From the sequence record NC_052654.1: 64,000 nucleotides of DNA; one strand, 5' to 3'. A program made the translations under genes and the position numbers. Positions 1 to 64,000 of this stretch are shown here, one piece after another (the stretch's first letter is position 1; every line of letters begins with the position of its first letter). Under the pieces are notes generated by a model. That model was not told where the DNA came from, did not search any database, and saw nothing but the letters and a program-made list of their open reading frames with translations. This DNA is from Escherichia phage vB_EcoM-Ro121c4YLVW.

Positions 1-1
1 A

Positions 2-145
2 CCTAAACATAGTCCTTTAGCTTGGATGGAAAAATGGTTGAATCCTGATTTGATTCAGTCAGCAGCCCAAGAGATTCAGTTAACTAATTACAAATTGAAT
101 TCAGCTAACAAAGATCTCTCTGATGATGAGGAGCTTGACTTCTAA
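2..145 (+). CDS. 3' end of upstream gene (partial), hypothetical
   Basis: Open frame from window edge to TAA at 143-145, overlapping next ATG (taATG). Confidence 0.4.
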   Translation, partial: PKHSPLAWMEKWLNPDLIQSAAQEIQLTNYKLNSANKDLSDDEELDF

Positions 146-354
146 TGATTTTGAGATGTGTTGGTATAATCGACACATTCAAAGACGTTTTTGATAAAGG
201 GGCTTCTTATGAAGCCTCTGAAATGAAGAATGGTTTTTGTGATGTATTCGGTAAACGCCTGAAGAAAAACGGCGATCCTTGGCTAGGAGTTATGTCTTGT
301 GGTCATATTATTGTAAATGGTGTTGCCAAATTTGAAATAATTAAGGAGGAATAG
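145..354 (+). CDS. hypothetical protein
   Basis: ORF track 69 aa; co-oriented and translationally coupled. Confidence 0.45.
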   Translation: MILRCVGIIDTFKDVFDKGASYEASEMKNGFCDVFGKRLKKNGDPWLGVMSCGHIIVNGVAKFEIIKEE

Positions 355-506
355 TGGCTGAAAAACTTATTTTTTGTCCTGTGTGCGGTGGGACGGGACA
401 GATGGAAGTGGAAATTATGGTAACATTTCCTTGCCTGAATTGTCATGGTGAGGGGCGAGTAGTAGTCTTTGAAAAAGAAGGGTTGGAGGTAGAAGATGGA
501 GAGTGA
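354..506 (+). CDS. small zinc-ribbon protein (CxxCGGxG...CxxCHGxG)
   Basis: GTG start after AAGGAGG; 50 aa with two CxxC pairs; not in ORF track (<60 aa). Confidence 0.4.
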   Translation: MAEKLIFCPVCGGTGQMEVEIMVTFPCLNCHGEGRVVVFEKEGLEVEDGE

Positions 507-660
507 AAAAGAGTATGTCCGCATTCCACGAGAATTAACAGATCACATTGCAGAAGCAATAGCTTTCGAAGCTAGATGTTGTGGAGGTATTGCTTACGAT
601 ATTTATGAAGCAATTATTAAAGCTGCTCAAGAAGAGGAGGAGATGAATAATGGGTATTGA
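496..660 (+). CDS. hypothetical small acidic protein
   Basis: ATG after GGAGG; 54 aa; overlaps neighbours by a few nt. Confidence 0.35.
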   Translation: MESEKEYVRIPRELTDHIAEAIAFEARCCGGIAYDIYEAIIKAAQEEEEMNNGY

Positions 661-976
661 TATCGAATGGCGTATGTTACAGGGTGCACCATATGATAAA
701 TGGAAAGAAATATTTGGAGACGACCCACAAGTTGAAGACCAGTTCGATGGGGACTTTAATTGGTTTCTCTGCGAAGGTTTGGGCTTGGAAAACATTTCCC
801 CGTGGTACGATGCAGATCCTGAAGATTGTGTCTTCGGTGTCAAGCTGTGTAGCGGCTGTGGTGCTTGTGCCATAGACCTCACAAGCTTAAATAAAAAAGC
901 GAATGAGATCTATTTTGAACTGCTTAATAAGTATAATATTGAAACTGAAACATTAGTATCACAAAACGTCTGGTAA
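650..976 (+). CDS. hypothetical protein
   Basis: ORF track 108 aa; RBS GAGGAGGAG upstream. Confidence 0.5.
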   Translation: MGIDIEWRMLQGAPYDKWKEIFGDDPQVEDQFDGDFNWFLCEGLGLENISPWYDADPEDCVFGVKLCSGCGACAIDLTSLNKKANEIYFELLNKYNIETETLVSQNVW

Positions 977-985
977 GGAGAACTG

Positions 986-1978
986 ATGCGCTATCTGGTA
1001 ACAGGTGGTCTTGGTTTTATTGGGAGTGCCGTGGTGCGCTCTCTTTGTCAAGATCCTAATAACGAAGTTTTTGTCGTTGATAAGATGAGCTATGCAGCAG
1101 ATATTGAGAATGTAGGCGATATCACTCACGTTAAACTAAGCATGACAGATTTGGCAAACGAAGCCCAAGTAAAAAGTTTAGTAGTAGAGTGCAATCCCGA
1201 TTTCATCATTCACTTAGCGGCAGAGAGTCATGTGGATAATTCTATCAAGAATCCACGAGTTTTCATCGACTCCAATATTATTGGTACATACAATTTATTG
1301 GAAGCTGCAAGGCTCCTCCCAAAGAATAAACTGAAGATGTTCGTACACGTCTCCACAGACGAAGTGTACGGCGATATGGCAGACTCTGGCGTTCCCTTTA
1401 CCGAAGAGACAGCTTATGCCCCTTCAAGCCCATACAGTGCGTCTAAGGCAGCATCTGACCATCTTGTGAAAGCTTGGCACCGTACCTACGATTTGCCTGT
1501 TGTGATAACCAACTGCTCCAATAACTTTGGACCTTATCAACATCCAGAAAAGCTGATCCCAAAAATCATCACAAGTATTTTGACGAATAAAGAGATTCCG
1601 GTGTATGGTAAAGGCGATCAGGTGCGAGACTGGCTTTTTGTTGAGGATCATGCGAGAGCTATTCTTCAAGTGGCAACAGGTGGAGAACCAGGCCAAACGT
1701 ATAACGTTGGAACACGTAATCCCAAAACCAATATGGAGATCATCTATATGGTTTGTGACTACATGGATGCTGTACATCCAGAAGCAGGAACCTACCCTTC
1801 TTCCAACTTGATAACTTTTGTTGAAGATCGTAAAGGACATGACTTGCGTTATGAAATCAATCCTTCTAAGATAGAGTCTGAACTGGGTTGGAGTGCAAAC
1901 TCTACATTTGAACAAGATCTCTACTCAACGATTGAATGGTACTTAAACAACCCTCAATGGTGGAGTGAGAAGATTTAA
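986..1978 (+). CDS. rfbB: dTDP-glucose 4,6-dehydratase
   Basis: N-terminal TGGxGFIGS Rossmann motif, STDEVYG and YSASK (YxxxK) motifs typical of RmlB. Confidence 0.85.
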
Positions 1979-1986
1979 GGAGGGCT

Positions 1987-2865
1987 ATGAAAGGTATTAT
2001 TTTGGCTGGAGGAAGTGGAACCCGCCTTCATCCGGTAACACGCAGCGTGAGCAAGCAATTGCTCCCTGTGTATGACAAACCCATGATCTACTACCCTTTA
2101 TCGGTATTGATGTTGGCTGACATTAAGGATATCTTAATCATCACCACACCAGGCGATCAGGAAGACTTTGAGTATCTTCTCGGAGATGGGTCTATGTTTG
2201 GGATAAAACTCACTTACGCAATCCAATCCGAGCCACGAGGTCTTGCGGACGCTTTCATCATCGGTAAAGATTTTATCGGAGAAGACTCTGTTGCTCTTAT
2301 TTTAGGTGACAACCTATTCTTCGGACAAAGCTTTGGTAAACTACTGATTAACGCCAGTGAGATGGTAGATGTTTGGGGCGGAGCTTGTATCTTCGGGTAT
2401 TTGGTGAAAGATCCTGAACGATTCGGTGTGGTTGAATTTGGGAGTAATCGTCAAGCTATTTCTATTGAAGAGAAACCTGAAAATCCTAAATCAGATTACG
2501 CTGTCACAGGTTTGTATTTCTATGATAACTCTGTTGTTCAACGTGCATTAGAAGTAACCCCTTCCGCGCGTGGAGAACTGGAGATCACAGATATCAATCG
2601 CAGCTACCTCGAAGACAGGAAGTTACAAGTGGAAGTTCTCGGACGAGGATTTACTTGGCTTGACACAGGAACACACGCCAGTCTGATGGAAGCTGGTCAA
2701 TTCGTGCAGACTATTGAGAACCGGCAAGGATTGAAGATTGCGTGCCTGGAAGAAATTGCTTTCAAAAAAGGGTGGATTTCTTTAGAGACTTTGGTGTATC
2801 ATGGAAACTCACTGAAGAAAACAGAATACGGGCAATACCTACTCAAATTAGCGGAGAGAAAATGA
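1987..2865 (+). CDS. rfbA: glucose-1-phosphate thymidylyltransferase
   Basis: [16 protein letters not shown]...[17 protein letters not shown]-terminus typical of RmlA. Confidence 0.85.
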
Positions 2866-3428
2866 AAGTAGAAAAAACAAAAATTGAAGGTGCGGTAATT
2901 ATCAAACCAGACGTTTATAAAGATGATCGTGGTTTCTTTTTAGAAACATATAATGAACAAAAATACGAAGATATTATTGGTAGACAAACTTTCGTTCAAG
3001 ATAACATGTCTAAATCAAACTTCGGTGTTTTGCGAGGAATGCACTTTCAAACAAATAATCCGCAAGGTAAGCTTGTTCGTTGTGTAAGTGGGGAAGTATT
3101 GGATTTCGCTGTAGACCTACGTAAAGATAGTCCTACTTACGGTGCTTGGGACGGTGTTGTTCTTCGTGCACGACACCATACACAGTTCTGGCTTCCACCT
3201 GGTTTGGCACATGGTTTTATAGTGTTGAGTATGGATGCTATCTTCGAATACAAATGCACAACTCCATACGACCCTTCCAGCGAACAAAGTTTACGTTGGG
3301 ATGATCCTGATATAGGGATTGATTGGGGCTTCGATATGATTTTTGACGAAGATTTTAAACCTATCTTATCAACAAAAGATGCAATGGCTAAGTCTTTTCA
3401 ACAGCTACGTAGCGAGGGTGTATGCTAA
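2862..3428 (+). CDS. rfbC: dTDP-4-dehydrorhamnose 3,5-epimerase
   Basis: RmlC-like cupin with RGMHFQ motif; ATGA overlap with rfbA; start chosen at internal ATG after RBS. Confidence 0.8.
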
Positions 3429-4264
3429 CATATCTGGTATTGGGCGGTAATGGACAACTGGGACAAGCTTTACGTAAAGTGGCTCCTTCAAATGTATCTT
3501 TAATTTATCCTAAAGAACGTGTAGATATTACAAATTTTGAAGCTGTGCGAAACGCTATTGTTGAAGATTATGTAGATGGTGTTATTAATTGCGCTGCTTA
3601 TACGGCTGTAGATAAAGCAGAACATGATTTTGCTACTGCTTTGGCTGTTAATTCCTACGGCCCTGCAAACATTGCAGCAGTGTGCAGTAAACTTAAAATT
3701 GATTTTGTGCATATTTCTACAGACTATATTTTTAATTACTCTCATCCTATTTTTGAAGATACTACACCTAACCCAATAAACAATTATGGGTATACGAAAG
3801 AACTTGGTGAAAAAATGGTGCGAGGAGTTAACCCAAATGCATATATTATTCGAACAGCCTCGGTATATAGCGAATTTGGAAATAACTTTCTAAAAACCAT
3901 GTTGTCTCGCTATAATGATGGACAACGTGATTTTATTATTGTTGCTGATCAGTTCTCTTGTCCAACATATGCTCCAGATTTAGCAGAAGCTATTTTTGAA
4001 GTATTAAAAACAGGTTGGTCAAGGTCTGTTAAGACTTACCATTTTGCAGGAAGCCATCTTATTTCTTGGGCGGAGTTTGCGGAAAAGATCTTGACACAGA
4101 TGCCAGAACCTGTTAAGATATCGGCGGTATCAGCTTCAACCTATAATGCTCCAGCAGCACGTCCGGTGAAGTCACAATTAGTAACCAGTCACTATCTTAC
4201 AAAATCAGATTTAAATAAAGGTATTGAACGGTCTTTAGCAGTATTACTTAATAAGGAGAGGTAA
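3422..4264 (+). CDS. rfbD: dTDP-4-dehydrorhamnose reductase
   Basis: LGGNGQLG N-terminal Rossmann motif, length and position after rfbC. Confidence 0.75.
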   Translation: MLTYLVLGGNGQLGQALRKVAPSNVSLIYPKERVDITNFEAVRNAIVEDYVDGVINCAAYTAVDKAEHDFATALAVNSYGPANIAAVCSKLKIDFVHISTDYIFNYSHPIFEDTTPNPINNYGYTKELGEKMVRGVNPNAYIIRTASVYSEFGNNFLKTMLSRYNDGQRDFIIVADQFSCPTYAPDLAEAIFEVLKTGWSRSVKTYHFAGSHLISWAEFAEKILTQMPEPVKISAVSASTYNAPAARPVKSQLVTSHYLTKSDLNKGIERSLAVLLNKER

Positions 4265-4524
4265 TGGAATTTGTAATTTTTGGTAAACCTAACTGTCAAT
4301 TTTGCGAAATGTCAAAACAACTATTAACCATGCGCAATAAACAGTTTGAATATTTAAGTCTTGACCAAGACTACGATTTAGAATCAATGACTAAAACAGT
4401 TGTTGATCTTACCGGAGTTCCTCCACGCACATTTCCACAAATTCTGTCTGAAGTGAACGGGGAGGTAACATACGTAGGCGGTTTTACCGAACTGCGTGAT
4501 CTCATGGCTCAAATTGCGGAGTAA
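4264..4524 (+). CDS. glutaredoxin/NrdC-like thiol-disulfide protein
   Basis: CQFC redox motif near N-terminus, about 86 aa, similar architecture to T4 NrdC. Confidence 0.55.
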   Translation: MEFVIFGKPNCQFCEMSKQLLTMRNKQFEYLSLDQDYDLESMTKTVVDLTGVPPRTFPQILSEVNGEVTYVGGFTELRDLMAQIAE

Positions 4525-4529
4525 CACTT

Positions 4530-4679
4530 ATGAAAAGTAAACAGAAACGTAAGATCTTTTCTCGTGCTTTGGCAAATGAGCTGAAGTCCAACATAAAGAA
4601 AACGAAACCAAAACGTGAAACTTCTCCAGAACATCTGTTGTTTAATGAGTTGGATCACGGAGTAGGAGACGACGAATAG
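4530..4679 (+). CDS. hypothetical small basic protein
   Basis: 49-aa ORF filling gap between glutaredoxin and lysozyme genes. Confidence 0.3.
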   Translation: MKSKQKRKIFSRALANELKSNIKKTKPKRETSPEHLLFNELDHGVGDDE

Positions 4680-4686
4680 GAAGTAA

Positions 4687-5187
4687 ATGGCTAAAGTAGT
4701 AGATGAGTTTGATATGCTACGAGTCGATGAAGGACTGAAGCTTACTGTTTATCAAGACCATCTTGGTTATTGGACAGTCGGCATAGGACACCTTCTGACT
4801 AAAATAAAAGATAAAGCAAAGGCTATTCAAATCTTAGATAATCTCCTTGGTCGTAAGACCAATGGAGTTATCACAGAAAAAGAAGCCCGTCAAATCTTTG
4901 CTGACGATGTTGCAAAAGTGAAGAGAGACATAAAAAACAGTGCTATCTTATCACCAATCTATGATAAGGTGAGTGATACTCGTAAATTGGGAATAATCAA
5001 CATGGTTTTCCAGTTGGGGTTAAAAGGTGCTGAAGGGTTTAAAAATAGCTTGACTTTAATCAGCAATGCATATTATACTCAAGCAGGTAAAAACATGCGT
5101 AAAAGCCGATGGTATAGCCAGACGCCAAACCGTGCTGAACGAGTAATTAAAGTTCTGACTTCTGGAACTTTAGATGCTTACAACTAA
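4687..5187 (+). CDS. T4-type lysozyme (endolysin)
   Basis: DEGLKLTVYQD...GYWTVGIGHLLTK...NMVFQLG...AKSRWYSQTPNRAERV closely parallels T4 gene e lysozyme. Confidence 0.9.
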   Translation: MAKVVDEFDMLRVDEGLKLTVYQDHLGYWTVGIGHLLTKIKDKAKAIQILDNLLGRKTNGVITEKEARQIFADDVAKVKRDIKNSAILSPIYDKVSDTRKLGIINMVFQLGLKGAEGFKNSLTLISNAYYTQAGKNMRKSRWYSQTPNRAERVIKVLTSGTLDAYN

Positions 5188-5190
5188 TAA

Positions 5191-5206
5191 AGGGGCTTCG
5201 GCCCCT
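5191..5206 (+). other. GC hairpin (tetraloop TTCG) between lysozyme and phoH; possible attenuator/stabiliser
   Basis: aggggcttcggcccct, no strong T-run. Confidence 0.3.
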
Positions 5207-5224
5207 TCTAAAAGGAGTGCTACT

Positions 5225-5983
5225 ATGGGAAATAAAACCGCAGCTAAAACACAACGGCAGAAACTGGCTAATTCAGCAAAGATTGAAAGCCGTTATGCAG
5301 CAAAAGCGGTAGGTAATGACGATTACCGTTTAGATGAATTTATGCCTGAAGGGGACCAAAATAAGATTGTTCAAAGCATGATTTGGAATGATCTGACTGT
5401 TGTAAATGCTCCGGCAGGGACTGGTAAAACCTCTGTTGCTTTATGGAAAGCTTTGCAGATGCTTCGTTCAGGAGACTTCCGTAAACTACTTTTTATCAAG
5501 AACCCTACTGAAGTCGGAGATGACCAGATTGGTTTCTTGTCTGGGGATAAAACAGATAAACTAGCAGCACACTATGAATCTACAAAACGTATTTTCCAGC
5601 AATTCATGACAGCCAACAAATTGGAAAACGATATTGGATCAGGTAAGATCGAATTGAATATTCCTAACTATTTGTTGGGGGCTACCCTGGATAATACAAT
5701 CGTCATTATTGACGAAGCACAACTCATGTCAACAGAAACACTTAAACTTCTTATTGAACGTGCAGGTATTAATACGCATGTTATTGTATTAGGCGATGTT
5801 CGCCAGACATATGCAATTAAAAAACGTAGCAATGGTCTGCATCAAATTTTGGAACTTTTATATCCAGAAAATGAAGAAGGTGTTCGTGAGCCAATTGTAG
5901 ATTTTATTGGATACGTTGAACTGACAACGGACGATAATAAACGTGGACGTTTGTCTAAACTGATTACTGAAGTGTTTATTTAA
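5225..5983 (+). CDS. phoH: PhoH-like ATPase
   Basis: Walker A APAGTGKTS, Walker B IIDEAQ; start chosen at ATG after AAAGGAG (alternative 5174). Confidence 0.8.
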   Translation: MGNKTAAKTQRQKLANSAKIESRYAAKAVGNDDYRLDEFMPEGDQNKIVQSMIWNDLTVVNAPAGTGKTSVALWKALQMLRSGDFRKLLFIKNPTEVGDDQIGFLSGDKTDKLAAHYESTKRIFQQFMTANKLENDIGSGKIELNIPNYLLGATLDNTIVIIDEAQLMSTETLKLLIERAGINTHVIVLGDVRQTYAIKKRSNGLHQILELLYPENEEGVREPIVDFIGYVELTTDDNKRGRLSKLITEVFI

Positions 5984-6018
5984 TAATGTGGCAGGGAAGC
6001 CATTTATAAGGAGGATTG

Positions 6019-6519
6019 ATGGGTGTAGCAACAATAGCTATCGGAAGAAGCGGTATAGATGAGTGCTATCAAACGGGACTCGTAAAACCTAACGAATTTC
6101 GTCAAATTTGTGTAAACCATATTGAAAAAGAGATTGCTCTTACTTTAGAGAATATGACCCTCCGAGATAAACTGGAAATGTTTAAATGTTGGTGTCTAGG
6201 AGAAGATTGGCTTTTAAACCATTTTCAAGAACTTTCTGATAGTAAAGAAAGCTTGTTTGATTGTATAATAGGAATAGCTGGCTCCGATCCTAGCCTTCTG
6301 CACATAACAGAAGAAGAGGCGAAGTTACTGTTCTTAAGTAATTTGTTTAATAAGAAAGCACTGCTTGTTCGTGATTGTAGTGATCTTCTTAATAACCCGC
6401 TCGCAACGTCTGATCAAATTTTTGTTGACAAAGAGACACTACGTGCGATAGAATACATCTGCAAATATGTGAATGGCGGGAAAGCGGTTCTTAAAACATT
6501 AACAGAGGAGGAAGAATAG
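6019..6519 (+). CDS. hypothetical protein
   Basis: ORF track 167 aa; RBS AAGGAGG. Confidence 0.5.
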   Translation: MGVATIAIGRSGIDECYQTGLVKPNEFRQICVNHIEKEIALTLENMTLRDKLEMFKCWCLGEDWLLNHFQELSDSKESLFDCIIGIAGSDPSLLHITEEEAKLLFLSNLFNKKALLVRDCSDLLNNPLATSDQIFVDKETLRAIEYICKYVNGGKAVLKTLTEEEE

Positions 6520-7211
6520 TGACGACAATTATTGCAACCAAAAATAAGATTTTGAGTGACGGTAAGGTAACTTTTGGTGGACGTGTAGATTCTATTAATT
6601 TCAAAAAGGTCCGAAAAATTGGAGATTACCTTGTAGGTGGTGCTGGTCGTCTGACCTCCGTGCTTTCTTTCTTTCAATGGTTTGAACAAAATCTACAGTG
6701 CGAAGCAGCACGTGATGCTGTCCCTGGTTTGATGATTCACTCTGATCCAGATAAAGAAGATGAAGAGTTTATTGCACTTGTTGTTCATCCAGACGGACGT
6801 ATTTTCCTGCACGAAGGTAATAACCCAACACGTGCATATCCGATTGATGAAGAATATTATGCGGTAGGAAGCGGGTCAGACTTTGCTTTAGCTGCTCTTG
6901 ATGCAGGGGCAACACCAGAACAGGCTATGGAAGTAGCTAAAAAGCGAGATGCTTTTTCTGGTGGTGAAACATTTATTGAAGAACAAGACGAGATTATTGA
7001 ATTAACAGATGATGATTTAGAAAACTTCTCCAAAGAAGAATTGATCAATCTTTTGAAATTCGGTAATCCCTACGGTGAAGAAGAACCTCGTAACGTGGCA
7101 GGTAACGAGGCGGATACTGAAGAAAAATCTGTTGCAGAAAACAACTTGACTTCTAAATCTGAAAATATTAATCTCGTAAATGTGGCGGATTTCGAAGGAA
7201 CCGCTATTTAA
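6519..7211 (+). CDS. HslV-like (proteasome beta-like, Ntn-hydrolase) peptidase with acidic C-terminal extension
   Basis: N-terminal MTTI (Thr after Met), GGAG and AVGSGSDFALAAL motifs as in HslV; GTG start after GGAGG. Confidence 0.65.
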   Translation: MTTIIATKNKILSDGKVTFGGRVDSINFKKVRKIGDYLVGGAGRLTSVLSFFQWFEQNLQCEAARDAVPGLMIHSDPDKEDEEFIALVVHPDGRIFLHEGNNPTRAYPIDEEYYAVGSGSDFALAALDAGATPEQAMEVAKKRDAFSGGETFIEEQDEIIELTDDDLENFSKEELINLLKFGNPYGEEEPRNVAGNEADTEEKSVAENNLTSKSENINLVNVADFEGTAI

Positions 7212-7214
7212 CAA

Positions 7215-7239
7215 ACTGCCCCTTCGGGGGCATTTCTTA
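7215..7239 (+). terminator. Rho-independent terminator
   Basis: tgccccttcgggggca hairpin followed by tttctt. Confidence 0.5.
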
Positions 7240-7256
7240 AACATAGGAGATTAATA

Positions 7257-7691
7257 ATGTTACAAGTTCCTGCTAAGTTTGTTGAAGGCGCTATCCACTC
7301 TTACCGTCAAACATGTAAGAGGGCAAGAAACTGTTTAGATGGTCTGGTGGCAAAAACCTATACTGTTGAAAAGAAGAAACGTTGGTTTGGCAAAGATGTT
7401 TACGAAGTTAATATTTTTGGTGAACATAAACTAAACCACGATACTCCTGAAAACATGTTAGAAATATTTCTAAGAGATGACAAAATATCTCCTATGGATT
7501 ACCAACTTTTAAAATTTTATGATTCTTCTTTGGCTATTGATAAGTTTGTTGAAGATATTCTGTCTAGAAAAACAGATAAAAACACTTATCCTCTAGAGGC
7601 TGATCAAATAGGATTATTAAACGAGATTTCATCCTTTAAAGAGTTGGATAATATTACAAAAGAGGAGATTTTAGATGGCATTAGATTATGA
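7257..7691 (+). CDS. hypothetical protein
   Basis: ORF track 144 aa. Confidence 0.5.
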   Translation: MLQVPAKFVEGAIHSYRQTCKRARNCLDGLVAKTYTVEKKKRWFGKDVYEVNIFGEHKLNHDTPENMLEIFLRDDKISPMDYQLLKFYDSSLAIDKFVEDILSRKTDKNTYPLEADQIGLLNEISSFKELDNITKEEILDGIRL

Positions 7692-8184
7692 TCGCCCAAC
7701 GAGCGATTATTATCCGACACCGCAAAAAGCAATCAATAGTTTGTTTAGTGTTATAGATTTCAAAAATCTAAAGGAAGAAGGTTGGGTTTTTGCAGAACCT
7801 TGCAGAGGTGAAGCTGAAGCGATTTATCGCCATTTTCCTGAAGGTTCAGAATATTGCGAACTTGAAGAAGGTAAAGATTATTTTAGTCATGAATGGGAAA
7901 ATCGTCCCGACATTATAATCACAAATCCTCCATTTAAGTTAGCAATGGAGTTCTTGGAAAAGAGCTTAAAAGAGGCGGATGTTTGTATTTATCTTCTTCG
8001 GTTGGGCTTCTTGGAGTCAAAGAAACGACGAGAGTTCCATCAAAAGAATCCACCAACAAACCTTATAGTCCTTTCAGAACGGCCTTCGTTTGTTGCAGGT
8101 GGAACAGATAAGACAGCATACGCTTGGTATGTATACGACCCAAAGAATCGTTTGGGCCTCTCTCAACCATTTTATTTTGTTTAA
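7675..8184 (+). CDS. SAM-dependent methyltransferase, N6-adenine DNA MTase-like
   Basis: DYYPTP and catalytic NPPF motifs. Confidence 0.5.
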   Translation: MALDYDRPTSDYYPTPQKAINSLFSVIDFKNLKEEGWVFAEPCRGEAEAIYRHFPEGSEYCELEEGKDYFSHEWENRPDIIITNPPFKLAMEFLEKSLKEADVCIYLLRLGFLESKKRREFHQKNPPTNLIVLSERPSFVAGGTDKTAYAWYVYDPKNRLGLSQPFYFV

Positions 8185-8196
8185 GGAGTGTGAACT

Positions 8197-8433
8197 ATGG
8201 GTAAACTAATTATGACAGTGGCTATTGATTTTGATGAAGTAGATGAAAGCCTCAACCTTTCACTTTCTACTGACGTAGATGGCGAAATGGATAATATTGA
8301 AGCAGCTACTGCTCTTTTCTTCAAAAAAGCCATTGAAGTTTATGCCGAACATGCTGCAAATCAGGCAGTAGATTACGGTGGTATCGTGCGAGCTTTAGTT
8401 CACTCTACCGAGGGCAATGACTGGGAAGATTAA
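8197..8433 (+). CDS. hypothetical protein
   Basis: ORF track 78 aa. Confidence 0.4.
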   Translation: MGKLIMTVAIDFDEVDESLNLSLSTDVDGEMDNIEAATALFFKKAIEVYAEHAANQAVDYGGIVRALVHSTEGNDWED

Positions 8434-8636
8434 TGGCTTACAATTATTACTGCATTTATGCACATGAAAAGAAAAAAGGTGACACTGGGACTAACGTTTA
8501 TGCAGAGTCCGAATCTCATGCAAAAGAGATTGGTGCTATCCTTTTATCACGCTGGACTGGAAATAATTACAGTGCAGAAGATATGTTTGCAGAAGTGGAT
8601 TCTAGTATCCAAGAAGACAACATAACAACTACGTGA
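8433..8636 (+). CDS. hypothetical protein
   Basis: ORF track 67 aa, ATG overlapping previous stop. Confidence 0.4.
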   Translation: MAYNYYCIYAHEKKKGDTGTNVYAESESHAKEIGAILLSRWTGNNYSAEDMFAEVDSSIQEDNITTT

Positions 8637-8646
8637 TATACTTATA

Positions 8647-8668
8647 CTCCCTTTTCGGAGGGAGTATT
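8647..8668 (+). terminator. Rho-independent terminator
   Basis: actcccttttcggagggagt hairpin plus atttt. Confidence 0.45.
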
Positions 8669-8681
8669 TTAAGGAGGGATT

Positions 8682-8876
8682 ATGCAGAGCGGAGAAGAAC
8701 TTTTAGAGAAACAATTCTCAACGCGTCAACAAGCTTTAAGTTATATGGTTTTTCTAAGCAATCTTGATGTGAATGAGATACTTTTACGGCGCGAAGGTAA
8801 TTTCTGGAGCGTTAAATATCATGCAACAAGGTCTGTAATCTACCTGGAAGAGGCGGAATTCTCTTTGGTAGAATGA
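8682..8876 (+). CDS. hypothetical protein
   Basis: ORF track 64 aa; RBS AAGGAGGG. Confidence 0.4.
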   Translation: MQSGEELLEKQFSTRQQALSYMVFLSNLDVNEILLRREGNFWSVKYHATRSVIYLEEAEFSLVE

Positions 8877-8890
8877 TCCGAGGAGTAGTT

Positions 8891-9463
8891 ATGCGTTCAA
8901 CTTTCACTGGCAAAATAAATGCTGGTTTGATTTTTACAGCAGTAAGCATTCTTAGCAAAAAGTTTAAAGTTGTTAACTTACCTGTGTGTGTCGATTTCGA
9001 TCATGTTTTTGATCCTTCGAACCCCACTCGTTGCATAGTAAGGAGTAATGTTGAAAACCCAACAGAAAATCTTTTTTATGTAACAAAACCATCTCAAAGC
9101 ATACTTAACCAGGTTGAGGCGAAATTGATACCTAACGGTAAATATTACTCCTTTTTACCTTGTAAGTCGGTTGAAGTAGAGAATAGCAATACTTTCGCTA
9201 ATAACTTGTCTGTATTCGTTTTCTTTGTTTCACAGGAAGACGAAACAGATGAAATGGTAGCAACAGTGAGATCACTTTATGACTCTTTAGGGGTTGTTTA
9301 TAGTCAACAGGTGTGCGAAAATAATAAATCCTGTGTAGATTTCATTATCAACGGTATTTGTGTTTGTAGAGTAGAATCTTTTTGGCTGCACGATACATAT
9401 GTGACTGTAGCAGAGGTTATATCTGAACCAAGATTTAGTCATGCGGTTTCGTTAATAATTTGA
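8891..9463 (+). CDS. hypothetical protein
   Basis: Start moved to ATG after GAGGAG; 190 aa. Confidence 0.45.
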   Translation: MRSTFTGKINAGLIFTAVSILSKKFKVVNLPVCVDFDHVFDPSNPTRCIVRSNVENPTENLFYVTKPSQSILNQVEAKLIPNGKYYSFLPCKSVEVENSNTFANNLSVFVFFVSQEDETDEMVATVRSLYDSLGVVYSQQVCENNKSCVDFIINGICVCRVESFWLHDTYVTVAEVISEPRFSHAVSLII

Positions 9464-9473
9464 GGAGGAAGGA

Positions 9474-9803
9474 ATGGAAATTACTACAGAACAAGCCCTT
9501 ATCGACGAGGGTCGTAAAATCTTAGAAAAGTATTTAGGGGAGATTCATAAAACCCCTGGCTATTTGGGTTGGAGAATTGTTGAAGCTGTAGATTTCCTTC
9601 CTCGTAACAGTAAAAGCGTCGAAATGCGATCTCTTTTCTTATTAGTAAAGGTGGACGGGGATACACCTTTTAAAGATGCCGCAGAACATATTGAAAAAGT
9701 TGAAGAGAAAGCTTATGCAGAATTTGCCGATCTTGTTTTAGAACAAGAGATTGAAGGAAAGGTGAATATTTTTATTTTCTTAGATTTTGAGGAGGATAAG
9801 TGA
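9474..9803 (+). CDS. hypothetical protein
   Basis: ORF track 109 aa; RBS GGAGGAAGG. Confidence 0.45.
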   Translation: MEITTEQALIDEGRKILEKYLGEIHKTPGYLGWRIVEAVDFLPRNSKSVEMRSLFLLVKVDGDTPFKDAAEHIEKVEEKAYAEFADLVLEQEIEGKVNIFIFLDFEEDK

Positions 9804-10543
9804 TCATACACAGAGAAATTACTGTTAAAAGCGATCAAGATCTTTTTATAATTGGAGATCTACACGGTTGTTATAATTTGTATGAAAAAGGAAAGGCAAA
9901 GTTAGGTATCCGAGATACAGATGTGGTTGTATCTCTAGGAGATCTTACTGACCGTGGAAAGCAAAACTTTCGTTGTGTTTTAGAATTTACTCGTAAACAC
10001 AATCGCTACGCTATTCGTGGCAATCATGAAGACATGATGATTAAAGGTATGCTGGAAGGAGATCGTAGCTACTACGAGTGTTGGTATCAAAATGGAGGAT
10101 ATACGGTCTTTGAAGAATGTGGTGAAGAAGGAGCTACAGCCTTAGCAATGATGACAGAAGATTTACCTGTTGTTCTCATTGTTAACTACAGAGGCATGAA
10201 ACTTGCGTTTATTCATGGTGGGTATCCATCTTCTTTGGAATATCTCCCTGTAACAGATATTCCAGAATACATTTCGAAGATGACAAAAACACAGGAAAAC
10301 CGTTTTGCTGAAGCACTTATGTGGGACAGAGATATGGTAGACTGTGCTAAAGAGGGAATGAAACTTCCTGTTGTGATGGGTGTGGATTATGTGTTTCATG
10401 GACACTCTTATGTAAAAACACCTATTATCAATGCGAATCGTGTTTATATGGATACTGGATCTGTGTTCAATAATAACTTAACATTTGCTTATTTCGATAT
10501 GGACGGTGGTCTTCAATTTTATTCAACTCTTGAGGAGGATTAA
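9800..10543 (+). CDS. Ser/Thr protein phosphatase (calcineurin-like metallophosphoesterase)
   Basis: GDLHG, GDLTDRG and GNHE metallophosphatase motifs in canonical order. Confidence 0.75.
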   Translation: MIIHREITVKSDQDLFIIGDLHGCYNLYEKGKAKLGIRDTDVVVSLGDLTDRGKQNFRCVLEFTRKHNRYAIRGNHEDMMIKGMLEGDRSYYECWYQNGGYTVFEECGEEGATALAMMTEDLPVVLIVNYRGMKLAFIHGGYPSSLEYLPVTDIPEYISKMTKTQENRFAEALMWDRDMVDCAKEGMKLPVVMGVDYVFHGHSYVKTPIINANRVYMDTGSVFNNNLTFAYFDMDGGLQFYSTLEED

Positions 10544-10851
10544 TGTATAAGATTACAATTATTCAAAGTGTAGGTAATATCCGTAAAGAAGTTATCTTAG
10601 AAACAGAAGATGTTAATCTTGTTCGTGAGATTGTTCTTAAGGAAGATAACCTGCAAGCTGTAGAATCAGATGCACCGAATCTTATGGTGGATCAAGAATA
10701 TTCTGAACTTCGTCGTATTTTTGAAGAGATTCAGAAGAAAGAAACACAACCTACCATAAAACCTTTTGGCCCTTATGATCCGAGCAATCCTAGCAGTCCT
10801 TGGATCATGAGAAATACGGAACCCTATACACCTTTTGAAATTACTTGTTGA
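10543..10851 (+). CDS. hypothetical protein
   Basis: ORF track 102 aa. Confidence 0.4.
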   Translation: MYKITIIQSVGNIRKEVILETEDVNLVREIVLKEDNLQAVESDAPNLMVDQEYSELRRIFEEIQKKETQPTIKPFGPYDPSNPSSPWIMRNTEPYTPFEITC

Positions 10852-10858
10852 GGTGATT

Positions 10859-11440
10859 ATGGCAGAACTGTTCTATACGGGAGTTGGAAGTAGAGACATA
10901 TCCGAAGAAGAGTGGGCTTTGATGGTAGGCATAGGGAAATGGCTTTCAAACCTTGGGTTTAAATTAAGGTCTGGGAAGGCAGAGGGTAGTGATTCTGCTT
11001 TTGAAACAGGTGTCCAAGAGTCTGAAAATCCTACTAACAAGGAGATTTATGTTCCTTGGGAAAATTTCAAAGGTAATCAGATTCCAGGGGATGTTATTGT
11101 TCTTGCAAAACCAGATACAATGAACTATGCTATCTCTGTGCAATGGATCAAAGATGTTCACCCAGCCTATGAAAAGCTTAAGCAGGGTGCTAGAAAATTG
11201 CACCAACGTAATGTGCATCAAGTGTTAGGTAGAGATTTGGAGAATCCTGCTCCATCATGTTTCTTGTTGGCTTGTGCTAATACTGATAAACATGGAGATG
11301 CAAAAGGTGGAACAGCTACGGCTTGGAAGATAGCTAAAGCCAATAATGTTCCTTGTTTAAACATTCGTGGGAAAACAAAACAAGAGATTTACGATTTTCT
11401 ACGACCTTTGGTAATGAGGGCAATAACAAGTGATTCCTAA
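10859..11440 (+). CDS. DprA/Smf-like Rossmann-fold (SLOG superfamily) protein
   Basis: GVGSR...SGKAEGSDSAFETG...QRNVHQVLG...GGTATAW pattern resembles the DprA core (GSR, SGxAxGxD, RNR); start at ATG after GAGGTGA. Confidence 0.45.
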   Translation: MAELFYTGVGSRDISEEEWALMVGIGKWLSNLGFKLRSGKAEGSDSAFETGVQESENPTNKEIYVPWENFKGNQIPGDVIVLAKPDTMNYAISVQWIKDVHPAYEKLKQGARKLHQRNVHQVLGRDLENPAPSCFLLACANTDKHGDAKGGTATAWKIAKANNVPCLNIRGKTKQEIYDFLRPLVMRAITSDS

Positions 11441-11942
11441 ACGTAAACGTGGTGAACAAAGAACAAACTTGGCAGAAATCTTAGATTACAACATGGTTAA
11501 TGATGTGACAAAAGAAATTCTGCCTGTTGTAGAAGATATTCTTCAAAGAGGGTTACGATTCTGCTCGGATCGGGTGCATTTCATGTGGACACATAAAAGT
11601 GACTCCGCTTTGAATTTCTATCCTTTGGATTATACTCTGAACAATACAGAGATGAAAGATATCAACAAATACTTAATGGGATATAAAGATATAACCGAAA
11701 CCGTTCTTGGAGAATTGGCAGAAATCTTGGCTAACGATATCCTTAGAAATATTAATAAGGCTCTTGACAGAAGCCCAGCAGGAGTAGTAGTATCTTTTGC
11801 TGTGCCAGATATGGTTAAATATGAGTCTACAATACCTAATAAAGCTTATGCCTTTCTTCGGAGAGACGTTCGTGGAAATGTGTTGGAGATGGAGTCAAAC
11901 TACAAGATTGAGGAGGTTTTATGGCAGAGTTCGGATCAGTAA
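11430..11942 (+). CDS. hypothetical protein
   Basis: ORF track 170 aa. Confidence 0.4.
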   Translation: MIPKRKRGEQRTNLAEILDYNMVNDVTKEILPVVEDILQRGLRFCSDRVHFMWTHKSDSALNFYPLDYTLNNTEMKDINKYLMGYKDITETVLGELAEILANDILRNINKALDRSPAGVVVSFAVPDMVKYESTIPNKAYAFLRRDVRGNVLEMESNYKIEEVLWQSSDQ

Positions 11943-12211
11943 CAAGTTTTGAAAGTAACTTCGTTACCGCTTGGGAAGCTTGGGATGAAATGGGTGTTGG
12001 GGAACTTTATTTTTACAATGTAACACTACGTCCAGAGTATGCTTACCTGGTACCAGAAGGAACAGTTCAAATTGGCATGTATCTGTCTTCTCAAGACGGT
12101 GTTGTTCAATTTGAGTTTTATTCAAACACAACGGACAACGAATTTACATATCGTGCATTTCATGTCAACATGTCTTTAGGAGAGGAGAAATTTTATGACG
12201 ACCAAGTTTAA
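11921..12211 (+). CDS. hypothetical protein
   Basis: ORF track 96 aa; RBS GAGGAGG. Confidence 0.4.
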   Translation: MAEFGSVTSFESNFVTAWEAWDEMGVGELYFYNVTLRPEYAYLVPEGTVQIGMYLSSQDGVVQFEFYSNTTDNEFTYRAFHVNMSLGEEKFYDDQV

Positions 12212-12392
12212 AACAGTAGAAGAAGCCGTAAAAGCAGCTTATGAGGCTTTAGCGGAAGCAGAGCAGTTAGCAGATGAGACTGGTAAAGGTTTCCGTTTCT
12301 CCCCTGAATATGGGATGGGTGGCTATTATGATCCAGAAGATGAAAATGAGAATACTGGAACAAATTGGCATCCATCTTCTTTAAGTTGTTAA
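12195..12392 (+). CDS. small acidic protein, C-terminal W-x-SSxSC motif (family member 1)
   Basis: 65 aa ending NWHPSSLSC. Confidence 0.45.
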   Translation: MTTKFKTVEEAVKAAYEALAEAEQLADETGKGFRFSPEYGMGGYYDPEDENENTGTNWHPSSLSC

Positions 12393-12403
12393 TAGGAGGT
12401 AGA

Positions 12404-12679
12404 GTGGGAATCGAAGATATCAAAGGTTATAAGGCGCATACTGACGATAAGATTGGCAAGGTTAACGCTATTAAAGATGCAGAAGAGCGTTTAGGTTTAA
12501 TCTTCAAAGCTTTAGAGGAAGAGTATTGTGAAGCATATCATGGGTCTTTTGACGGCACAGAAAAAGAATTAGGTCTTGCATACGAACGTATTGATCAAAT
12601 CCGTTGTGCTATTAGACATTTAAAAGAAGCTAGTATGTGGGCTTGTCGTTCAGTTTTCCAACCAGAGGAGAAATACTAA
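12404..12679 (+). CDS. hypothetical protein
   Basis: GTG after TAGGAGGTAGA; 91 aa. Confidence 0.4.
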   Translation: MGIEDIKGYKAHTDDKIGKVNAIKDAEERLGLIFKALEEEYCEAYHGSFDGTEKELGLAYERIDQIRCAIRHLKEASMWACRSVFQPEEKY

Positions 12680-12897
12680 TGAGTGATCGTAATGTTGAAG
12701 AATTAACTGAAAAAGCCCAAGCTATTATGGCTTTAGTGGACGAACTTACAAAAGAAGCTGAAGATGCTGGTTTTGGTCTTAGTTTAGAAAATGACGCAAT
12801 CTGTTTTGAAGATTGGCAATCCTCTTCTTGTTATGGTGAAGGTGATGATGGTTTCGTCGTTAATTCTCAAGGTGTTTGGCACAGTAGTAGCTGTTAA
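12679..12897 (+). CDS. small acidic protein, C-terminal W-x-SSSC motif (family member 2)
   Basis: 72 aa; internal DWQSSSC and terminal VWHSSSC. Confidence 0.45.
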   Translation: MSDRNVEELTEKAQAIMALVDELTKEAEDAGFGLSLENDAICFEDWQSSSCYGEGDDGFVVNSQGVWHSSSC

Positions 12898-12906
12898 GGA
12901 GAGATT

Positions 12907-13179
12907 GTGGAGTCTGAAGGCGAACTGCTGATAAAAAAGAAAGTTAAAGAGATGGAACAAGCACAAAGAAAGTTTCGTAAGGAGATTGAAGAACTTTGTG
13001 AACAGTTTCAGGAACAAGCTTGGATAGGTGACTACGGTAACGGAGAAACTTATTACCCTACAGGAACGCCAGCCGCAGATCACTATATTGATTTCATTTG
13101 TGAAGATTATGGTGTAGAGTTGGATGAAAATGGTTTAACCACAAGAGGTGTTTGGATCTCTTCTTCCTCAATGTGTTAG
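12907..13179 (+). CDS. small acidic protein, C-terminal W-x-SSSSMC motif (family member 3)
   Basis: GTG start after TAAGGAGAG; 90 aa ending GVWISSSSMC. Confidence 0.45.
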   Translation: MESEGELLIKKKVKEMEQAQRKFRKEIEELCEQFQEQAWIGDYGNGETYYPTGTPAADHYIDFICEDYGVELDENGLTTRGVWISSSSMC

Positions 13180-13186
13180 TAAATAA

Positions 13187-13211
13187 TAACCCGCTTCGGC
13201 GGGTTTTTTAT
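13187..13211 (+). terminator. Rho-independent terminator
   Basis: aacccgcttcggcgggtt hairpin plus ttttatt. Confidence 0.7.
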
Positions 13212-13269
13212 TGACAGGAATCTGGAAGCTTGATAAACTTAACCTATCAACCAATAGAGGAGAAATATT

Positions 13270-14211
13270 ATGGTGTTAATTGGTAGCCGTGCATTGCAAA
13301 TTCATGCTATGGACATGGGAAAAGACTTGTATCGCCCTTGTGTAGATTTAGATTACCTGTGTACAGAACAAGAGTGGGAAGAATTATCAAAAATGTTCTC
13401 TCAAGAGGAGTTTGTTGAACTTGTAGAACGTAAAGGAAACAAAGGCCATGTCAAAATGATAGCTGGTGCACATTTGGAATACGATATTGCTTCTCAAGGA
13501 GATAGCACAGAAGCTTTGATTAGTTATTGTGAAGATTCTGATGATGTTCGTCGAACTTACGCTGGACATGTTGTTGCTCCTTTAGATGTGCTCTACCTTC
13601 TTAAAATGAGTCATCGTTTTAAAAAGGATAGTCCTCACTTCTTTAAAACTATGAAAGATATTCATTTCATGCGGTCACTGGGCGCAAAGATCCCAGAAAA
13701 TCTTAAGAGTATTTATGAGTTGCGTGAGAAAGAAACATACACTTACTCTCATCCGAACTTAAACGTAAAAAGTAAAGACTTTTTTAAAGGTGATGAGGTT
13801 CCGTATGTTTATGATCATGATTCTATCCATGAAGCAATCGCGGTAATGGATGCTCCGGCATATAAATCTTATATGAAAGATGGAAGTGAAGTTATGACCA
13901 GCAAAGAAAAGTTTTTTGCTCAACCAAAACATGTGCGCCTGTTAGGTGTTTATGAAGAAGCGTGTGTTTTGGCTTTGGAACGTTCACAAATTCCTTTCGG
14001 TGGAGAGATCGGAGGTCCAACCCCTAAGCAAAGTTTTATAATGGCTTTATCTAAAGTCTGCACATCCATCACTAGTGGTTGGTTTAGGGAATATGCTTGG
14101 GAAAACTTTTATGTTGTTATTAAGCTATATGAAAACATGGGCGAAAACGACTATGTTGAACGTTTTAAAGCTAATCAACATGTAGTAAAGCCTTTTGAAG
14201 GAGGTTATTAA
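13270..14211 (+). CDS. hypothetical protein, possibly Pol-beta-type nucleotidyltransferase fold
   Basis: N-terminal GSRAL...DLD resembles the GS...DxD NTase signature (weak); 313 aa. Confidence 0.45.
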   Translation: MVLIGSRALQIHAMDMGKDLYRPCVDLDYLCTEQEWEELSKMFSQEEFVELVERKGNKGHVKMIAGAHLEYDIASQGDSTEALISYCEDSDDVRRTYAGHVVAPLDVLYLLKMSHRFKKDSPHFFKTMKDIHFMRSLGAKIPENLKSIYELREKETYTYSHPNLNVKSKDFFKGDEVPYVYDHDSIHEAIAVMDAPAYKSYMKDGSEVMTSKEKFFAQPKHVRLLGVYEEACVLALERSQIPFGGEIGGPTPKQSFIMALSKVCTSITSGWFREYAWENFYVVIKLYENMGENDYVERFKANQHVVKPFEGGY

Positions 14212-14212
14212 T

Positions 14213-14608
14213 ATGTGTGGATATCTTTCAGAAAGTTATTTCAAAGTGACGCACGAGGATTTAGAAAAAGCACGATTGAAACTGACAGCTATTATTGAAT
14301 ACTCTAATACTGTTGATCACAGATTAAAGACTACTAAAGTATCTGTTCCTTGTTGGTTAGGTTTACGGCATAAAATAATGTCTCAACATGACCATGTTGT
14401 TCGAGAGATGCATGGTTGGTGTTGGTTTCACGATGTGGCTCTGCATTTTGGTTATATTACAGAAGAAGAGCATAGATTCTGTGAACTAACATATCGTATT
14501 CCAACCCTTCACGATTTAGATTTGTGGAAGAAAGCAAACGAGATTTTTCTTACAGAAAGTGATTGGCGTAAAGTTATGGCTTGTCTTGAATGGAGGGGTA
14601 ATGAGTAA
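14213..14608 (+). CDS. hypothetical protein
   Basis: ATG after AAGGAGG; 131 aa. Confidence 0.45.
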   Translation: MCGYLSESYFKVTHEDLEKARLKLTAIIEYSNTVDHRLKTTKVSVPCWLGLRHKIMSQHDHVVREMHGWCWFHDVALHFGYITEEEHRFCELTYRIPTLHDLDLWKKANEIFLTESDWRKVMACLEWRGNE

Positions 14609-15284
14609 AACAGTTTTGTCTATGTTTGACGGATCTGGGATCATGGTGTTACGTTATGCCGAAGCAGGTCACAAGTGTTTTTGTGTAAACGCTGATGAAG
14701 GGGATCACGGTAAATACGAGGTTAGGATGGAGCACCCAAACATAACCTATGTGAATGCCTGGATAGATTCTACATTCAACCCTGAAGATCATGGGATACC
14801 TAAACCCGATATTATTTTTGGATTTCCACCTTGCACTATGTTAGCAGGTAGTGGTAGCAAACACGAACGCAGCACAGAGGAATTGGATGAAGCTTTAGCT
14901 AATATTCGTGTAGTGGAAGCTTTGGGTAACAAATATAATGTTCCTTGGATGATTGAGAACCCAGTAGGTAAACTTTCAACCTTATGGCGTAAACCCGATT
15001 TTTACTTTGATCCTTATGAGTATGGTGGGTATTTGTTTGAAGAGGAAGGAAGCTTTCATCCTAAAATGCCTACCCGTGATGGGTATACAAAGAAAACTTG
15101 TATTTGGCACGGCAATGGTTTTGTTCAACCAGTGAAGAAACCAGTAGATCATATAGGCTGCTTCTGGGGTTGGAAAAGCTTAGGTGGAGCTAGTGCAAAA
15201 ACAAAACAACTTAGATCACTAACCGCACGTGGTTTTGCTCGTGCAGTGTTTTTGTCTAACAATCTTCTAGATAAGGAGAAATAA
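14601..15284 (+). CDS. C5-cytosine DNA methyltransferase-like
   Basis: Motif I LSMFDGSG, motif IV FGFPPC, motif VI ENP; start after GGAGGGG. Confidence 0.6.
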   Translation: MSKTVLSMFDGSGIMVLRYAEAGHKCFCVNADEGDHGKYEVRMEHPNITYVNAWIDSTFNPEDHGIPKPDIIFGFPPCTMLAGSGSKHERSTEELDEALANIRVVEALGNKYNVPWMIENPVGKLSTLWRKPDFYFDPYEYGGYLFEEEGSFHPKMPTRDGYTKKTCIWHGNGFVQPVKKPVDHIGCFWGWKSLGGASAKTKQLRSLTARGFARAVFLSNNLLDKEK

Positions 15285-15937
15285 TGTTAAATTCAAAACC
15301 AGTGGTTGCTTATCAAGTAGATCGTAATGATGGTGAAGGAAGTGTTGTTATTTTCAGTACACACGGTCTTGAGGCTCGTCGAAAAGGTGCATATCGTTTA
15401 GAATGTGAGTTTGAAGACTGCACAAGCCACCGTGTCAAACAATTCGATCAATATGCTGATAAAGGCTTCGTCCCTATCAAAGCGTTACTGGAAGATGGTT
15501 GGTGGGTATATTCTGCTTTTGATTACTCAAAACTGGAGGAGTCAGCTTCGTGCGCCTCCGAGATCGAATATGATGATTACTATGACACTCTATACCTTCC
15601 AGAATGGCTTGTCTTTTCTCCTGATGAGAGAAGTGTCTGGAAAACGTGGGAAGAAATGGAGAGACATGCGTATAGCATCAATGAAGCTTTAGATCGTAAA
15701 ACTTGGTTTATTGAGGCAGTAAAGGCGGCATACCCCCAATTCTCATTCTGTGATTTCACTGGCGGCCCAGGATACATTACACATACAGCCTCTTTTGAGT
15801 TTCCTGGTTCACGTTATAAGGGTAATGTTTATTGGGACTGGGATGAAAATAAACAACCTTCGGCTCAAGACTTCCGTTGCTATGTTTGTCAAGGCGATCA
15901 AGAAGCCCTTGACAAATACCTACAAAATCTGGTATAG
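15284..15937 (+). CDS. hypothetical protein
   Basis: ORF track 217 aa, coupled to MTase gene. Confidence 0.45.
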   Translation: MLNSKPVVAYQVDRNDGEGSVVIFSTHGLEARRKGAYRLECEFEDCTSHRVKQFDQYADKGFVPIKALLEDGWWVYSAFDYSKLEESASCASEIEYDDYYDTLYLPEWLVFSPDERSVWKTWEEMERHAYSINEALDRKTWFIEAVKAAYPQFSFCDFTGGPGYITHTASFEFPGSRYKGNVYWDWDENKQPSAQDFRCYVCQGDQEALDKYLQNLV

Positions 15938-15954
15938 TGCCAGCATCTGAACAA

Positions 15955-15984
15955 AGCCTCCTGTTTCAGGGGGCTTTTCTTTTA
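15955..15984 (+). terminator. Rho-independent terminator
   Basis: gcctcctgtttcagggggc hairpin plus ttttctttt. Confidence 0.55.
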
Positions 15985-15995
15985 TAGGAGGGAAT

Positions 15996-16481
15996 ATGTT
16001 TCAAGTAAATGTCAATGTGCATAATAGTTACTCTGATTGTGAAACGTGTGGCTATAATTCATCTAATGTTATTCGTATTAGTGGCGATTTAGGAGAAGCT
16101 TCTTTTGGAGAAGAAGCAAGTTGCTTTAGTGGTATGGATGCAGAATGGAATGATATTGCACATTGGTTAGTGAGCAAACTAAAAGAAAAAGAGAAACCAT
16201 TTCCTACTCTGCTTGATCGTTCTCTTGTGGAAGATGCAGGTAAAGCATATGCAGACTATGCGTATGCAGACGGGAAATATTTGGAAGATGATAAGGCTAA
16301 CCATTTGCTTTATGTTTACTATGAAGCTGAATCTGCCTACGATAATTATTACAGCATGTCTAACATCCTACGTCTGTTTGCAGAGTTTGATATTTATTTC
16401 GAAGTAGAATTTTCAGAAGATGATACTTACGAGTACAATTCTTATGATCCATTTGAGGAGGAAGAATGCCAAGACGAGTGA
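15996..16481 (+). CDS. highly acidic protein (possible DNA mimic)
   Basis: 161 aa, D/E/Y-rich C-terminal half; overlaps Sir2-like start by 16 nt. Confidence 0.45.
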   Translation: MFQVNVNVHNSYSDCETCGYNSSNVIRISGDLGEASFGEEASCFSGMDAEWNDIAHWLVSKLKEKEKPFPTLLDRSLVEDAGKAYADYAYADGKYLEDDKANHLLYVYYEAESAYDNYYSMSNILRLFAEFDIYFEVEFSEDDTYEYNSYDPFEEEECQDE

Positions 16482-17281
16482 TTTTTGTAAGCGGTGCAGG
16501 TTTAAGTGCAGACAGTGGGATTCGAACATTTAGAACAGACACAGATAGTGGTCGTGCTTTATGGGAAGAATATGATTTAGAAGAGGTCTGCGATATTGGA
16601 GCTTTCCAAGCAGGTTATCGTGTTAGAACATCTCCAGATCTTCCAGTGGTCGGTGGTGTAGACGAGAACGGTATGGATTTGTATGCCAAAACACACGAAT
16701 TTTATAACAAAAGACGTGTTGAGCTTAAAGATGTACAACCTAATGCTGCACATATTCAAATAGCAAAGTGGTTTAAGGAATATCCTAACCAAATAGTAAA
16801 CTTGACAACAAACGTTGATGATCTACTAGAGCGAGCAGGTGTAGACAGAGATTCTGTTATTCACGTACACGGATATCTTCCTGAAGTAGTTTACCGTATG
16901 CATCCCGGAGATTACAAAACACTGGTAGATATTGGTTACAATAGTATAAACATAGATGATTATAACTGGGTGAAGCCTAATGTTGTATTTTTTGGTGAGG
17001 CTGCACCTTTGTATGCAGATATGGCTCACTTGTTCGATACTTTGACCATGCAAGATTTGGTTGTAGTAGTAGGATGTTCAAACCAAGTTATCAATTTTAA
17101 TTGGGAATTATTTCCTGCACTTAGTATGGGTACAAAAATGGTTGTAGTTAACCCTGGAGTTAATTACGAAGAAACACTTCTCTATGAAGATCGTGGAGTT
17201 TTTGTTTACCGAGAAAAAGCTGCAACAGCCTTCAGCAATGAAGGTTTCATTAAAATGGTCGAAGACCACTTAAACAAATAA
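16466..17281 (+). CDS. Sir2-like (sirtuin-family) NAD-dependent protein
   Basis: GAGLSADSGIRTFR NAD-binding motif, HVHG and VVVGCS motifs. Confidence 0.65.
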   Translation: MPRRVIFVSGAGLSADSGIRTFRTDTDSGRALWEEYDLEEVCDIGAFQAGYRVRTSPDLPVVGGVDENGMDLYAKTHEFYNKRRVELKDVQPNAAHIQIAKWFKEYPNQIVNLTTNVDDLLERAGVDRDSVIHVHGYLPEVVYRMHPGDYKTLVDIGYNSINIDDYNWVKPNVVFFGEAAPLYADMAHLFDTLTMQDLVVVVGCSNQVINFNWELFPALSMGTKMVVVNPGVNYEETLLYEDRGVFVYREKAATAFSNEGFIKMVEDHLNK

Positions 17282-17288
17282 ACCACTC

Positions 17289-17312
17289 AAGGGGCTTCGG
17301 CCCCTTTCTTAT
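17289..17312 (+). terminator. Rho-independent terminator
   Basis: aaggggcttcggcccctt plus tcttatt. Confidence 0.6.
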
Positions 17313-17324
17313 TAGGAGAATAAA

Positions 17325-17597
17325 ATGACTGAAGAAATCCGTGATTACTACCTTGCACATTACGTTTACTACTTTGCCAATGCTACACAAAAAGGGGAAG
17401 GTAATCTTTACTTGGCAACAGGACATGGAACAGGCGTTAGGAAATCAAATATTGATAATGCCTTGGCTCAAGTGGCTGCGGGGCTAGAAGATAAACTTCA
17501 AACACCTGTAGTTGTAGTGATGCAAAATATAAATTACCTAGCAAGTTGTACTGAAACCGAATTTAACGCGTCTGAGACGCAATCTAACGAAGAATAA
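17325..17597 (+). CDS. hypothetical protein
   Basis: ORF track 90 aa; RBS AGGAGAA. Confidence 0.45.
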   Translation: MTEEIRDYYLAHYVYYFANATQKGEGNLYLATGHGTGVRKSNIDNALAQVAAGLEDKLQTPVVVVMQNINYLASCTETEFNASETQSNEE

Positions 17598-17598
17598 A

Positions 17599-17630
17599 AC
17601 AAAGGCACCCAAGTGGGTGCCTTTTCTATT
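17599..17630. terminator. bidirectional terminator at convergence of + and - blocks
   Basis: aaaggcacccaagtgggtgcctttt hairpin with A/T runs on both sides. Confidence 0.6.
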
Positions 17631-17666
17631 TTAGAGCGTCTCTGTTCGATTTAGGTGGGTTCTAGC

Positions 17667-17897
17667 TTACTTGTGTAGTGCTCTCTCGTATAACTCAATG
17701 ATCAATTCATCCTCTACTGTAATACGCGCCATTTGATCCGTCTTAAGTATTGTTGGTTGGTAGTGGTGCATTTCACTATTGATACTACAATCCCATTCGT
17801 CATAACCTAAATACTCTCCTACATGGACCTTAACCATAAAGGGAAACGGGTTATCTACCAAAAATGCCATACAACCTTCTTCGATTTTATTTAACAC
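17667..17897 (-). CDS. hypothetical protein
   Basis: ORF track 76 aa. Confidence 0.4.
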   Translation of the reverse strand: MLNKIEEGCMAFLVDNPFPFMVKVHVGEYLGYDEWDCSINSEMHHYQPTILKTDQMARITVEDELIIELYERALHK

Positions 17898-17923
17898 ACG
17901 ACCTCCTATTGCTACAGATATGA

Positions 17924-17945
17924 AAAAACCCGCCGAAGCGGGTTC
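17924..17945 (-). terminator. Rho-independent terminator (minus strand)
   Basis: cccgccgaagcggg hairpin; T-run on minus strand. Confidence 0.5.
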
Positions 17946-17988
17946 TATTGCTACGATAGGATCACTATCCTATAGTATTGTTTCTGTG

Positions 17989-18270
17989 TCAAGCCTTAGC
18001 GTAGAAAAACTTCTCATATTCAGATTTTGTTACGATTGTGGGGCAATCTTTTGTTCCATCCTCGATAACAGGGGCTTCTACCATTCTGGTGTTGAATAAG
18101 CAATAAGTTCCACGCATGTAAATACCCAGTTTTGTTTCTACGATGTGCTCTTTACTTACGCTTGAAAACTTAATCTCACCATCGGAGTCTCTTATAGCAA
18201 TAAGCGCATGTTCGGGCCAATCTTTTCCTTTTGCTCCTAAAGCATTATACAATTCTTGAACGAGTTCCAT
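17989..18270 (-). CDS. hypothetical protein
   Basis: ORF track 93 aa; RBS AAGGAGG. Confidence 0.45.
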   Translation of the reverse strand: MELVQELYNALGAKGKDWPEHALIAIRDSDGEIKFSSVSKEHIVETKLGIYMRGTYCLFNTRMVEAPVIEDGTKDCPTIVTKSEYEKFFYAKA

Positions 18271-18282
18271 ATGACCTCCTTA

Positions 18283-18456
18283 TTAAATAACAAATTTTTC
18301 TTCTTCTGGCTTATCGTAATCTGGAGAATAAACATGTGCGGGATTAAAACCTTTAAAATTTCCGCGACCTTTACGTGGACAGTTGAATGTGCGAGCTTGA
18401 TGATCCCCAAAAGATTTCCCACAATGCATACATTTAAAATCAGTGCGTTTAGTCAT
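18283..18456 (-). CDS. small Cys/His-rich (zinc-binding-like) protein
   Basis: Start moved to ATG after AAAGGAGA; CMHCGK...HQARTFNCPRKG. Confidence 0.4.
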   Translation of the reverse strand: MTKRTDFKCMHCGKSFGDHQARTFNCPRKGRGNFKGFNPAHVYSPDYDKPEEEKFVI

Positions 18457-18508
18457 GCCATATCTCCTTTTAAAAGGCTGCACCTATTGAAGATGCAGCT
18501 TTGATAGA

Positions 18509-18610
18509 TTATTTAGATGAGTCTAAAATGTCTTTTACTTTTGCCGTGATAACGTCTTGATATTTGTTAATAAGATAGCCTACAACTACACCTACGATAA
18601 ATGAAACCAT
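18509..18610 (-). CDS. 33-aa hydrophobic membrane peptide
   Basis: GGAGAAATA RBS then ATG; single TM-like segment; below ORF-track cutoff. Confidence 0.35.
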   Translation of the reverse strand: MVSFIVGVVVGYLINKYQDVITAKVKDILDSSK

Positions 18611-18619
18611 TATTTCTCC

Positions 18620-19228
18620 TTATTTAAGTGGTGAGAGAACAATCTCTCGGTTTTTTAAGAACCAAAGCACGTCATCTTGATCATAGTCTGATCCCTCTGT
18701 AGTAGAATTTTTGATAGAATCAAAAAACCAACGAGGTATACCAAAACAACTTCCAGATGACTGCATGTCTTTCTGCGACATTTTAAATGTGATTGGAAAA
18801 TCACAATTATCAATCTCTCGGATATCTGCTGAAGATAAGATTGTAACTTCAACCAGTTCGTCGTTAGATGTAGTATCGTTGTCTTCCTGAATAATGTCAA
18901 ATGCTTTTTGCACATCTTTTGCATCTAATGTTAAACCTGTGGCTTTCTGAAAAGCCGAAACAAAAATTAGAGCTTCTTCAGAGCAAGGGGCTTCCAGCAA
19001 ATGAGCCATAATAGGTGACAAGCAAATGTTAAGATCTTTGTCATACCAACGAACAATCCACACAGGCGTTGCTCCGTTTTGTTTGTCACGAGCCAAAATT
19101 GTAACGTGCTGACCTTCTTCTGGTATATGATACAAACCAGAAAAACCAGGACCTGTAGTAGATTTTTTGACACGCGCTACGTGTCCAACTTCTAAAGGAT
19201 CTTTACCATCCCAAATCTTCTCTTCCAT
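18620..19228 (-). CDS. hypothetical protein
   Basis: ORF track 202 aa; RBS GGAGG. Confidence 0.5.
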   Translation of the reverse strand: MEEKIWDGKDPLEVGHVARVKKSTTGPGFSGLYHIPEEGQHVTILARDKQNGATPVWIVRWYDKDLNICLSPIMAHLLEAPCSEEALIFVSAFQKATGLTLDAKDVQKAFDIIQEDNDTTSNDELVEVTILSSADIREIDNCDFPITFKMSQKDMQSSGSCFGIPRWFFDSIKNSTTEGSDYDQDDVLWFLKNREIVLSPLK

Positions 19229-19236
19229 ATAACCTC

Positions 19237-19500
19237 CTAAATAACATCTTTGAAATAGTGAATCACTTCAATATTATGGTACAAAGTGCTTCGCTCTTTT
19301 GTGTACTCTGTTTTAGTAACAAACACTTTTGCAATACCGTACTTATGCGCTGGTAGGCTTGGATTGGTTTGCATAATTTCTTTCACTACACTTATAGTTT
19401 CGTGCTCGGATTCCCAATAAGTGAAGTAACCCTCACCATCAACGATTAAAGACTCGTTTTCAAGATCTACAAAACAGAAAAATATTGACGGATGGCTCAT
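19237..19500 (-). CDS. hypothetical protein
   Basis: ORF track 87 aa. Confidence 0.45.
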   Translation of the reverse strand: MSHPSIFFCFVDLENESLIVDGEGYFTYWESEHETISVVKEIMQTNPSLPAHKYGIAKVFVTKTEYTKERSTLYHNIEVIHYFKDVI

Positions 19501-19664
19501 TCTTTTTCTTCAACCTTCCTCAAAGCTTTTTGATCGAATATGGCGTGTTGCAATTCCCCGTTTTCATCGAACCAAGTTACTTTACAAGATTCACCATAAC
19601 TTTCTATTACTGTCATTTGTTTGTTTGCACCTTTAAGGCAAACCACATCACCTACTTGCATCAT
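19497..19664 (-). CDS. YodC/DUF2158-like small protein
   Basis: 55 aa MMQVGDVVCLKGANKQMTV... pattern; ATGA-coupled to downstream gene. Confidence 0.4.
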   Translation of the reverse strand: MMQVGDVVCLKGANKQMTVIESYGESCKVTWFDENGELQHAIFDQKALRKVEEKE

Positions 19665-20110
19665 GATTGAGTTCCTTTTTGTTTTTCAATAGCTGCACGA
19701 ATTTCTGCTAAAGGTTCTGCTACCAAGTCTTCAACTTCTTGGATTTGTTCATTCATCACATCACGAACCATTTGAATACGCTCTTCAAGGGAAACAGCAA
19801 GTTCATCTGCATAAGCCATATTAAGAACGTGGTAGAAATTTTCTTGTGCACTTAAAGCACCAGATAACAAATAATCCTGATCTTCCTCTGGTAAAAGCAT
19901 GTGTTGCTCATATTCAGCAAAAGTGTTTTTGTTAATCTCAAGCAAAGCACCCATCATAACATCATACTGATAATCTTTATGACCAGGGTTGTTTAAAATA
20001 ACATCTTCAAAAATATTAAGAAGAATCTTAGTAACAAAAGCATTGTTTTCGGCACCTTCCATCTGACGGATTACCGTGATTACTTCTTTTTCTTTAGCGT
20101 TTTGGCTCAT
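19661..20110 (-). CDS. hypothetical protein
   Basis: ORF track 149 aa. Confidence 0.5.
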   Translation of the reverse strand: MSQNAKEKEVITVIRQMEGAENNAFVTKILLNIFEDVILNNPGHKDYQYDVMMGALLEINKNTFAEYEQHMLLPEEDQDYLLSGALSAQENFYHVLNMAYADELAVSLEERIQMVRDVMNEQIQEVEDLVAEPLAEIRAAIEKQKGTQS

Positions 20111-20300
20111 AGTGTTTCTCCTCTGATTCTATTTGGATATAACCTGTGGTTTTGCACGGGTTACACTCGTAAATTTGACCTACGTCCGCCATAACATATC
20201 CTGCACCACCACAATAGGGGCAAGGCATAGGAGGACAAGGTATGGACGTAGTGATTGTTACGACATTATCAATTTCCAACATTTTCGCCATTACTACCAT
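20094..20300 (-). CDS. small zinc-ribbon protein (CPxCGGxG...CxxCxxxG)
   Basis: 68 aa with DnaJ-type CxxCxGxG-like motifs. Confidence 0.4.
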   Translation of the reverse strand: MVVMAKMLEIDNVVTITTSIPCPPMPCPYCGGAGYVMADVGQIYECNPCKTTGYIQIESEEKHYEPKR

Positions 20301-20542
20301 TCCGCTATTAACGTCAAACCAAGTGCATCGTTAAAACGCTCAACATTTGAGTATAGGTATGGAGGGGTTATTTGCTCTAAAATTTGTGCTGCTTCCACTT
20401 GGTGTTCTATGTTTTGAGAAGTTCGGGCATAAACTAAGACACCCATTTTATTCAAAATAAAAACAGAATCAGACCCATCCAGCTTATCAACGGCTGCATA
20501 CATTTTAGTCATATTTTCTCCTGGATTACCATTCAGCAACAA
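20294..20542 (-). CDS. hypothetical protein (C-terminal ...LIAEW)
   Basis: ORF track 82 aa. Confidence 0.4.
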   Translation of the reverse strand: MLLNGNPGENMTKMYAAVDKLDGSDSVFILNKMGVLVYARTSQNIEHQVEAAQILEQITPPYLYSNVERFNDALGLTLIAEW

Positions 20543-20741
20543 GACTAGGATTCATAGCAAAAGCTTTGAAAGTTGTTATGTCATGACTAACATTAAAACT
20601 AACACCTTTTACTTTCTCTAGTATTTGAACTTTTGTCTCTCCGTCCCACGGTAGGATGATAACACCATCTCCTGTGATCAACCACCAATGGTTCTCTCCA
20701 TCTCGTGAATCTTTTGCTTTGTATAGAAAATTGGAACTCAT
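20526..20741 (-). CDS. hypothetical protein (C-terminal ...LVAEW)
   Basis: ORF track 71 aa; RBS AGGAGGAAG. Confidence 0.4.
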   Translation of the reverse strand: MSSNFLYKAKDSRDGENHWWLITGDGVIILPWDGETKVQILEKVKGVSFNVSHDITTFKAFAMNPSLVAEW

Positions 20742-20934
20742 TCTTCCTCCTGTTCGGTATTATTCACCTGTGAGACACAATGTAACACAAGCTTTGTGAG
20801 TTTGTCAAGGATCTAATTACATTCTACAGAAGAAGAGGGTTAATAACTATAGGAATAGTCTTACTATAGGTGCAATACTAGTTAAGACTTAGATTGATAG
20901 GTAAGACTTATCTTAAACAGATAATTGATAGGTG

Positions 20935-21010
20935 AATCAGCATTGACTTTTTCAAAAAAATATGGTACCCTAAACATATGTTTACGAGCGATAGCGAGTA
21001 GTAGATTTCT
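20935..21010 (+). promoter_or_regulatory. promoter-like conserved element, copy A (TTGACT..TACCCT..CGAGCGATAGCGAGTA)
   Basis: About 60 bp nearly identical to 55716-55790. Confidence 0.35.
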
Positions 21011-21101
21011 ATATAATAATGTTTCATGTTACTCACGATAGTGAGGTATGAAACGTAAGTGAAGGTAGATAAACTATGATCATCTATCTACCATCTATTA
21101 A

Positions 21102-21311
21102 TCAGTATAGATCCAATGTTAGACTAACAGTTATCCAACAAACAATAACAGTCCATATAACAAGTAATGATCTACAAACTACATCCCATTCAAATACATT
21201 GTATGTTAACCATTCTCCCATCACAACACAAGAACCTAACCAACATCCAACAATAACTATAATCCAATAAAAGAATCCTACAGTAGAGTATATAGCAAAA
21301 GCTTTTAACAT
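21102..21311 (-). CDS. hydrophobic membrane protein
   Basis: 69 aa, strong GGAGGAAAG RBS; antisense + ORF 21076-21270 also has an RBS. Confidence 0.4.
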   Translation of the reverse strand: MLKAFAIYSTVGFFYWIIVIVGCWLGSCVVMGEWLTYNVFEWDVVCRSLLVIWTVIVCWITVSLTLDLY

Positions 21312-21724
21312 CTTTCCTCCAGAAGTTGTTCAACAGTTTGACGAGTATGATTGTCCCAGTAAACCTTAGTGAAGTCAAGAGTCCCTTGTTCGTTTCTCTT
21401 AGTTTCGAAGAAGTATCCGCCTTCTCTTTCTACTCTGTCTCTAATGTGCTCTATAAGGTGCTTTTTACAAGATGCTGATAAACAATAGTCATACTCCCCA
21501 CGAAGCAATGCTATAGCTGCAAGCCTGTTATCACCAACTTGAGATATTGTCCAAGAAAGCATACTACCTTTTATACCTAAAGGTGTTTGTCGAATGGAAT
21601 ATCCACCATGCCGACTGATAGAAATTATGGCAAGTGGTTCTCCTGTTAGGGATCTTCCTAATGCACCTTCTGTTGGACTTCCTTCAATAACACGTTTGAA
21701 AAAAGCTTTGATCTTACCTAACAT
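21305..21724 (-). CDS. hypothetical protein
   Basis: ORF track 139 aa. Confidence 0.45.
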   Translation of the reverse strand: MLGKIKAFFKRVIEGSPTEGALGRSLTGEPLAIISISRHGGYSIRQTPLGIKGSMLSWTISQVGDNRLAAIALLRGEYDYCLSASCKKHLIEHIRDRVEREGGYFFETKRNEQGTLDFTKVYWDNHTRQTVEQLLEERC

Positions 21725-21741
21725 AAGTCCCCCTTAAAAAC

Positions 21742-21876
21742 TTACTTGTTTAAAGTATCTCTTACTTGTTCTGCTTGACGTTTAGTAATAAAAGTCCCAA
21801 CCGAAACGTTAAATTCATTGACTACAGAGAACGATCCATCACGATTCTCACGAATATTAAACAATTTCTTACTCAT
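21742..21876 (-). CDS. 44-aa hypothetical protein
   Basis: GGAGG RBS then ATG; below ORF-track cutoff. Confidence 0.35.
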   Translation of the reverse strand: MSKKLFNIRENRDGSFSVVNEFNVSVGTFITKRQAEQVRDTLNK

Positions 21877-22072
21877 TTCTACCTCCTTCGATGCTTTGTG
21901 CCGTACCATCCCAAGCCATTAGAATATTTGCCAATAGTTCACGAGGCTCTTTAAACCAAACTTCCATTTCATCAAGAATCTCGTCCGTGTCGTAAGTATA
22001 ACCTGGAACACCAAGTTCGCATTTCTTAAGATAGCTTTCTAACCAGCGGTGATAATTCTTAACCCCATTCAT
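21869..22072 (-). CDS. hypothetical protein
   Basis: ORF track 67 aa. Confidence 0.4.
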   Translation of the reverse strand: MNGVKNYHRWLESYLKKCELGVPGYTYDTDEILDEMEVWFKEPRELLANILMAWDGTAQSIEGGRNE

Positions 22073-22397
22073 ACTGTGCTACCTTTTCTTTTACCCAATC
22101 TACACGATCTTTATCATAATGTTGAGTGCCAAGGAAAAGACCATTGTGGAAACTTTCCTCACCGAAAGGATAAATCGGATCTAAACCATCTTCTTCAAAT
22201 AACATTTTTAGTCTCTGTGATGTAGATTTCTTAGTTTCTGAGTTGTAGTTTGTGGTTATAAGCCAATCTTCCAAACAACGACACAAACCTTGACGAGAAT
22301 CCCAAGGAAAAACACAATCTCCGACAGGAGCTTGTTCAGCCCATTTCAACCAGCCTTTAAAAAAGTTATACAGTATGTAGTCTTCAGTGTAATACAT
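22059..22397 (-). CDS. paralog-family protein F (FY..W..GLC..PF..R..WV motif family)
   Basis: Shares motif pattern with five other genes; start at ATG after AAGGAGGAG. Confidence 0.5.
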   Translation of the reverse strand: MYYTEDYILYNFFKGWLKWAEQAPVGDCVFPWDSRQGLCRCLEDWLITTNYNSETKKSTSQRLKMLFEEDGLDPIYPFGEESFHNGLFLGTQHYDKDRVDWVKEKVAQYEWG

Positions 22398-22448
22398 TAT
22401 CTCCTCCTTTACGTATACAATAACACCCCGAAGAACGGGGTGCAACTG

Positions 22449-23060
22449 TTATTTAATCTGTTTGAAAATTTCGTTTGGAACGGTACCGTTTAAAATACCT
22501 TCTACGATCTCCTGTGCAGACGTGTAAGAGAGTCCAAAAGAAGCTACGCCTAAAATTGCCTCCTTCAAAGGATCTGGCAGGGGTTCAAAATTACCTGCAA
22601 CAAAGCCACCTGCACAAGCAGCGCCTTCATCATCCCAGAAAACAACTGCTACATCGTTACCATGCGAAGTTGTGCGATGTGCAATAACTTCAACTTCTGT
22701 TCCTTCTTTAGGAACAGAATAAGAACTGTCCCAAGAATATCTTTCCAAATCAGGAACAAAGATAACCTTTTCACCTACTGGCGGCAGTTCACAACGATAA
22801 TACCAAGAATTTTTTTCGTTCATTGTTTTATTTTCCTCCACGTCTTCAAAAGTAACGATCCAATCGTAGCCGTAAGAAAACGGATATTTTAGATCTAAAG
22901 AATAAGTTTGACCTAGATCGTCCTCAACAAGAACCATCCTGTCAAAGTTTGCGATGTTAGGATTATGTTTAATGATAGGGTATGTTTCCCCTACAGTAAA
23001 TTGCCCCAAATGGTAAAGTTCATCTCTCCAAGTAATTTGGATATGAGTGCATTGAATCAT
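22449..23060 (-). CDS. hypothetical protein
   Basis: ORF track 203 aa. Confidence 0.5.
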   Translation of the reverse strand: MIQCTHIQITWRDELYHLGQFTVGETYPIIKHNPNIANFDRMVLVEDDLGQTYSLDLKYPFSYGYDWIVTFEDVEENKTMNEKNSWYYRCELPPVGEKVIFVPDLERYSWDSSYSVPKEGTEVEVIAHRTTSHGNDVAVVFWDDEGAACAGGFVAGNFEPLPDPLKEAILGVASFGLSYTSAQEIVEGILNGTVPNEIFKQIK

Positions 23061-23064
23061 AAAA

Positions 23065-23337
23065 TCACCCCCAAGAAATATTTATATATCTTACAATGTT
23101 TGCACTGTCTAAAGCCATGTTTGCACCACACCCACGCTCGCGCCAGTAACTAACAATACCTTCACAGATACTCTCTTGTATCTTCTTATCACTTGGCATT
23201 TCTAGTATAAGACTTGGATTGTGGATGTTTATGTTATAATATCCTTCCTCTGCGGCTTGAGCTACCAATTTACTTACTTTTTCAAAGTACGGGGAATTAG
23301 TGGCATCTGCCATTGTTTTTAAGGTTTGTCTATCCAT
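23065..23337 (-). CDS. hypothetical protein
   Basis: ORF track 90 aa. Confidence 0.45.
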   Translation of the reverse strand: MDRQTLKTMADATNSPYFEKVSKLVAQAAEEGYYNINIHNPSLILEMPSDKKIQESICEGIVSYWRERGCGANMALDSANIVRYINISWG

Positions 23338-23702
23338 TATTCTGCCTCATCATAGAAGAAATCCAACTCTTGTTCCAGTTGTTTAACTCGATCCTTAACC
23401 CACTGTACACGTTTTTCATTAAACATGCAACGTTTTTCCTTACACTCTTGCTCAAAAGATTTTGCTGTGTTAAACGGGAAAGTTGTATCTAAACCAGCAT
23501 TTTCAAAACTGGCTAATTGCATACCATAAACAGAATATGCTAAAGAATGATCGGCTCGAAATTCATCACTTATATACATACGTAGACCTCGGCATAAGCC
23601 AACATCAGCGTAACCACTTTCTCGTGGAAAGAGACGGAGGTGTTCTAACCAATTATTATAGAAATCTAAAAGAATCCTCTTACACTTCAAATCAATTGTC
23701 AT
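23337..23702 (-). CDS. paralog-family protein E
   Basis: DFYNNWL...GLCRGL...FPFN...RVQWVKDRV; start after GAAGGAG. Confidence 0.5.
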   Translation of the reverse strand: MTIDLKCKRILLDFYNNWLEHLRLFPRESGYADVGLCRGLRMYISDEFRADHSLAYSVYGMQLASFENAGLDTTFPFNTAKSFEQECKEKRCMFNEKRVQWVKDRVKQLEQELDFFYDEAE

Positions 23703-24102
23703 AAAAAGTTTCTCCTTCATCGAACAAGTTGGCAAGATTGTTCACCGCAATTTGGGTGGAAAGAAGACAACTGTTTGCAGACACATAAGCACGGGCTATT
23801 TTGTAAACATAAGCTTTCGTATTGCAATCTTCTAAAATCGGAAGACTTTCATCGATAGCATCTATAACACTAAACATTACATCTAAAACTTTAATGGTGA
23901 GTGTTGTATTTGTATCTTCGTAACCTTTTTCAATCCGACCTGAATAGAAAGTATAGTCCTCAACAGTTCGTCGTTTAAATTGGCGCATAAAATCAGAACC
24001 ATCTGTAGCAGAATTGAACAAATTTTCAAAAAATACCTCCCATCCGGCAAAAAGGGCTGACAGCATGATTAAGTGGTCTACAGATTCATTTTCTTGTTTC
24101 AT
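23692..24102 (-). CDS. hypothetical protein
   Basis: ORF track 136 aa. Confidence 0.45.
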   Translation of the reverse strand: MKQENESVDHLIMLSALFAGWEVFFENLFNSATDGSDFMRQFKRRTVEDYTFYSGRIEKGYEDTNTTLTIKVLDVMFSVIDAIDESLPILEDCNTKAYVYKIARAYVSANSCLLSTQIAVNNLANLFDEGETFYDN

Positions 24103-24110
24103 ATCCTCTC

Positions 24111-24782
24111 CTATTTAATGTTCAATCTAGCACACAAGCGAGAAACAGTTTTAGCATCCCACTTACCACCACGTGCTGTTGCGATTTTCTTACTATTGAA
24201 TTTTTCAGCAATAGTTTTGTAAGGTGTATTTAAATCTCTAAGGATCTCCAAGCGTTCACGGAATGTCTCTGCAAAAGCGTCTGCTTTAACAGAATTGTAT
24301 TCCATTTTTCCTTTTCTACGTGCAGCGGCAGTTTTAGGATTAGCACTGCCTAATAAAACACCTTTGCTTTTTGCTACAGCAAGACCCTTTTTAATACGAT
24401 CAGCAATACCTCTGACTTCTTGTTCAGCCAGAACAGACAGAAGCTGTATAACCATTTTATCTGCATCTGGCATGATGGCTATCTTAACATCGATCATTTC
24501 TAGAAGAGTTGCTACGGAGGCGTTGTTACGACCCAAGCGGTCAACTTTAGCTACCAATAAAGTTGCTCCGGTAGCTTTACACATTTCAACCGCTTTGACC
24601 AGTTCCTTACGTTGCTTCCAATCGCCCTTACCCGAATAGTATTCAGAAAATTGACCAATAACTTCAGCATCAGGCACAGAGTCTAAGAAGTAACGGATAT
24701 CGTTCTCTTGGCTCTCCATACCATATTGTGCCTCACCTTTTTTCTGTTTAGAAAGACGACTGTAAACAACAAACTTTTTCAT
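24111..24782 (-). CDS. serine recombinase (resolvase/invertase family)
   Basis: N-terminal YSRLS catalytic motif and LLVAKVDRLGRN motif; C-terminal HTH-like region. Confidence 0.65.
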   Translation of the reverse strand: MKKFVVYSRLSKQKKGEAQYGMESQENDIRYFLDSVPDAEVIGQFSEYYSGKGDWKQRKELVKAVEMCKATGATLLVAKVDRLGRNNASVATLLEMIDVKIAIMPDADKMVIQLLSVLAEQEVRGIADRIKKGLAVAKSKGVLLGSANPKTAAARRKGKMEYNSVKADAFAETFRERLEILRDLNTPYKTIAEKFNSKKIATARGGKWDAKTVSRLCARLNIK

Positions 24783-24852
24783 AACCACTCCTAAACCATT
24801 GCTGTATTCTCACTTTACAAAACGAATAAACACTTGTCAAGGTATTTATTAT

Positions 24853-25065
24853 TTACAGCCATTCTACTTTTAAGCAGTATTCTTCGACATGTTGTTTACG
24901 CTTGTTTTTGTCTATGTAAGTGTATTCAACAAATGTCCCAAGATAATCCTTGTCCACATTGTGTTGGCTATTAATTGGACATTTAGTACGACAAACCCGT
25001 TGCCACTGACGAAGAATTACGGCTTTGTTTTTAGGATCAAAGGGATGAGGGTAATGTGCCTTCAT
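24853..25065 (-). CDS. hypothetical protein
   Basis: ORF track 70 aa. Confidence 0.4.
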   Translation of the reverse strand: MKAHYPHPFDPKNKAVILRQWQRVCRTKCPINSQHNVDKDYLGTFVEYTYIDKNKRKQHVEEYCLKVEWL

Positions 25066-25389
25066 TCACGCCTCCTGTTTTAGTCGAAAAATATTTTGAA
25101 TAACTAGAGATGTATAGTTATCACTTAGTCCCATAAGTTCTACTTCCAAGTTTCGAATATCTTCCACCGTAGGAGGATATGTTGGTAAAAATGCTTGAGC
25201 ATTGCCAGATCCGACCTCATTGCTGTAAGCAGTTGTAAAATTGTAAGATACAAAACATGAAACACCTTTTTGTCGGTACCCGATTAATCGACGAATACAC
25301 CAGATAAGAGCCAAACCTATGAGAACACCTCCTAAACCAGCCAACAAGAAGGATAAGTTCATAATAGCTTCGTTAACAACTGCTTGCAT
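25066..25389 (-). CDS. hypothetical membrane-anchored protein
   Basis: 107 aa, N-terminal hydrophobic helix. Confidence 0.4.
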   Translation of the reverse strand: MQAVVNEAIMNLSFLLAGLGGVLIGLALIWCIRRLIGYRQKGVSCFVSYNFTTAYSNEVGSGNAQAFLPTYPPTVEDIRNLEVELMGLSDNYTSLVIQNIFRLKQEA

Positions 25390-25399
25390 TCTTTTCTCC

Positions 25400-25699
25400 T
25401 TAGTTATGTAAACCCAAATGTGCTACAACTTCTCTACGATAAGATAACTGCATAGCGATTTTATAGCCAGGATGAAAACCATTTACATCAATGTCATCAA
25501 ACCAAACCTCAAACGAACCGTGCTTAAGGGTCATTAAGTTGATATACCATTCGATAGTATAATGATCGTTAGCAATACCTTCGATGTAAAACTCTCGGCA
25601 ACAATGAGATAAATCTTCACTTGTTTCACGTTTCCAGTCTTTGATAGCACCCTTCTCTTTAGCTTTATTCAGAATGTGGATCAGGTCTTCAACTTGCAT
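25400..25699 (-). CDS. hypothetical protein
   Basis: Start at ATG after AAAGGAGAG; 99 aa. Confidence 0.45.
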   Translation of the reverse strand: MQVEDLIHILNKAKEKGAIKDWKRETSEDLSHCCREFYIEGIANDHYTIEWYINLMTLKHGSFEVWFDDIDVNGFHPGYKIAMQLSYRREVVAHLGLHN

Positions 25700-25709
25700 A
25701 TTCTCTCCT

Positions 25710-26264
25710 TTAGTTCCAACTAATAACGATGTGTTTGATAATCCCAAAAATACTGTGCTCTGCGGTTGCCAATGTTACATCCAAACCTTTTGCACGTAGC
25801 ATTGTAGCTACAACATTTGCCCCTCTTTTCTGTTCACTTATCTGTTCATAAGAAGAAGGGTTATTGCACAAACCAAAACTGGAAGGTTCAAAGTATTTTT
25901 CAAACTTCCCTTGTTCTGCACAATCTTCAATCTCTAATAGAACGGCGTCTACCATTTCAGTAAAATGGGAATTTGCTTGCAGTGCTTTATTACGCAGTTT
26001 ATCACGTAAACTTCCCGTAGATTCTTCCTGCTCTTCTGTCTGTCCATCTTCACAGAAAGGATGAAGTTCAGCCCAGTCCCAAGCATCTCCTTCTAAAGCA
26101 AATGGAGTGTTGTAATTGAAGAAAGTGCAGCGCGGATATTCCCCGTTGAAAGAATCTTTCAGCAGAATATATTTCTTACCGTTTGCATGGAAGAGTTCTC
26201 CTTTGATAACCTTACCTACAAGGATATCACTGTTAGTGGAACGGGTGCAAATAAATTTTTTCAT
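25710..26264 (-). CDS. hypothetical protein
   Basis: ORF track 184 aa; RBS AGGAGAA. Confidence 0.5.
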   Translation of the reverse strand: MKKFICTRSTNSDILVGKVIKGELFHANGKKYILLKDSFNGEYPRCTFFNYNTPFALEGDAWDWAELHPFCEDGQTEEQEESTGSLRDKLRNKALQANSHFTEMVDAVLLEIEDCAEQGKFEKYFEPSSFGLCNNPSSYEQISEQKRGANVVATMLRAKGLDVTLATAEHSIFGIIKHIVISWN

Positions 26265-26326
26265 GATTTTCTCCTCTTTGTTTCGATGAGATGATTATGA
26301 CAAAGACAGATCCTTCTGTCAACTAT

Positions 26327-26548
26327 TTATTTCCATTCCCCTTGGTGTTCTTTGATCTCATAAGAGTAGTATTCGAACATGCTCATACAAACCACACCAG
26401 ACATTTCTAAACAAAGAGGTTTACTATTATAAAAGGCACTTATCATTCTTCCAGCTTTATCTGCTGACTCTTTAGTATCACATCCGCAAACTGTTCTCAC
26501 CCAAGGATTAGGGCCATCATACTTAAGACGCACAATCCACATGATCAT
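26327..26548 (-). CDS. hypothetical protein
   Basis: ORF track 73 aa. Confidence 0.4.
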   Translation of the reverse strand: MIMWIVRLKYDGPNPWVRTVCGCDTKESADKAGRMISAFYNSKPLCLEMSGVVCMSMFEYYSYEIKEHQGEWK

Positions 26549-26772
26549 TCTTCCATCTCAAACCATTCAGGGAACACTTTGCGGAAGACCCGCGTGTTTT
26601 CTAAGAGAAATTCCAACTCTTTTTCCAAATCTGCGTTCCAACCGTTTATTTTAACACGGATTGCCAATGCACTTGCACGGCGACTCAATTCTTGACAGAT
26701 TGGATCACGCAGAACTATTGAGTCATAAAACTGACAAACAGCCTCAAGTTCATACCAGTTATAATCCGACAT
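26545..26772 (-). CDS. hypothetical protein
   Basis: ORF track 75 aa. Confidence 0.4.
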   Translation of the reverse strand: MSDYNWYELEAVCQFYDSIVLRDPICQELSRRASALAIRVKINGWNADLEKELEFLLENTRVFRKVFPEWFEMEE

Positions 26773-27098
26773 TATTCATCCTCCTCTGCAATACGATCTC
26801 TTACCCAATTAATCCTGTCCACGTTCAGGTGACATACCTCTGCATCTGATTCTAAGATATATGCATCGTAGTTCTCATTGAAAGGGAGTGCTTGACTCAA
26901 CCCTTTGTGGTAAAACTGTGCGTGCATTTCATCTGACAAGATTGTTATAATGGGGTTGTAATTACCTCTGTGCACATAATCGAACAAGTTGGCACACAAA
27001 CCACAATCCCGCCGAAAAGGTTTACCATCAGGAGCACCAACATCAATCCATGCTAGATAAATTTTATAAAACTCCATCAACCTTGTGCTTGTTTTCAT
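26772..27098 (-). CDS. paralog-family protein D
   Basis: EFYKIYLAWI...GLCANL...LPFN...RINWVRDRI. Confidence 0.5.
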   Translation of the reverse strand: MKTSTRLMEFYKIYLAWIDVGAPDGKPFRRDCGLCANLFDYVHRGNYNPIITILSDEMHAQFYHKGLSQALPFNENYDAYILESDAEVCHLNVDRINWVRDRIAEEDE

Positions 27099-27336
27099 TT
27101 AGCCACCTCGTTAGTTTTTCTTGCTCTTTGTTTGCGCGTTCTAAGCTTCTGAACTTTAAACAGAGGGAACGAGAATCCCTACCCATGCACAAGCTTTCAT
27201 CTAAGCTGTGCTCCCCAACCAACCAAAGAGAGTATGTTTGAACATCTAACCCATAGTTTCTGTCTTTCCATAATCTCACCCCAAGAACATCAAAAGGAGC
27301 TTCCGCGACTAAAGAAAGAAACCGATCTTTATTCAT
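27064..27336 (-). CDS. hypothetical protein
   Basis: ORF track 90 aa. Confidence 0.35.
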   Translation of the reverse strand: MNKDRFLSLVAEAPFDVLGVRLWKDRNYGLDVQTYSLWLVGEHSLDESLCMGRDSRSLCLKFRSLERANKEQEKLTRWLNENKHKVDGVL

Positions 27337-27398
27337 ATTACACCACCTTGCTCACGTTGATAATGTATGTATACCATACATAAAATAAATGTCAAGGC

Positions 27399-27599
27399 TT
27401 ATCGACACAGATAGTTGTAACGATCTGCTTTATCCTCGGCTTCAGCAAAGTCAGCAATCAAGGAAGTTTTGAGTTCTTCCAACTCTTTCACCCAAGAGTC
27501 GTAATCGTTCTGTGTTTCTCCAATAGTTTGGAGAAAACAATCGTCGTAGCCAATAGACATGGCTAACTCGATAATACGTTCCAGTTTTTCTTCCATCAC
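27399..27599 (-). CDS. hypothetical protein
   Basis: ORF track 66 aa. Confidence 0.4.
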   Translation of the reverse strand: MMEEKLERIIELAMSIGYDDCFLQTIGETQNDYDSWVKELEELKTSLIADFAEAEDKADRYNYLCR

Positions 27600-27958
27600 T
27601 TCTCTCCTTCTACAGACTTCTGTTTAACATAAAAGTAAGCACCACGAGCAAGATACAAATCATGTTCAATATCGCTCACAGGAAAACCATCTGGATTTTT
27701 AAAACCGTCTTCTACAGCCAAAATGAGAGATCGTAAACTGATAGCTAACAACTCCATTTGATCTTGTAGTTTTCTATTTTCTGCATAAAGGTTTTTGCAT
27801 TTTTGTTCTGCATTTTTCCATTGTTCTAATGCATGATCATAGTTTCGCATAAGGATAGCTTTTTCTTGTTCACGTTTAAAAGTTTCTTCACAAATGAAAC
27901 CCGTGCCTAAACCAGTTTCTTCATCTTTGACAAACACTTCAACAAAATCTTTAGACAT
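27596..27958 (-). CDS. hypothetical coiled-coil protein
   Basis: Start at ATG after AGGAGATAA; about 120 aa. Confidence 0.45.
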   Translation of the reverse strand: MSKDFVEVFVKDEETGLGTGFICEETFKREQEKAILMRNYDHALEQWKNAEQKCKNLYAENRKLQDQMELLAISLRSLILAVEDGFKNPDGFPVSDIEHDLYLARGAYFYVKQKSVEGEK

Positions 27959-27959
27959 A

Positions 27960-28223
27960 TTATCTCCTATTTGCTTTTGGATACTCCCAACCCTCTGGGA
28001 GATCTTCTTTACACATCCACTCAAAAGGCCAGCGACAATAACTGTGCCACTTTCCATCGAGATACAAGCAATCTTCATCCACTGGTCCACAAGGGTTGAT
28101 AACTACAACACACCCTTTTGCTCGCCAATATTGAACTATTTCAGGGTAAAAACAAGAAACGTCGGTCCACTCCCAAATACGTTCATCATTCAAACGGTAT
28201 GCTGCTGGCAATGTCTCTTTCAT
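27960..28223 (-). CDS. hypothetical Trp/Cys-rich protein
   Basis: ORF track 87 aa. Confidence 0.4.
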   Translation of the reverse strand: MKETLPAAYRLNDERIWEWTDVSCFYPEIVQYWRAKGCVVVINPCGPVDEDCLYLDGKWHSYCRWPFEWMCKEDLPEGWEYPKANRR

Positions 28224-28227
28224 ATTA

Positions 28228-28674
28228 TTAAACCTCTGTCAAAGAGAAACGCCAATCCTTACTACTACCTACACCAAGGAAGATATAGTCTCCGGTACTA
28301 ACGGAATATCTCCAAGCGGGAATCCAATCAGGAATCTCTGGCTTATGGCTGTAGCCATAACGCTCGCCACTCGAATCTGTTGCAATATAATTAACAAATT
28401 CAGGAACCTCTAAAGTTTCACCTTGATACTCTACACGCTTGAAGCCATCTTCCACTTCTTTCTCACCTTCTACCAGAAGGGCAAGAAATTTGATGTGAGG
28501 GCAAGTGAAATCTTGTCCTGGATAACGTGAACGGATATCTGTTAACAATGCGACTACAGCATCCGATAACTCTTTATAATCCTCATATCTTACAAATGTG
28601 CCTTCTGTCGGATCATCAGGACACAAACGCCAAACATCGTTGCAGTTTACAGCGTAATGTCTCATTTTAGTCAT
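28228..28674 (-). CDS. hypothetical protein
   Basis: ORF track 148 aa. Confidence 0.5.
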   Translation of the reverse strand: MTKMRHYAVNCNDVWRLCPDDPTEGTFVRYEDYKELSDAVVALLTDIRSRYPGQDFTCPHIKFLALLVEGEKEVEDGFKRVEYQGETLEVPEFVNYIATDSSGERYGYSHKPEIPDWIPAWRYSVSTGDYIFLGVGSSKDWRFSLTEV

Positions 28675-28683
28675 AAATCCCCC

Positions 28684-29082
28684 TTATCGTTGCGTACAAT
28701 CAGCTTCTAGAGTAAGAACATTCGTTATTGTTTTATCATTTTTTAGAAATGCAAACCAAGCCAAAGTGTCTCGATACTCTGTGCGCATCATTACTACTTC
28801 AGTAGTGCCAATAAATTGTTGTGAACCGTACATAGCACTACCATCTTTACTTTTTTCTCCTGTGTATTGCAGAATGCCACTCATCAAAGCACCACCTGAA
28901 TTTTTAAGGATAAAGGAGTTATCTTTATTAATGACAACAGAAGCCATTTTCTTAGGACCAGAAATCACTTCACCTTTCAGATTTTTAACAACCACATCTG
29001 ACACACACTCATAAACTTGAGACGCATTTGCTGTTCCAAGTGATGCAACGAGTAGCAATAAACCTACAATGATCTTTTTCAT
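28684..29082 (-). CDS. secreted/periplasmic protein (signal peptide)
   Basis: MKKIIVGLLLLVASLGTANA-SQ signal-peptide-like N-terminus. Confidence 0.5.
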   Translation of the reverse strand: MKKIIVGLLLLVASLGTANASQVYECVSDVVVKNLKGEVISGPKKMASVVINKDNSFILKNSGGALMSGILQYTGEKSKDGSAMYGSQQFIGTTEVVMMRTEYRDTLAWFAFLKNDKTITNVLTLEADCTQR

Positions 29083-29177
29083 ATAAACTCTCCTCTTTAT
29101 TTACCCGACGCGCCCCTGTTGGGCGGAAAGGGTTGTACGCAAAATTTTTAGCTCCAATCGTCGGGTGTCCCGACTCC

Positions 29178-29384
29178 TTACGCTTTTAATGTTTTAACAG
29201 AATGACAAGCTTTGCAAACCATAACCGGAACAAGTTCATCTCCATTATCCGCATAAATCACTGTTTTCTTCATTCTGCCACCGCATGAACAATACTCTGT
29301 ATGATCCGCAGGAATATTAAATATTCCGTAATCACTTTCATACTGTTTCTTACATATGGACACTGCTTTCGTAAAACAAGACAT
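29178..29384 (-). CDS. small zinc-ribbon protein
   Basis: CSCGG...CKAC pairs; 68 aa. Confidence 0.4.
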   Translation of the reverse strand: MSCFTKAVSICKKQYESDYGIFNIPADHTEYCSCGGRMKKTVIYADNGDELVPVMVCKACHSVKTLKA

Positions 29385-29386
29385 GC

Positions 29387-29608
29387 CTACTCCGCAAGAA
29401 CCTTCACTTCGTCAGAGAAGAATACGTAATCACAACCTTCCCAAACATCTTCTTCAAACCACTCCCATCCCTCGACTTTGGACATTTCTTCTATCGTAAC
29501 AAAGAATGTTGTCATATCCTCACTAACAAGATGTGCTTCAACAACAAAAGGAATCTGAACATTCTCAAAACCAACATAACCCAATACATCACAAACTCTA
29601 ATTTTCAT
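29387..29608 (-). CDS. hypothetical protein (DYVFF pair, member 1)
   Basis: 73 aa; shares W..E.....EG.DYVFF motif with 32900-33130. Confidence 0.4.
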   Translation of the reverse strand: MKIRVCDVLGYVGFENVQIPFVVEAHLVSEDMTTFFVTIEEMSKVEGWEWFEEDVWEGCDYVFFSDEVKVLAE

Positions 29609-29609
29609 A

Positions 29610-29810
29610 TTATGCTCCTTTGTAGATTATGTTGGTGCGTTCACACTCTGCCACCAGCAAGCGATTAGCAATGTTGTCCATAGGAACATCAATCTCTACG
29701 CTCCAAGCGTTGATATACACTTCTTCAATCTTTGCTCCAAGCATTTGTGCGATCAGAGCAACAGCGCCAGCATACTCAAGTTTAATCTCAATTACCATTT
29801 TGCACCTCAA
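29610..29810 (-). CDS. hypothetical protein
   Basis: ORF track 66 aa. Confidence 0.4.
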   Translation of the reverse strand: MRCKMVIEIKLEYAGAVALIAQMLGAKIEEVYINAWSVEIDVPMDNIANRLLVAECERTNIIYKGA

Positions 29811-29812
29811 GG

Positions 29813-30013
29813 TTATTTGTCTTGCTTGTATCTTACAAGGCGATCACACTCCAGGTCAAGAAATTTCTCCGCATTTCGTTCATGTTTGAGCACAATACAT
29901 TGTTCTTTCCAGTCTGTAGCTCTTTGCTGCGCTGCTCCTGGGTCAAAATCCCAAAGCCATGCCGCGAAAAGAACAACCATAACAATTACCAAGAAACTAA
30001 ACACTATTGGCAT
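29813..30013 (-). CDS. small membrane protein
   Basis: Start at ATG after CAGGAGGA; one TM helix. Confidence 0.4.
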   Translation of the reverse strand: MPIVFSFLVIVMVVLFAAWLWDFDPGAAQQRATDWKEQCIVLKHERNAEKFLDLECDRLVRYKQDK

Positions 30014-30318
30014 TGCACATCCTCCTGTGTAGCATGATCTTTTACCCATTTTATACGGGCAGCATTCAAATGCAATAGCCCGTTTCTTTGTGCAAAATCA
30101 TATTTAAACCAGTCTCCGTCATCAAACGGGTATTCTTCAGACAATCCTGCTTCTCGAAATTGCATTTGCATTTCATAATTTAGGTCATCATAACCACCAG
30201 ACCAAAGATAGAGGCAACTGCACAAACCTTTATCGTGCCAGAAAGGATTATTATCTGGAGCACCAGCTAACAGCCAATTATGATAGGCTTGATAAAATTC
30301 TTTAAGTTCTTCTGACAT
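30004..30318 (-). CDS. paralog-family protein C
   Basis: EFYQAYHNWL...GLCSCL...YPFD...RIKWVKDH. Confidence 0.5.
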   Translation of the reverse strand: MSEELKEFYQAYHNWLLAGAPDNNPFWHDKGLCSCLYLWSGGYDDLNYEMQMQFREAGLSEEYPFDDGDWFKYDFAQRNGLLHLNAARIKWVKDHATQEDVQCQ

Positions 30319-30516
30319 TTAACCCCCTGTGTACAGTGTTGAAAGATACACAGCAAAAGCATTCTCGGCTGTTTTAACCTCCTCTTCAAGATCTTCACGC
30401 TCTGCTGGCGTTAGCGCATTTCGCACAGCAGCGTCTGCTTCTCGGATTTTTCTTACTAAACGTGAAACATCTTTCAGTTGTTGAAAAGTAGCCATAATCT
30501 TCCTCCTTTTAGTCAA
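30319..30516 (-). CDS. hypothetical protein
   Basis: ORF track 65 aa. Confidence 0.4.
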   Translation of the reverse strand: MTKRRKIMATFQQLKDVSRLVRKIREADAAVRNALTPAEREDLEEEVKTAENAFAVYLSTLYTGG

Positions 30517-30742
30517 ACCAGTTGTATTCGGAAGGGTAACGAGCGTAGTTTGGCTTGTACCCCAGTCTTTTCATCTTAACAGACATACGAGTGAAGCCAA
30601 AGGTTGTTTTGCCCTTAGACATAAACTTCTTCCCACTCTTCATTGGCTTCTTAGGGTTTTTGATCGTCTGGTGTAACGCTCGCGCAAGCCACAAAGTGTA
30701 TGCGCTCGGCACTTGATTAACTTTCATCTTGTTACCTTTCAT
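30509..30742 (-). CDS. small basic protein (possible nucleic-acid binding)
   Basis: Start at ATG after TGAGGAGG; Lys/Arg-rich, 77 aa. Confidence 0.4.
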   Translation of the reverse strand: MKGNKMKVNQVPSAYTLWLARALHQTIKNPKKPMKSGKKFMSKGKTTFGFTRMSVKMKRLGYKPNYARYPSEYNWFD

Positions 30743-30752
30743 CGAAACCTCC

Positions 30753-30980
30753 TCAGTGAACTTCGTGCCAAGTGCCAAACTCTTCTGCTGATACTTTAGG
30801 AACGGCATGAGTTTCTCGGTATTTGTTTAAAGCTTTCTCAATGGCTGTAGCAAAAACATCTTGTGATTTATAAGGCATATAATAAGAGCGTCCCATGTAT
30901 GCCACTGCATCACGTAATTCTTCTGCTTGCTCTTGTGTAACTGTCAATGTGATAGTAACCATTATTTCACCTCCGACCAA
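30753..30980 (-). CDS. hypothetical protein
   Basis: ORF track 75 aa. Confidence 0.4.
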   Translation of the reverse strand: MVGGEIMVTITLTVTQEQAEELRDAVAYMGRSYYMPYKSQDVFATAIEKALNKYRETHAVPKVSAEEFGTWHEVH

Positions 30981-31261
30981 TCAATAGTGATCCACTCGTA
31001 TGCCCCGTTCAGATCCATTTCTTTATAAACAATAAGCCCACGCTCACGAAGAATTGCTACTGCTTCATCCATCCACTTCACCTGATTGTAGATCTCCCCT
31101 GGGTGGGTAGGGGAATTATCCAGACCAAAATCAGATGGCGTGAAATTTCTTGAAGAGTTTCCCGCTCGTGCTTCAGCAAAACATGTCTCGATCACTTCTT
31201 CAACAGGGAAGTTGAAGGAAGCTTCTTTTGCAATACGGCGTAACTGTTCGGTCAGATTCAT
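30962..31261 (-). CDS. hypothetical protein
   Basis: ORF track 99 aa. Confidence 0.45.
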   Translation of the reverse strand: MNLTEQLRRIAKEASFNFPVEEVIETCFAEARAGNSSRNFTPSDFGLDNSPTHPGEIYNQVKWMDEAVAILRERGLIVYKEMDLNGAYEWITIDWSEVK

Positions 31262-31288
31262 TTTATTCTCCTTTCGTTGTGCGAAACA

Positions 31289-31726
31289 TTACAGCAGATC
31301 TAATGCTTTCAACTCTTCTTTCAATGATTCAGGCAGGTCACATTCAATGTCAATCAGAGATAACAAGTGACCAACAATGCCTTCCAGATGTTGATACTCA
31401 CTATAACTTATAAATTCAGAATTGTAAACAGAAACATCCTTAGTTTCTTTCACAACTTCCCCCGCAGACACGCACATAAAAAAGTTACGCTCTCCGCGAG
31501 CTAACAATATCTCCCAACTTCTGAACGGATACTGTCCAGCTTCAATAATATCTCCGCTGTCCAATAAGGTCAATGAGCAAACAGACCCTGATTCACTAAC
31601 ATCTTCGACGCGGAAACAAGACCCTTCAATCAAAGCTGCCATTTTGAAATTTTCATCAGAGATCATAGAGAAAGCTTCACATGCAGCTTTGCTTTTGAAA
31701 CAGTAAACAGCATTAATTTTAAACAT
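31289..31726 (-). CDS. hypothetical protein
   Basis: ORF track 145 aa. Confidence 0.5.
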   Translation of the reverse strand: MFKINAVYCFKSKAACEAFSMISDENFKMAALIEGSCFRVEDVSESGSVCSLTLLDSGDIIEAGQYPFRSWEILLARGERNFFMCVSAGEVVKETKDVSVYNSEFISYSEYQHLEGIVGHLLSLIDIECDLPESLKEELKALDLL

Positions 31727-31738
31727 AACATTCTCCTT

Positions 31739-32197
31739 TTAAACAAAAGATACGCCGATGGTAGCAACAACCAAACGTTTATAAACTTCAACCTCTTCTG
31801 TAGGATTAGCCATTTTATGCTCCGCTGCTTCTTTCAAAGCTTCTTCATAATTTTGAGATCCAGAAATACAGGTGTCACCAGTCATTACAACATACCACTC
31901 TTCTTTTGTTGTATCAACAGGTTCTTCTTGGGGTTTTCCACGACCACCACGAACACCACCGTCAACAAAATAATCTATATGAGCAGAATTGATTATGTAA
32001 CGATCCCCATCACCAGCAGTGATAATACCATCTCTCATACCTATTACAACCATTGACAAGATATTACCATTTGCATCAGTGCTCAACACCTCGAAAAAAT
32101 TCTCTCCAATGATAGCCGCAATACTGTTATCAAAGGTAGAATATAGTCGCATATAATCCTCATCCTGGAAACGGTAGACATGACCTTCTTTAAACAT
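31739..32197 (-). CDS. hypothetical protein
   Basis: ORF track 152 aa. Confidence 0.5.
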   Translation of the reverse strand: MFKEGHVYRFQDEDYMRLYSTFDNSIAAIIGENFFEVLSTDANGNILSMVVIGMRDGIITAGDGDRYIINSAHIDYFVDGGVRGGRGKPQEEPVDTTKEEWYVVMTGDTCISGSQNYEEALKEAAEHKMANPTEEVEVYKRLVVATIGVSFV

Positions 32198-32651
32198 TGC
32201 TCTCTCCTCCTAGTTCATCATACCATTTCAAAGCGTCTTTTGGAAGCATACCAAAATCTTCTTTTAGCTCTTTTTCAATCTCTTCTTGCATTTCCATCAG
32301 CATTTTCAATTGACGGACTTTTTTGTGCATAGCCACATTCCTTTCATTAAGGTTTGTCACTACATTATTTGCACGACTCGGTGGAAACGACAAAGGTTTC
32401 ACGGGAAGATAATCTTCGATATTATCTAGTGCGTTACGAAAATTATGATCCAAGAAACGCACATCTACACGATTGTAATCGGCAGCTACAACAGTGAACA
32501 CTTTAAACGGCACATTGGATAAAGTATGTTGCACACAGACAGTACCCATATTACCTTCAATTTTACTGGTAACTTCCAGCACACCTGTATGAGCACTAAC
32601 ATAATCGTGAACACATTGCACATAGGCTGCCAGTATAGTGAATTGTCTCAT
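32190..32651 (-). CDS. hypothetical protein
   Basis: ORF track 153 aa. Confidence 0.5.
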   Translation of the reverse strand: MRQFTILAAYVQCVHDYVSAHTGVLEVTSKIEGNMGTVCVQHTLSNVPFKVFTVVAADYNRVDVRFLDHNFRNALDNIEDYLPVKPLSFPPSRANNVVTNLNERNVAMHKKVRQLKMLMEMQEEIEKELKEDFGMLPKDALKWYDELGGESNV

Positions 32652-32896
32652 TTTCTACCTCCCCATAATGCTAACATTTTATTGAAAATGGAAACGCGTC
32701 GTGCGCGAGATGCCATATCATAATTCATTCTTTCCGTCTCTGCAAGAAATTGATCTACGGTAATCAACGCTTTTGTCTTCTCTTTCAGAGTTTGCATATT
32801 CATCCATTCACATTCAGAGTACCAATTATCGAAATACAAACTATCGAGAAGATCCATTGCTGCTTCATTCTGTTGTGGTGTGATCATTGCACACAA
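32648..32896 (-). CDS. hypothetical protein
   Basis: ORF track 82 aa. Confidence 0.4.
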   Translation of the reverse strand: MCAMITPQQNEAAMDLLDSLYFDNWYSECEWMNMQTLKEKTKALITVDQFLAETERMNYDMASRARRVSIFNKMLALWGGRK

Positions 32897-32899
32897 CCC

Positions 32900-33130
32900 T
32901 TAATAGACAATTTCATATTCGTGAGGAAAGAAAACATAATCTTCCCCTTCTCGTGCATCTATCTCGTCCCAAAACCATTCCTGCACTTCCATCATCTTCG
33001 AGAATCGCACATGAGCAAGCCCACTGTATTCCACCGTAGCTTCCAACACAAGTGGGAATTTTGCACGGGTAAGTCCTTTATAACCACCATCATTCTCAAT
33101 ACGAATTTTCATGCGTTTCATGTTATGCAT
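32900..33130 (-). CDS. hypothetical protein (DYVFF pair, member 2)
   Basis: 76 aa; W.WDEIDAREGEDYVFF. Confidence 0.4.
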   Translation of the reverse strand: MHNMKRMKIRIENDGGYKGLTRAKFPLVLEATVEYSGLAHVRFSKMMEVQEWFWDEIDAREGEDYVFFPHEYEIVY

Positions 33131-33332
33131 CCTTCAGACCCTTAATAAAGTAACGACCAACCGGATTCCCTCGGAAGTATTCGTTAATGAAATCGATAAC
33201 ACACGTTTCACTGCCTGTCACAACGGACGGCTTAAAGTTTTGGAATTCTACAGCTACACGGCTGGCTTTAGCCAGTGCTTGCACACGTGTAGGATCAGTC
33301 AAGAACATTGTGACAGTTTTCAAATTCTTCAT
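33123..33332 (-). CDS. hypothetical protein
   Basis: ORF track 69 aa. Confidence 0.4.
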   Translation of the reverse strand: MKNLKTVTMFLTDPTRVQALAKASRVAVEFQNFKPSVVTGSETCVIDFINEYFRGNPVGRYFIKGLKDA

Positions 33333-33381
33333 TTCATCTCCTCATTGGCTATCTGCTATGTCATCCATTATACAAACATCT

Positions 33382-33750
33382 TTATTCAATGCAAGCATTA
33401 TTTGCATCTTCAATGCGATCTTTCACCCATTGCACACGAAACTTGTTGGTATGACACGCTAAAGCTATACACTCTGAAAGGTAATCCATGCAATCTGCAT
33501 TGAACGGAAGATTGTAGTCCAGCCCTGCACATGTAAATTGTTTCCTCATTTCATATTTCAAACGGTCTAACAAATGATCACGCCATCTTCTATCTTCTTC
33601 TCTAGTTGTCTCACCAACAAAATCATCTACATAGTCTACCAGACAACCACATAAGCCACTCGTTGTGCGATTCATTGCAGGATAGTTGGCAATCCATGCT
33701 TTATAGAAGCGAAGCAATGTTGCACTACTCAACGGAATACTATTTGTCAT
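33382..33750 (-). CDS. paralog-family protein B
   Basis: RFYKAWI...GLCGCL...LPFN...RVQWVKDRI; start after AAGGAGAGAA. Confidence 0.5.
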   Translation of the reverse strand: MTNSIPLSSATLLRFYKAWIANYPAMNRTTSGLCGCLVDYVDDFVGETTREEDRRWRDHLLDRLKYEMRKQFTCAGLDYNLPFNADCMDYLSECIALACHTNKFRVQWVKDRIEDANNACIE

Positions 33751-34084
33751 TTTTCTCTCCTTCATAATCTTGAATTCTATCTAGCACCCATTGTATACGA
33801 TGTTTGTTTTTATGGCAAATATGTTTTTTATGTTCGAAGGTGTATTCCTCATAACCACCTTCATTAAACGGGAAATTGTAATCCAATCCTGCACCAATAA
33901 ACTGTGATTTCATCTCCTGTTGTAGACGAGGTAACAGTTCATCAGGATATGTTCCCTCTACATACTTAATCAAACATATGCACAAACCACTCGTTGTGTG
34001 ACCTTCTACCTCACCAGCAAGCCAAGCTTTGTAAAACTTCATTAGACGTAAACTGCTCAACGGAACATTTTTACTCTTTTGCAT
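33740..34084 (-). CDS. paralog-family protein A
   Basis: KFYKAWL...GLCICL...FPFN...RIQWVLDRI. Confidence 0.5.
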   Translation of the reverse strand: MQKSKNVPLSSLRLMKFYKAWLAGEVEGHTTSGLCICLIKYVEGTYPDELLPRLQQEMKSQFIGAGLDYNFPFNEGGYEEYTFEHKKHICHKNKHRIQWVLDRIQDYEGEKNDK

Positions 34085-34089
34085 GACAA

Positions 34090-35640
34090 TCTCCTCTCAT
34101 CGTTAGCCATCTTTCATGGCAATCATCAATCACCAACATCATACGATCAATCTTAGGGAATTACAATCGAATTATCATAGGGGATTCCTATCAATTATCC
34201 CATATATACCGATTATTTTTGACACCCCACTCTTGTATAAAAAGTAACCCAAAATATCTACGGGGAGAGATTATTTCGGGACACCCTGTTTCATAGCAAT
34301 CATGGCAAGAATATCTAATAGAATCAATATGATATGGCAAAAATCATGGCGCATACGTAAGAAGTGCTTAACGCGAATTTTCGGGCCGTCAGGTCCACGC
34401 AGCGACAATTCCCAAATATCATGCGAATGAGAATAATTATCATTCGTATTCAATGACTTATGCAAGGCTCATGCCAACATAGCGACAAGGTGGGCCACTT
34501 GATTATAAATCACACAAACACTTATTTATCAATGGTTTGGCAACTTCATCATATGACGGAACAATGTCAACTGATCCCGCTCATGACAAGCAGACTATTA
34601 TTTATATGAGAATGATTATTATTTAAACGTTTATTAACATATAAACTAAAATAAATCAAGAATTTTCTGATTTTATTTACGTTTAAGAGAAGGTGCTCAA
34701 CATATCGCTACGCGATAGTATTCGCCCCCAAAAGATTAGCCTTTATTTTCTTGTATGTTTATACACTGCGTGTACATCTATGTGCACACTATGCAACCTG
34801 TCGCTATTCGCTCATGTTGCTACGTGCAATTATTCATCTTGCTAATGATTTCATATTGTAACTATTACAATGACTATTGTTATTGCGCTAATGTTATGAT
34901 CTTGGTAATTACATATAATGCTAATAATAAGCCAGCGCAATAAGTGTAAGCGTCATTACGCTTGCAATTATTGCAAGCTACGCAGTAACAAGAAATAACC
35001 GTCACCGATGGTTATGATTGTTGGGGTGTAGTTGGCTTATTATTAGCTCGCTATGTGTCCGGCATAGCGTGCTAATGATGACTCTGTGAATGATTCGTTT
35101 TGTAATGATTTCATTCAGGCACTATTTTGCTAATAGTTATTATTTTAATGGTTTCGTTTGTTATTGTTCGTTAGTTGGTTGTTTTGTCGTGTTATCGTTA
35201 TCTTGCTTAGTATTCATCATGGTTTGATTGTTTGTCATTATCAATCATCTTGCTATTATTCCTTTGATTATGATTAGTTTGCTTATTGTTTTAGGTTGTT
35301 GGTTGGTTAGTTGTTGCGAACTATTATCAACATTATAGTTATGCACTTATATTGCATAGATAAACATGGATAGATGATAATGGTTATCATTGCACCAGAA
35401 AGGAGGTAAAAGGGTGTTTTTGATGGTTTGTTGTTGGTTGTTGATCGATTTTAACCGCTTTAAATGGCTCTCTAACAGCCTGTTACCCTGGGAGGTATGG
35501 TTATTCATTTAATGGTTGATTAGCTTGATACCACTATTTATTCAGTTTTGTTCTGTGTCGGTTTTCCATAGGCGGAATCTATCAACATTGTTCGGGCAAA
35601 AAGAAAGGGCGCTTGGTGCGCCCCTTGTTTTGTTGTCGAT
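34090..35640. other. about 1.5 kb non-coding region with strand-skewed composition, palindromes and Fur-box-like motifs
   Basis: No ATG ORF with RBS; T/G-rich top strand; palindrome at 34936-34975; motifs at 34421-34441 and 34601-34620. Confidence 0.5.
35606..35630. terminator. bidirectional terminator
   Basis: agggcgcttggtgcgccc hairpin flanked by A-run upstream and T-run downstream. Confidence 0.55.
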
Positions 35641-36059
35641 TATAACGCTTCATAGATTGAGTAGATCCGGTTTGCCAGGTCATTACGAAAGCGGAATTTT
35701 TCATCACGTTTAATCATCAGATCCTTAAAACCGCATTCTTTCAAGGCTTCATTAACTTTATGGCGGCAAACGTTCATATTATCCTGCGCGTCACCAATAA
35801 ACTTATTACTGTGATGCATTGCTTTGATCTCTTCCTCTAATACCAGGGCAACTACACGGACCGGATCAAGCTGATATGCGGTAACATCCATGCGGCATTG
35901 TAAACGGCTTTTAACATCGTTTACAGGATACACTGCAACCTCTTCCCCGTCAACGTTCACGATAACCAATTTACCATCGATTTCGAAGCCTTTGGCGGCG
36001 CTACCGTGACAAAAAGCGTTATCGAAGGAGTAAGCTGGATTATTTGATTTAATGTTCAT
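35640..36059 (-). CDS. hypothetical protein (first gene of small-gene array)
   Basis: ORF track 139 aa. Confidence 0.5.
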   Translation of the reverse strand: MNIKSNNPAYSFDNAFCHGSAAKGFEIDGKLVIVNVDGEEVAVYPVNDVKSRLQCRMDVTAYQLDPVRVVALVLEEEIKAMHHSNKFIGDAQDNMNVCRHKVNEALKECGFKDLMIKRDEKFRFRNDLANRIYSIYEAL

Positions 36060-36198
36060 GATGTTGTCCTTTGTTTCGTTTCGTTGTTTGCTGCCAGTAA
36101 GTTAAATATAATATAACGCCGATCCCCTGTCAATAGGGGATAGCGCATTATTTACATTTCTTTACGTTAAAGGGCGCTTAGTGCGCCCTTGTATAATC

Positions 36199-36567
36199 TT
36201 ACTTTGTGCTGTTGTAAACGTTATCGCGTTCAACCATCAGGGCAAGGCGGATCAGTTGATCAGTTGTATCGCTTAAGCTTTTAGGCCATGTTTTACTGTT
36301 CCAGCTATCAAGATTAGATTGAATATATGTATCAATGGCTTGATCCATGTTGTCAAACAAGTTTTCTTCTAAGCTCTCGGCTGTTTCACACTGGAAAGCA
36401 TTAGCCACACTATTAATCAGTAAGCAAGCCAGTAAATCAGCGTTACGCCAATTTTTACGGATAGTTTCATCTGTCAGATAACCAACGAGATTAACCTTTG
36501 CGCCAGTGGTGGACGTTGCGATCACTTCTTGCGCTTTTTCAACTGCTTTAATTGCTGATTTGCTCAT
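36199..36567 (-). CDS. hypothetical protein
   Basis: Start at ATG after AGAGGAAAATAAA; 122 aa. Confidence 0.45.
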   Translation of the reverse strand: MSKSAIKAVEKAQEVIATSTTGAKVNLVGYLTDETIRKNWRNADLLACLLINSVANAFQCETAESLEENLFDNMDQAIDTYIQSNLDSWNSKTWPKSLSDTTDQLIRLALMVERDNVYNSTK

Positions 36568-36819
36568 TTTATTTTCCTCTTTGTGGGCTTGCTGTATTGC
36601 TTGCCCTACGAGATAAATAATAATATAAGGGTGATCCGGTGTCAATAGGTAGAATTGTAAAGATTCGATAGTTTATCTCTTTGATGTTTTGTTGTTTGAT
36701 AGGTGTTAGCTATCAATATATAGCGGGGTCGTCCGGTGATTATCTTCCCTGTTGCCAGTGCCGCCCGTTCAATAAGCATAACAAAAAACAGGACAAAAAC
36801 AAGCCCTGTTTTGTAAAGA

Positions 36820-37023
36820 TTAGATGATCTGCATATCCTCCACGATAATTTCTAATTTCCAAACAAGATGATCTAAGCTCCCTGATAAAAATGATTCCGA
36901 TACATAACCGCCATCGGATACCGTAGCAAGGATCTCGCCATTTGCTTGCTCTTTGATTTGAACATCCAGGCGGTTAGCCTTTGCTTTATTCAGGACGGCG
37001 ATCAGGCGGTTAGCTGTAGTCAT
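36820..37023 (-). CDS. hypothetical small protein
   Basis: Start at ATG after GGAAGGAAA; upstream part of track ORF is the translated leader hairpin. Confidence 0.45.
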   Translation of the reverse strand: MTTANRLIAVLNKAKANRLDVQIKEQANGEILATVSDGGYVSESFLSGSLDHLVWKLEIIVEDMQII

Positions 37024-37040
37024 GGTGTTTCCTTCCAGTG

Positions 37041-37100
37041 GTGAGCGGCACCATTGCCGCCCTACAAAACACATCTTACACTATCCGGCACATTGTGCAA
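37041..37100 (-). promoter_or_regulatory. array promoter unit (TTGCAC-N16-TAAGAT, TAGGGCGG, hairpin GCGGCAATGGTGCCGC)
   Basis: Read on minus strand upstream of 36820-37023. Confidence 0.55.
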
Positions 37101-37106
37101 GCTATT

Positions 37107-37298
37107 TTAAATCTTATCGCCAATATAATCTGATCTGTTCTTCTCTGTCATGCGCTTTAATAATTCTTGCATATTGCTTATAGCTTGCAAGGTGTCTTCT
37201 TCCAGACTTGAATCAACATAATCAGGATCATTCTTCACCTTGCTATAGTTGTGATAGCGTAACGCTGCTAATACCTTTCTAACTTGTTCCACGTTCAT
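37107..37298 (-). CDS. hypothetical protein
   Basis: ORF track 63 aa. Confidence 0.4.
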   Translation of the reverse strand: MNVEQVRKVLAALRYHNYSKVKNDPDYVDSSLEEDTLQAISNMQELLKRMTEKNRSDYIGDKI

Positions 37299-37307
37299 AA
37301 TGTACCC

Positions 37308-37442
37308 TTAAAATAGTGTGCCGATGGAAGATAGCAGGTCACTAACAACTAAAACCAGATCTACTATCACATATCTAATCAGGAAGGGGATAAGCGCCAG
37401 CGTCGCTACTATGATCCCCATTGTGATGATCACCTTTCTCAT
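37308..37442 (-). CDS. 44-aa hydrophobic membrane peptide
   Basis: ATG 3 nt after upstream stop; no clear SD. Confidence 0.3.
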   Translation of the reverse strand: MRKVIITMGIIVATLALIPFLIRYVIVDLVLVVSDLLSSIGTLF

Positions 37443-37444
37443 CG

Positions 37445-37729
37445 TTAGCGGCTTACGTAGGCTTTACCGTTTACGGTCATCGGTATGGCTTCAAGGTCTG
37501 GATCTTCCTTAAGGTCGCGTGCAAGCTCACCGCAGCGGATACCCTCGAATCCGTGATATTCTGTTACACCGTCGTTAAATGTTTTAGCGGCAAGGCATAG
37601 GCGATAATTAACGCCGATCCGGTTTATTGCGTTGATATCGGTTAGCGTGATGGATTCTGGCAACTCATTAGCCAGTACAGGCGCGTTAATACCAACAACC
37701 AGGGCAACTACTGCGATCATCTTTTTCAT
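37445..37729 (-). CDS. secreted small protein (signal peptide)
   Basis: MKKMIAVVALVVGINAPVLA-NE; RBS AGGAAGAGGA. Confidence 0.5.
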   Translation of the reverse strand: MKKMIAVVALVVGINAPVLANELPESITLTDINAINRIGVNYRLCLAAKTFNDGVTEYHGFEGIRCGELARDLKEDPDLEAIPMTVNGKAYVSR

Positions 37730-37783
37730 GTGTCTATCCTCTTCCTATTGCGTTTAATGGGGCGTTACCGCCCCGCTTATGGT

Positions 37784-38020
37784 TTATTGATTGATGTTAT
37801 GATGAAAGTTATTTTCTTCAATAGCTTTTAAAATAAAAGCCGTGATCGCTTTCGTGTCTACTTGTTCGAACGTATCAGAATAAGCCCAATAATAATCATC
37901 CCCTACTTTCGGCGGGTAAACCTGGACAAGGAGATCGCCACCTGGTTGATCTATAAGCTCAACATGCAAGCCGGATGATTCAGCGGTTTTAACGGCGTTT
38001 AATACTGTTGCAATACTCAT
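37784..38020 (-). CDS. hypothetical protein
   Basis: ORF track 78 aa. Confidence 0.45.
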   Translation of the reverse strand: MSIATVLNAVKTAESSGLHVELIDQPGGDLLVQVYPPKVGDDYYWAYSDTFEQVDTKAITAFILKAIEENNFHHNINQ

Positions 38021-38064
38021 AATCTTTCCCTTTCTGATGTGGGGCGTTGCCGCCCCTTTGTTGA

Positions 38065-38364
38065 TTAGATCGCTGTTTCCAGTAGTTCGGCTAACGTCTT
38101 ACCGCCTGATAGTTGGTCTAACGTTTGCTCTTCTGGCAAGAAATTAGCTGATATTAATCCGACTTGATTTCCTTTGTGCCAATTAGCTTGACGGATGATT
38201 CCATCCTTTAAAGATTTTACCGCCATTGTGCAACCGTCGCCAAATGATTCATTTTTATGATCCATTACTTCATAAGCGCCCAGCTTGCTGCTGTTAGGCA
38301 CCATTAATGCGAATACATCACCAACAACCAGTTTTTCTACGGTAACAATAGCGATAGTTTCCAT
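38065..38364 (-). CDS. hypothetical protein
   Basis: ORF track 99 aa; RBS GAGGAAAG. Confidence 0.45.
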   Translation of the reverse strand: METIAIVTVEKLVVGDVFALMVPNSSKLGAYEVMDHKNESFGDGCTMAVKSLKDGIIRQANWHKGNQVGLISANFLPEEQTLDQLSGGKTLAELLETAI

Positions 38365-38382
38365 TTTACTTTCCTCATTATC

Positions 38383-38439
38383 GGCGGCACCATTGCCGCC
38401 CTACGTGGTAAATATTAGCACACTGGCGATCTGTGTCAA
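38383..38439 (-). promoter_or_regulatory. array promoter unit (TTGACA-N16-TAATAT, GTAGGGCGG, hairpin)
   Basis: ggcggcaccattgccgccctacgtggtaaatatta...tgtcaa on + strand. Confidence 0.6.
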
Positions 38440-38445
38440 TACTTT

Positions 38446-38832
38446 TTATTCAATATAAATCAAATTATCTTCACCAATGTAAGCCGACACGTTCGGCATA
38501 AACTTAGCTGCATTGGTTAGGCGGTTCGCCGTGTTAGTGGTGTATATTTCAGGGCGATCCCAAAAGCCTACGCCGTGACTGTTACGGGTAAAATGTAAAT
38601 CATTCCCGATCTGGTTGGCTGTTGCGCCGTCGCTCATTGCCTCAGAGATAGCGGCATTATTGGCATCACAAAACGCCGCCACGTCACGTATGATCCGCTG
38701 ATGGGCTTGATCTGAAAATTCATAATCAGTCATGTCATCTATAAAATTACCTTCATGATCCCTTGCGGATTCAGCAAAAATAAAGGCTTCTTTATAACCG
38801 TTGATGATTTCAATAATGATTTCTGTTTTCAT
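38446..38832 (-). CDS. hypothetical protein
   Basis: ORF track 128 aa. Confidence 0.45.
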   Translation of the reverse strand: MKTEIIIEIINGYKEAFIFAESARDHEGNFIDDMTDYEFSDQAHQRIIRDVAAFCDANNAAISEAMSDGATANQIGNDLHFTRNSHGVGFWDRPEIYTTNTANRLTNAAKFMPNVSAYIGEDNLIYIE

Positions 38833-39053
38833 GCTGTACGCTCGACAATAATAATGGTTTGCGGTATCTCGTTTTCTACTACTAATAAGGCTTTTTTCTG
38901 CGTGATAGATATTTTAACACGTTGTAAAGTAGCGGTAAAATCTTTCATTTCATTATGCGCGGATTTAGTGCAATGCCAGATCTCAGGCTTACCTATTTGC
39001 AAGCCGCGTAAAAATTCTGTTTTACCTGTCTTATTCGTGATCATTTGATTCAC
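38829..39053 (-). CDS. hypothetical protein
   Basis: ORF track 74 aa. Confidence 0.4.
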   Translation of the reverse strand: MNQMITNKTGKTEFLRGLQIGKPEIWHCTKSAHNEMKDFTATLQRVKISITQKKALLVVENEIPQTIIIVERTA

Positions 39054-39054
39054 C

Positions 39055-39159
39055 TTAACCGATACCGTGGGAAGATAGGATCATATTAGCCATAGTTGCA
39101 ACCACTCCAACCGATAACGCCAGGCCCACTATTACAACCGTGAAAATTTTCTCTAACAT
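39055..39159 (-). CDS. 34-aa hydrophobic membrane peptide
   Basis: Own promoter/hairpin unit upstream, RBS GAGGG; below ORF-track cutoff. Confidence 0.4.
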   Translation of the reverse strand: MLEKIFTVVIVGLALSVGVVATMANMILSSHGIG

Positions 39160-39426
39160 GATTCTACCCTCATTAATGGGCGTTGCCTTATTGCCCCGCC
39201 CTACGAAATACATTCTATCAGATAACAAATTATCGTCAAGATTTATTTTTTACTTCCCAAACGGAAAATTCGCTGCCTGTTGGGATCATCTTTTTAATCT
39301 TGTTTGCTGCCGCTACCAGGTCAACGGCTTGCACTGTAATAATATAACCAATTGTCGAGGCTGTTGCGTTGAAAGTTTTCATTATATTACCCTTTAATAC
39401 AGGCGGGATTAATCCCGCCTTGTTGA

Positions 39427-39597
39427 TTACTCTTCATCGTCGCCGTTATAGTATTCAATGCCATTTTCATCGGTTACGGTGATGTTAACGCCACCGATAG
39501 CAACACGATCACGGGCAAACGTCATGGCTTCATTTAAATCTTCAGACCAAAAAATATTGTGACCTTTGCGCGATACATAAAACATAGTCGGGATCAT
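39427..39597 (-). CDS. hypothetical small protein
   Basis: Start at ATG after AGAAGAGAAA; upstream part of track ORF is leader hairpin. Confidence 0.45.
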   Translation of the reverse strand: MIPTMFYVSRKGHNIFWSEDLNEAMTFARDRVAIGGVNITVTDENGIEYYNGDDEE

Positions 39598-39618
39598 GAT
39601 TTGTTTCTCTTCTGTTGT

Positions 39619-39681
39619 GAGCGGTGGACCATTCCGCCGCCCTATGTGGTAAACTTTACTACGTTGTTTGCGTGCTGTCAA
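39619..39681 (-). promoter_or_regulatory. array promoter unit (TTGACA-N17-TAAAGT, ATAGGGCGG, hairpin GGCGGAATGGTCCACCGC)
   Basis: Hairpin stem differs from other copies but stays self-complementary. Confidence 0.6.
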
Positions 39682-39682
39682 A

Positions 39683-39967
39683 TTATTTTTTAATGTTTTG
39701 CCCTACAAAATTAATCATTTCCTTAAGCTGTCTCTCTGTCATGATCGTACCTGGTAACTCTTCTTTAATTTCTTCCGGTAAATAAATATTACCGCGCCAG
39801 GTTAACAAACAACCGTTTTGATCTTCGCAGATAGAATAGGAAAACATCCACTCGCAATCATTTTCAAGCTCCCAAAAACACAAAAAGTCTTCTTTCCCTA
39901 AGTTTTCAACGGTTAAACATAATCCGCGACGTGCTGCATAATTAGTTAGGCTTTTTGTGATTTTCAT
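39683..39967 (-). CDS. hypothetical protein
   Basis: Start at internal ATG (MKITKS...), 94 aa. Confidence 0.45.
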   Translation of the reverse strand: MKITKSLTNYAARRGLCLTVENLGKEDFLCFWELENDCEWMFSYSICEDQNGCLLTWRGNIYLPEEIKEELPGTIMTERQLKEMINFVGQNIKK

Positions 39968-39986
39968 GATTTTTCTCTCTTCTTGT

Positions 39987-40044
39987 GAGCGGCACCATTG
40001 CCGCCCTACAAGATACATATTACCAGACTAAGCCGACTTGTCAA
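39987..40044 (-). promoter_or_regulatory. array promoter unit
   Basis: gagcggcaccattgccgccctacaagatacatatta...tgtcaa. Confidence 0.6.
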
Positions 40045-40165
40045 ACTATTTTTTCTTTTTCTTTGCTTCCAACCGTCTAAGGTTACGGCTTGACTTATTG
40101 CGCAAGGCGCTTAGATCGTCGTACCCTTTCCATGCTTGCATATCTTTCGGATTCATGTTATCCCC

Positions 40166-40327
40166 TTACTTGTTAGCCGGATTATATGCCAGGACCGCGC
40201 CGCTTGCTTTCACGCTTTCCGCTTCATAGTTGCGCAGATCGTTTTCTGTAAGGTTGAGCGCGATCACTTCCTCGATCTCAACGTCAGCGGCAAGGGCGAT
40301 CTCTTTGATAATGTCTGCTGTTTTCAT
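40166..40327 (-). CDS. hypothetical small protein
   Basis: Start at ATG after AAGGTG; 53 aa. Confidence 0.4.
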   Translation of the reverse strand: MKTADIIKEIALAADVEIEEVIALNLTENDLRNYEAESVKASGAVLAYNPANK

Positions 40328-40337
40328 AGTATGCACC

Positions 40338-40457
40338 TTATAAGATGATTGATAAGATAGTGACAACGAAAGCGATTATACTGATGGCAAATGTTATCTT
40401 TTTACCTTCGGATACTGCCGGATTTTTTGCCGTGTATTCTACTATGTACTTGCTCAT
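40338..40457 (-). CDS. 39-aa membrane peptide (C-terminal TM helix)
   Basis: Promoter unit upstream, RBS GAGAGGA; below ORF-track cutoff. Confidence 0.4.
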   Translation of the reverse strand: MSKYIVEYTAKNPAVSEGKKITFAISIIAFVVTILSIIL

Positions 40458-40480
40458 CGTGTAATCCTCTCATTTGCCTT

Positions 40481-40540
40481 GGGAACTATTCCCGCCGCCC
40501 TATGAATTAAATATACACTATCTCAAAAAGATTGCAAGCC
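40481..40540 (-). promoter_or_regulatory. array promoter unit (hairpin variant GGGAATAGTTCCC)
   Basis: gggaactattcccgccgccctatgaatt...tgcaag. Confidence 0.55.
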
Positions 40541-40555
40541 TTTTTCTGAATTATT

Positions 40556-40840
40556 TTATGCAGTAAACAAACCATCATTTACAACGGCGGCGATGATCTC
40601 CCGTGCCATTGATTCAGGGAAAGGGGCGCTATAGTCCTGGCTTGTCTCGTCGGTGTCAGTGATACAATGATAAGCTAACGAGTAAAAGCCTTTACTAACT
40701 GTTTTCAGTGAGATGATGATCACTCGGTCAAGCTTATTGGTGAATGTTGCCGTTAATGTGTTACCCTCCTGCGTCATATTGGACAAGTAAGCGGCATTAT
40801 TAATCAGGGAAAACATTAGCACGGTGTTAGCTTTACTCAT
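40556..40840 (-). CDS. hypothetical protein
   Basis: Start at internal ATG after GAGGATG; 94 aa. Confidence 0.45.
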   Translation of the reverse strand: MSKANTVLMFSLINNAAYLSNMTQEGNTLTATFTNKLDRVIIISLKTVSKGFYSLAYHCITDTDETSQDYSAPFPESMAREIIAAVVNDGLFTA

Positions 40841-40856
40841 GATTGCATCCTCAAAG

Positions 40857-40916
40857 GGGCGCGGCACCATTGCCGCCCTACACGATAACTATAACACAAT
40901 ATAAAACAGGATCAAC
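40857..40916 (-). promoter_or_regulatory. array promoter unit
   Basis: gcgcggcaccattgccgccctacacgat...gatcaa. Confidence 0.55.
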
Positions 40917-41124
40917 CTTTATTTTTCCACGGTGTCAGTTTGTTAATCATTGGTGATAAATAGCGTTTACCAACGTAAAACAGTACGCCAACTGATGCAA
41001 CGGCGGCGATCTCATGTAAGGAGGAAGGTCGCGCGGTGTCATAGTAGGTACCAATAATAGCAATAGCGGCTACTGCGGCAATGTCTGTAATAATTTTTTC
41101 TTGTTTTGTTGTGATAGTGGTCAT
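40912..41124 (-). CDS. small membrane protein (two hydrophobic segments)
   Basis: ORF track 70 aa. Confidence 0.45.
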   Translation of the reverse strand: MTTITTKQEKIITDIAAVAAIAIIGTYYDTARPSSLHEIAAVASVGVLFYVGKRYLSPMINKLTPWKNKG

Positions 41125-41145
41125 AATGTTTTTCTCTTTTATGTG

Positions 41146-41203
41146 GTCGGGAACTATTCCCGCCCTACGTGATACATCTTATCATACTTGGTTATGCTGT
41201 CAA
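41146..41203 (-). promoter_or_regulatory. array promoter unit (TTGACA-N16-TAAGAT)
   Basis: ggtcgggaactattcccgccctacgtgatacatctta...tgtcaa. Confidence 0.6.
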
Positions 41204-41209
41204 CCGTTT

Positions 41210-41395
41210 TTAAAGATATTTTATGCTAATGACGTTTTCAGGTTTAACCTTGTTGTGATGTGCATCAACATAGATCAAACCATCGTCAGAAAAGCCCAGG
41301 ATCACGCCCTGCGCGATAAAACCGTACGCATCACGGTAACGCACGGCTATTTTTAATGTTGCGTTGTAGGCTGTTTTAAGCTCGTTTAAAGTCAT
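41210..41395 (-). CDS. hypothetical protein
   Basis: ORF track 61 aa. Confidence 0.4.
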   Translation of the reverse strand: MTLNELKTAYNATLKIAVRYRDAYGFIAQGVILGFSDDGLIYVDAHHNKVKPENVISIKYL

Positions 41396-41450
41396 TTTTG
41401 TTTATCCTCTACATGTAAAAAGAAAGGGCGCTTGATGCGCCCTTGTTATG

Positions 41451-41597
41451 TTAATCCTCTAAATCCATCCAATTATATTTGTCACTCTTCCCGCGCTTTG
41501 TTTTATTGCGCTTGTCGCCTTTGCGGATCACTTCCTCGTTCCAGGCCTTGCGGATCTTGGAAGATTGAATTTTTTCTGCGCGATTAGATGTATTCAT
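41451..41597 (-). CDS. 48-aa basic protein
   Basis: Promoter/hairpin variant upstream, RBS GAGGAAACAAA; below ORF-track cutoff. Confidence 0.4.
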   Translation of the reverse strand: MNTSNRAEKIQSSKIRKAWNEEVIRKGDKRNKTKRGKSDKYNWMDLED

Positions 41598-41676
41598 TTT
41601 GTTTCCTCTTCATATGAGCGGCACCATTGCCGCTATATTGTTAATTTAAACTGTTTTGTAAAATTGTCAAGGTTTA

Positions 41677-42030
41677 TCATTCATAAGAGCAAGCAAGGAT
41701 CACGCCTGCAATATAAAGCCAATAATTTTCCCTTTCTCGTTGGATTTTATCATCGCTGCTATTCTCTTTAATGTATCCCCAGGATGTTAACAGGCGATCA
41801 ATTTCCCAATATTCGAAAGCGATATTGATATCTGATGGCAAGCCTTGTAACCATGATGCAAGTGCTTTAACAATACTATAATTAAAACGTGATTGGTTAT
41901 CAGGGTACCAGTACTCGGAATTAAAACGGCGCATCAATTCCGCGATCTTCTCTTTTTCGGTTGTAATACCGTAATCATTAAAATCGATAGCGGCAAGGAT
42001 GTACTCTTTAATTGCATTTTGTGCTTTCAT
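41677..42030 (-). CDS. hypothetical protein
   Basis: ORF track 117 aa. Confidence 0.5.
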   Translation of the reverse strand: MKAQNAIKEYILAAIDFNDYGITTEKEKIAELMRRFNSEYWYPDNQSRFNYSIVKALASWLQGLPSDINIAFEYWEIDRLLTSWGYIKENSSDDKIQRERENYWLYIAGVILACSYE

Positions 42031-42047
42031 GGTCTTTCTCTCTTTTT

Positions 42048-42106
42048 GAGCGGGAACTATTCCCGCCCTACGTGTAACAGTTTACTAAAAATTAAATCGG
42101 TGTCAA
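42048..42106 (-). promoter_or_regulatory. array promoter unit
   Basis: gagcgggaactattcccgccctacgtgtaac...tgtcaa. Confidence 0.6.
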
Positions 42107-42109
42107 GCT

Positions 42110-42331
42110 TTATTTTGTTACTACCATTTGGTACCCTGCTTCAATGTTAGTAAATACTGTTATTCCGTCCTGGCGTTCACTCATTAGCATACAAGGCGCT
42201 AACATCCTTTCTACTGCCTTGCACTCATTGTAAACGGCGGTTATATCTCCTGCGGCCTTGTCTTCTGTGGTGAATGTATCGTTTACGTAAACTTGACCAG
42301 CAACAACGGCGACAATAGCGAAAGTGATCAT
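42110..42331 (-). CDS. small protein with N-terminal hydrophobic segment
   Basis: Start at ATG (MITFAIVAVVAG...). Confidence 0.4.
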   Translation of the reverse strand: MITFAIVAVVAGQVYVNDTFTTEDKAAGDITAVYNECKAVERMLAPCMLMSERQDGITVFTNIEAGYQMVVTK

Positions 42332-42410
42332 AATGTTTTTTCTCTTTATGTGTTTCGTTTCAATTAGTTGATAATACAGCAATTTGCAGATTAGTCTTTA
42401 GCAATTCATG

Positions 42411-42629
42411 CTATTTACTCACAACAATATCGAAAACAAATTTTTCTTTGTTGTCTAAGCTCACGTATCCGATTCGACCACGCAATCCGAGAGTAGTGCC
42501 GTATTCGTAACCATCAAGACCTTTAACCTTCCAATCCATGCCCATTAAAACCGCATTATATTTCTGACCAACTACAAAAGCGCCACCAGTTGATTCAATG
42601 CAAACAACTTTAATTTTACGGATTGCCAT
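42411..42629 (-). CDS. hypothetical protein
   Basis: ORF track 72 aa; promoter TTGACT-N17-TATAAT with palindrome flanking -10. Confidence 0.45.
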   Translation of the reverse strand: MAIRKIKVVCIESTGGAFVVGQKYNAVLMGMDWKVKGLDGYEYGTTLGLRGRIGYVSLDNKEKFVFDIVVSK

Positions 42630-42707
42630 TTTCTTTCTCTCTTTCTGGTGATTGGTTTCTCTTCTCTATAGCGCCCATTATAAGGCGCTATAACGAAAAG
42701 TCAACGA

Positions 42708-42875
42708 TTATTTTTTAAGGCTTAAAGTACCTAACTTGTCAGCATGACGTAGACCAGGGAAGATCCATTTTCCTGATTCATCTTTTACAGGGGCTTTAAG
42801 CGTAGCGCCCAGGTTGGCGGCGTTAACTTTACGTGCAACGTTGCGAGCGGCTTCACGGGTAGCGAAAGTGATCAT
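42708..42875 (-). CDS. 55-aa hypothetical protein
   Basis: Promoter unit upstream, RBS AGAGGAAAA; below ORF-track cutoff. Confidence 0.4.
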   Translation of the reverse strand: MITFATREAARNVARKVNAANLGATLKAPVKDESGKWIFPGLRHADKLGTLSLKK

Positions 42876-42966
42876 AATATTTTCCTCTTCTCTTTGTTAG
42901 GCGGTGGACCATTCCGCCGCCTTGATGTAATACAGTTTACTTTATTTTTGCAGTATTGCAAGCGTT

Positions 42967-43179
42967 TTATGAAATAATCGTCAAAGTAAAATTGTAATCA
43001 CCTGATTGGTACAATACTTTATCACCGAACGTTCCAACACGTTTAACATTGCAATATATACCCATAACACTTTTTACATCTTTGATATTCTTCACGCCTG
43101 TAATATCTTTATTAAAATGATCGTGATCAGAAAATAAAACTTGACTTGCATTTTTTAACAGTGTGCGGATATTAGCCAT
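42967..43179 (-). CDS. hypothetical protein
   Basis: ORF track 70 aa. Confidence 0.45.
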   Translation of the reverse strand: MANIRTLLKNASQVLFSDHDHFNKDITGVKNIKDVKSVMGIYCNVKRVGTFGDKVLYQSGDYNFTLTIIS

Positions 43180-43212
43180 CGTGATAATCTCTCTTCTGTT
43201 GTGAGCGGCACT

Positions 43213-43270
43213 ATTGCCGCCCTACGTAATACAGTTTACTCTTTTTCTTTCCCGTGTCAACAATCTTTTT
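43213..43270 (-). promoter_or_regulatory. array promoter unit
   Basis: gagcggcactattgccgccctacgtaatac...tgtcaa. Confidence 0.6.
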
Positions 43271-43497
43271 CAGATTAATTCATCCAGGCATAACAGGCGA
43301 TCAACGTTGAGATCGGTCAGGCTGATGGTTGGCACCTGGTAGGATTCGATGTACTCAACGCTTGCATATTCCCCAAAATTAGCAATAGCCCACTTATTCA
43401 AGATCTCACATACATCATTAATCTTTTTGTTTGTTACAACTGCAATAACCTGGGAAGTGCCAACGGTGCCGGATACGCGAACAATATTGATAGCCAT
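43270..43497 (-). CDS. hypothetical protein
   Basis: ORF track 75 aa. Confidence 0.45.
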   Translation of the reverse strand: MAINIVRVSGTVGTSQVIAVVTNKKINDVCEILNKWAIANFGEYASVEYIESYQVPTISLTDLNVDRLLCLDELI

Positions 43498-43519
43498 AAT
43501 CTTTAATCTCTCTGCTGTT

Positions 43520-43579
43520 GGCGGGAAACCACTTCCCGCCCTATGTGATACATCTTACACTAATTTTAAACGTTGTCAA
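43520..43579 (-). promoter_or_regulatory. array promoter unit (hairpin variant GGCGGGAAGTGGTTTCCCGCC)
   Basis: ggcgggaaaccacttcccgccctatgtgatacatctta...tgtcaa. Confidence 0.6.
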
Positions 43580-43588
43580 CTGTTTTTA

Positions 43589-43828
43589 TTACATTCCAAC
43601 CATCGCGGCGCGGATCGCTGTAGTGCTATACTTGAAACCGTCTGGAGTTTTATCTTGTCCAGTTTGTTCCAGGAATAACATCATATCACGGGCAGCATCA
43701 TTACGATTAGTATTAGCGGCGATAAATTCTTTCGCCAACCGATATAATGATTCGTCGTTATTAATCCAAAGGCTTACATTCCAGTGAGTTTTGTTTTTGT
43801 GACCGTTGTAAGTTTTAGTAATAGCCAT
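43589..43828 (-). CDS. hypothetical protein
   Basis: ORF track 79 aa. Confidence 0.45.
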   Translation of the reverse strand: MAITKTYNGHKNKTHWNVSLWINNDESLYRLAKEFIAANTNRNDAARDMMLFLEQTGQDKTPDGFKYSTTAIRAAMVGM

Positions 43829-43849
43829 GATGATAATCTCTCTTTGAAT

Positions 43850-43911
43850 GAGGCGGGAACTATTCCCGCTCTCTATGTAATACAGTTTACTCTTTTTATT
43901 CGTGCTGTCAA
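43850..43911 (-). promoter_or_regulatory. array promoter unit (degenerate TAGAGAGCGG)
   Basis: gaggcgggaactattcccgctctctatgtaatac...tgtcaa. Confidence 0.5.
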
Positions 43912-43917
43912 TGCTTT

Positions 43918-44283
43918 TTATAAATCTTTTTTACGTTTTACATCGCTTGCATGACTGTATACAGTGATCCCATTGTCACGGCAAAAACGGGAAAGATACG
44001 CGCCGCGTGAAAATTCCTTGCCCTCAAGGTTGATAACCTTGCTAAATTCTTCCAGGGCGACGGTATCAAAATGATCACCATAGCCATATTGAAACGGAAC
44101 GTTAACCACCTCGATCAGTTTACCGCCGATCTCAACGTCAACCATTAAAGAAAAATATGTGTTACCGTAGGACTGTTGAAACCAGCGACGGGCGCTAATA
44201 TGCACCGCCTCAATGCTGGATAATTCAATTTTAGCCGTGTTAGCCAGGGTAGCATAAGCGGAAACATTGATATTAATAGCCAT
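43918..44283 (-). CDS. hypothetical protein
   Basis: ORF track 121 aa. Confidence 0.5.
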   Translation of the reverse strand: MAININVSAYATLANTAKIELSSIEAVHISARRWFQQSYGNTYFSLMVDVEIGGKLIEVVNVPFQYGYGDHFDTVALEEFSKVINLEGKEFSRGAYLSRFCRDNGITVYSHASDVKRKKDL

Positions 44284-44380
44284 GGTGTCACTCTCTCTTT
44301 TTGGTTAGTGGGAAGTATTCCCGATAAAAGTTATTATGCTTATACTATCACTCATTGTCAATAGTATAAGACTAAAACTT

Positions 44381-44560
44381 TTAACGATAATCATTATAGG
44401 CTTTATTGACCTGGCGAATGTAACATTCGAAAGCAAGATCAATGTATTCGTATTCACGCACATAATCACCATAGGTCACTACATACATTTTTAAAGTTTC
44501 CTCATAAGCCAGGAGGATCGAATCTAAACCTATAATCTCAGTTTTTGCAATGATAGCCAT
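44381..44560 (-). CDS. 59-aa hypothetical protein
   Basis: Promoter unit upstream; below ORF-track cutoff. Confidence 0.4.
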   Translation of the reverse strand: MAIIAKTEIIGLDSILLAYEETLKMYVVTYGDYVREYEYIDLAFECYIRQVNKAYNDYR

Positions 44561-44580
44561 GATGTTAACCTTTTATTGTT

Positions 44581-44637
44581 GGCGGCACCATTGCCGCCCT
44601 ACGTGATAAACTATACCAGAAGTTTAAACAGTGTCAA
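44581..44637 (-). promoter_or_regulatory. array promoter unit
   Basis: ggcggcaccattgccgccctacgtgataaacta...tgtcaa. Confidence 0.6.
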
Positions 44638-44643
44638 CCGTTT

Positions 44644-45006
44644 TTATTCGTAAATTTTACCGCTTTCGGCCCATACCATAACGCGGCGCATACTATCCCA
44701 AGTGTTTTGATCCAGGTTTAAGCCGTGCAACTCTTCGGTACTTCCCAGACCAGGTACCGCTTTGTTGTAAGTCGCATATAAGCGCCCTTGATACTCATAC
44801 GCCAGAGTAAGATCCTTTTGAATCATCTTTTTAAGCATAGCATTAAGCATCATATTAGCGGCATGTTGATCACGTTTTAGCGGTAACATGTCAATAAGGG
44901 CGCGATAAGCTGAAACATGAATATCAACCGTTTCACGTGGTAAATTTTTCATATCATTGCGGAAAGATACCAGATTAAACATGATAGTATTGATTTGCTT
45001 GCTCAT
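44644..45006 (-). CDS. hypothetical protein
   Basis: ORF track 120 aa. Confidence 0.5.
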   Translation of the reverse strand: MSKQINTIMFNLVSFRNDMKNLPRETVDIHVSAYRALIDMLPLKRDQHAANMMLNAMLKKMIQKDLTLAYEYQGRLYATYNKAVPGLGSTEELHGLNLDQNTWDSMRRVMVWAESGKIYE

Positions 45007-45027
45007 TGTGTTACCCTTTTTTGTTTT

Positions 45028-45088
45028 GGCTGGGAAGTATTCCGCCGCCCTATGTGATACATCTTATCAGATTAAAAAACGTTGTCAA
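45028..45088 (-). promoter_or_regulatory. array promoter unit
   Basis: ggctgggaagtattccgccgccctatgtgatacatctta...tgtcaa. Confidence 0.6.
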
Positions 45089-45096
45089 GAATATTT

Positions 45097-45192
45097 TTAG
45101 AAAATAATAGCCGCTACTACAATCCAAAATGGAACGGCTAGAATGATAGCGTTAATCGTTCCAACCGTCAAGCTATTTTCTTTATTAATCAT
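45097..45192 (-). CDS. 31-aa hydrophobic membrane peptide
   Basis: Promoter unit upstream; below ORF-track cutoff. Confidence 0.35.
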   Translation of the reverse strand: MINKENSLTVGTINAIILAVPFWIVVAAIIF

Positions 45193-45219
45193 TGTAAGCC
45201 TCTTGCATAATTTCACTAT

Positions 45220-45278
45220 GAGCGGCACCATTGCCGCCCTACGTGGTAAATATTATGCCAGTGGCGGCGATATGTCAA
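45220..45278 (-). promoter_or_regulatory. array promoter unit
   Basis: gagcggcaccattgccgccctacgtggtaaatatta...tgtcaa. Confidence 0.6.
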
Positions 45279-45841
45279 AGACTATTTTCAAAGTTTTCTA
45301 GTGCGATCCTTTTTTCTTCCTCTGTCGGCTGATAATCAGGAAAAGCATCAACACACAACAACGGCGGGATCTCTTCGTACTCTTCCTCTTCCGTTGTCTC
45401 CTCGTCTTCCTCCTGGGCTATGGCTGCAATTTTGGCTAATTTTCTTTCAGCTTGAATCAATTTACCATCAAGTACGTTTTTTGCCATGTTGTAAGCGGTC
45501 CAGGTGATGCGCTTACTTTCCAGGGCCTGATCGAGCGCCGCTATCTTGCTGGGGTATTCATCCAGGACACGAAAAGCCGGATCAACTTTGTACAAAGGAT
45601 TATCTTTCGCGCCGTCGCTCGCATCTTCCGCACTGGATAAATCAGCGTTACCATTTGCCAGCCAGCCAGGGCGCACATAACGCGCTTTTACGTTGCCGTT
45701 ACTACGTGCTAATCTGTTACCTATTTGCTCACCACTATATCCCGTGGATTCATCGATAAGATGATCGGGAATGATGCGCGGATCATCTGCTTCATGTTTT
45801 ACCCAAGACTGGATCACATATTCGCGGCCCATATTAACCAC
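45275..45841 (-). CDS. hypothetical protein with acidic C-terminal region
   Basis: ORF track 188 aa. Confidence 0.5.
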   Translation of the reverse strand: MVNMGREYVIQSWVKHEADDPRIIPDHLIDESTGYSGEQIGNRLARSNGNVKARYVRPGWLANGNADLSSAEDASDGAKDNPLYKVDPAFRVLDEYPSKIAALDQALESKRITWTAYNMAKNVLDGKLIQAERKLAKIAAIAQEEDEETTEEEEYEEIPPLLCVDAFPDYQPTEEEKRIALENFENSL

Positions 45842-46091
45842 CTTTTTTCAACAATTGGCATACTTTAAAAAGACTTGCTGAATCCTTGCAAGGGTAGAAA
45901 GATGTACGATAATCACGTACGCCAACCTTGCGGATCTCGATGTTCTCGCATGTTGTTTGATCAAAGATATTTATTTCATCACGCCCCCTTATATAAACAT
46001 AGTGGGGATGTATTAACGCATATTTTGCTAATCTGTAAAAAGCGTTATCTTTGAACGCGATCACGTGACCTTTTAATTTGATGTAAAACAT
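45834..46091 (-). CDS. hypothetical protein
   Basis: ORF track 85 aa; promoter unit at 46109-46164. Confidence 0.45.
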   Translation of the reverse strand: MFYIKLKGHVIAFKDNAFYRLAKYALIHPHYVYIRGRDEINIFDQTTCENIEIRKVGVRDYRTSFYPCKDSASLFKVCQLLKKGG

Positions 46092-46167
46092 TCTACCACC
46101 TTACAAATAGCGGGAACTATTCCCGCTTTATGTAACATATTAACAAATTATTCGTTAATGTCAAGCC

Positions 46168-46440
46168 TTAAAGCAAAAACGCTACATCTTGCGCTTTTAG
46201 TGTAGTATCAACCATTTTCGGGCTTTTATAATCAACAAAGCGCGCGGTTTTTTCAATAGCGAAACCGAGATAATCTTGCTTGTTGAAATTACATTCTTTC
46301 TTAAATGTTTCCCGTGCAATAGTGATCGCTGCGTCCAGGGATAAACGCCCGTCAATATTGATATTAGCGAAAGATCCGCCACCGCTCATAGGTTTACCAG
46401 TGGTGCCAGCTACGATCATTGTTGCGCTATATGATGCCAT
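46168..46440 (-). CDS. hypothetical protein
   Basis: ORF track 90 aa. Confidence 0.45.
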   Translation of the reverse strand: MASYSATMIVAGTTGKPMSGGGSFANINIDGRLSLDAAITIARETFKKECNFNKQDYLGFAIEKTARFVDYKSPKMVDTTLKAQDVAFLL

Positions 46441-46464
46441 GATGATAATCTCTCTTCTGTTGTG

Positions 46465-46525
46465 AGCGGTGGACCATTCCGCCGCCCTATGTGATACATC
46501 TTATCAGGTTGTTGTTTGTTGTCAA
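46465..46525 (-). promoter_or_regulatory. array promoter unit
   Basis: gagcggtggaccattccgccgccctatgtgatacatctta...tgtcaa. Confidence 0.6.
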
Positions 46526-46531
46526 TACTTT

Positions 46532-46729
46532 TTATTCTATTCCTGCAATTTGATTAACGCGCTTGCATTTTGTAGCGTGCTGGTCTTCTGTAATGACTCC
46601 CATTTCTAACAGGGAATCAATGAAAGATAAAACCGTTTCATGATCATCCTGGGGGTGACTGAACTCAGTAAAACCGTTTACCACTACGTTGATTTGTCCA
46701 GCTTTCGCCACAATGTGCAATGTTGCCAT
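46532..46729 (-). CDS. hypothetical small protein
   Basis: Start at internal ATG (MATLHIVAK...). Confidence 0.45.
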   Translation of the reverse strand: MATLHIVAKAGQINVVVNGFTEFSHPQDDHETVLSFIDSLLEMGVITEDQHATKCKRVNQIAGIE

Positions 46730-46748
46730 GATTTTAACTCCAAATAAT

Positions 46749-46807
46749 GAGCGGCACCATTGCCGCCCTACGTGGTAAATATTATGCCGCCACCTGGCGA
46801 ACGTCAA
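46749..46807 (-). promoter_or_regulatory. array promoter unit (last copy)
   Basis: gagcggcaccattgccgccctacgtggtaaatatta...cgtcaa. Confidence 0.6.
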
Positions 46808-46916
46808 TCACTTTTTCAATCTTTTTTATTTTCTTTTTGCTTGCTATATATAAAAGAAAGGGCTATCATCTTTCTACCGCGCCAACCAGGGCGCACATCA
46901 AAGAAAGGGCGATACC

Positions 46917-47120
46917 ATGACAACTACATTACACCTTATGCACTCATTGGGCTGGCAAGGCGGCACGGTGCACCAGGTAGCAAGTGCAACGGGCTTAAAG
47001 GTTGAAACCGTTCTCAACCTGGGCGATCATAAGGTGGAAGAGATAGATCATTTTGATACGTTCGCAAATGGTTATCTATGGGCTTGCAGTGGCGGCGGGG
47101 CGATATGTATTTTTGGTTAG
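46917..47120 (+). CDS. hypothetical small protein (only + strand gene within the leftward block)
   Basis: ORF track 67 aa; weak RBS. Confidence 0.35.
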   Translation: MTTTLHLMHSLGWQGGTVHQVASATGLKVETVLNLGDHKVEEIDHFDTFANGYLWACSGGGAICIFG

Positions 47121-47154
47121 GTGTCCTATCCTGGCAAGAAAACAAAAAATAATC

Positions 47155-47183
47155 TTGACAAGCCCAGGGATCGGGCTTATACT
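47155..47183 (+). promoter_or_regulatory. sigma70-type promoter with no ORF downstream
   Basis: TTGACA-N17-TATACT; palindromic spacer. Confidence 0.5.
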
Positions 47184-47189
47184 GTTTTA

Positions 47190-47290
47190 CATACAGAAGA
47201 GGAAGCGCCACCCCACGGCGTAAAGGCGGGGCTAACATACCAGGGGGCACTGGTTGGAAGGTTGATCGCCGGTAGGCTGGGCGCTATATA
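47190..47290 (+). ncRNA. candidate small non-coding RNA
   Basis: GC-rich segment with local hairpins just downstream of the promoter, ends near an A/T-rich stretch; no ORF. Confidence 0.25.
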
Positions 47291-47537
47291 TTTGTAAAGA
47301 AATGTAAAGATAAAATAATCGCTTGCTTTCCTGGCTGGATCTGTTATTCTTATTACATGGCGAGGGGACACGGGAGCGCGAGACAAACACCACCCCTGCG
47401 CGTCATTCTCTAAATGAGAATGATTATCATTTACCTTATCAAATAAGAATCAATCTCATTTATAAACCTAAATGCGAATCATTATCATTTGCATTTCCAT
47501 ATGAGAACTCTTCTCATTCCCATCTGCATAAATTTTT

Positions 47538-47740
47538 GTAAACTTTAAATTTTGCTTTTGTACTTTCATTTTTGTAAAAGCAAAAAAACTTTAAATACTG
47601 TGGGCGCGCAAAATTTTTAAAATTTTCCTTGACTTTTGAGTTTTGTTTTGTATCTGACATTTTAAGATAATTTTCCTAAACTTTAAATTTTGGTTTTCAA
47701 CTTTCACTTTTGTAAATTCTTAAAAAGTTTAAATAATTTG
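47538..47740. repeat. two about 63-bp direct repeats rich in A-tracts plus short TTTGAGATAA repeats (iteron-like)
   Basis: Copies at about 47538-47600 and 47677-47740. Confidence 0.55.
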
Positions 47741-47958
47741 AGGGATTTTTGAGATAATGGATAGTGGGAATTTGAGATAACCTTTAATCTTATTGGCAGA
47801 CCTTCAGGAAGCCACTTAGATCGAATCCTAGCAATGCAAACTGAAAAAGACAAGTGTTTGTATAGGACAAAATAATAGGCTCTCTACGGTGCTGTAGGAG
47901 CCTTATTTCTGTGCTACAAAGTGACACCTTTGTTCTAAAAATGAAAAAAGTTAAAATA

Positions 47959-48501
47959 TCACAAATATCGTCTTTGCGGTATTTTGTCTGGGAAAAGTAT
48001 TTCGATCAGTTTATTATGATATTTGCCTAAAAGATTCTGCCCTTTCCAGGTGGCAGGGTTTAGCACCCCTGGTTCATACATCCCCATTCCAATTCCGTAA
48101 ACCTTATCGTAGGGGCTTGCTTCAACAAACGTTTTGTATTGGTAAAGGTGTAAGTCTGCATACAAATCTGGATTCTGTACATATTTCAAGCATAAACCTC
48201 GCATAACAATACGCTCACGGTTCTCTTCCCACATATCATTATTAAAACCAGATACCGCTCGACCCATACGTTTGTAGTATGCTTGTTTCCTCTCGTTGTC
48301 ACGTATAGTCGAGTGATCAAGGATAGCTGCTGCAATCGCATGATCCTTGAACAGCAAAGCCTTACGCCACATCATATATTGCTCAACACAACAGAAAGTC
48401 TCATTGTAACCTGGTTCAGTTTCTGTAAAGGGTGCAATATACCAATTACTAAACACATCTTTATGTGAAAAGAAGAATACATATTCATCAGTTATTCTCA
48501 T
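47959..48501 (-). CDS. NADAR (YbiA-like) domain protein
   Basis: FFFS...FSNW, CVEQYMMWRKA, KRMGR, FVEASPYDKVYGIG match the NADAR signature. Confidence 0.7.
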   Translation of the reverse strand: MRITDEYVFFFSHKDVFSNWYIAPFTETEPGYNETFCCVEQYMMWRKALLFKDHAIAAAILDHSTIRDNERKQAYYKRMGRAVSGFNNDMWEENRERIVMRGLCLKYVQNPDLYADLHLYQYKTFVEASPYDKVYGIGMGMYEPGVLNPATWKGQNLLGKYHNKLIEILFPDKIPQRRYL

Positions 48502-48676
48502 TTTTCATGCCTTCTAAAACTTTAGCTTGCCCGTCTTGAAAAGCTTTCATCAGAACTATCTTAAGATTGACTTCCAAACGTTCTTCATCCTCTCTATAAC
48601 AATCCAACACTGCTTTAAGTTCATCATAGTGGCTCAGAATAGGTTTAAAGATTTCATGATCTGCTAAACGTGTCAT
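48488..48676 (-). CDS. hypothetical small protein
   Basis: Start at ATG after AAGGAGAAA. Confidence 0.4.
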   Translation of the reverse strand: MTRLADHEIFKPILSHYDELKAVLDCYREDEERLEVNLKIVLMKAFQDGQAKVLEGMKNENN

Positions 48677-48689
48677 AGTTTCTCCTTTG

Positions 48690-49055
48690 TTAATCCATCC
48701 ACCAGTAGCCATAAACTGCGTCTGCGTCGATGAGTTTGTGTTTGTTGTTCCGCATGTAGTCTAAGATAAGTAGACGTTTATTGTATCTGGAGAGATTATG
48801 ACCCTCTTTTCCGCCATAGTCAAAATATTTTGCAAGATCTTTACACTCAAACAAAATCAGTTCGGGAGTTTCTTCACACTGGTCTGTCTGGTACACTTGA
48901 CGAATGATCATGTATACATCGTCGTCTTCCGCTAAATGCTCTACTGGTCCACATCCAGCAGGAACAAATTCATAGTCCCATCTGATCAGATGTTTCTCTA
49001 CTGCTTCAAAGAAATCCATCCTTTCGTTGCGCATAATTTGAACGTCAACTAACAT
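48690..49055 (-). CDS. hypothetical protein
   Basis: ORF track 121 aa. Confidence 0.45.
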   Translation of the reverse strand: MLVDVQIMRNERMDFFEAVEKHLIRWDYEFVPAGCGPVEHLAEDDDVYMIIRQVYQTDQCEETPELILFECKDLAKYFDYGGKEGHNLSRYNKRLLILDYMRNNKHKLIDADAVYGYWWMD

Positions 49056-50251
49056 GTTTCCTCCTGTAATGTTCCACCATAAAGTTTATAAATGTTTTGT
49101 ATTGAGGCCATGCAAGATAACTCTACTGTTTCTGTGTAGCCATCTGGCATAGAATATTTGCTCACTGCTTCCGTGTGAAGGACACGCTTACAACGCTTTT
49201 CTGCATCTTTGCATTGCTTCACAGTAGGGAAGTGCCACACTTGGACCTGTTTCATAGTAAACACATTACGACTATTTTGTTTTTTGATACGGCGATCACT
49301 ATTATTGGCAATTCCAAATTTCAAAGCACAGAGAATACCTTGTTCATCATGAATGTGGTTAATGTAACATTGTTGTTGTGTCTGGTTAGCACATTGCGGA
49401 CAACCAGTGCCATGATTTAACAAACCACTGGCACGTCCTATTTGTACCCCATGTTTCTTACATCCATATTTAAACTTACCTAATCTTACAGACGGTTTCC
49501 CGATCCAACCTACCCAGATATACCCTTTCCTTTCTACTGCCTTTTTTACCCTATAGGTAATCTGTGCTTCTGTGTAATGACAGTTAGTTGCACAACGGCA
49601 AGGAATCTTCCCTTGTTTAAGGTCATTCCCTGCGACATAAAACTTACCATCACACACCCCAGCTTGCACATACTCATCGTGAGAGCAGGCAGGACACTCT
49701 ACACACCATAAAGAATCGCGGCCTCGTTTTTTATCTGTTTTAGTGAAGATTGTACCCTCTTTAAACTTTCCTGTATTAATGAAGTCTTGTATGTGCTGAT
49801 CGTCTGGAAGTATTTTAGAATTCCTAGATCTTTTGTTACCGCATTTAGGACAACCACTACCACCCTTAAGATTATGAAATGTTAATGTTCGCCATTCCCC
49901 GTGCTCAGGACAAAGGTTGATCATCTTTGTATGTACACCTATAAACTCTCCATTAATGCCTAAAATCTTGATTCCCTTAGCTTCAGCAATAGGCTTACAT
50001 TCCGAAAGGTAATAATCTAGGTTTTTACTGTTGTCTTGTCTTGCTTTCTCATTTTTGCACCTAGGGCAACCAGACTTACCACGTTTAAAATTGGCAAATG
50101 TGGATGTTCTCCACTCCCCATGATTAGGGCAGAAGTTGATCATCTTCGTGTGCACACCTTTAAATGGCTCTACAATCCCTATAATCTCATATCCTTTAGC
50201 TTCCGCTATTGGTTTACATTCTCCTATATACTGTTCTAACGTCTTCGCCAT
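49049..50251 (-). CDS. multi-zinc-ribbon protein with internal tandem duplication; possible nuclease-like C-terminal domain
   Basis: Two about 80-aa repeats ending CPxHGEWRT..F.N.K.G.SGCPxC; further CxxC pairs; C-terminal FGIANNSDRRIKKQNS region. Confidence 0.5.
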   Translation of the reverse strand: MAKTLEQYIGECKPIAEAKGYEIIGIVEPFKGVHTKMINFCPNHGEWRTSTFANFKRGKSGCPRCKNEKARQDNSKNLDYYLSECKPIAEAKGIKILGINGEFIGVHTKMINLCPEHGEWRTLTFHNLKGGSGCPKCGNKRSRNSKILPDDQHIQDFINTGKFKEGTIFTKTDKKRGRDSLWCVECPACSHDEYVQAGVCDGKFYVAGNDLKQGKIPCRCATNCHYTEAQITYRVKKAVERKGYIWVGWIGKPSVRLGKFKYGCKKHGVQIGRASGLLNHGTGCPQCANQTQQQCYINHIHDEQGILCALKFGIANNSDRRIKKQNSRNVFTMKQVQVWHFPTVKQCKDAEKRCKRVLHTEAVSKYSMPDGYTETVELSCMASIQNIYKLYGGTLQEETC

Positions 50252-50293
50252 CTTTATCTATCCTCTCTCCCTATAATCTGAAGTCAATATAAC

Positions 50294-50314
50294 AAAACCC
50301 GCCGAAGCGGGTTT
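50294..50314 (-). terminator. Rho-independent terminator (minus strand)
   Basis: cccgccgaagcggg hairpin then T-run on minus strand. Confidence 0.55.
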
Positions 50315-50330
50315 AGTTATTTGTGCTGTA

Positions 50331-51470
50331 TCAGAACACGCTACCCAGTGTAGTGGAACGTTGTGTTACAGGCTCCAGCACCACTCGCAGAGTGTTTCCT
50401 GGTGTAGTGCTCATCACCAGAATCTTACCACCTTCAATCAGATCACAAGTTAGACCATCAGCAGTTGCACACAGATCAATATGTGGATCGCCATCTTCAT
50501 CCAGGATAACATAACTGTTGGTTTCCATTGCTTCCACTTCATCATCTTTCAAACTTTGCAGATAGATGTTCAGGGAACAAGCACCCGACAAAAACTTAGT
50601 AGGGGTGAAGTCGTGCCAGTTATTGATCCAATTCACCTTCAGGGTTTTGCCATTAGCTACGATAGAAGCCACATTCCATTTAGCATCGTTGCCTAAAGAA
50701 ATACCCATCATTTCCAGACATTCTTTAAAAGTCATTTTTGGATAGAAATTCAATTCTTCTACAATACCTTGAATAACATCAAAAGACAACTCTGTACTAA
50801 CATCCCATAAACGTTGGAAGTTATCTACGTGCTTTTTATTTACCAAGTTCTTATCCAAGTAATCTAACATAGTTTCACTAGACAGTTTATCGTAATTGAA
50901 ACTGTAATAGATACGACTAGGACGGTTTACAAAATATTCCGAGATATAACCACTATTTTTAGTGAGGATGTAAAGTTTATTCCCACTTCCTGTTCCATCC
51001 AACAAGGTCAACAGTGCTTCCTGATCTTCTTTCTTAGCGTACACTTTATCAAATTCGTCAAATAAAACAACAGCACGATCTGTAATTTTACTCATAAATT
51101 CTAAGAAGCCAGCATCTGTGTAAGGCTGTGTAACCAAAATGGTTGGAATACCTAAACCTTCTGTGGACATTAGAGACATGCTAATCAGTTTAGCTAACAT
51201 CGTCTTACCACTGCCCTTTGTCCCTGTCAGTAACACCCCAGTATTTTTACCTTCTTTACTACGACGAGCAAATGTTTTAATAACATGTGCGGCGCGGTCT
51301 TTAGTTTCCCCATAAAGAGTGTTCGGAAGAGAGAAACTTTCGCCACGCACTAAAGAGTAGTTACCGTGCGGATCGCAGTTGACAACCCAAACTCCAGCAG
51401 GAAGTTTATTAGCTTCAACGCCATATTCCTTATTTACAACCGCTACATCTCCAAAAATAGTGTATTTCAT
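50331..51470 (-). CDS. AAA+ ATPase
   Basis: Walker A GTKGSGKT, Walker B VVLFDEFD; 379 aa. Confidence 0.65.
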   Translation of the reverse strand: MKYTIFGDVAVVNKEYGVEANKLPAGVWVVNCDPHGNYSLVRGESFSLPNTLYGETKDRAAHVIKTFARRSKEGKNTGVLLTGTKGSGKTMLAKLISMSLMSTEGLGIPTILVTQPYTDAGFLEFMSKITDRAVVLFDEFDKVYAKKEDQEALLTLLDGTGSGNKLYILTKNSGYISEYFVNRPSRIYYSFNYDKLSSETMLDYLDKNLVNKKHVDNFQRLWDVSTELSFDVIQGIVEELNFYPKMTFKECLEMMGISLGNDAKWNVASIVANGKTLKVNWINNWHDFTPTKFLSGACSLNIYLQSLKDDEVEAMETNSYVILDEDGDPHIDLCATADGLTCDLIEGGKILVMSTTPGNTLRVVLEPVTQRSTTLGSVF

Positions 51471-51826
51471 TAGAACGTTTCTCCTTTTAAAATAATTACT
51501 GTAAACTTTGCAGTTTTTTCACTCTTAATATTCTTGACTAATAAGTATTCTCCTCCAGGGGCATCTTTATATTGTTTAATAGCTACTATTTCATTTTTGC
51601 AAGTAGCTATAATCGAATAAAAAGGACGTTCCGTGTTATCTTCTTTTCCTGTATATGCCTCAACATCTTTGCACTGTTCTAGAACACCATTCCCAGGTGT
51701 ATAGTAAAACTTGTTGCCTGTGATCACAACATCTTTACCAATATCTGTTTTAACTGCTACAAATTTTTGAGCGTAAGTGGTGAAGCTTACGGTAGCCAGC
51801 AATGTGGCTAAGATTAGTTTTTTCAT
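51470..51826 (-). CDS. secreted small protein (signal peptide)
   Basis: MKKLILATLLATVSFTTYA-QK; start at internal ATG. Confidence 0.5.
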   Translation of the reverse strand: MKKLILATLLATVSFTTYAQKFVAVKTDIGKDVVITGNKFYYTPGNGVLEQCKDVEAYTGKEDNTERPFYSIIATCKNEIVAIKQYKDAPGGEYLLVKNIKSEKTAKFTVIILKGETF

Positions 51827-51837
51827 AAACTTCCCTC

Positions 51838-52002
51838 CTATTCCCACAACATACAAATCGCAGCGACAAACATATTAGCAATAGCCGCACCAAGAACTAT
51901 AAACATCGCCAGTTCAGAACAATATTCACCAACCAGAGGGGATACTATTGCACAGAGTAATCCCAATGTCAAACACAAGTTGATGATGAAGTTTAAAATC
52001 AT
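51838..52002 (-). CDS. 54-aa membrane protein
   Basis: GGAGAGAAT RBS then ATG; two hydrophobic segments; below ORF-track cutoff. Confidence 0.4.
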   Translation of the reverse strand: MILNFIINLCLTLGLLCAIVSPLVGEYCSELAMFIVLGAAIANMFVAAICMLWE

Positions 52003-52011
52003 ATTCTCTCC

Positions 52012-52203
52012 TTACAACCAACCTTTTGCCTGATAGCCTTTAGAAAATCCATCTTCCCATTCTTCGAATTCCTTTTTGTGTGTCATTGGACAATATGGAT
52101 TTACTTTATTAAACATACCAAACTTGAACCCTGCGGTATACCCCTTCTTAAAAGCTATTGATTCTAAAGAGATCATATTCTTTCTCCTCTTAGAACTCGA
52201 CAA
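52012..52203 (-). CDS. hypothetical protein
   Basis: ORF track 63 aa. Confidence 0.4.
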   Translation of the reverse strand: MSSSKRRKNMISLESIAFKKGYTAGFKFGMFNKVNPYCPMTHKKEFEEWEDGFSKGYQAKGWL

Positions 52204-52441
52204 TGATTTTGTCTAAGTGTTCTGCTTCAACTTGGGATAATGTTAACACCTGCACCAAACCTCTGTCAATACCAATTTTAATGACTTGCAAATAATCACC
52301 AAAAAGATCTGATAAAGAAATAGCATGTTCCGTAACTACAATAACTTCATTACCTTTAGTGTATTCTTTCCACACCCGACCACATTTATAAATGTAATCT
52401 TTTTGATCTTCAGTAATCATTTTAGGTTTGATACTTAACAT
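52190..52441 (-). CDS. hypothetical protein
   Basis: ORF track 83 aa. Confidence 0.45.
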   Translation of the reverse strand: MLSIKPKMITEDQKDYIYKCGRVWKEYTKGNEVIVVTEHAISLSDLFGDYLQVIKIGIDRGLVQVLTLSQVEAEHLDKIIVEF

Positions 52442-52779
52442 TACATACTCCCGTATTCTGGTTCAATATTATGTTTACGACAAATGGTATCCCAACGTTC
52501 ATTACCAAAACTTCTTCCATGTAGAGCGTTAAATGCGAAATGCTCTGCCAACCACAATACTACATCATCAGGATCTGTGTCAAGAGGAATTCTAAACTCT
52601 CGATCATAACGCATACGCAGAATAAAATCCTTATCATCTTCAAGGAGATACATGTGACTTTTAGCCCGTGATGCCAAATCAAAGAAAGGAGGCTCATCTT
52701 TCCAAACGTGACGCTCAACTTCAACACCATGATCTACTACCAGAGTAGCGATCACCTCTCTCATTTCTTTACTAAACAT
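52441..52779 (-). CDS. hypothetical protein
   Basis: Start at ATG after AATGGAGGTAAT. Confidence 0.45.
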   Translation of the reverse strand: MFSKEMREVIATLVVDHGVEVERHVWKDEPPFFDLASRAKSHMYLLEDDKDFILRMRYDREFRIPLDTDPDDVVLWLAEHFAFNALHGRSFGNERWDTICRKHNIEPEYGSM

Positions 52780-52789
52780 ATTACCTCCA

Positions 52790-52978
52790 TTAACCAATGA
52801 GTTCAACTGCTTTGCAGATGTAGATCCAAACCGGAGTGAGCATAAGAGCTATACCGAATGCACAATTCCACTTAATTCCCATTTCCTCTATTAGAGACAT
52901 GATTAAGCCAACAGCACTAATAATCAGATAGATCCCTAAGAAAGCCATTGTGAAGAATTCAGACATATTTAGCTCCAA
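52790..52978 (-). CDS. small membrane protein
   Basis: 62 aa, two hydrophobic helices. Confidence 0.4.
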   Translation of the reverse strand: MELNMSEFFTMAFLGIYLIISAVGLIMSLIEEMGIKWNCAFGIALMLTPVWIYICKAVELIG

Positions 52979-53325
52979 AGATTATCAAAATAACTAGCGA
53001 ATAAAAGACGGCCCTCTAACCGTGCCTTCCTTTGATCTTCAGCATACACGATTTCTGGATTACCACTATCAATAAAAGCATTCTCCATCTTTTCTAAAAT
53101 ATTTAACCACTCTCTTCTACCTGTCTCCTCTTCTTCATCTGTATACGGCGCACTTCTATTTGGATACAAAACACGCATCAGTTTAGTGGGGATCATGACA
53201 AACGTGCTATTGTTTGCCTTCTCGCGGAAGGCTTTAATTCCTGCATAGATTACCTTCCCCAAAGCTGCATCCAAATCCATCAGGTCACTTTCTTCTATTT
53301 GAATTTCATCGTGTACAATTTTCAT
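52969..53325 (-). CDS. hypothetical protein
   Basis: ORF track 118 aa. Confidence 0.45.
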   Translation of the reverse strand: MKIVHDEIQIEESDLMDLDAALGKVIYAGIKAFREKANNSTFVMIPTKLMRVLYPNRSAPYTDEEEETGRREWLNILEKMENAFIDSGNPEIVYAEDQRKARLEGRLLFASYFDNLWS

Positions 53326-53609
53326 CGTGCCTTCTCCCGATCTGCGTCCAATTTCAACAAGAAGGTTGCATACTCTTCTGAGCCTTGATGCAAGAACATA
53401 CGATAAGAACTTACCAGTTTCTTGGTCGTTGTATAACGTTCCATTTCCCCAACAACACCTCCACCCAGGGTGTAGAGCACAACACCCTCAAACCCAACAT
53501 GAGTTACTACTTCAACCAAGTCTGTGTTATCCCAATGGTAGTTAGGTGACACAATAAGATCGCCAACTGCCAGTTTAATGTTTGCTACTTCATTTTGTGA
53601 ATAATACAT
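53322..53609 (-). CDS. hypothetical protein
   Basis: ORF track 95 aa. Confidence 0.45.
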   Translation of the reverse strand: MYYSQNEVANIKLAVGDLIVSPNYHWDNTDLVEVVTHVGFEGVVLYTLGGGVVGEMERYTTTKKLVSSYRMFLHQGSEEYATFLLKLDADREKAR

Positions 53610-53621
53610 TTGGTTCTCCTC

Positions 53622-53915
53622 TCACATTAAGACACGTTTTGTATCGATGGGTGCATTATCAAACATGTTAAGAACATTGTCAAGCAGTTTTACTAATTCA
53701 TTTGTAATTTGTTCTTTTGAACGGGAGGAAGTGAGCACTTTGCTTTCACCAACGATATGCATAACTTTTATAGGAGCATCTAAAATAATGTTGTGCTGAC
53801 GATCCTCTTCAAAAGAAGCCAACCATTTCTCGTTGTTACCGTGTAAGGCTACAATGACACCAAAACCGTTAATTGTCTCAGAAATATTCTTAGTTGCTAA
53901 AGTAATGTTCATCAT
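53622..53915 (-). CDS. hypothetical protein (first gene of leftward block)
   Basis: ORF track 97 aa. Confidence 0.45.
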   Translation of the reverse strand: MMNITLATKNISETINGFGVIVALHGNNEKWLASFEEDRQHNIILDAPIKVMHIVGESKVLTSSRSKEQITNELVKLLDNVLNMFDNAPIDTKRVLM

Positions 53916-53929
53916 CTACCTCTCTTGTT

Positions 53930-53995
53930 AATGTTCATATATGATACCTGAAAATAATTTCAGATCAAGTATTGACATGCTTTTTAGTCCTGTTA
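53930..53995. promoter_or_regulatory. divergent promoter hub
   Basis: Rightward TTGACA-N16-TAAGAT (53964-53991); leftward TTGATC-N16-TATCAT on opposite strand. Confidence 0.5.
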
Positions 53996-54029
53996 AGATC
54001 AACTCATACAAAACAAGAGGAGAAAACAA

Positions 54030-54464
54030 ATGCAAAACATCAAACTAACTTGGACCGAAGCTAAAGAAGCAATGAAGGAAGGTAGACGTGTTGAGCACAG
54101 TTATTTTTGCGGTGGTGAATGGTTTGAGATGCGAGATGGTGTTATTCTCGACGAACAAGGTTATAACATGGAAACTTGGTTCAGAGGGGAAGCTTGGCAG
54201 GAAGAGGGTTGGTCTGTAATTGAAAAAGAAGACAGTAAGGAAGAAGGCGTGTTGTCTAATGTAGAACGCAAGATGAGGGAAACAAAGATACCTGCTTTGG
54301 ATTTTGTATACCTGGAAGAACTTGTGGCAGCATCTTTTGTAGCAGGAAATCTTTGGAATACACCTGTTAGCCGACTGGAGAACCAAAATAACCCATCTGC
54401 TCGTAATCACAAGCTTTATAAGGGTAAAGGTCACAACAAATTAAAGAAAGGAAAGAAGAAATGA
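54030..54464 (+). CDS. hypothetical protein with basic C-terminus
   Basis: ORF track 144 aa; RBS AAGAGGAGAA. Confidence 0.5.
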   Translation: MQNIKLTWTEAKEAMKEGRRVEHSYFCGGEWFEMRDGVILDEQGYNMETWFRGEAWQEEGWSVIEKEDSKEEGVLSNVERKMRETKIPALDFVYLEELVAASFVAGNLWNTPVSRLENQNNPSARNHKLYKGKGHNKLKKGKKK

Positions 54465-54607
54465 TCTACAAAAACAAGTTCACTGGTTGTCTCCGTAAAT
54501 TTATCGATAAGAAAGGGTATGTTTCTCTTGACAACGGGGTTACATGGACAGAGAATGGCACTTCAGAACAGCTGATCAAAGCTTTGCCTTACTACGAGGA
54601 GGTTTAA
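54461..54607 (+). CDS. 48-aa hypothetical protein
   Basis: ATGA-coupled; fills gap; below ORF-track cutoff. Confidence 0.35.
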   Translation: MIYKNKFTGCLRKFIDKKGYVSLDNGVTWTENGTSEQLIKALPYYEEV

Positions 54608-54931
54608 ATGTCAAACAGTTTGTTTAGCGTGTCAATTGCACCACGTGTCAACATCCGTTGTCAGTTTGTTACTTTACCTGGTGTAACGCATATCACATTA
54701 GAATACGATCCTCGCTCACGAGACAACCCAATCACAGGGAAAATTGATTGTGCTTATGGAGACTTTGTTATGGATCACCAAACCCTCTTATGCTGTGTGC
54801 AACGCTTACAGGCAGGATCTTTATACATCTTTAAGAAAACAGTGTTCCAAGAGATTGCTCAAGCAGTTGAAAGCGGTATGGAGACTCTTAACGTTATGAT
54901 TGAAGCAGCCAACCAGAAGGAGGTTTTATGA
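54608..54931 (+). CDS. hypothetical protein
   Basis: ORF track 107 aa; RBS GAGGAGG. Confidence 0.45.
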   Translation: MSNSLFSVSIAPRVNIRCQFVTLPGVTHITLEYDPRSRDNPITGKIDCAYGDFVMDHQTLLCCVQRLQAGSLYIFKKTVFQEIAQAVESGMETLNVMIEAANQKEVL

Positions 54932-55185
54932 CACTTTATCACGTAACCACTGAAGGCGATACCGAAGGTCGTACTACGAAAGATTTAGGGTATGTTGAAG
55001 CAGATTCCCCTGAACACGCAATTAAGTATTTGCATTCCATCGGTAAATATGCGACTTATGAATATACTATCTACAAGGTTGAAGTTAGCCCTATACAAGT
55101 GGCAACTCCTATGGTAGAGTTGAAACATCTTAAGGCAAAAGTAAGACCTGGTATAGTGTCCGATTACAAAGGGGGAGTAAAGTGA
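54928..55185 (+). CDS. hypothetical protein
   Basis: ORF track 85 aa. Confidence 0.45.
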   Translation: MTLYHVTTEGDTEGRTTKDLGYVEADSPEHAIKYLHSIGKYATYEYTIYKVEVSPIQVATPMVELKHLKAKVRPGIVSDYKGGVK

Positions 55186-55394
55186 GTGGATGGATTAAAG
55201 TATCTGGTACCGAGGATGTTCCTATCGGAGAGTGGCTTGTAATCATGGCAAACGGCAAGAAGGGATTCTGTGAAGTTAACAAAACACGCAATGGCACGAT
55301 AGCTGTTATCAATGGTCATTTTTATTTTGACTTGGCACCTGTGATCGCATACCATGCACTACCAACATATGAAGAGGAGATTAACAATGGCTAA
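55182..55394 (+). CDS. hypothetical protein
   Basis: ORF track 70 aa. Confidence 0.4.
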   Translation: MSGWIKVSGTEDVPIGEWLVIMANGKKGFCEVNKTRNGTIAVINGHFYFDLAPVIAYHALPTYEEEINNG

Positions 55395-55710
55395 CAAAGA
55401 ACCACATGTATACACTGCACTGGTAAAGCACTTGAACAAAGAACGTAACAAGATCATTGCAGATTATCGTAAATTTAAACGTAGTAGTCTAAATCGTAAA
55501 TACATGCCACATGCAGCTTTTGACGCTACACGTGCAGTGTTTCGTGCAAAGATTGCAGAAATGGATAATCTGCTTAAGCTTGCACGATTATCTATTCAGG
55601 CATCCAAAGTAACAGGAGTCACTCACTTCTTTGACTTCGATACTAAAGCACTATATGCACCAGAAGCAGGTGAACAATTGATTTATCTACTTACCAAAAA
55701 TAAGTGTTGA
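55387..55710 (+). CDS. hypothetical protein
   Basis: Start at ATG after GAGGAGATTAAC. Confidence 0.45.
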   Translation: MANKEPHVYTALVKHLNKERNKIIADYRKFKRSSLNRKYMPHAAFDATRAVFRAKIAEMDNLLKLARLSIQASKVTGVTHFFDFDTKALYAPEAGEQLIYLLTKNKC

Positions 55711-55715
55711 CTTTT

Positions 55716-55790
55716 TTCAAAAAATATGCTACCCTAACCCCGAAGGGTCGAGCGATAGCGAGTATAGATTATGTAATAGATTAATCTCTA
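55716..55790 (+). promoter_or_regulatory. promoter-like conserved element, copy B
   Basis: TTGACTTTTTTCAAAAAATATGCTACCCTAA...CGAGCGATAGCGAGTA, homologous to 20935-21010. Confidence 0.4.
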
Positions 55791-55879
55791 TCGTTAGATG
55801 TTCGAAGAACAGAGATTTAAGTACTTGTTCTTATCGGTAGATGATCGTAAGATCAAGAACAATAATAGGAGAGTGTGTT

Positions 55880-56077
55880 ATGTTAGTCAGTGAAATACTA
55901 CCTGACTCTAATGGTAATCAGATCACTATTGATTGGTTTCCTGGTACTGGTACACTAGATCTAACTGCTGAATGGTCTGGTGATATTTATGGAGAAGGTG
56001 TATTATCATTGTCTACAGAACAAATGATCATCCTTCGTGACTTCTTAATTAGTTTAGATCTAGGAGAAAACAAATGA
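55880..56077 (+). CDS. hypothetical protein
   Basis: Start at ATG after AGGAGAGTG. Confidence 0.45.
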   Translation: MLVSEILPDSNGNQITIDWFPGTGTLDLTAEWSGDIYGEGVLSLSTEQMIILRDFLISLDLGENK

Positions 56078-56343
56078 GTAAAACTTCTGTTGAGTTTATC
56101 GAGAAATCCCCTGTTCCAAAGTTATACCGTTTATCTGAAATTGAACCTATGTCTGTTTTCTATTACTACAACTCAGAAGTAAATGAACAAGAACGGGACT
56201 ACTACTTAGCTACAGATACAGGTGCAGTTTGCTTAACAGGTTCTCGTGCAGGAGAATACATTGCAAATAGTCGTTTTAATGAAGCAGATTCCTGTTGGGC
56301 TAAGGTTGAAACTAAGATCGTCATCAACATCATCAATCATTAA
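56074..56343 (+). CDS. hypothetical protein
   Basis: ORF track 89 aa. Confidence 0.45.
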   Translation: MSKTSVEFIEKSPVPKLYRLSEIEPMSVFYYYNSEVNEQERDYYLATDTGAVCLTGSRAGEYIANSRFNEADSCWAKVETKIVINIINH

Positions 56344-56425
56344 GATTAATCTCACAAAGAGTTACTTGACATGTGCAAAGCTCTTTGTGTAGAATAAAGA
56401 TTCACTTACTAAGGAGACTTTATAA

Positions 56426-56623
56426 ATGGCTACAAAGAAACAGAAAATGAAATGTCTTACTCTTACTGAACTGGGTCAAGCTTCCAACTGCGTTACTGTT
56501 GGTAAGATTTATTCTACAGTTCTTGATAAAGACAACAACAGTTTTACTTTCAAAGATGATAACGGAAACCCTCAAGTTGGAATCTACCCTTCCTGTGCTT
56601 TTGGTACTTGGGAAAAAGTGTAA
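56426..56623 (+). CDS. hypothetical protein
   Basis: ORF track 65 aa; RBS AAGGAGA; promoter TTGACA-N18-TAGAAT upstream. Confidence 0.45.
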   Translation: MATKKQKMKCLTLTELGQASNCVTVGKIYSTVLDKDNNSFTFKDDNGNPQVGIYPSCAFGTWEKV

Positions 56624-56666
56624 CTAATTAGAGGGTATACTTGTAAACAAGATTAAGGAGGCATTT

Positions 56667-56840
56667 ATGGGAGATAAACAAAGTAACATCCGTTACGCGC
56701 TTTATGGAAGAATGGGTGCAGATTGTGAATGGATGCTTCTGTCGCAACGTATACCCTCTTACAAAGAGGCTCTTGAAAAAAGAGACTATTATAAACAAAC
56801 ATGGCGTTTTGTCATTTGTAAACACTATTTGGAGGCGTGA
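56667..56840 (+). CDS. 57-aa hypothetical protein
   Basis: Strong RBS TTAAGGAGG; preferred over antisense track ORF 56628-56855. Confidence 0.4.
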   Translation: MGDKQSNIRYALYGRMGADCEWMLLSQRIPSYKEALEKRDYYKQTWRFVICKHYLEA

Positions 56841-57148
56841 TGAGTACATTATCATTAGCAGTTATGGTACATCAACAGTATGAAGAAGCTGTGAAAGATT
56901 CAGAAAACCCTTCTACATTGGTGTTTGAAGATCGGACTGGTCTTAAATGGGTAGAATCTTGTGGTGAACTTTACTTTTGGTATCCACAAGGTTGCACAAG
57001 TAATTCTAATCTGTATAGTTATGAATTGGAGTATCGTGCGCCTGTAGACGAAGATGATAATTACATCATGTATTATGTTAATAATGGTTGCGGTGAAATG
57101 TTTAATGTAGTATTCTCTAAAGCCTTGAAGTCCGACGAGGAGATGTGA
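56840..57148 (+). CDS. hypothetical protein
   Basis: ORF track 103 aa. Confidence 0.45.
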   Translation: MSTLSLAVMVHQQYEEAVKDSENPSTLVFEDRTGLKWVESCGELYFWYPQGCTSNSNLYSYELEYRAPVDEDDNYIMYYVNNGCGEMFNVVFSKALKSDEEM

Positions 57149-57507
57149 TGAGAAAAGTGCTGTTTGCCTTGCTGTTATTAGCCTCTACTGGTGTTTTTGC
57201 TCGTGACGGCTTTAAGGTTGGGGCAGATCGCACTAAATTCTTCACATGGTTCGGAGGTGAAGCACTTTACCAAGACGGTAAAGATAAAATAAAATGTAAG
57301 TATGTAGAAACATTAAAAGGTGTGGATGATTGGGGCGATGCTTATCAAGCAACAGGCTTCTCTTGTAAGAAACACCTTTACATTGTAGTAAAAGAGTTTC
57401 AAGATATAAATAAACAACTTTTTATTTTAGTAGATCCTAGTAAATTTAATGAACGGGCAGCTTATGAAGTTGACATGTTCTTAGAATACAAGAAGGAGGA
57501 AAAATGA
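57145..57507 (+). CDS. secreted small protein (signal peptide)
   Basis: MMRKVLFALLLLASTGVFA-RD. Confidence 0.5.
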   Translation: MMRKVLFALLLLASTGVFARDGFKVGADRTKFFTWFGGEALYQDGKDKIKCKYVETLKGVDDWGDAYQATGFSCKKHLYIVVKEFQDINKQLFILVDPSKFNERAAYEVDMFLEYKKEEK

Positions 57508-57866
57508 GAGAAACGATTGTAGATGTTGTTATTAATGGTCAACGTTATGTGCCTGTTGTAGATAAAGCTGAACCAGATGCTTTAGATGTTGTTTTTGAAG
57601 ACGATGATCTTGGCACTGTTACTGTGCGTGAATATTTCAGACGACTGCTCTCTACACTTTGGGAAGAAGAAGACAGTTTCAGTGGAAAACGTCCTTTCGG
57701 TAATTCTTGTTGGCAGTTCGATTTGATTATTGGTTTGATCGATGCTGGGTACTTGGAAGGTAAAGTTTATCGTGACGAAGATGGTGGTATAGAAGATACC
57801 GACTATGATCGAGAAGAAGCAGATAAACTAATTCAAGGTCTGATCGCACGTATGTGTTTAGGTTAA
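57504..57866 (+). CDS. hypothetical acidic protein
   Basis: ORF track 120 aa. Confidence 0.45.
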   Translation: MRETIVDVVINGQRYVPVVDKAEPDALDVVFEDDDLGTVTVREYFRRLLSTLWEEEDSFSGKRPFGNSCWQFDLIIGLIDAGYLEGKVYRDEDGGIEDTDYDREEADKLIQGLIARMCLG

Positions 57867-57867
57867 T

Positions 57868-58236
57868 ATGAAGGTATTAAACTTTTACCATTTAGGCAAA
57901 ACAATCCCAGAAGGTGCTGTTTATATTGGTAGAGCAATGCCACACATGGGACTAAAAGCCTCCAAGTTTGCGAATCCTTTTAAGTTAAAAGATGATGAAC
58001 CACGAGGATCAACCATACAAAGGTATAAAGAGTGGTTGTGGGAGCAAATTCGTTGTGGTAAGATCACTCTTGAAGATTTATTAGAGTTAGAAGGGAAAGA
58101 TTTAGTTTGCTTCTGCTCACCTCAACCTTGTCATGGAGATGTATTGGTAGCAGCCGTAGCTTGGGCTAGAAAAGAGTGGGACAAAAAGCATCCTACTTAT
58201 GTAGACAATTATTGGATTTGGGAGGAGAATTTTTGA
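57868..58236 (+). CDS. hypothetical protein
   Basis: ORF track 122 aa. Confidence 0.45.
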   Translation: MKVLNFYHLGKTIPEGAVYIGRAMPHMGLKASKFANPFKLKDDEPRGSTIQRYKEWLWEQIRCGKITLEDLLELEGKDLVCFCSPQPCHGDVLVAAVAWARKEWDKKHPTYVDNYWIWEENF

Positions 58237-58586
58237 AAAATATTATTGATGTAGATGTGTTTGGTATCACAACACTACAAGACAAACAAGCAACATTGTA
58301 TTATCATAAAAAAGAGGACCAAGCTTACATCTACATCGGGGCAGAAAAGTTTGGTGTCGGAGATATGGTTTTAAATGTTGAAGGAGATCTTCCTTTAGAA
58401 CAAAAGTTGAAAGTTTTTCGTTTCACAGGAGATGTTAAACTAGACGGCGTTATCGCAATCCTACAAGAAGACCATTATTACATGGTAACTTTCGTTACTC
58501 CTGCTTTCTCTGGCCTTAATGGAGAAGAAGCTCTTAACGACGTTATTATCTTAAAGATTGGTAATGCTCTAAACGATGTAAACTAA
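58232..58586 (+). CDS. hypothetical protein (start uncertain)
   Basis: Frame open across previous stop; possible TTG start after GGGAGGAGAA. Confidence 0.35.
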
Positions 58587-58599
58587 AGGGGGAGTGAGT

Positions 58600-59109
58600 A
58601 TGTTCTTTGATGCAAATTCTCTTTTTGTATCTACAGCAGGGCAGTCTGCTGTTAATGCAGAATTTGAGGAAAGAGAAGAATGGATTGATAATCACAACTA
58701 CGATCCAAGTAATTTAAACTGGTGCAGTTTGGATGTTGGTAATCTTAGTCGAGATAATGCACTTAGAGCATACTACTCTGTATATACTGTTGACAATCTT
58801 TATCAATACTACGTGTTTCGTAGTCTTATTGTTAATCTTAATTTAGCTGGACGTTTAAAGAACAATAAGGCATTCACATTGGGACATTATATTCCCTTCC
58901 GTAAAGGTGGTGTGCATTTTCCATGTAATTGGATTATTCAAACACGAAAAGAAAACAGTTTAGCAGGAGACACCATGCCAAGATTTAAAGATAAGTGGAC
59001 ATGGGAAAAACAAATGGGATACATTAATGCACATTTGCCACCTAATCTAAAAGAACCTTACGCCAGCAGAGCTAAGGAAATGATGAGGATTGTCAAGAGT
59101 TTTTATTAA
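58600..59109 (+). CDS. hypothetical protein
   Basis: ATG after GGGGGAGTGAGT; 169 aa. Confidence 0.45.
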   Translation: MFFDANSLFVSTAGQSAVNAEFEEREEWIDNHNYDPSNLNWCSLDVGNLSRDNALRAYYSVYTVDNLYQYYVFRSLIVNLNLAGRLKNNKAFTLGHYIPFRKGGVHFPCNWIIQTRKENSLAGDTMPRFKDKWTWEKQMGYINAHLPPNLKEPYASRAKEMMRIVKSFY

Positions 59110-59123
59110 GAGAGGAGAAATAC

Positions 59124-60716
59124 GTGTCTACACAATTGAGTTTTACACCTACCGATGAACAATACGCTATTGAAAGTGGGTATCAAGAAAATCGTTTCGT
59201 TACAATTCAAGCTAAATCTGGATCAGGTAAAACGTCAACACTGTATATGTTGGCTAATGGCACAAATGATAGTATTCTATACTTGGCGTTTAACAAAAGT
59301 ATGGCAGAGGAAGCTCGACGTAAAATGCCGCCTAATGTTATGTGCCGAACGCTACATTCAATCTGTTACCAGCGTCTTCCACAAAACCTTCGACACAAAT
59401 TGTCTCGTCCAGAAGGTCAATATGTTAACGTAGCTGGAACTGGTAGTGAGATTGCCAAAAAATTCAAGATTCAGAACTTGATTGATAAGAATGGTAAAGT
59501 GCTACTGACTCGTGCAATGATCGGGTTAATGGTAAAACAAACTTTAGCTAAATATGAGTTTTCTGACGATGAACATATTGGACATAAACATTTTCCTAAA
59601 GTGCATATGTCAGATCTTAAACGTAAGAACATCAACGAACAAAAACTTATTAACGAAGTTGTTAAATATGCGAAGCAACTTTGGCGTGAGCGTATTGATC
59701 CTAAATCAGAAACCATTATGACTCATGACACCTATGTGAAACTCTTTGAATTGAGTAAAGAAGATTTAGGATACGATATTATTTTTGGAGATGAATTCCA
59801 GGATGTTAACCCTGCATTCCTGTCTATCCTTCGCAATGCTAAATCGGCTAAACGTATTGTTGTTGTGGGTGATGAATTTCAGAGTATTTATCAGTTCCGT
59901 GGAAGCCAGAACATGATGAAGCAAACGGCTAAATATGGGGTTGAGTTGCCTCTGACAGCTTGTTTTCGCTTTGGTCCTAAAGTTGCGGACATTGCTAATG
60001 CGATCCTTTCTGATCGCTCACCTCTGAAGCATCCGCTGGTAGGCAAAGGTTATGATACTGTCACTGGAAGTTTTCATTCTGATGTGGTAGATTATAGTAA
60101 ACCTTACACCATTATTTTCCGTAAGAATTTGACCCTGTTGCTCGAAGCTATGGATCGAATCGCTAACGGAGAAGAGATTATTATTAACGTAGATACCAAA
60201 GATTTCATTTCTATGGTTGATAGTGTTAATGCTTTACGTAGAGGTGATTTGGACAAAGTTAAGCATGAGACAGTTCTACCTTACACTTCTTGGGAAGAAT
60301 TTGTAGAGTGTGCAGAATCAGATCCTGATGCAAAACGACTTTTAAACATCGTTGTTTCTGGTAAAGCTAATAATATTGCATACACTTTACGTATGCACCG
60401 TAACTCTCCAACGGCTAAAGTTACTTTAACTACAGCCCACAAATCAAAAGGTTTGGAGTGGGATCAGGTTATTGTTGCAAATGACTTCCCTTCCAATTAT
60501 GATAAGAAGGGTGAGTGGGTAGGTCTTGAAGAATCAGAACGAAATCTTCTGTATGTTGCACATACACGTTGTATTAAATGTCTGCAATGGAACCGAACTG
60601 TTCAAGAGATTTTAGACATGCATCGTTTAGGTAAGAGCACGGCTCCTGTATCTGAAGAAGATAAGCTTATAGCTGCCCTTGCTCGTAAGATTAATCAAAT
60701 CAGAGAGGATCGTTAA
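59124..60716 (+). CDS. UvrD/Rep-family (SF1) DNA helicase-like protein
   Basis: Walker A AKSGSGKTS, motif II GDEFQD, C-terminal TTAHKSKGLEWDQVIV; GTG start after AGAGGAGAAA. Confidence 0.65.
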   Translation: MSTQLSFTPTDEQYAIESGYQENRFVTIQAKSGSGKTSTLYMLANGTNDSILYLAFNKSMAEEARRKMPPNVMCRTLHSICYQRLPQNLRHKLSRPEGQYVNVAGTGSEIAKKFKIQNLIDKNGKVLLTRAMIGLMVKQTLAKYEFSDDEHIGHKHFPKVHMSDLKRKNINEQKLINEVVKYAKQLWRERIDPKSETIMTHDTYVKLFELSKEDLGYDIIFGDEFQDVNPAFLSILRNAKSAKRIVVVGDEFQSIYQFRGSQNMMKQTAKYGVELPLTACFRFGPKVADIANAILSDRSPLKHPLVGKGYDTVTGSFHSDVVDYSKPYTIIFRKNLTLLLEAMDRIANGEEIIINVDTKDFISMVDSVNALRRGDLDKVKHETVLPYTSWEEFVECAESDPDAKRLLNIVVSGKANNIAYTLRMHRNSPTAKVTLTTAHKSKGLEWDQVIVANDFPSNYDKKGEWVGLEESERNLLYVAHTRCIKCLQWNRTVQEILDMHRLGKSTAPVSEEDKLIAALARKINQIREDR

Positions 60717-60968
60717 ATGGCAGGGTATCACATAACAGACATTAAGAAACAACCTTATGGCAGCATAGAAAAGATTAAAGAGGAAGTAGAAGAACTTTTT
60801 GATGCTGTTGAGCAGGATTGCAAAATAATGCAACTTGTTGAATTATCAGATATTATAGGTGCTGTCGAGGGAGTTTTAGAACAACAGTTCCCAGATATGA
60901 CTTTACAAGACTTAATCATTATGTCCAACATTACTAAACGCGCTTTCCGCACAGGAGGAAGATCATGA
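60717..60968 (+). CDS. small MazG-like nucleotide pyrophosphohydrolase (tentative)
   Basis: 83 aa with KIKEEVEELFDAVE...ELSDIIGAVEGVLE pattern. Confidence 0.35.
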   Translation: MAGYHITDIKKQPYGSIEKIKEEVEELFDAVEQDCKIMQLVELSDIIGAVEGVLEQQFPDMTLQDLIIMSNITKRAFRTGGRS

Positions 60969-61519
60969 ACGTAGCTGTTATTGCTCAAGCTATTGATTAC
61001 TACGGGCGATTTGCGGAGATGTTGGAAGTTCCTTATCTTGTAGATGCGGATATCCTTGCATATACATTACCAGAAGGTAAAGAGGATCGCCCCTTGGGGC
61101 ATCCTAATGGTAAGTTCTACGTAGCCAGTGCAGAGCAGTCTTTCCTCCAGATGGAGAAAGATGGGTTTGAATTTTCAACAGATCATCCTTATATGGCTCT
61201 AACACCTTGCTACCGAACAGAAGAAGAGTTGGATGATGCTCATTTTAACATTTTCTTAAAGTTGGAAATTATTGAGTTTTATCCAGGAGCGTCCGTAAAA
61301 GAATATGCCGAAACTATGCGCTATTTCTTTTGGACGTATTACAAAGTTCAAACTCAAATCATAGAGACAGATATTGGTCTTGACGTGGAAGATATGTATG
61401 GGTTAGAATTAGGTTCGTTTGGGATGAGAACTTCTCCACAAGGTCATCCGTATTTATACGCCACTGGTATCGCAGAGCCTAGGGCATCTATTGCAATAAA
61501 ACGAGGAGGGTTATTATGA
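60965..61519 (+). CDS. hypothetical protein
   Basis: ORF track 184 aa. Confidence 0.45.
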   Translation: MNVAVIAQAIDYYGRFAEMLEVPYLVDADILAYTLPEGKEDRPLGHPNGKFYVASAEQSFLQMEKDGFEFSTDHPYMALTPCYRTEEELDDAHFNIFLKLEIIEFYPGASVKEYAETMRYFFWTYYKVQTQIIETDIGLDVEDMYGLELGSFGMRTSPQGHPYLYATGIAEPRASIAIKRGGLL

Positions 61520-62862
61520 ATGTATATGCACATAAGCAAGATTTGGTAACAGCGGCAAACAATCGGGGCTTGTTCGATAGGCTTTGCAAAGCTATTGAAA
61601 TTGCATATGGTTGGACTAAAGAGACAGATCCTAAACTTACAGGACAATATGCTCTTTTACACGGTTGCACAAATTTTCCATACGTCTGTCACACAGTCGG
61701 GACCAATGAATTTTCTGGAGAGCCGACAGTAGGAGATAATGAACTACGTTTTACAGGAGATGCAATGTTAGATTTAATTCTTAAGAAAACTAAAATGCTA
61801 AAAATTGAAGATGTTTACACGGACACTAGTAACCTTTCTGAAGAAGAAATTGGAGAAATGATTACTACTTTCAATAATACAACAGGGAAGAGTTTTTGGA
61901 CTAAAAGCGATGCTTCCCGTCTTAAACGAGTAGACCCTGCTATTCCAGAAGACGGCAAGAAGTATCGAAAAGTTATCTTTTACGATAAAATGGCAGGTCT
62001 GGATGCTCTACATCTTGAGTGTGGAAGCCTTGTGCCTCCGGCTGTTAGAGAACATGAATTTGCAGTTGAGGTTGAAGCACAGGAGTTTAAAGATATGTTT
62101 TATACTAAGCATGTAAGAAAAGTGGAAGATGTGGAACAACAAAAAGAGACTTTTGAACCAGAAGACACAGAGCCTACCTATATTCCTAATACAGGTATTC
62201 AACCTTGTGAGGATTTTGTTCAAGTCCGTTACAAAAATGGTGTTTTAGAAGTATGCAAAGCCAACCACTTCGAATGGGAGAAATACGACAGTGAATGGCA
62301 GATTGAAGAATATTTTGTTCTCCCAAGAACAGCAAAATACCAAGCACACATCGGAGGTAGACGCCCTTGTGATGGTCCTGTTAATGTTCTTTTTCGAAAT
62401 GGGGACCAAGGAAAAGGTTTGGCAGAGACGTTTTATTGGAGCCACTCTGGAGATGGGTCAGATATTGTAGGTTATATTGAACTTAACCCGTCTCCACGTT
62501 ACCGCAAGCGTCGTCAGAAGCCGCCAGTAGGTAAGAAGAGTGTCGTTCGTGTCCTTTACACTACACAGCAGACATACACATTTAAAAATGTGGTAGACGT
62601 GCAAGTGACCGAGGAGCGAGTTTATATCCAATATGATCGTGAAGTTACAGAGGGTATTAAAGAATCGGTTACTACCGAAATTGAAAATAAGCTTGTTATG
62701 GCAATCATTGTGGAAGAAAGTAAAGTAGAGAACGGTAAAGCCTACACTGTTCGTGATAGCTTCTTGCGTAACATTGATGGAACTTGGGATTATAATGGAC
62801 ACGATGGGACCGCTGTAAAGAACGGTAAGATCATGGGAAGACAATTCCTCTCCAAACGATAA
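61516..62862 (+). CDS. hypothetical protein
   Basis: ORF track 448 aa. Confidence 0.5.
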   Translation: MNVYAHKQDLVTAANNRGLFDRLCKAIEIAYGWTKETDPKLTGQYALLHGCTNFPYVCHTVGTNEFSGEPTVGDNELRFTGDAMLDLILKKTKMLKIEDVYTDTSNLSEEEIGEMITTFNNTTGKSFWTKSDASRLKRVDPAIPEDGKKYRKVIFYDKMAGLDALHLECGSLVPPAVREHEFAVEVEAQEFKDMFYTKHVRKVEDVEQQKETFEPEDTEPTYIPNTGIQPCEDFVQVRYKNGVLEVCKANHFEWEKYDSEWQIEEYFVLPRTAKYQAHIGGRRPCDGPVNVLFRNGDQGKGLAETFYWSHSGDGSDIVGYIELNPSPRYRKRRQKPPVGKKSVVRVLYTTQQTYTFKNVVDVQVTEERVYIQYDREVTEGIKESVTTEIENKLVMAIIVEESKVENGKAYTVRDSFLRNIDGTWDYNGHDGTAVKNGKIMGRQFLSKR

Positions 62863-62867
62863 AACTT

Positions 62868-62892
62868 AAAGGCGCACTTTGCGCCTTTTTTG
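62868..62892 (+). terminator. Rho-independent terminator
   Basis: aaaggcgcactttgcgcctttttt. Confidence 0.7.
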
Positions 62893-62962
62893 ATTTTCCT
62901 CAAAGCTTTTTTCGGTTGGAAGAGGTAGAATAATAGTTCTACTCACAAAATAAGGATTAATA

Positions 62963-64000
62963 ATGAAAGATTTGTACCAAGATGTTTTTTCTTTTTTAGA
63001 TCGCACTTCAGAAACATACACTAGAGAGAATGCAAACAAACCTTCCCACCTCGTTAACACGCATAGGGATCTCTTGGCGGGGATTTTAAGCAAACATATG
63101 GCAATGACACAGATACTGCCAAAAAACTTGTCAGAGTGGCATACAGAAGGTTTTGGACATATTCACGACTTGGATTATCTACTCTCTCCTCTTACAAACT
63201 GTTGTCTTGTTAATTATCAAGATATGTTAGAGACTGGTTTTAAGATCGGAGCCGCACAGATAGAAAAACCAAAATCTATTGGGGTAGCTACCACAGTACT
63301 AACTCAAATTATCCAAGCTGTTGCCTCCAGTCAGTATGGAGGTCAGACGTGTGCGCACATTGATAAAGGTCTTAGTCCTTATGTTGAAGCTAGTTTCCTT
63401 AAAAACATGGAGATAACTAAACGTCGCTACGGTTGTTATGCAAGGAAAGAAGCCCTAGAAATGACCGAACAAGATGTATATGATGCTATGCAAACTCTCT
63501 TGTATCAGGTTAATACTTTAATGAGTGTTAATGGACAATCTCCTTTTATTACAATCAGTATGGGTCTGGATACCTCTGTTTTTGGCAGAATGATCACAGC
63601 TAACTATCTTAAAGTGCATAGTAACGGTCTAGGCAAAGATCATGTAACACCTGTATTCCCTAAAGTTATTTTCTTTTTACAAGAAGGTGTAAACATGAAA
63701 CCTAGTGATCCTAATTATGACCTTAAGCAACAAGCTTTGGCCTGTTGTGCTGATCGTATTTATCCAGATTTTATTTCTGTTCCTTTGAACAAAGAAGTTA
63801 CGGGATCAGCAGATGGTACTGTTACGAGTATGGGTTGTCGTTCCTTTTTGTCGTACTATGCCACCGAACAAGGAGAAAAATATGATGGACGATTCAACCT
63901 TGGAGTAGTTTCTATCAATTTACCTCTGATTGCTGCGGAAGCGAGAAGTAAAGGAGAATCTTTCACCGACCTCCTTAATAAACATATGGAGATAGCCTAC
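62963..64000 (+). CDS. nrdD: anaerobic ribonucleoside-triphosphate reductase (class III), 5' part; continues beyond window
   Basis: N-terminal region closely parallels T4 NrdD (NANK, RDLLAGI.SKH, HxHDLDY, TNCCLV, GFKIG.AQIEKPKSIGVAT, QYGGQT); no stop within window. Confidence 0.8.
   Translation, partial: MKDLYQDVFSFLDRTSETYTRENANKPSHLVNTHRDLLAGILSKHMAMTQILPKNLSEWHTEGFGHIHDLDYLLSPLTNCCLVNYQDMLETGFKIGAAQIEKPKSIGVATTVLTQIIQAVASSQYGGQTCAHIDKGLSPYVEASFLKNMEITKRRYGCYARKEALEMTEQDVYDAMQTLLYQVNTLMSVNGQSPFITISMGLDTSVFGRMITANYLKVHSNGLGKDHVTPVFPKVIFFLQEGVNMKPSDPNYDLKQQALACCADRIYPDFISVPLNKEVTGSADGTVTSMGCRSFLSYYATEQGEKYDGRFNLGVVSINLPLIAAEARSKGESFTDLLNKHMEIAY

Follow-up and report, generated by a model that had tools for sequence, protein, structure and literature searches.

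The rml operon and its neighbours

The stretch of DNA analyzed here, 64,000 nucleotides of Escherichia phage vB_EcoM-Ro121c4YLVW (NC_052654.1; hereafter the window), derives from a Phapecoctavirus and shares 98.6% identity with phage KKP 3954. Four plus-strand ORFs, free of frameshifts and internal stops, form an rmlB-rmlA-rmlC-rmlD operon. An earlier note, made from the sequence alone, had described a full four-enzyme dTDP-L-rhamnose pathway at this position, phage-borne, intact, tightly coupled, and ordered B-A-C-D. This description was borne out: the ORF list gives the same order on the plus strand, and all four products score above the cut-offs of curated NCBIfam equivalog models, with Pfam in agreement. 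rmlB (986..1978, plus strand) encodes a dTDP-glucose 4,6-dehydratase of 330 aa (TIGR01181, 431.6 bits against a cut-off of 365.1), and rmlA (1987..2865, plus strand) a glucose-1-phosphate thymidylyltransferase of 292 aa (TIGR01207, 468.4 against 360.65). They are followed by rmlC (2862..3428, plus strand), which encodes a dTDP-4-dehydrorhamnose 3,5-epimerase of 188 aa (TIGR01221, 225.4 against 155.75), and by rmlD (3422..4264, plus strand), which encodes a dTDP-4-dehydrorhamnose reductase of 280 aa (TIGR01214, 235.9 against 224.05).

The four proteins were then aligned with solved structures. RmlB retains the GGxGFIGS motif, the TDE triad within STDEVYG, and the YxxxK motif (YSASK) of Salmonella enterica RmlB (1g1a). 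RmlA, whose closest solved structure is 4ho0 (422.6 bits), retains GGSGTRL, SKQL, LGDN, EEKP, and WLDTG, and its conserved Lys and Asp residues are intact. When compared with 1dzr, RmlC keeps the His (GMHFQ), Lys (GKLVRC), Tyr (EYK), and Asp (TKDA) residues, and RmlD keeps GxxGxxG (GGNGQLG), the Thr of STDY, and YxxxK (YGYTK). Hence, neither frameshifts nor loss of catalytic residues, which the earlier note had named as grounds for doubting the pathway, were found in any of the four genes. RmlD resembles the Bacillus anthracis and Clostridium enzymes (~150 bits) more closely than its S. enterica counterpart (104 bits). Comparison with phage phiWec179 gave dN/dS values of 0.03–0.2 for the rml genes (0.035 for rmlB and 0.031 for rmlA), indicative of purifying selection; GC3 is 0.40, 0.42, 0.28, and 0.23 for rmlB, rmlA, rmlC, and rmlD, respectively. 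Judged by these conserved features, the four enzymes are predicted to be active and to produce dTDP-L-rhamnose.

The earlier note had also claimed overlaps at the gene junctions. These exist at rmlA/rmlC (4 nt, ATGA), rmlC/rmlD (7 nt, ATGCTAA), and rmlD/glutaredoxin (1 nt, TAATG), but not at rmlB/rmlA, where an 8-nt spacer, TAAGGAGGGCTATG, separates the genes and, as read from the sequence, holds a Shine-Dalgarno site. The start of rmlC is the ATG at 2862; a GTG further upstream, at 2742, is not the true start. Neither a promoter nor a terminator specific to the operon was found, the counts being no different from those in shuffled sequence (20 versus 15.3 ± 4.5, and 6 versus 4.1 ± 2.2), and the 64-kb window holds no tRNA gene. 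The GC content of the operon, ~40%, is that of the remaining phage sequence.

Translationally coupled to rmlD is a gene for an 86-aa glutaredoxin with a CQFC motif (4264..4524, plus strand; PF00462, E = 1.8e-9; phrog_22). A T4-type lysozyme gene (4687–5187) lies downstream, and an ORF of 49 aa separates the two, so that the succession of glutaredoxin and lysozyme described earlier is correct with this one insertion. The glutaredoxin is probably an NrdC-like partner of the nrdAB products, outside the sugar chemistry; in the reference genome, nrdA and nrdB lie just upstream of the rml region, which places them upstream of the window. Four small abutting or overlapping ORFs (145–976) join nrdB to the rml genes. 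The last of them (108 aa, 650..976, plus strand) ends 9 nt 5' of rmlB and is conserved in position among relatives; it has no assigned function and no match in Pfam or NCBIfam. Because the operon lies within this string of nucleotide-metabolism genes, with nrdA and nrdB upstream and the NrdC-like glutaredoxin downstream, it is probably co-produced with enzymes that raise dTTP.

Distribution of the operon and the rmlB-rmlA indel

The operon is not new: over 60 GenBank records annotate it, and it has been discussed in print, the proposed role being glycosylation of hydroxymethylated nucleotides (Olsen et al. 2020, Viruses 12:986, PMC7552041). The rmlB-A-C-D-glutaredoxin order is conserved in Justusliebigvirus (55–71% amino acid identity) and in Klebsiella phage 05F01 (41–68%), that is, across three lineages at 41–71% identity. 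Recent capture from the host was rejected. Among 5426 Escherichia coli genomes, the best match is 64–67% identical at the nucleotide level and extends over less than 80% of the operon, and the nearest cellular homologues of RmlD, at 40–44% identity, are from Bacteroidota.

Upon inspection of related genomes, we noted that about one-third of Phapecoctavirus records lack exactly rmlB-rmlA while retaining rmlC-rmlD; rmlC of the type in the window occurs in 63 phage records, only ~40–45 of which have rmlB-rmlA as well. The edges of this indel are two copies of GGAGA on the plus strand, the Shine-Dalgarno sites of rmlB (977..981, left edge) and rmlC (2853..2857, right edge), which lie exactly 1,876 bp apart, the length of the indel. 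In phages Mt1B1_P17, nepoznato, and WPEC4, the junction reads GTCTGGTAAGGAGAGAAAATG, and the match to positions 600–4700 of the window is 2,225 bp rather than 4,101 bp. The ribosome-binding site of rmlC is still intact after the deletion. Variants without rmlB-rmlA, namely Mt1B1_P17 and ESCO37, nevertheless retain the glycosyltransferase (GT) genes described below.

A match of the rffG-rffH type, at 64–67% identity, is present in 5419 of the 5426 E. coli genomes, and the host genes could replace the missing RmlB and RmlA steps. We postulate that the phage cannot do without rmlC and rmlD, whereas rmlB and rmlA might be a detachable cassette that boosts supply, since E. coli already makes dTDP-4-keto-6-deoxyglucose through its enterobacterial common antigen (ECA) pathway (rffH, rffG). 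Natural isolates without rmlB-rmlA, together with rffG/rffH host mutants, are tools for testing the role of the operon.

Glycosyltransferase genes outside the window

The earlier note had seen no GT in the window and had called for a search of the remaining genome. Both points proved well founded. A GT hidden within the window was sought and rejected: tblastn with four reference GTs found no homologue there, and no GT is listed where the annotated reference is homologous to the window. The wider search, made in reference genomes and close relatives, found four adjacent genes for soluble GTs outside the window, ~73 kb from the operon in reference genomes and present in every close relative; all four are annotated in vB_Ec-G1. 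They comprise two GT-A-like proteins (187 and 227 aa) and two GT-B/GT4-like paralogues (~315 aa), and in the reference genome they adjoin primase/helicase genes and an endolysin gene. Pfam matches are weak (GT-B and GT-A), and confident AlphaFold models (pLDDT 89.5 and 93.1) have GT-A and GT4-like folds. None of the four has a clear transmembrane segment, the maximal 19-residue Kyte-Doolittle means being 0.76–1.65, although GT2, at 1.65, is borderline against the usual threshold of ~1.6.

The distribution of the GT genes is nearly identical to that of rmlC. When tblastn matches were counted by organism name, RmlC, GT3, GT4, and GT1 gave 104/105/104/105 for Escherichia, 8/9/9/10 for Klebsiella, 5/5/5/5 for 'Campylobacter', and 3/3/3/3 for both Phapecoctavirus and Justusliebigvirus. 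This co-distribution makes the four GTs the likely consumers of dTDP-rhamnose. However, the rml genes lie apart from the GT genes, so that the two sets are connected only by their phyletic distribution within one subfamily, and common ancestry alone could yield such co-occurrence with no functional link.

A core of the GT module, GT3 plus GT2, also occurs in the late regions (lysis, packaging, head) of temperate phages: between lysis and terminase genes in a Serratia prophage, downstream of the Q antiterminator and ahead of the lysozyme gene in a lambdoid phage, and between terL and the portal gene in an Sf6-like phage. On one further contig, a related GT-B adjoins a DegT-type sugar aminotransferase. 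No rml genes were seen near the core of the temperate phages in the 15–20 kb visible, and the module therefore needs no phage-encoded rhamnose supply. A small ORF after GT1 was considered as a partner of the module and rejected, as its conservation is confined to the Stephanstirmvirinae-like clade and the modules of the temperate phages lack it. GT3 also shares 25–28% identity over the GT-A core with GTs of cluster F mycobacteriophages (327 Mycobacterium phage records matched).

Possible fates of the activated rhamnose

Our preferred reading, held tentatively and at a little less than even confidence, is that a working rml operon supplies the four GTs and that their acceptor is something other than DNA, with virion proteins as the leading guess. 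In an infected cell, the operon would turn glucose-1-phosphate and dTTP into dTDP-L-rhamnose, which would most likely serve as the donor sugar of the four soluble phage GTs. The acceptor would more probably be a protein or glycan made late than DNA, perhaps at least one virion protein; its identity is speculative. Structural comparison was uninformative in this respect. GT3 has weak matches (TM < 0.5) to STIV A197, vaccinia H3, collagen galactosyltransferases, TarP, and GalNAc-T12, and GT1 matches GT4 enzymes of every acceptor class; these neighbours act on lipids, small molecules, and proteins alike, and the acceptor can therefore not be read from the fold.

Glycans of mycobacteriophage virions are reportedly carried on Ser/Thr-rich C-terminal tails. 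No such tails were found in the coliphage proteins: Ser/Thr make up 7–23% of the C-terminal 30 residues in the major head, decoration, tube, and sheath proteins, and the portal protein alone reaches 33%. Also counted against virion proteins as acceptors is the position of the Stephanstirmvirinae GT genes, which lie in the replication module and not among head genes. In favour of the preferred reading are the late-region setting of the GT core in temperate phages and the similarity of GT3 to GTs of cluster F, since capsid glycans are reported for the cluster F phages Che8 and Rita in PMC11256854 (citing Freeman et al. 2023); our literature search found no report of glycosylated virions in this group of E. 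coli phages. A bolder version, possible but doubtful in our estimation, is that dTDP-rhamnose made throughout Stephanstirmvirinae, a subfamily of E. coli myoviruses in therapeutic use, feeds a portable GT-A plus GT-B module that glycosylates virion proteins, Enterobacterales phages of the temperate Sf6-like, lambdoid, and HK97-like kinds having the same module. To our knowledge, no virion glycosylation system has been described before in phages of Gram-negative bacteria; if true, this would be the first, and natural isolates with and without rmlB-rmlA would be ready genetic controls.

Alternatively, the GTs might remodel the host envelope by adding sugar to lipopolysaccharide core, O-antigen, ECA intermediates, or another envelope glycan. 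Acting at the cytoplasmic membrane face, they would mask receptors, with superinfection exclusion or the sparing of progeny from adsorption to debris as the benefit. The closest folds of GT1 include PglA, PimA, MshA, and BshA, enzymes whose acceptors are lipid-linked or small molecules, and the GT module adjoins endolysin or lysis genes in four independent phage backgrounds. Moreover, these phages carry many glycan-targeting fibres (PMC8594841), and adsorption to debris would thus be costly. Nevertheless, membrane-spanning GTs are lacking, as are a flippase and proteins of the Gtr type, and no homologue of the Gtr O-antigen conversion system (GtrA, GtrB, and an integral-membrane GT) is annotated in the reference genome. 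Strictly lytic phages have little time to export a new glycan, and the temperate-phage module occupies the late region rather than a classical site of lysogenic conversion. We consider envelope remodelling unlikely, at roughly one chance in five.

Manipulation of host metabolism, with no dedicated phage acceptor, seems distinctly improbable. The operon might drain or buffer dTTP or glucose-1-phosphate, RmlC and RmlD might divert dTDP-4-keto-6-deoxyglucose from ECA or O-antigen, or the phage might top up rhamnose-dependent glycan synthesis of the host. The setting amid nrdAB, thyX, and glutaredoxin genes fits such roles, as does the fact that the half that is always kept, rmlCD, acts on an ECA precursor made by nearly all E. 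coli. On the other hand, long-term purifying selection has acted on a full four-step pathway to a specific donor sugar, and its strict co-occurrence with four GTs is more readily explained by a dedicated product.

Last is the transfer of rhamnose to a modified DNA base, as glucose is transferred to hydroxymethylcytosine in T4, a speculation already published (PMC7552041) and also raised in the earlier note, which pointed to neighbouring methyltransferase-like genes. The rml genes do lie in a nucleotide-metabolism module and the GT genes in a replication module, and 16 of the 17 GT3-family members weakly match TAGT (TET-associated glycosyltransferase), below the gathering threshold (best E = 1e-4). 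These matches are, however, limited to the generic GT-A core at the DxD motif, where GT2 and GT7C models match equally, and GT3 was rejected as a TAGT-family enzyme (PF20691, 19.3 bits against a cut-off of 27.5). GT1 is GT4-like, with neither T4 AGT nor BGT among its top 50 Foldseek matches, and none of the four reference GTs has a Pfam match to the AGT/BGT families. With regard to the methyltransferases, the enzyme at 7675–8184 carries an NPPF motif and is therefore an amino-methyltransferase, not a C5-cytosine enzyme. A short protein of 227 aa at 14601–15284 does have C5-methyltransferase-like motifs (I, IV, and VI), although its match to M.HaeIII is weak (E = 0.08).

The annotation of the reference genome (a 274-gene record) includes neither a hydroxymethylase of the ThyA type nor a TET/JBP enzyme, and its sole thymidylate-synthase homologue is ThyX-like (PF02511 and not PF00303). 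Justusliebigvirus, which shares these gene sets, is described as 'exceptionally susceptible' to restriction-modification systems (PMC8594841), and PMC10269720 gives HincII resistance in only three of 42 isolates (ESCO10, ESCO47, and ESCO58), with none of the isolates of Phapecoctavirus or Justusliebigvirus named among these three. The GT core is also found in small temperate phages beside head and lysis genes, and a literature search for rhamnose-based glycosylation of phage DNA found nothing. Collectively, the ThyX-like synthase, GTs unlike AGT or BGT, and the restriction sensitivity of the sister genus make DNA glycosylation very unlikely.

The operon, being catalogued already, is no new kind of system; the question is why a strictly lytic coliphage makes activated rhamnose. 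Our analysis names the likely consumers, four GT genes, and argues against the published DNA hypothesis. Phage therapy and biocontrol often draw their candidates from phAPEC8-like and phi92-like phages, and a glycan coat on the virion or the infected cell would alter immune recognition, stability, and host range.

Among known systems, bacterial RmlABCD (E. coli and Salmonella rfbBDAC at the O-antigen locus, rffG-rffH at the ECA locus) belong to the same families and have the same catalytic residues. The B-then-A order of rffG-rffH recurs in the phage operon, whereas the gene order of the enterobacterial rfb locus is B-D-A-C and that of the phage B-A-C-D. Furthermore, the phage RmlD is of a non-enterobacterial type, unlike that of E. 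coli and Salmonella. The operons of phAPEC8 and other Phapecoctavirus and Justusliebigvirus phages have the same genes at 96–99% nucleotide identity, and the operon itself is no different; it is the role suggested for it (Olsen et al. 2020, PMC7552041) that our evidence does not support. In T4-type DNA glucosylation, which uses a dCMP hydroxymethylase and alpha/beta-glucosyltransferases, GTs and sugar-nucleotide use are found among early nucleotide-metabolism genes, as here; by contrast, we found no hydroxymethylase and no AGT/BGT-like fold, and the DNA of relatives is restriction-sensitive according to the literature. Cluster F mycobacteriophages such as Che8 and Rita likewise encode soluble GTs, GT3 having 25–28% identity to the GT-A domain of, for example, Ramsey gp106; their virion proteins are said to differ from those of the coliphage in having the Ser/Thr-rich glycan tails, and they are not known to encode a nucleotide-sugar pathway. 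Among cyanomyoviruses with deoxy-sugar clusters, Synechococcus phage S-H68, for example, has rmlB and rmlC homologues (RmlC 41% identity) in a sugar-nucleotide cluster, which differs in including a cytidylyltransferase and a CDP-sugar dehydratase and in adjoining tail-fibre and baseplate genes; no RmlA is annotated there within the stretch examined. Finally, giant viruses, with the UDP-L-rhamnose enzymes of Mimivirus and the capsid glycans of chloroviruses, make their own activated rhamnose and use virus-encoded GTs to build glycans on the virion surface. Theirs is a UDP-linked, two-enzyme route of the eukaryotic type, whereas that of the coliphage is the bacterial, dTDP-linked route of four enzymes.

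Identity and setting of the rml genes

All four dTDP-L-rhamnose genes that the earlier note had placed at 986–4264 exceeded their NCBIfam equivalog cut-offs, namely rmlB (986–1978, +; TIGR01181, 431.6 bits vs a cut-off of 365.1), rmlA (1987–2865, +; TIGR01207, 468.4 vs 360.65 bits), rmlC (2862–3428, +; TIGR01221, 225.4 vs 155.75 bits) and rmlD (3422–4264, +; TIGR01214, 235.9 vs 224.05 bits), and Pfam was consistent with each identity. The junctions had been described as overlapping. Reading the DNA directly, we found this for rmlA/rmlC (ATGA), rmlC/rmlD (7 nt) and rmlD/glutaredoxin gene (TAATG), but rmlB and rmlA are separated by an 8-nt spacer that contains AAGGAGG. Each of these genes has a Shine-Dalgarno site. 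Neither frameshifts nor missing catalytic residues, raised as possible signs of a non-functional pathway, were seen, and the expected catalytic and cofactor motifs are kept: GGxGFIGS, STDEVYG and YSASK in RmlB (aligned to the solved Salmonella RmlB), GGSGTRL with the conserved Lys and Asp positions in RmlA (aligned to 4ho0), the His, Lys, Tyr, Asp set in RmlC (aligned to 1dzr), and GGNGQLG, STDY and YGYTK in RmlD (aligned to solved structures). Against phiWec179, a divergent Phapecoctavirus, dN/dS was 0.035 for rmlB, 0.031 for rmlA, 0.20 for rmlC and 0.11 for rmlD.

Four small abutting or overlapping ORFs (145–976) lead directly into rmlB. Downstream of rmlD lie the glutaredoxin gene and the T4-type lysozyme gene (4687–5187), as previously noted, with a 49-aa ORF between them, and then a PhoH-like gene. 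A consensus scan for promoters and terminators around the rml genes gave counts not above those of shuffled sequence. Given these flanking genes and the lack of a promoter or terminator excess, the rml genes form part of a longer run of co-directional genes and are not an operon contained in itself. The window corresponds to positions 16319→1 and then 149999→104603 of the reference genome vB_Ec-G1, in which a thyX-like gene, a deoxyribonucleotidase gene, nrdA and nrdB lie upstream of the window start. From its position, the glutaredoxin is best read as an NrdC-like partner of ribonucleotide reductase. The order nrdB, small ORFs, rmlB-A-C-D, glutaredoxin, small ORF, cell-wall hydrolase, PhoH is kept in Justusliebigvirus JohannJBalmer (55–71% amino acid identity) and in the deep-branching Klebsiella phage 05F01 (41–68%). 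The acquisition of the rml genes is old.

We also noted other features of the window. All three lineages examined keep, downstream of PhoH, a gene for an HslV-like, proteasome-type peptidase (6519–7211, + in the window; phrog_1040, E=1.6e-63). This lytic phage encodes a Sir2-family protein (16466–17281, +; PF02146, E=1.9e-22; phrog_2162), and a 313-aa protein (13270–14211, +) combines an N-terminal DUF7277 with DUF7275 (E=7.5e-76), both recently defined. Between ~26000 and 50000, identity to vB_Ec-G1 falls to 92–96% in many short blocks with gaps; its counterpart in the reference is a hypervariable accessory region holding dozens of small, mostly unannotated ORFs. The sign of the GC skew reverses near 18 kb and 54 kb, as expected where transcription switches direction.

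The closest record is Escherichia phage KKP 3954 (98.6% identity to the region), and about 60 other records of Phapecoctavirus (subfamily Stephanstirmvirinae) are 96–99% identical, nearly all with the four enzymes annotated. The operon is thus already known and on record for this phage genus, which is well sampled. E. coli matches to the operon were found in 5419 of 5426 complete genomes, all at 60–80% nucleotide identity (64–67% among the matches listed); no match in these 5426 genomes covers 80% of the operon or is a close copy, and most of the matches listed fall in the rffG-rffH pair of the enterobacterial common antigen (ECA) locus. Across 185,579 species genomes, the closest cellular RmlD proteins come mostly from Bacteroidota and are 40–44% identical, and by sequence RmlD is far closer to Bacillus and Clostridium enzymes than to Salmonella RmlD.

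Four records named 'Campylobacter phage' (B15, MG065650; A145, MG065645; C3, MG065656; A110a, MG065689) either show ~98% identity to E. coli Phapecoctavirus or match in the manner of Justusliebigvirus records. Their names or hosts look doubtful, possibly reflecting contaminating coliphages, as do those of 'Acinetobacter phage vB_AbaM_ABPW7' and 'Pseudomonas phage PsgM04F'.

Two halves of the operon

Between the window and phiWec179, amino acid identity is 95% for rmlB and 98% for rmlA, vs 64% for rmlC and 66% for rmlD. GC3 is 0.40, 0.42, 0.28 and 0.23, respectively; with a mean of 0.325 (SD 0.06) for window ORFs, rmlBA and rmlCD therefore fall in the upper and the lower tail, respectively. These two halves make the operon a mosaic, which is a new detail.

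Both rmlB and rmlA are absent from about a third of Phapecoctavirus records: window-type rmlC occurs in 63 records, vs 45 places covering at least 80% of the operon, and RmlA at ≥90% identity occurs in 46 records, the phiWec lineage included. This leaves ~18–23 records without the pair, an approximate count based on the records listed. The junction sequence is GTCTGGTAAGGAGAGAAAATG in Mt1B1_P17, nepoznato and WPEC4. It marks a clean indel of 1,876 bp flanked by two GGAGA pentamers that serve as ribosome-binding sites, one for rmlB (977–981) and the other for rmlC (2853–2857), such that rmlC still has a correct site. MirsaeidiM_Esher1 also lacks the pair, and its different junction indicates at least two events. 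Absence of rmlB and rmlA from ESCO37 has been reported previously (PMC10269720). OZ035771.1 (Phapecoctavirus DIJ07P2) covers 80% of window positions 600–4700 and retains only the last 53 RmlA residues, which points to a third deletion in this gene pair, distinct from the other two. In all cases examined, rmlC, rmlD and the glutaredoxin gene are kept.

The host enzymes RffH and RffG produce dTDP-4-keto-6-deoxyglucose for ECA. As almost every host probably supplies these first two steps (5419 of 5426 genomes matched), the phage rmlBA genes would be boosters that the phage can do without; a host need not provide the last two steps, for which rmlCD would be kept.

Glycosyltransferase genes as candidate users of the sugar

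As the earlier note had observed, the window encodes no glycosyltransferase (GT). It had proposed looking for GTs in the rest of the genome; in the reference genome vB_Ec-G1, four adjacent GT genes (87984–91128) lie on the far side of the map, flanked by primase/helicase and endolysin genes. GT4 (187 aa) has a DTD motif and GT3 (227 aa) a DDD motif, with DDD and ED invariant across its family; GT2 (315 aa) and GT1 (314 aa) are GT-B paralogues. Pfam matches were weak. AlphaFold models were confident (pLDDT 89.5 and 93.1) and showed one minimal GT-A fold and one GT-B fold of the GT4-like type. None of the four has a clear transmembrane segment.

Counted as tblastn matches per organism name, RmlC, GT3, GT4 and GT1 hardly differed, with 104, 105, 104 and 105 matches for Escherichia, 8, 9, 9 and 10 for Klebsiella, five each for 'Campylobacter', and three each for Phapecoctavirus and for Justusliebigvirus. 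KKP 3954 carries the GTs, as do phages without rmlB-rmlA. This phyletic co-occurrence inside one subfamily is suggestive and does not amount to proof.

The GT3+GT2 core also occurs, in some cases together with GT4, as a portable module in unrelated phages. It lies between holin/endolysin/spanin and HNH/terminase/capsid genes in an HK97-like prophage of Serratia sp. M24T3, after the Q antiterminator and before a lysozyme gene in lambdoid metagenomic phages, and between the large terminase gene and portal and capsid genes in an Sf6-like contig. In a further contig, a related GT-B stands beside a GT2, a GT_PLOD-type GT and a DegT-family (by family, sugar) aminotransferase. GT-A and GT-B pairs homologous to GT3 and GT2 lie in contigs L014 (5589–7670, GT4 also present), L015 (9394–10969), L102 (7001–9019, a 152-aa protein between the two GTs) and L103 (6001–9507), where a DegT-family aminotransferase comes after a related GT-B. 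The carriers are temperate HK97-like, lambdoid and Sf6-like phages of Enterobacterales, with the module in the late region every time.

In Stephanstirmvirinae-like contigs L012 (1201–8941), L013 (453–8651) and L100 (1–4006), tellurite-resistance-type genes (TelA, vWA-TerF-like and TerD, with TerC also in L012 and L013) and a gene for a Hydrolase_2 cell-wall hydrolase come before the GT cluster. Outside L102 and L103, a lysis enzyme gene lies within a few genes of the module in most contexts examined, and the rml operon too is followed by a lysozyme gene (4687–5187). This closeness to lysis genes may be only gene-order inheritance.

The acceptor of the sugar

Our leading reading, held tentatively and at somewhat less than an even chance, is that the operon makes dTDP-L-rhamnose, with rmlCD as the essential half and rmlBA as a dispensable booster whose steps host RffH and RffG would also cover, and that the four soluble phage GTs would transfer rhamnose to a non-DNA acceptor, probably virion proteins. 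Two observations count against the virion guess: head, tube and sheath proteins lack Ser/Thr-rich C-terminal tails, and the fold neighbours of the modelled GTs span lipid, small-molecule and protein acceptors. The main rival, remodelling of the host envelope, we consider rather unlikely.

DNA glycosylation, the role proposed by Olsen et al. (2020; PMC7552041), is very improbable: the thymidylate-synthase homologue resembles ThyX, the annotation of the reference genome lists no hydroxymethylase or TET/JBP enzyme, matches to the TET-associated glycosyltransferase (TAGT) family are below threshold and limited to the generic DxD core, and modelled GT1 is unlike T4 AGT or BGT. The relatives in Justusliebigvirus are highly sensitive to restriction-modification (RM), and were described by Maffei et al. 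(2021) as exceptionally so 'despite a putative dTDP glycosylation machinery' (PMC8594841). In PMC10269720, only 3 of 42 isolates (ESCO10, ESCO47 and ESCO58) resisted HincII, and none of its Phapecoctavirus or Justusliebigvirus isolates is named among them. Nor does the neighbouring methyltransferase-like gene, which the earlier note took to fit DNA glycosylation, lend it support: the 169-aa protein at 7675–8184 (+), annotated as N6-adenine-specific in a relative, carries NPPF, as does the methyltransferase beside DNA polymerase, and both are thus amino-methyltransferases rather than C5 enzymes. On the other side, a 227-aa protein (14601–15284, +; phrog_757 'DNA methyltransferase', no Pfam match) has motifs that resemble those of C5-cytosine methyltransferases (I, SMFDGSG; IV, GFPPC; VI, IENPVG), so that a sparse, motif-specific modification may exist; the protein is much shorter than is usual for this class of enzyme and matches M.HaeIII weakly (E=0.08).

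Returning to a non-DNA acceptor, the position of the GT module among late, head and lysis genes speaks for an acceptor, protein or glycan, that is produced late in infection; virion proteins are the most economical guess. A GT3-family profile search returned 1515 cluster representatives, and 327 Mycobacterium phage records hold GTs whose GT-A domain GT3 matches; the ones examined belong to cluster F (for example, Ramsey gp106). Capsid-protein glycans have been reported for the cluster F phages Che8 and Rita (PMC11256854).

What the first reader, a model, noticed from the sequence alone, without database searches (positions are those of the whole stretch)
6519..7211. HslV-like Ntn-hydrolase peptidase with an acidic C-terminal tail
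The product starts MTTII (Thr exposed after Met removal, as in the HslV catalytic nucleophile) and has GGAG and AVGSGSDFALAAL motifs in the right order, but carries an extra acidic tail of about 60 residues (EE/DD-rich) not found in bacterial HslV. No HslU-like ATPase is adjacent. A phage HslV-like subunit could hijack host HslU, act as a decoy, or be a self-contained protease.
Basis: partly seen in the sequence, partly recalled or inferred. Interest (0 to 1): 0.5.

Follow-up and report, generated by a model that had tools for sequence, protein, structure and literature searches.

The report
Phage proteasome-like peptidase with acidic tail
This gene of a phAPEC8-like E. coli phage encodes a small relative of the proteasome/HslV protease with an intact active site and an extra acidic tail; the gene is real and already annotated in dozens of phage genomes, but nobody has tested what it does.

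Summary
ORF 6519-7211 (+), with a GTG start, encodes a 230-aa protein that begins MTTII and carries the GGAG and AVGSGSDFALAAL motifs. Residues 157-230 form a tail with 20 D/E and 5 K/R. The window is a Phapecoctavirus (phAPEC8-like), and RefSeq already names this gene 'peptidase HslV family' (PHROG 1040).

It is a true proteasome-fold homologue. The equivalents of Thr1, Asp17, Lys33, the oxyanion Gly and the Ser-Gly motif are invariant or nearly so across relatives down to 27% identity. It is not an HslV orthologue: it scores 31-32 bits against HslV cut-offs of 137-158. The model also lacks helix H2, which carries part of the HslU docking pocket. That matches the phage 'PPH/RPC' type described by computation in 2021.

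The tail is a family trait. It has an acidic linker, a conserved helical hairpin (LT.E.L..MSKEELL.LLFG) and an acidic disordered end. The gene is translationally coupled to an orphan all-alpha 166-aa gene. No HslU-like ATPase was seen in the parts of the genome examined. One sequenced isolate (VEcB) has deleted the catalytic half.

My best reading is an accessory threonine peptidase that works without HslU. Its biological role is unknown. This is a new member of a known, uncharacterised kind, of moderate interest.

The parts
6505..6511 (+). Shine-Dalgarno sequence GAGGAGG, 7 nt upstream of the GTG start
   Evidence: Read directly from the sequence. Conserved as AGGAGGAAG in phage JohannJBalmer.
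6519..7211 (+). CDS of the 230-aa proteasome-like (PPH-type, HslV-related) N-terminal-threonine peptidase. The GTG start shares G6519 with the TAG stop of the upstream gene.
   Evidence: 99.6% identical to phAPEC8 gp175, which RefSeq annotates as 'peptidase HslV family'.
6519..6986 (+). Ntn-hydrolase core, residues 1-156. Key residues: Thr2 (mature Thr1, nt 6522-6524), Asp14 (6558-6560), Lys30 (6606-6608), GGAG 40-43 (6636-6647), GSG 117-119 (6867-6875), RDAFSGG 143-149 (6945-6965).
   Evidence: In the AF2 model almost every 10-residue block of this stretch has mean pLDDT of 90 or more. The exceptions are residues 61-80, where H2 would lie (86 and 77), and the last six residues. The strand/helix order is that of proteasome beta subunits and HslV, but with a single helix H1 (45-67) and no H2. 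Catalytic columns are invariant or nearly so.
6744..6767 (+). Conserved acidic loop DPDKEDEE (residues 76-83). It lies where helix H2 and the pore loop lie in HslV and the proteasome.
   Evidence: Family consensus SDPDKxDEEF, with D81 conserved in at least 90% of sequences. Coil in the model. The position was compared with the pore-loop description in PMC8665760.
6999..7064 (+). Conserved tail motif ELTDDDLENFSKEELINLLKFG (residues 161-182), predicted as two short helices (164-169 and 172-181).
   Evidence: pLDDT 82-86. The motif is found in 41 of 59 tails from representatives clustered at 50% identity, against 1.8 expected in shuffled tails (maximum 7). Consensus: L-T-[RK]-E-[DE]-L-E-x-M-S-K-E-E-L-L-x-L-L-F-G.
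7065..7208 (+). Acidic, low-complexity C-terminal end (residues 183-230), predicted disordered.
   Evidence: pLDDT below 50 for residues 189-225. The sequence is not conserved but the acidity is: 130 of 135 homologous tails carry a net negative charge, with a median of -13.
7217..7240 (+). GC-rich hairpin TGCCCCTTCGGGGGCA followed by TTTCTT. It resembles an intrinsic terminator and starts 6 nt after the stop codon.
   Evidence: A hairpin of different sequence (CCCCCTTAAGGGGG followed by TTATT) sits at the same place in JohannJBalmer.
6019..6519 (+). Upstream 166-aa gene (phAPEC8 gp174, phrog_14834), translationally coupled to the peptidase gene. A possible partner of unknown function.
   Evidence: The stop/start overlap is TAGTG here and TAATG in JohannJBalmer. 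The pair stays adjacent in relatives down to 33-37% identity. The gene is present in 132 phage records, and it sits next to the peptidase gene in every record where I compared positions. AF2 gives pLDDT 91.7 for an all-alpha fold. No informative structural neighbour was found. It is not related to the proteasome fold.

Best explanation
The gene encodes a phage-type compact proteasome homologue. It has a PPH-like core in the HslV/BPH branch of the family, plus a C-terminal extension.

Shown here:
- It has the proteasome-beta/HslV fold.
- After removal of the initiator Met it exposes Thr1, with the Asp17, Lys33, oxyanion-Gly and Ser-Gly partners in place.
- The model lacks helix H2.
- It carries a conserved acidic loop where H2 and the pore loop would be.
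- It carries a conserved tail: an acidic linker, a short helical hairpin, then an acidic disordered end.
- It is co-translated with an orphan all-alpha protein.
- It lies among nucleotide-metabolism and accessory genes, far from the head genes.
- It is dispensable in at least one isolated phage.

Inferred:
- It works as an N-terminal-threonine peptidase without HslU. It probably assembles into rings like HslV or BPH and cleaves peptides or unfolded or disordered proteins in the infected cell.
- The tail points away from the ring and acts as a tether or recognition arm. In relatives the same linker carries additional, variable C-terminal domains.
- The role is accessory, such as host takeover, counter-defence or timing, rather than virion assembly.
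For: Identity and active site:
- Sequence and family matches.
- M1 T2 T3 I4 D14 K30 G43 G117 S118 G119 are invariant in 25 sequences down to 27% identity, and at least 90% conserved in 70 sequences.
- The RDxxSGG motif typical of 20S beta subunits is conserved.
- The AF2 core is confident and the best Foldseek matches are HslV, BPH and 20S beta at about 1e-10, with TM 0.65-0.69 normalised by target.

Not HslU-dependent:
- It scores 31-32 bits against HslV equivalog cut-offs of 137 and 158.
- No H2 is predicted. PMC8665760 reports the same for PPH/RPC.
- The HslU C-tail pocket in E. coli HslV is lined by Phe54 and Phe57 (H1), Ala79 and Lys80 (H2) and Gln114 (PMC6429459). The H2 residues have no counterpart here.
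- No HslU- or ClpX-like gene was seen in the window or in the 86 kb of phAPEC8 inspected in addition.
- The one AAA ATPase (50331-51470, minus strand) is about 43 kb away. It also occurs in many phages of genera that did not appear among the peptidase hits, such as Enterococcus, Bacillus and Staphylococcus phages and crAss-like phages.
- BPH has no known unfoldase and also has an acidic pore loop. Here DPDKEDEE is conserved at that position.

Tail as a functional module:
- 130 of 135 homologous tails carry a net negative charge.
- The hairpin motif occurs in 41 of 59 tails against 1.8 in shuffles.
- Relatives append further domains after it.

Accessory role:
- VEcB carries a clean 1,122-bp deletion that removes Thr1 to Gly47, the upstream gene and part of phoH.
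- The head module lies elsewhere in the genome.
Against: - No activity, oligomeric state or substrate is known for any member of this family. No experimental paper was found.
- Ring assembly could not be modelled, because only monomer prediction was available.
- The absence of H2 rests on an AF2 model and one published computational analysis.
- All cultured hosts of phages with detectable homologues are Proteobacteria. Proteobacteria generally have HslU, so co-operation with host HslU through a non-canonical contact is not excluded.
- The VEcB deletion is a single database record and could be an assembly artefact.
- Connectase shows that proteasome homologues can be ligases rather than proteases.
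Confidence: 0.5

Rival explanations
1. Hijacking of host HslU. The phage subunit forms rings that dock onto E. coli HslU, or mixes into host HslV rings. This would redirect or boost ATP-dependent degradation during infection.
For: HslV chains are the closest solved sequences. The N-terminus MTTI is the same as in HslV. All cultured hosts of phages carrying detectable homologues are Proteobacteria, which as a rule have HslUV (general knowledge). The H1 residues that align with the pocket residues Phe54 and Phe57 remain hydrophobic (Leu49 and Phe52; my alignment, using the residue list).
Against: - It fails the HslV equivalog models by about 100 bits and shares only 22-26% identity with HslV structures.
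- Helix H2, which carries the pocket residues Ala79 and Lys80, is missing. Gln114 aligns with a proline.
- The C-terminal half looks more like a 20S beta subunit (RDxxSGG) than like HslV.
- PMC8665760 lists PPH in lineages beyond the Proteobacteria as well.
Confidence: 0.15
2. A specific processing enzyme or ligase rather than a bulk protease. On this reading it acts like connectase, as a monomer or small oligomer, on one defined target. The target could be the co-translated upstream protein or a host factor, recognised through the tail.
For: - The family includes the monomeric ligase connectase (PMC8665760 abstract).
- The paper notes that several new homologues have elements incompatible with stacked rings.
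- The peptidase gene is tightly and conservatively coupled to a single partner gene.
- Relatives have a modular tail with variable terminal domains, which suggests targeting.
Against: - There is no connectase-like insertion between S3 and S4, and helix H1 is retained.
- The nearest structures all form rings.
- The upstream partner is absent from the Vibrio relative. In the Aeromonas relative the upstream gene is instead a second Ntn paralogue.
Confidence: 0.15
3. A non-catalytic decoy or inhibitor. The protein would titrate a host factor (HslU, another AAA+ unfoldase or a DNA-binding protein) through its acidic tail, which might mimic DNA. Catalysis would be irrelevant.
For: The tail is strongly acidic, disordered and conserved in composition. 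Acidic tails often act as mimics or binding arms in phage proteins (general knowledge).
Against: Every catalytic residue is conserved down to 27% identity, and also in the roughly 140-aa relatives that have no tail. Such conservation would not be expected of a pure decoy. No HslU-like or HbYX-like C-terminus occurs among 125 tail-bearing homologues.
Confidence: 0.07
4. Prohead maturation protease or another virion-assembly protease.
For: Many large phages encode a dedicated head protease.
Against: - The gene sits among early or accessory and nucleotide-metabolism genes (glutaredoxin, lysozyme, PhoH, methyltransferase). It lies about 30 kb from the portal and major-head-protein module and on the opposite strand.
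- Homologues in other phages also sit among small accessory genes.
- VEcB lacks the catalytic half yet was isolated and propagated as a phage.
Confidence: 0.02

Closest known systems
[quoted passage not shown]
   Same: - A compact proteasome-like core with Thr1, Asp17, Lys33 and Gly47.
- Helix H2 missing.
- Carried by tailed phages.
- No propeptide.
- A C-terminal extension, as in RPC.
- A profile of this family retrieves thousands of MTTI... proteins of about 140-150 aa at E values of 1e-25 to 1e-32.
   Different: - The core is about 156 aa, and the protein reaches 230 aa with its 74-aa tail, against about 140 aa for PPH.
- RPC was reported only in proteobacterial genomes, not in phages.
- I found no description of the conserved tail hairpin motif or of the coupled upstream gene in that paper.
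HslV (ClpQ), the peptidase of the bacterial HslUV protease
   Same: - The best solved sequence match (1m4y, 1.7e-14 with the family profile).
- The same fold.
- The same MTT N-terminus, so Thr1 is exposed by Met removal without a propeptide.
- The same catalytic residues.
   Different: - It scores 31-32 bits against equivalog cut-offs of 137-158, with 22-26% identity.
- No helix H2, and so only half of the HslU tail pocket.
- No hslU partner gene.
- An RDxxSGG motif like that of 20S beta subunits.
- An extra acidic tail.
BPH (bacterial proteasome homologue, Thiobacillus denitrificans; PDB 5ovs and 5ovt)
   Same: The second-best structural match (1.4e-10). It has no known unfoldase partner and has an acidic loop lining the cavity, which parallels the conserved DPDKEDEE loop here.
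   Different: BPH keeps both H1 and H2 and has no C-terminal tail. Sequence similarity is too low to place it among the 60 listed of the 81 profile hits against PDB sequences. BPH forms rings of seven subunits; the oligomeric state of this protein is unknown.
20S proteasome beta subunits (beta5 type)
   Same: The fold and the catalytic constellation. The C-terminal half (residues 108-168), including RDxxSGG, aligns best with beta5 (about 5e-10).
   Different: No propeptide, no alpha-type partner, no H2, no S12/H5 elements, and a much smaller protein.

Membership tests
Proteasome-like Ntn hydrolases (Pfam PF00227 superfamily) | Alpha-beta-beta-alpha Ntn fold of the proteasome beta type | tested here: met
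   The AF2 core is confident. Foldseek finds 893 PDB matches with E of 0.001 or less, and all 50 rows shown are HslV, BPH or 20S proteasome chains. Pfam PF00227 scores 25.6 bits against a gathering score of 22.4.
Proteasome-like Ntn hydrolases (Pfam PF00227 superfamily) | N-terminal Thr nucleophile with the Asp17, Lys33, Gly47 and Ser129-Gly partners | tested here: met
   T2, D14, K30, G41/G43 and G117-S118-G119 are invariant or at least 90% conserved in alignments A1 and A2. They align with the HslV residues. Actual Met removal and catalysis were not tested.
HslV (ClpQ) | Scores above the curated HslV equivalog models (NF003964, TIGR03692) | tested here: not met
   32.2 bits against a cut-off of 137, and 31.4 bits against 157.75.
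HslV (ClpQ) | The H1/H2 helix pair that forms the HslU-facing surface and the pocket for the HslU C-terminus (Phe54, Phe57, Ala79, Lys80 and Gln114 in E. coli HslV) | tested here: not met
   Residues 68-83 are coil in the model, with no H2. The pocket residues are taken from PMC6429459. Ala79 and Lys80 have no counterpart, and Gln114 aligns with Pro108.
HslV (ClpQ) | Encoded with, and working with, an HslU AAA+ unfoldase | tested here: not met
   No HslU-like gene is adjacent or present in the window. None is annotated in the 86 kb of phAPEC8 inspected in addition. Use of the host's HslU could not be tested.
HslV (ClpQ) | Dodecamer of two stacked rings of six subunits | not testable with these tools
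   Only monomer prediction was available.
PPH (Fuchs et al. 2021) | Compact proteasome homologue that lacks helix H2 | tested here: met
   A single long helix (45-67) followed by coil (68-83). The criterion comes from PMC8665760.
PPH (Fuchs et al. 2021) | Length of about 140 residues | tested here: not met
   The protein is 230 aa: a core of about 156 aa plus a 74-aa tail. About 60 of the top 150 representatives share such tails, and the rest are 137-160 aa.
PPH (Fuchs et al. 2021) | Carried by tailed phages or prophage regions | tested here: met
   232 phage records hold a match. The only close match among 185,579 bacterial species genomes is a 425-bp contig that is probably contamination.
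PPH / RPC (Fuchs et al. 2021) | Clusters with the published representatives (WP_042125023.1 for PPH, WP_140207863 for RPC) | not testable with these tools
   The accession numbers are known but the sequences cannot be fetched here.
RPC (Fuchs et al. 2021) | PPH-like core with a C-terminal extension or extra domain; reported in proteobacterial genomes only | tested here: inconclusive
   A C-terminal extension is present. However, this subfamily is phage-borne, and its core is close to that of the short PPH-like proteins.

The most novel reading that the evidence does not exclude
The peptidase and the co-translated orphan protein (6019-6519) form a phage-specific 'mini-proteasome' module that needs no unfoldase. 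The acidic, hairpin-bearing tail would tether the ring to a defined host target, such as a nucleoid-associated or defence protein, and destroy it early in infection. In relatives the tail continues into weakly HeH/Rho_N-like or other variable domains.
Probability: 0.15. Interest if true: 0.7.

Novelty: new member of a known kind. Interest (0 to 1): 0.35.

Why it matters
Phage-borne proteasome homologues are numerous. This profile alone finds about 10,800 cluster representatives at E of 0.001 or less, although that count will include ordinary HslV. [quoted passage not shown]

This gene sits in a well-studied group of E. coli phages (phAPEC8, phi92 and the BASEL phages) with a tractable K-12 host. 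Questions such as 'does a viral proteasome homologue need an unfoldase?' and 'what does it degrade?' could therefore be tested directly.

Three things found here make such an experiment easier to design:
- the conserved tail motif;
- the coupled partner gene;
- the natural deletion in VEcB.

The finding is not a discovery of a new kind of system, because the gene is already annotated as an HslV-family peptidase in many records.

Tried and rejected

2. Is the phage AAA ATPase at 50331-51470 (minus strand) a dedicated unfoldase partner? It has weak Cdc48/Rix7-like matches. Rejected: it is about 43 kb away on the other strand. It also occurs widely in phages of genera that did not appear among the peptidase hits, while Vibrio and Caulobacter phages with the peptidase are not prominent among its hits.

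3. Does the tail end mimic the HslU C-terminus or a HbYX motif and activate the ring in cis? Rejected: 0 of 125 tail-bearing homologues end in [FY]-hydrophobic-hydrophobic or in Hb-Y-X, and the termini are not conserved.

4. Is the sigma-70-like promoter at 6425-6454 (11 of 12 matches) a dedicated promoter? Doubtful. It overlaps the codons of the conserved VDKETLRAIEY peptide and is not kept in JohannJBalmer.

5. Is the second tail motif of relatives (..YAHNIG.EKL..) a bona fide HeH/Rho_N domain? Only sub-threshold Pfam hits were found (Rho_N E = 0.022-0.39; Ish1 E = 0.0088). The window protein lacks this motif.

6. A PADLOC scan of the peptidase and its neighbours gave no defence-system match for the peptidase or its two flanking unknowns.

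7. The 'repeat_region' annotated inside the gene in phage nepoznato is only the GAA-rich stretch that encodes the acidic linker.

8. Literature searches for any experimental work on phage HslV or PPH proteins found none. They returned only annotation remarks.

9. A Foldseek search of AFDB50 was not possible, because the library is not installed.
Full report
**1. The observation**

The ORF is present exactly as described. It runs from 6519 to 7211 on the + strand, has a GTG start and encodes 230 aa. A strong Shine-Dalgarno sequence (GAGGAGG, 6505-6511) precedes it. Its first base is the last base of the TAG stop of the upstream gene (TAGTG).

The product starts MTTIIATK. It has GGAG at residues 40-43 and AVGSGSDFALAAL at 115-127. 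Its last 74 residues (157-230) hold 20 D/E and 5 K/R, a net charge of -15.

A GC-rich hairpin followed by a T-rich run lies 6 nt after the stop (7217-7240). A hairpin of different sequence occupies the same place in a phage of the sister genus.

**2. Where the window comes from**

The protein is 99.6% identical to a gene in many of the 62 near-identical (at least 99%) phage records. These are mostly Phapecoctavirus records: phAPEC8, ESCO5, ESCO13, Schickermooser and others. It is 66-86% identical in further Stephanstirmvirinae such as phi92-like Justusliebigvirus.

RefSeq names the gene 'peptidase HslV family'. Other depositors call it 'ATP-dependent protease subunit HslV', 'putative proteasome component' or 'nucleophile aminohydrolase'. 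It belongs to PHROG 1040 (1.6e-63). The gene is therefore known and annotated, although I found no experimental work on it or on any phage homologue.

**3. What the protein is**

By sequence it is a distant proteasome/HslV relative.
- Pfam Proteasome passes only just (25.6 bits against a cut-off of 22.4, over residues 11-61).
- The best solved relatives are HslV chains: T. maritima 1m4y at 4.9e-9 with the single sequence and 1.7e-14 with a 70-sequence profile.
- The two curated HslV equivalog models give 31-32 bits against cut-offs of 137 and 158. It is not an HslV orthologue.

The catalytic residues are kept.
- In alignments of 25 and 70 homologues reaching down to 27% identity, M1 T2 T3 I4, D14, K30, G41/G43 and G117-S118-G119 are invariant or at least 90% conserved.
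- They align with Thr1, Asp17, Lys33, the oxyanion glycines and the Ser-Gly motif of HslV.
- The C-terminal half carries RDAFSGG, the RDxxSGG motif of 20S beta subunits, and aligns best with beta5.
- Thr after the initiator Met is a good substrate for methionine aminopeptidase, as in E. coli HslV (general knowledge). The nucleophile should therefore be exposed without a propeptide.

An AlphaFold2 model built on the 70-sequence alignment is confident for residues 1-156. Foldseek matches HslV, BPH and 20S beta subunits at about 1e-10, with TM 0.65-0.69 normalised by target.

The model has one long helix (45-67) where HslV has the H1/H2 pair. Residues 68-83 are coil and contain the conserved acidic stretch DPDKEDEE (family consensus SDPDKxDEEF).

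**4. Placement among known families**

Fuchs, Alva and Lupas (2021, PMC8665760) surveyed proteasome homologues by computation. [quoted passage not shown] They noted that PPH and RPC are the only groups that lack helix H2.

The window protein fits that description:
- it lacks H2;
- it is phage-borne;
- it has no propeptide.

A profile search of 1.84 billion cluster representatives finds 10,808 proteins at E of 0.001 or less. The first 60 or so (180-350 aa) carry C-terminal extensions. Below them comes a large body of 137-160-aa MTTI... proteins at 1e-25 to 1e-32.

I could not test membership in the published clusters directly. A scan of 185,579 bacterial species genomes found no close relative apart from a 425-bp contig that looks like contamination. 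As far as that single-pattern scan goes, the tail-bearing subfamily is restricted to phages.

**5. The tail**

The acidic tail is a trait of the family, not an oddity of this gene.
- Of 135 homologous tails of at least 25 residues, 130 carry a net negative charge. The median is -13, and 25% of residues are D/E against 15% in the cores.
- Inside the tail is a conserved motif. In this protein it reads ELTDDDLENFSKEELINLLKFG (residues 161-182).
- The consensus is L-T-[RK]-E-[DE]-L-E-x-M-S-K-E-E-L-L-x-L-L-F-G, flanked by runs of Glu.
- It occurs in 41 of 59 tails from representatives clustered at 50% identity, against 1.8 expected in shuffled tails (maximum 7).
- The model folds it as two short helices (164-169 and 172-181, pLDDT 82-86). 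The rest (189-225) is predicted disordered.

Relatives extend the tail. Some add a second conserved motif (..L.V.YAHNIG.EKL..), which gives only sub-threshold hits to Rho_N and Ish1 HeH-type models. Others add Cys-rich domains.

The architecture is therefore a protease core, an acidic linker with a hairpin, and a variable end. [quoted passage not shown]

**6. Partners**

No HslU-like gene is adjacent. Only ten ORFs in the whole window reach 250 aa, and none is HslU- or ClpX-like. Nothing of the kind is annotated in the other 86 kb of phAPEC8 that I read.

One AAA ATPase lies at 50331-51470 on the minus strand. It has weak similarity to Cdc48/Rix7-type AAA domains. It is about 43 kb away, and it is common in phages of genera that did not appear among the peptidase hits. 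I do not regard it as a partner.

A better candidate is the upstream 166-aa gene (6019-6519).
- Its stop overlaps the peptidase start, here and in the sister genus.
- The pair stays adjacent in relatives down to 33-37% identity.
- It is present in 132 phage records.
- It is not related to the proteasome fold. It is confidently modelled as an all-alpha protein and has no informative structural neighbour.
- It is absent from the Vibrio relative.
- In the Aeromonas relative the upstream gene is instead a second, different Ntn paralogue.

**7. HslU dependence**

In E. coli HslV the pocket that receives the HslU C-terminus is lined by Phe54 and Phe57 on H1, Ala79 and Lys80 on H2, and Gln114 (PMC6429459).

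In this protein the H1 positions remain hydrophobic (Leu49 and Phe52). The H2 positions do not exist, and Gln114 aligns with a proline. Canonical docking is therefore unlikely, although this rests on a model.

No homologue ends in an HslU-like or HbYX-like motif. The tail is thus not a built-in copy of the HslU activating peptide.

BPH is the proteasome homologue with no known unfoldase, and it has a highly acidic cavity loop. The conserved DPDKEDEE loop here is a parallel, and no more than that.

**8. Is the gene essential?**

Phage VEcB is a RefSeq Justusliebigvirus species isolated from sewage. It carries a clean 1,122-bp deletion relative to JohannJBalmer, with 8 bp of microhomology at the junction.

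The deletion fuses the N-terminal part of PhoH in frame to residue 63 or so of the peptidase. It removes the whole upstream gene and the Thr1, Asp17, Lys33 and Gly47 part of the peptidase. If the assembly is right, the catalytic protein is dispensable for propagation.

Three points argue for an accessory role and against a role in head maturation:
- this dispensability;
- the gene's position among glutaredoxin, lysozyme, PhoH, methyltransferase and many small unknown genes, and likewise in Pseudomonas, Caulobacter and Rhizobium phages;
- its distance from the portal and major-head module.

**9. Verdict**

The structural interpretation is right but should read 'phage-type compact proteasome homologue (PPH-like) with a conserved acidic tail', not 'HslV'.

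The most likely mechanism is an accessory N-terminal-threonine peptidase that works without HslU, with the tail serving as a tether or recognition arm (confidence about 0.5). The rivals are:
- co-operation with host HslU (0.15);
- a specific processing or ligase activity (0.15);
- a decoy (0.07);
- a head protease (0.02).

The gene is already annotated and its family has been described by computation, so it is a new member of a known but uncharacterised kind. The tail motif, the coupled partner gene and the natural deletion are modest additions that would help anyone who wants to test what a viral proteasome homologue does.

Noticed in passing
window 6019-6519 (+): An orphan 166-aa all-alpha protein (phrog_14834) with invariant polar motifs GLVKPNEFRQ, LVRDCSD and VDKETLRA and two invariant cysteines. 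It is modelled confidently (pLDDT 91.7) but has no informative structural neighbour in the PDB. It is translationally coupled to the peptidase gene.
   Followed up: yes
L010 (phage VEcB, NC_052663) 2501-3304, compared with L002 5065-6186: A natural in-frame deletion of 1,122 bp fuses PhoH to the C-terminal two-thirds of the peptidase. It removes the upstream gene and the catalytic N-terminus. RefSeq still calls the fusion 'peptidase HslV family'.
   Followed up: yes
L003 (Aeromonas phage 2L372D) 4432-5885: Two adjacent Ntn-hydrolase genes. gp210 (183 aa, MTCIIAL..., VGCGE motif) lies directly upstream of the tail-bearing homologue gp211 (294 aa). This could be a two-subunit arrangement. The jumbo phage pSal-SNUABM-04 is also reported to carry two HslV-like genes and no HslU (PMC7823757).
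   Followed up: partly
window 986-4264 (+): A set of dTDP-rhamnose pathway genes: RmlB-like dehydratase (986-1978), RmlA-like thymidylyltransferase (1987-2865), an epimerase annotated in relatives, and RmlD-like reductase (3422-4264). They are followed by a glutaredoxin-like gene (4264-4524) and a T4-type lysozyme (4687-5187).
   Followed up: partly
window 50331-51470 (-) and 49049-50251 (-): An AAA ATPase (phrog_2376) with weak Cdc48/Rix7-like similarity lies next to an endonuclease carrying CapR and DUF723 domains. The ATPase is widespread in large phages of both Gram-positive and Gram-negative hosts, and its function is unknown.
   Followed up: partly
window 16466-17281 (+); 13270-14211 (+); 59124-60716 (+): A Sir2-family protein, a DUF7277/DUF7275 protein and a UvrD-like helicase. 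Only 10 ORFs of at least 250 aa occur in the 64 kb, and there are no tRNA genes in the window, so the region is dominated by small genes.
   Followed up: no
window 6425-6454 (+): A near-consensus sigma-70-like site (TTGACA, 18 nt spacer, TAGAAT) lies inside the end of the upstream gene, 65 nt before the peptidase start. It overlaps the codons of a conserved peptide and is not conserved in the sister genus, so it may be a chance match.
   Followed up: yes
window 7257-7691 and 7675-8184 (+): The downstream 144-aa unknown gene (phrog_15078) overlaps by 17 nt the start of a small DNA methyltransferase (phrog_799). The same arrangement is seen in relatives.
   Followed up: no
L014 (Lysobacteraceae bacterium JHOS43, contig of 425 bp): A 425-bp contig in a bacterial draft genome encodes a stretch 100% identical to residues 68-208 of this phage protein. 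This is most likely phage contamination of the assembly.
   Followed up: no
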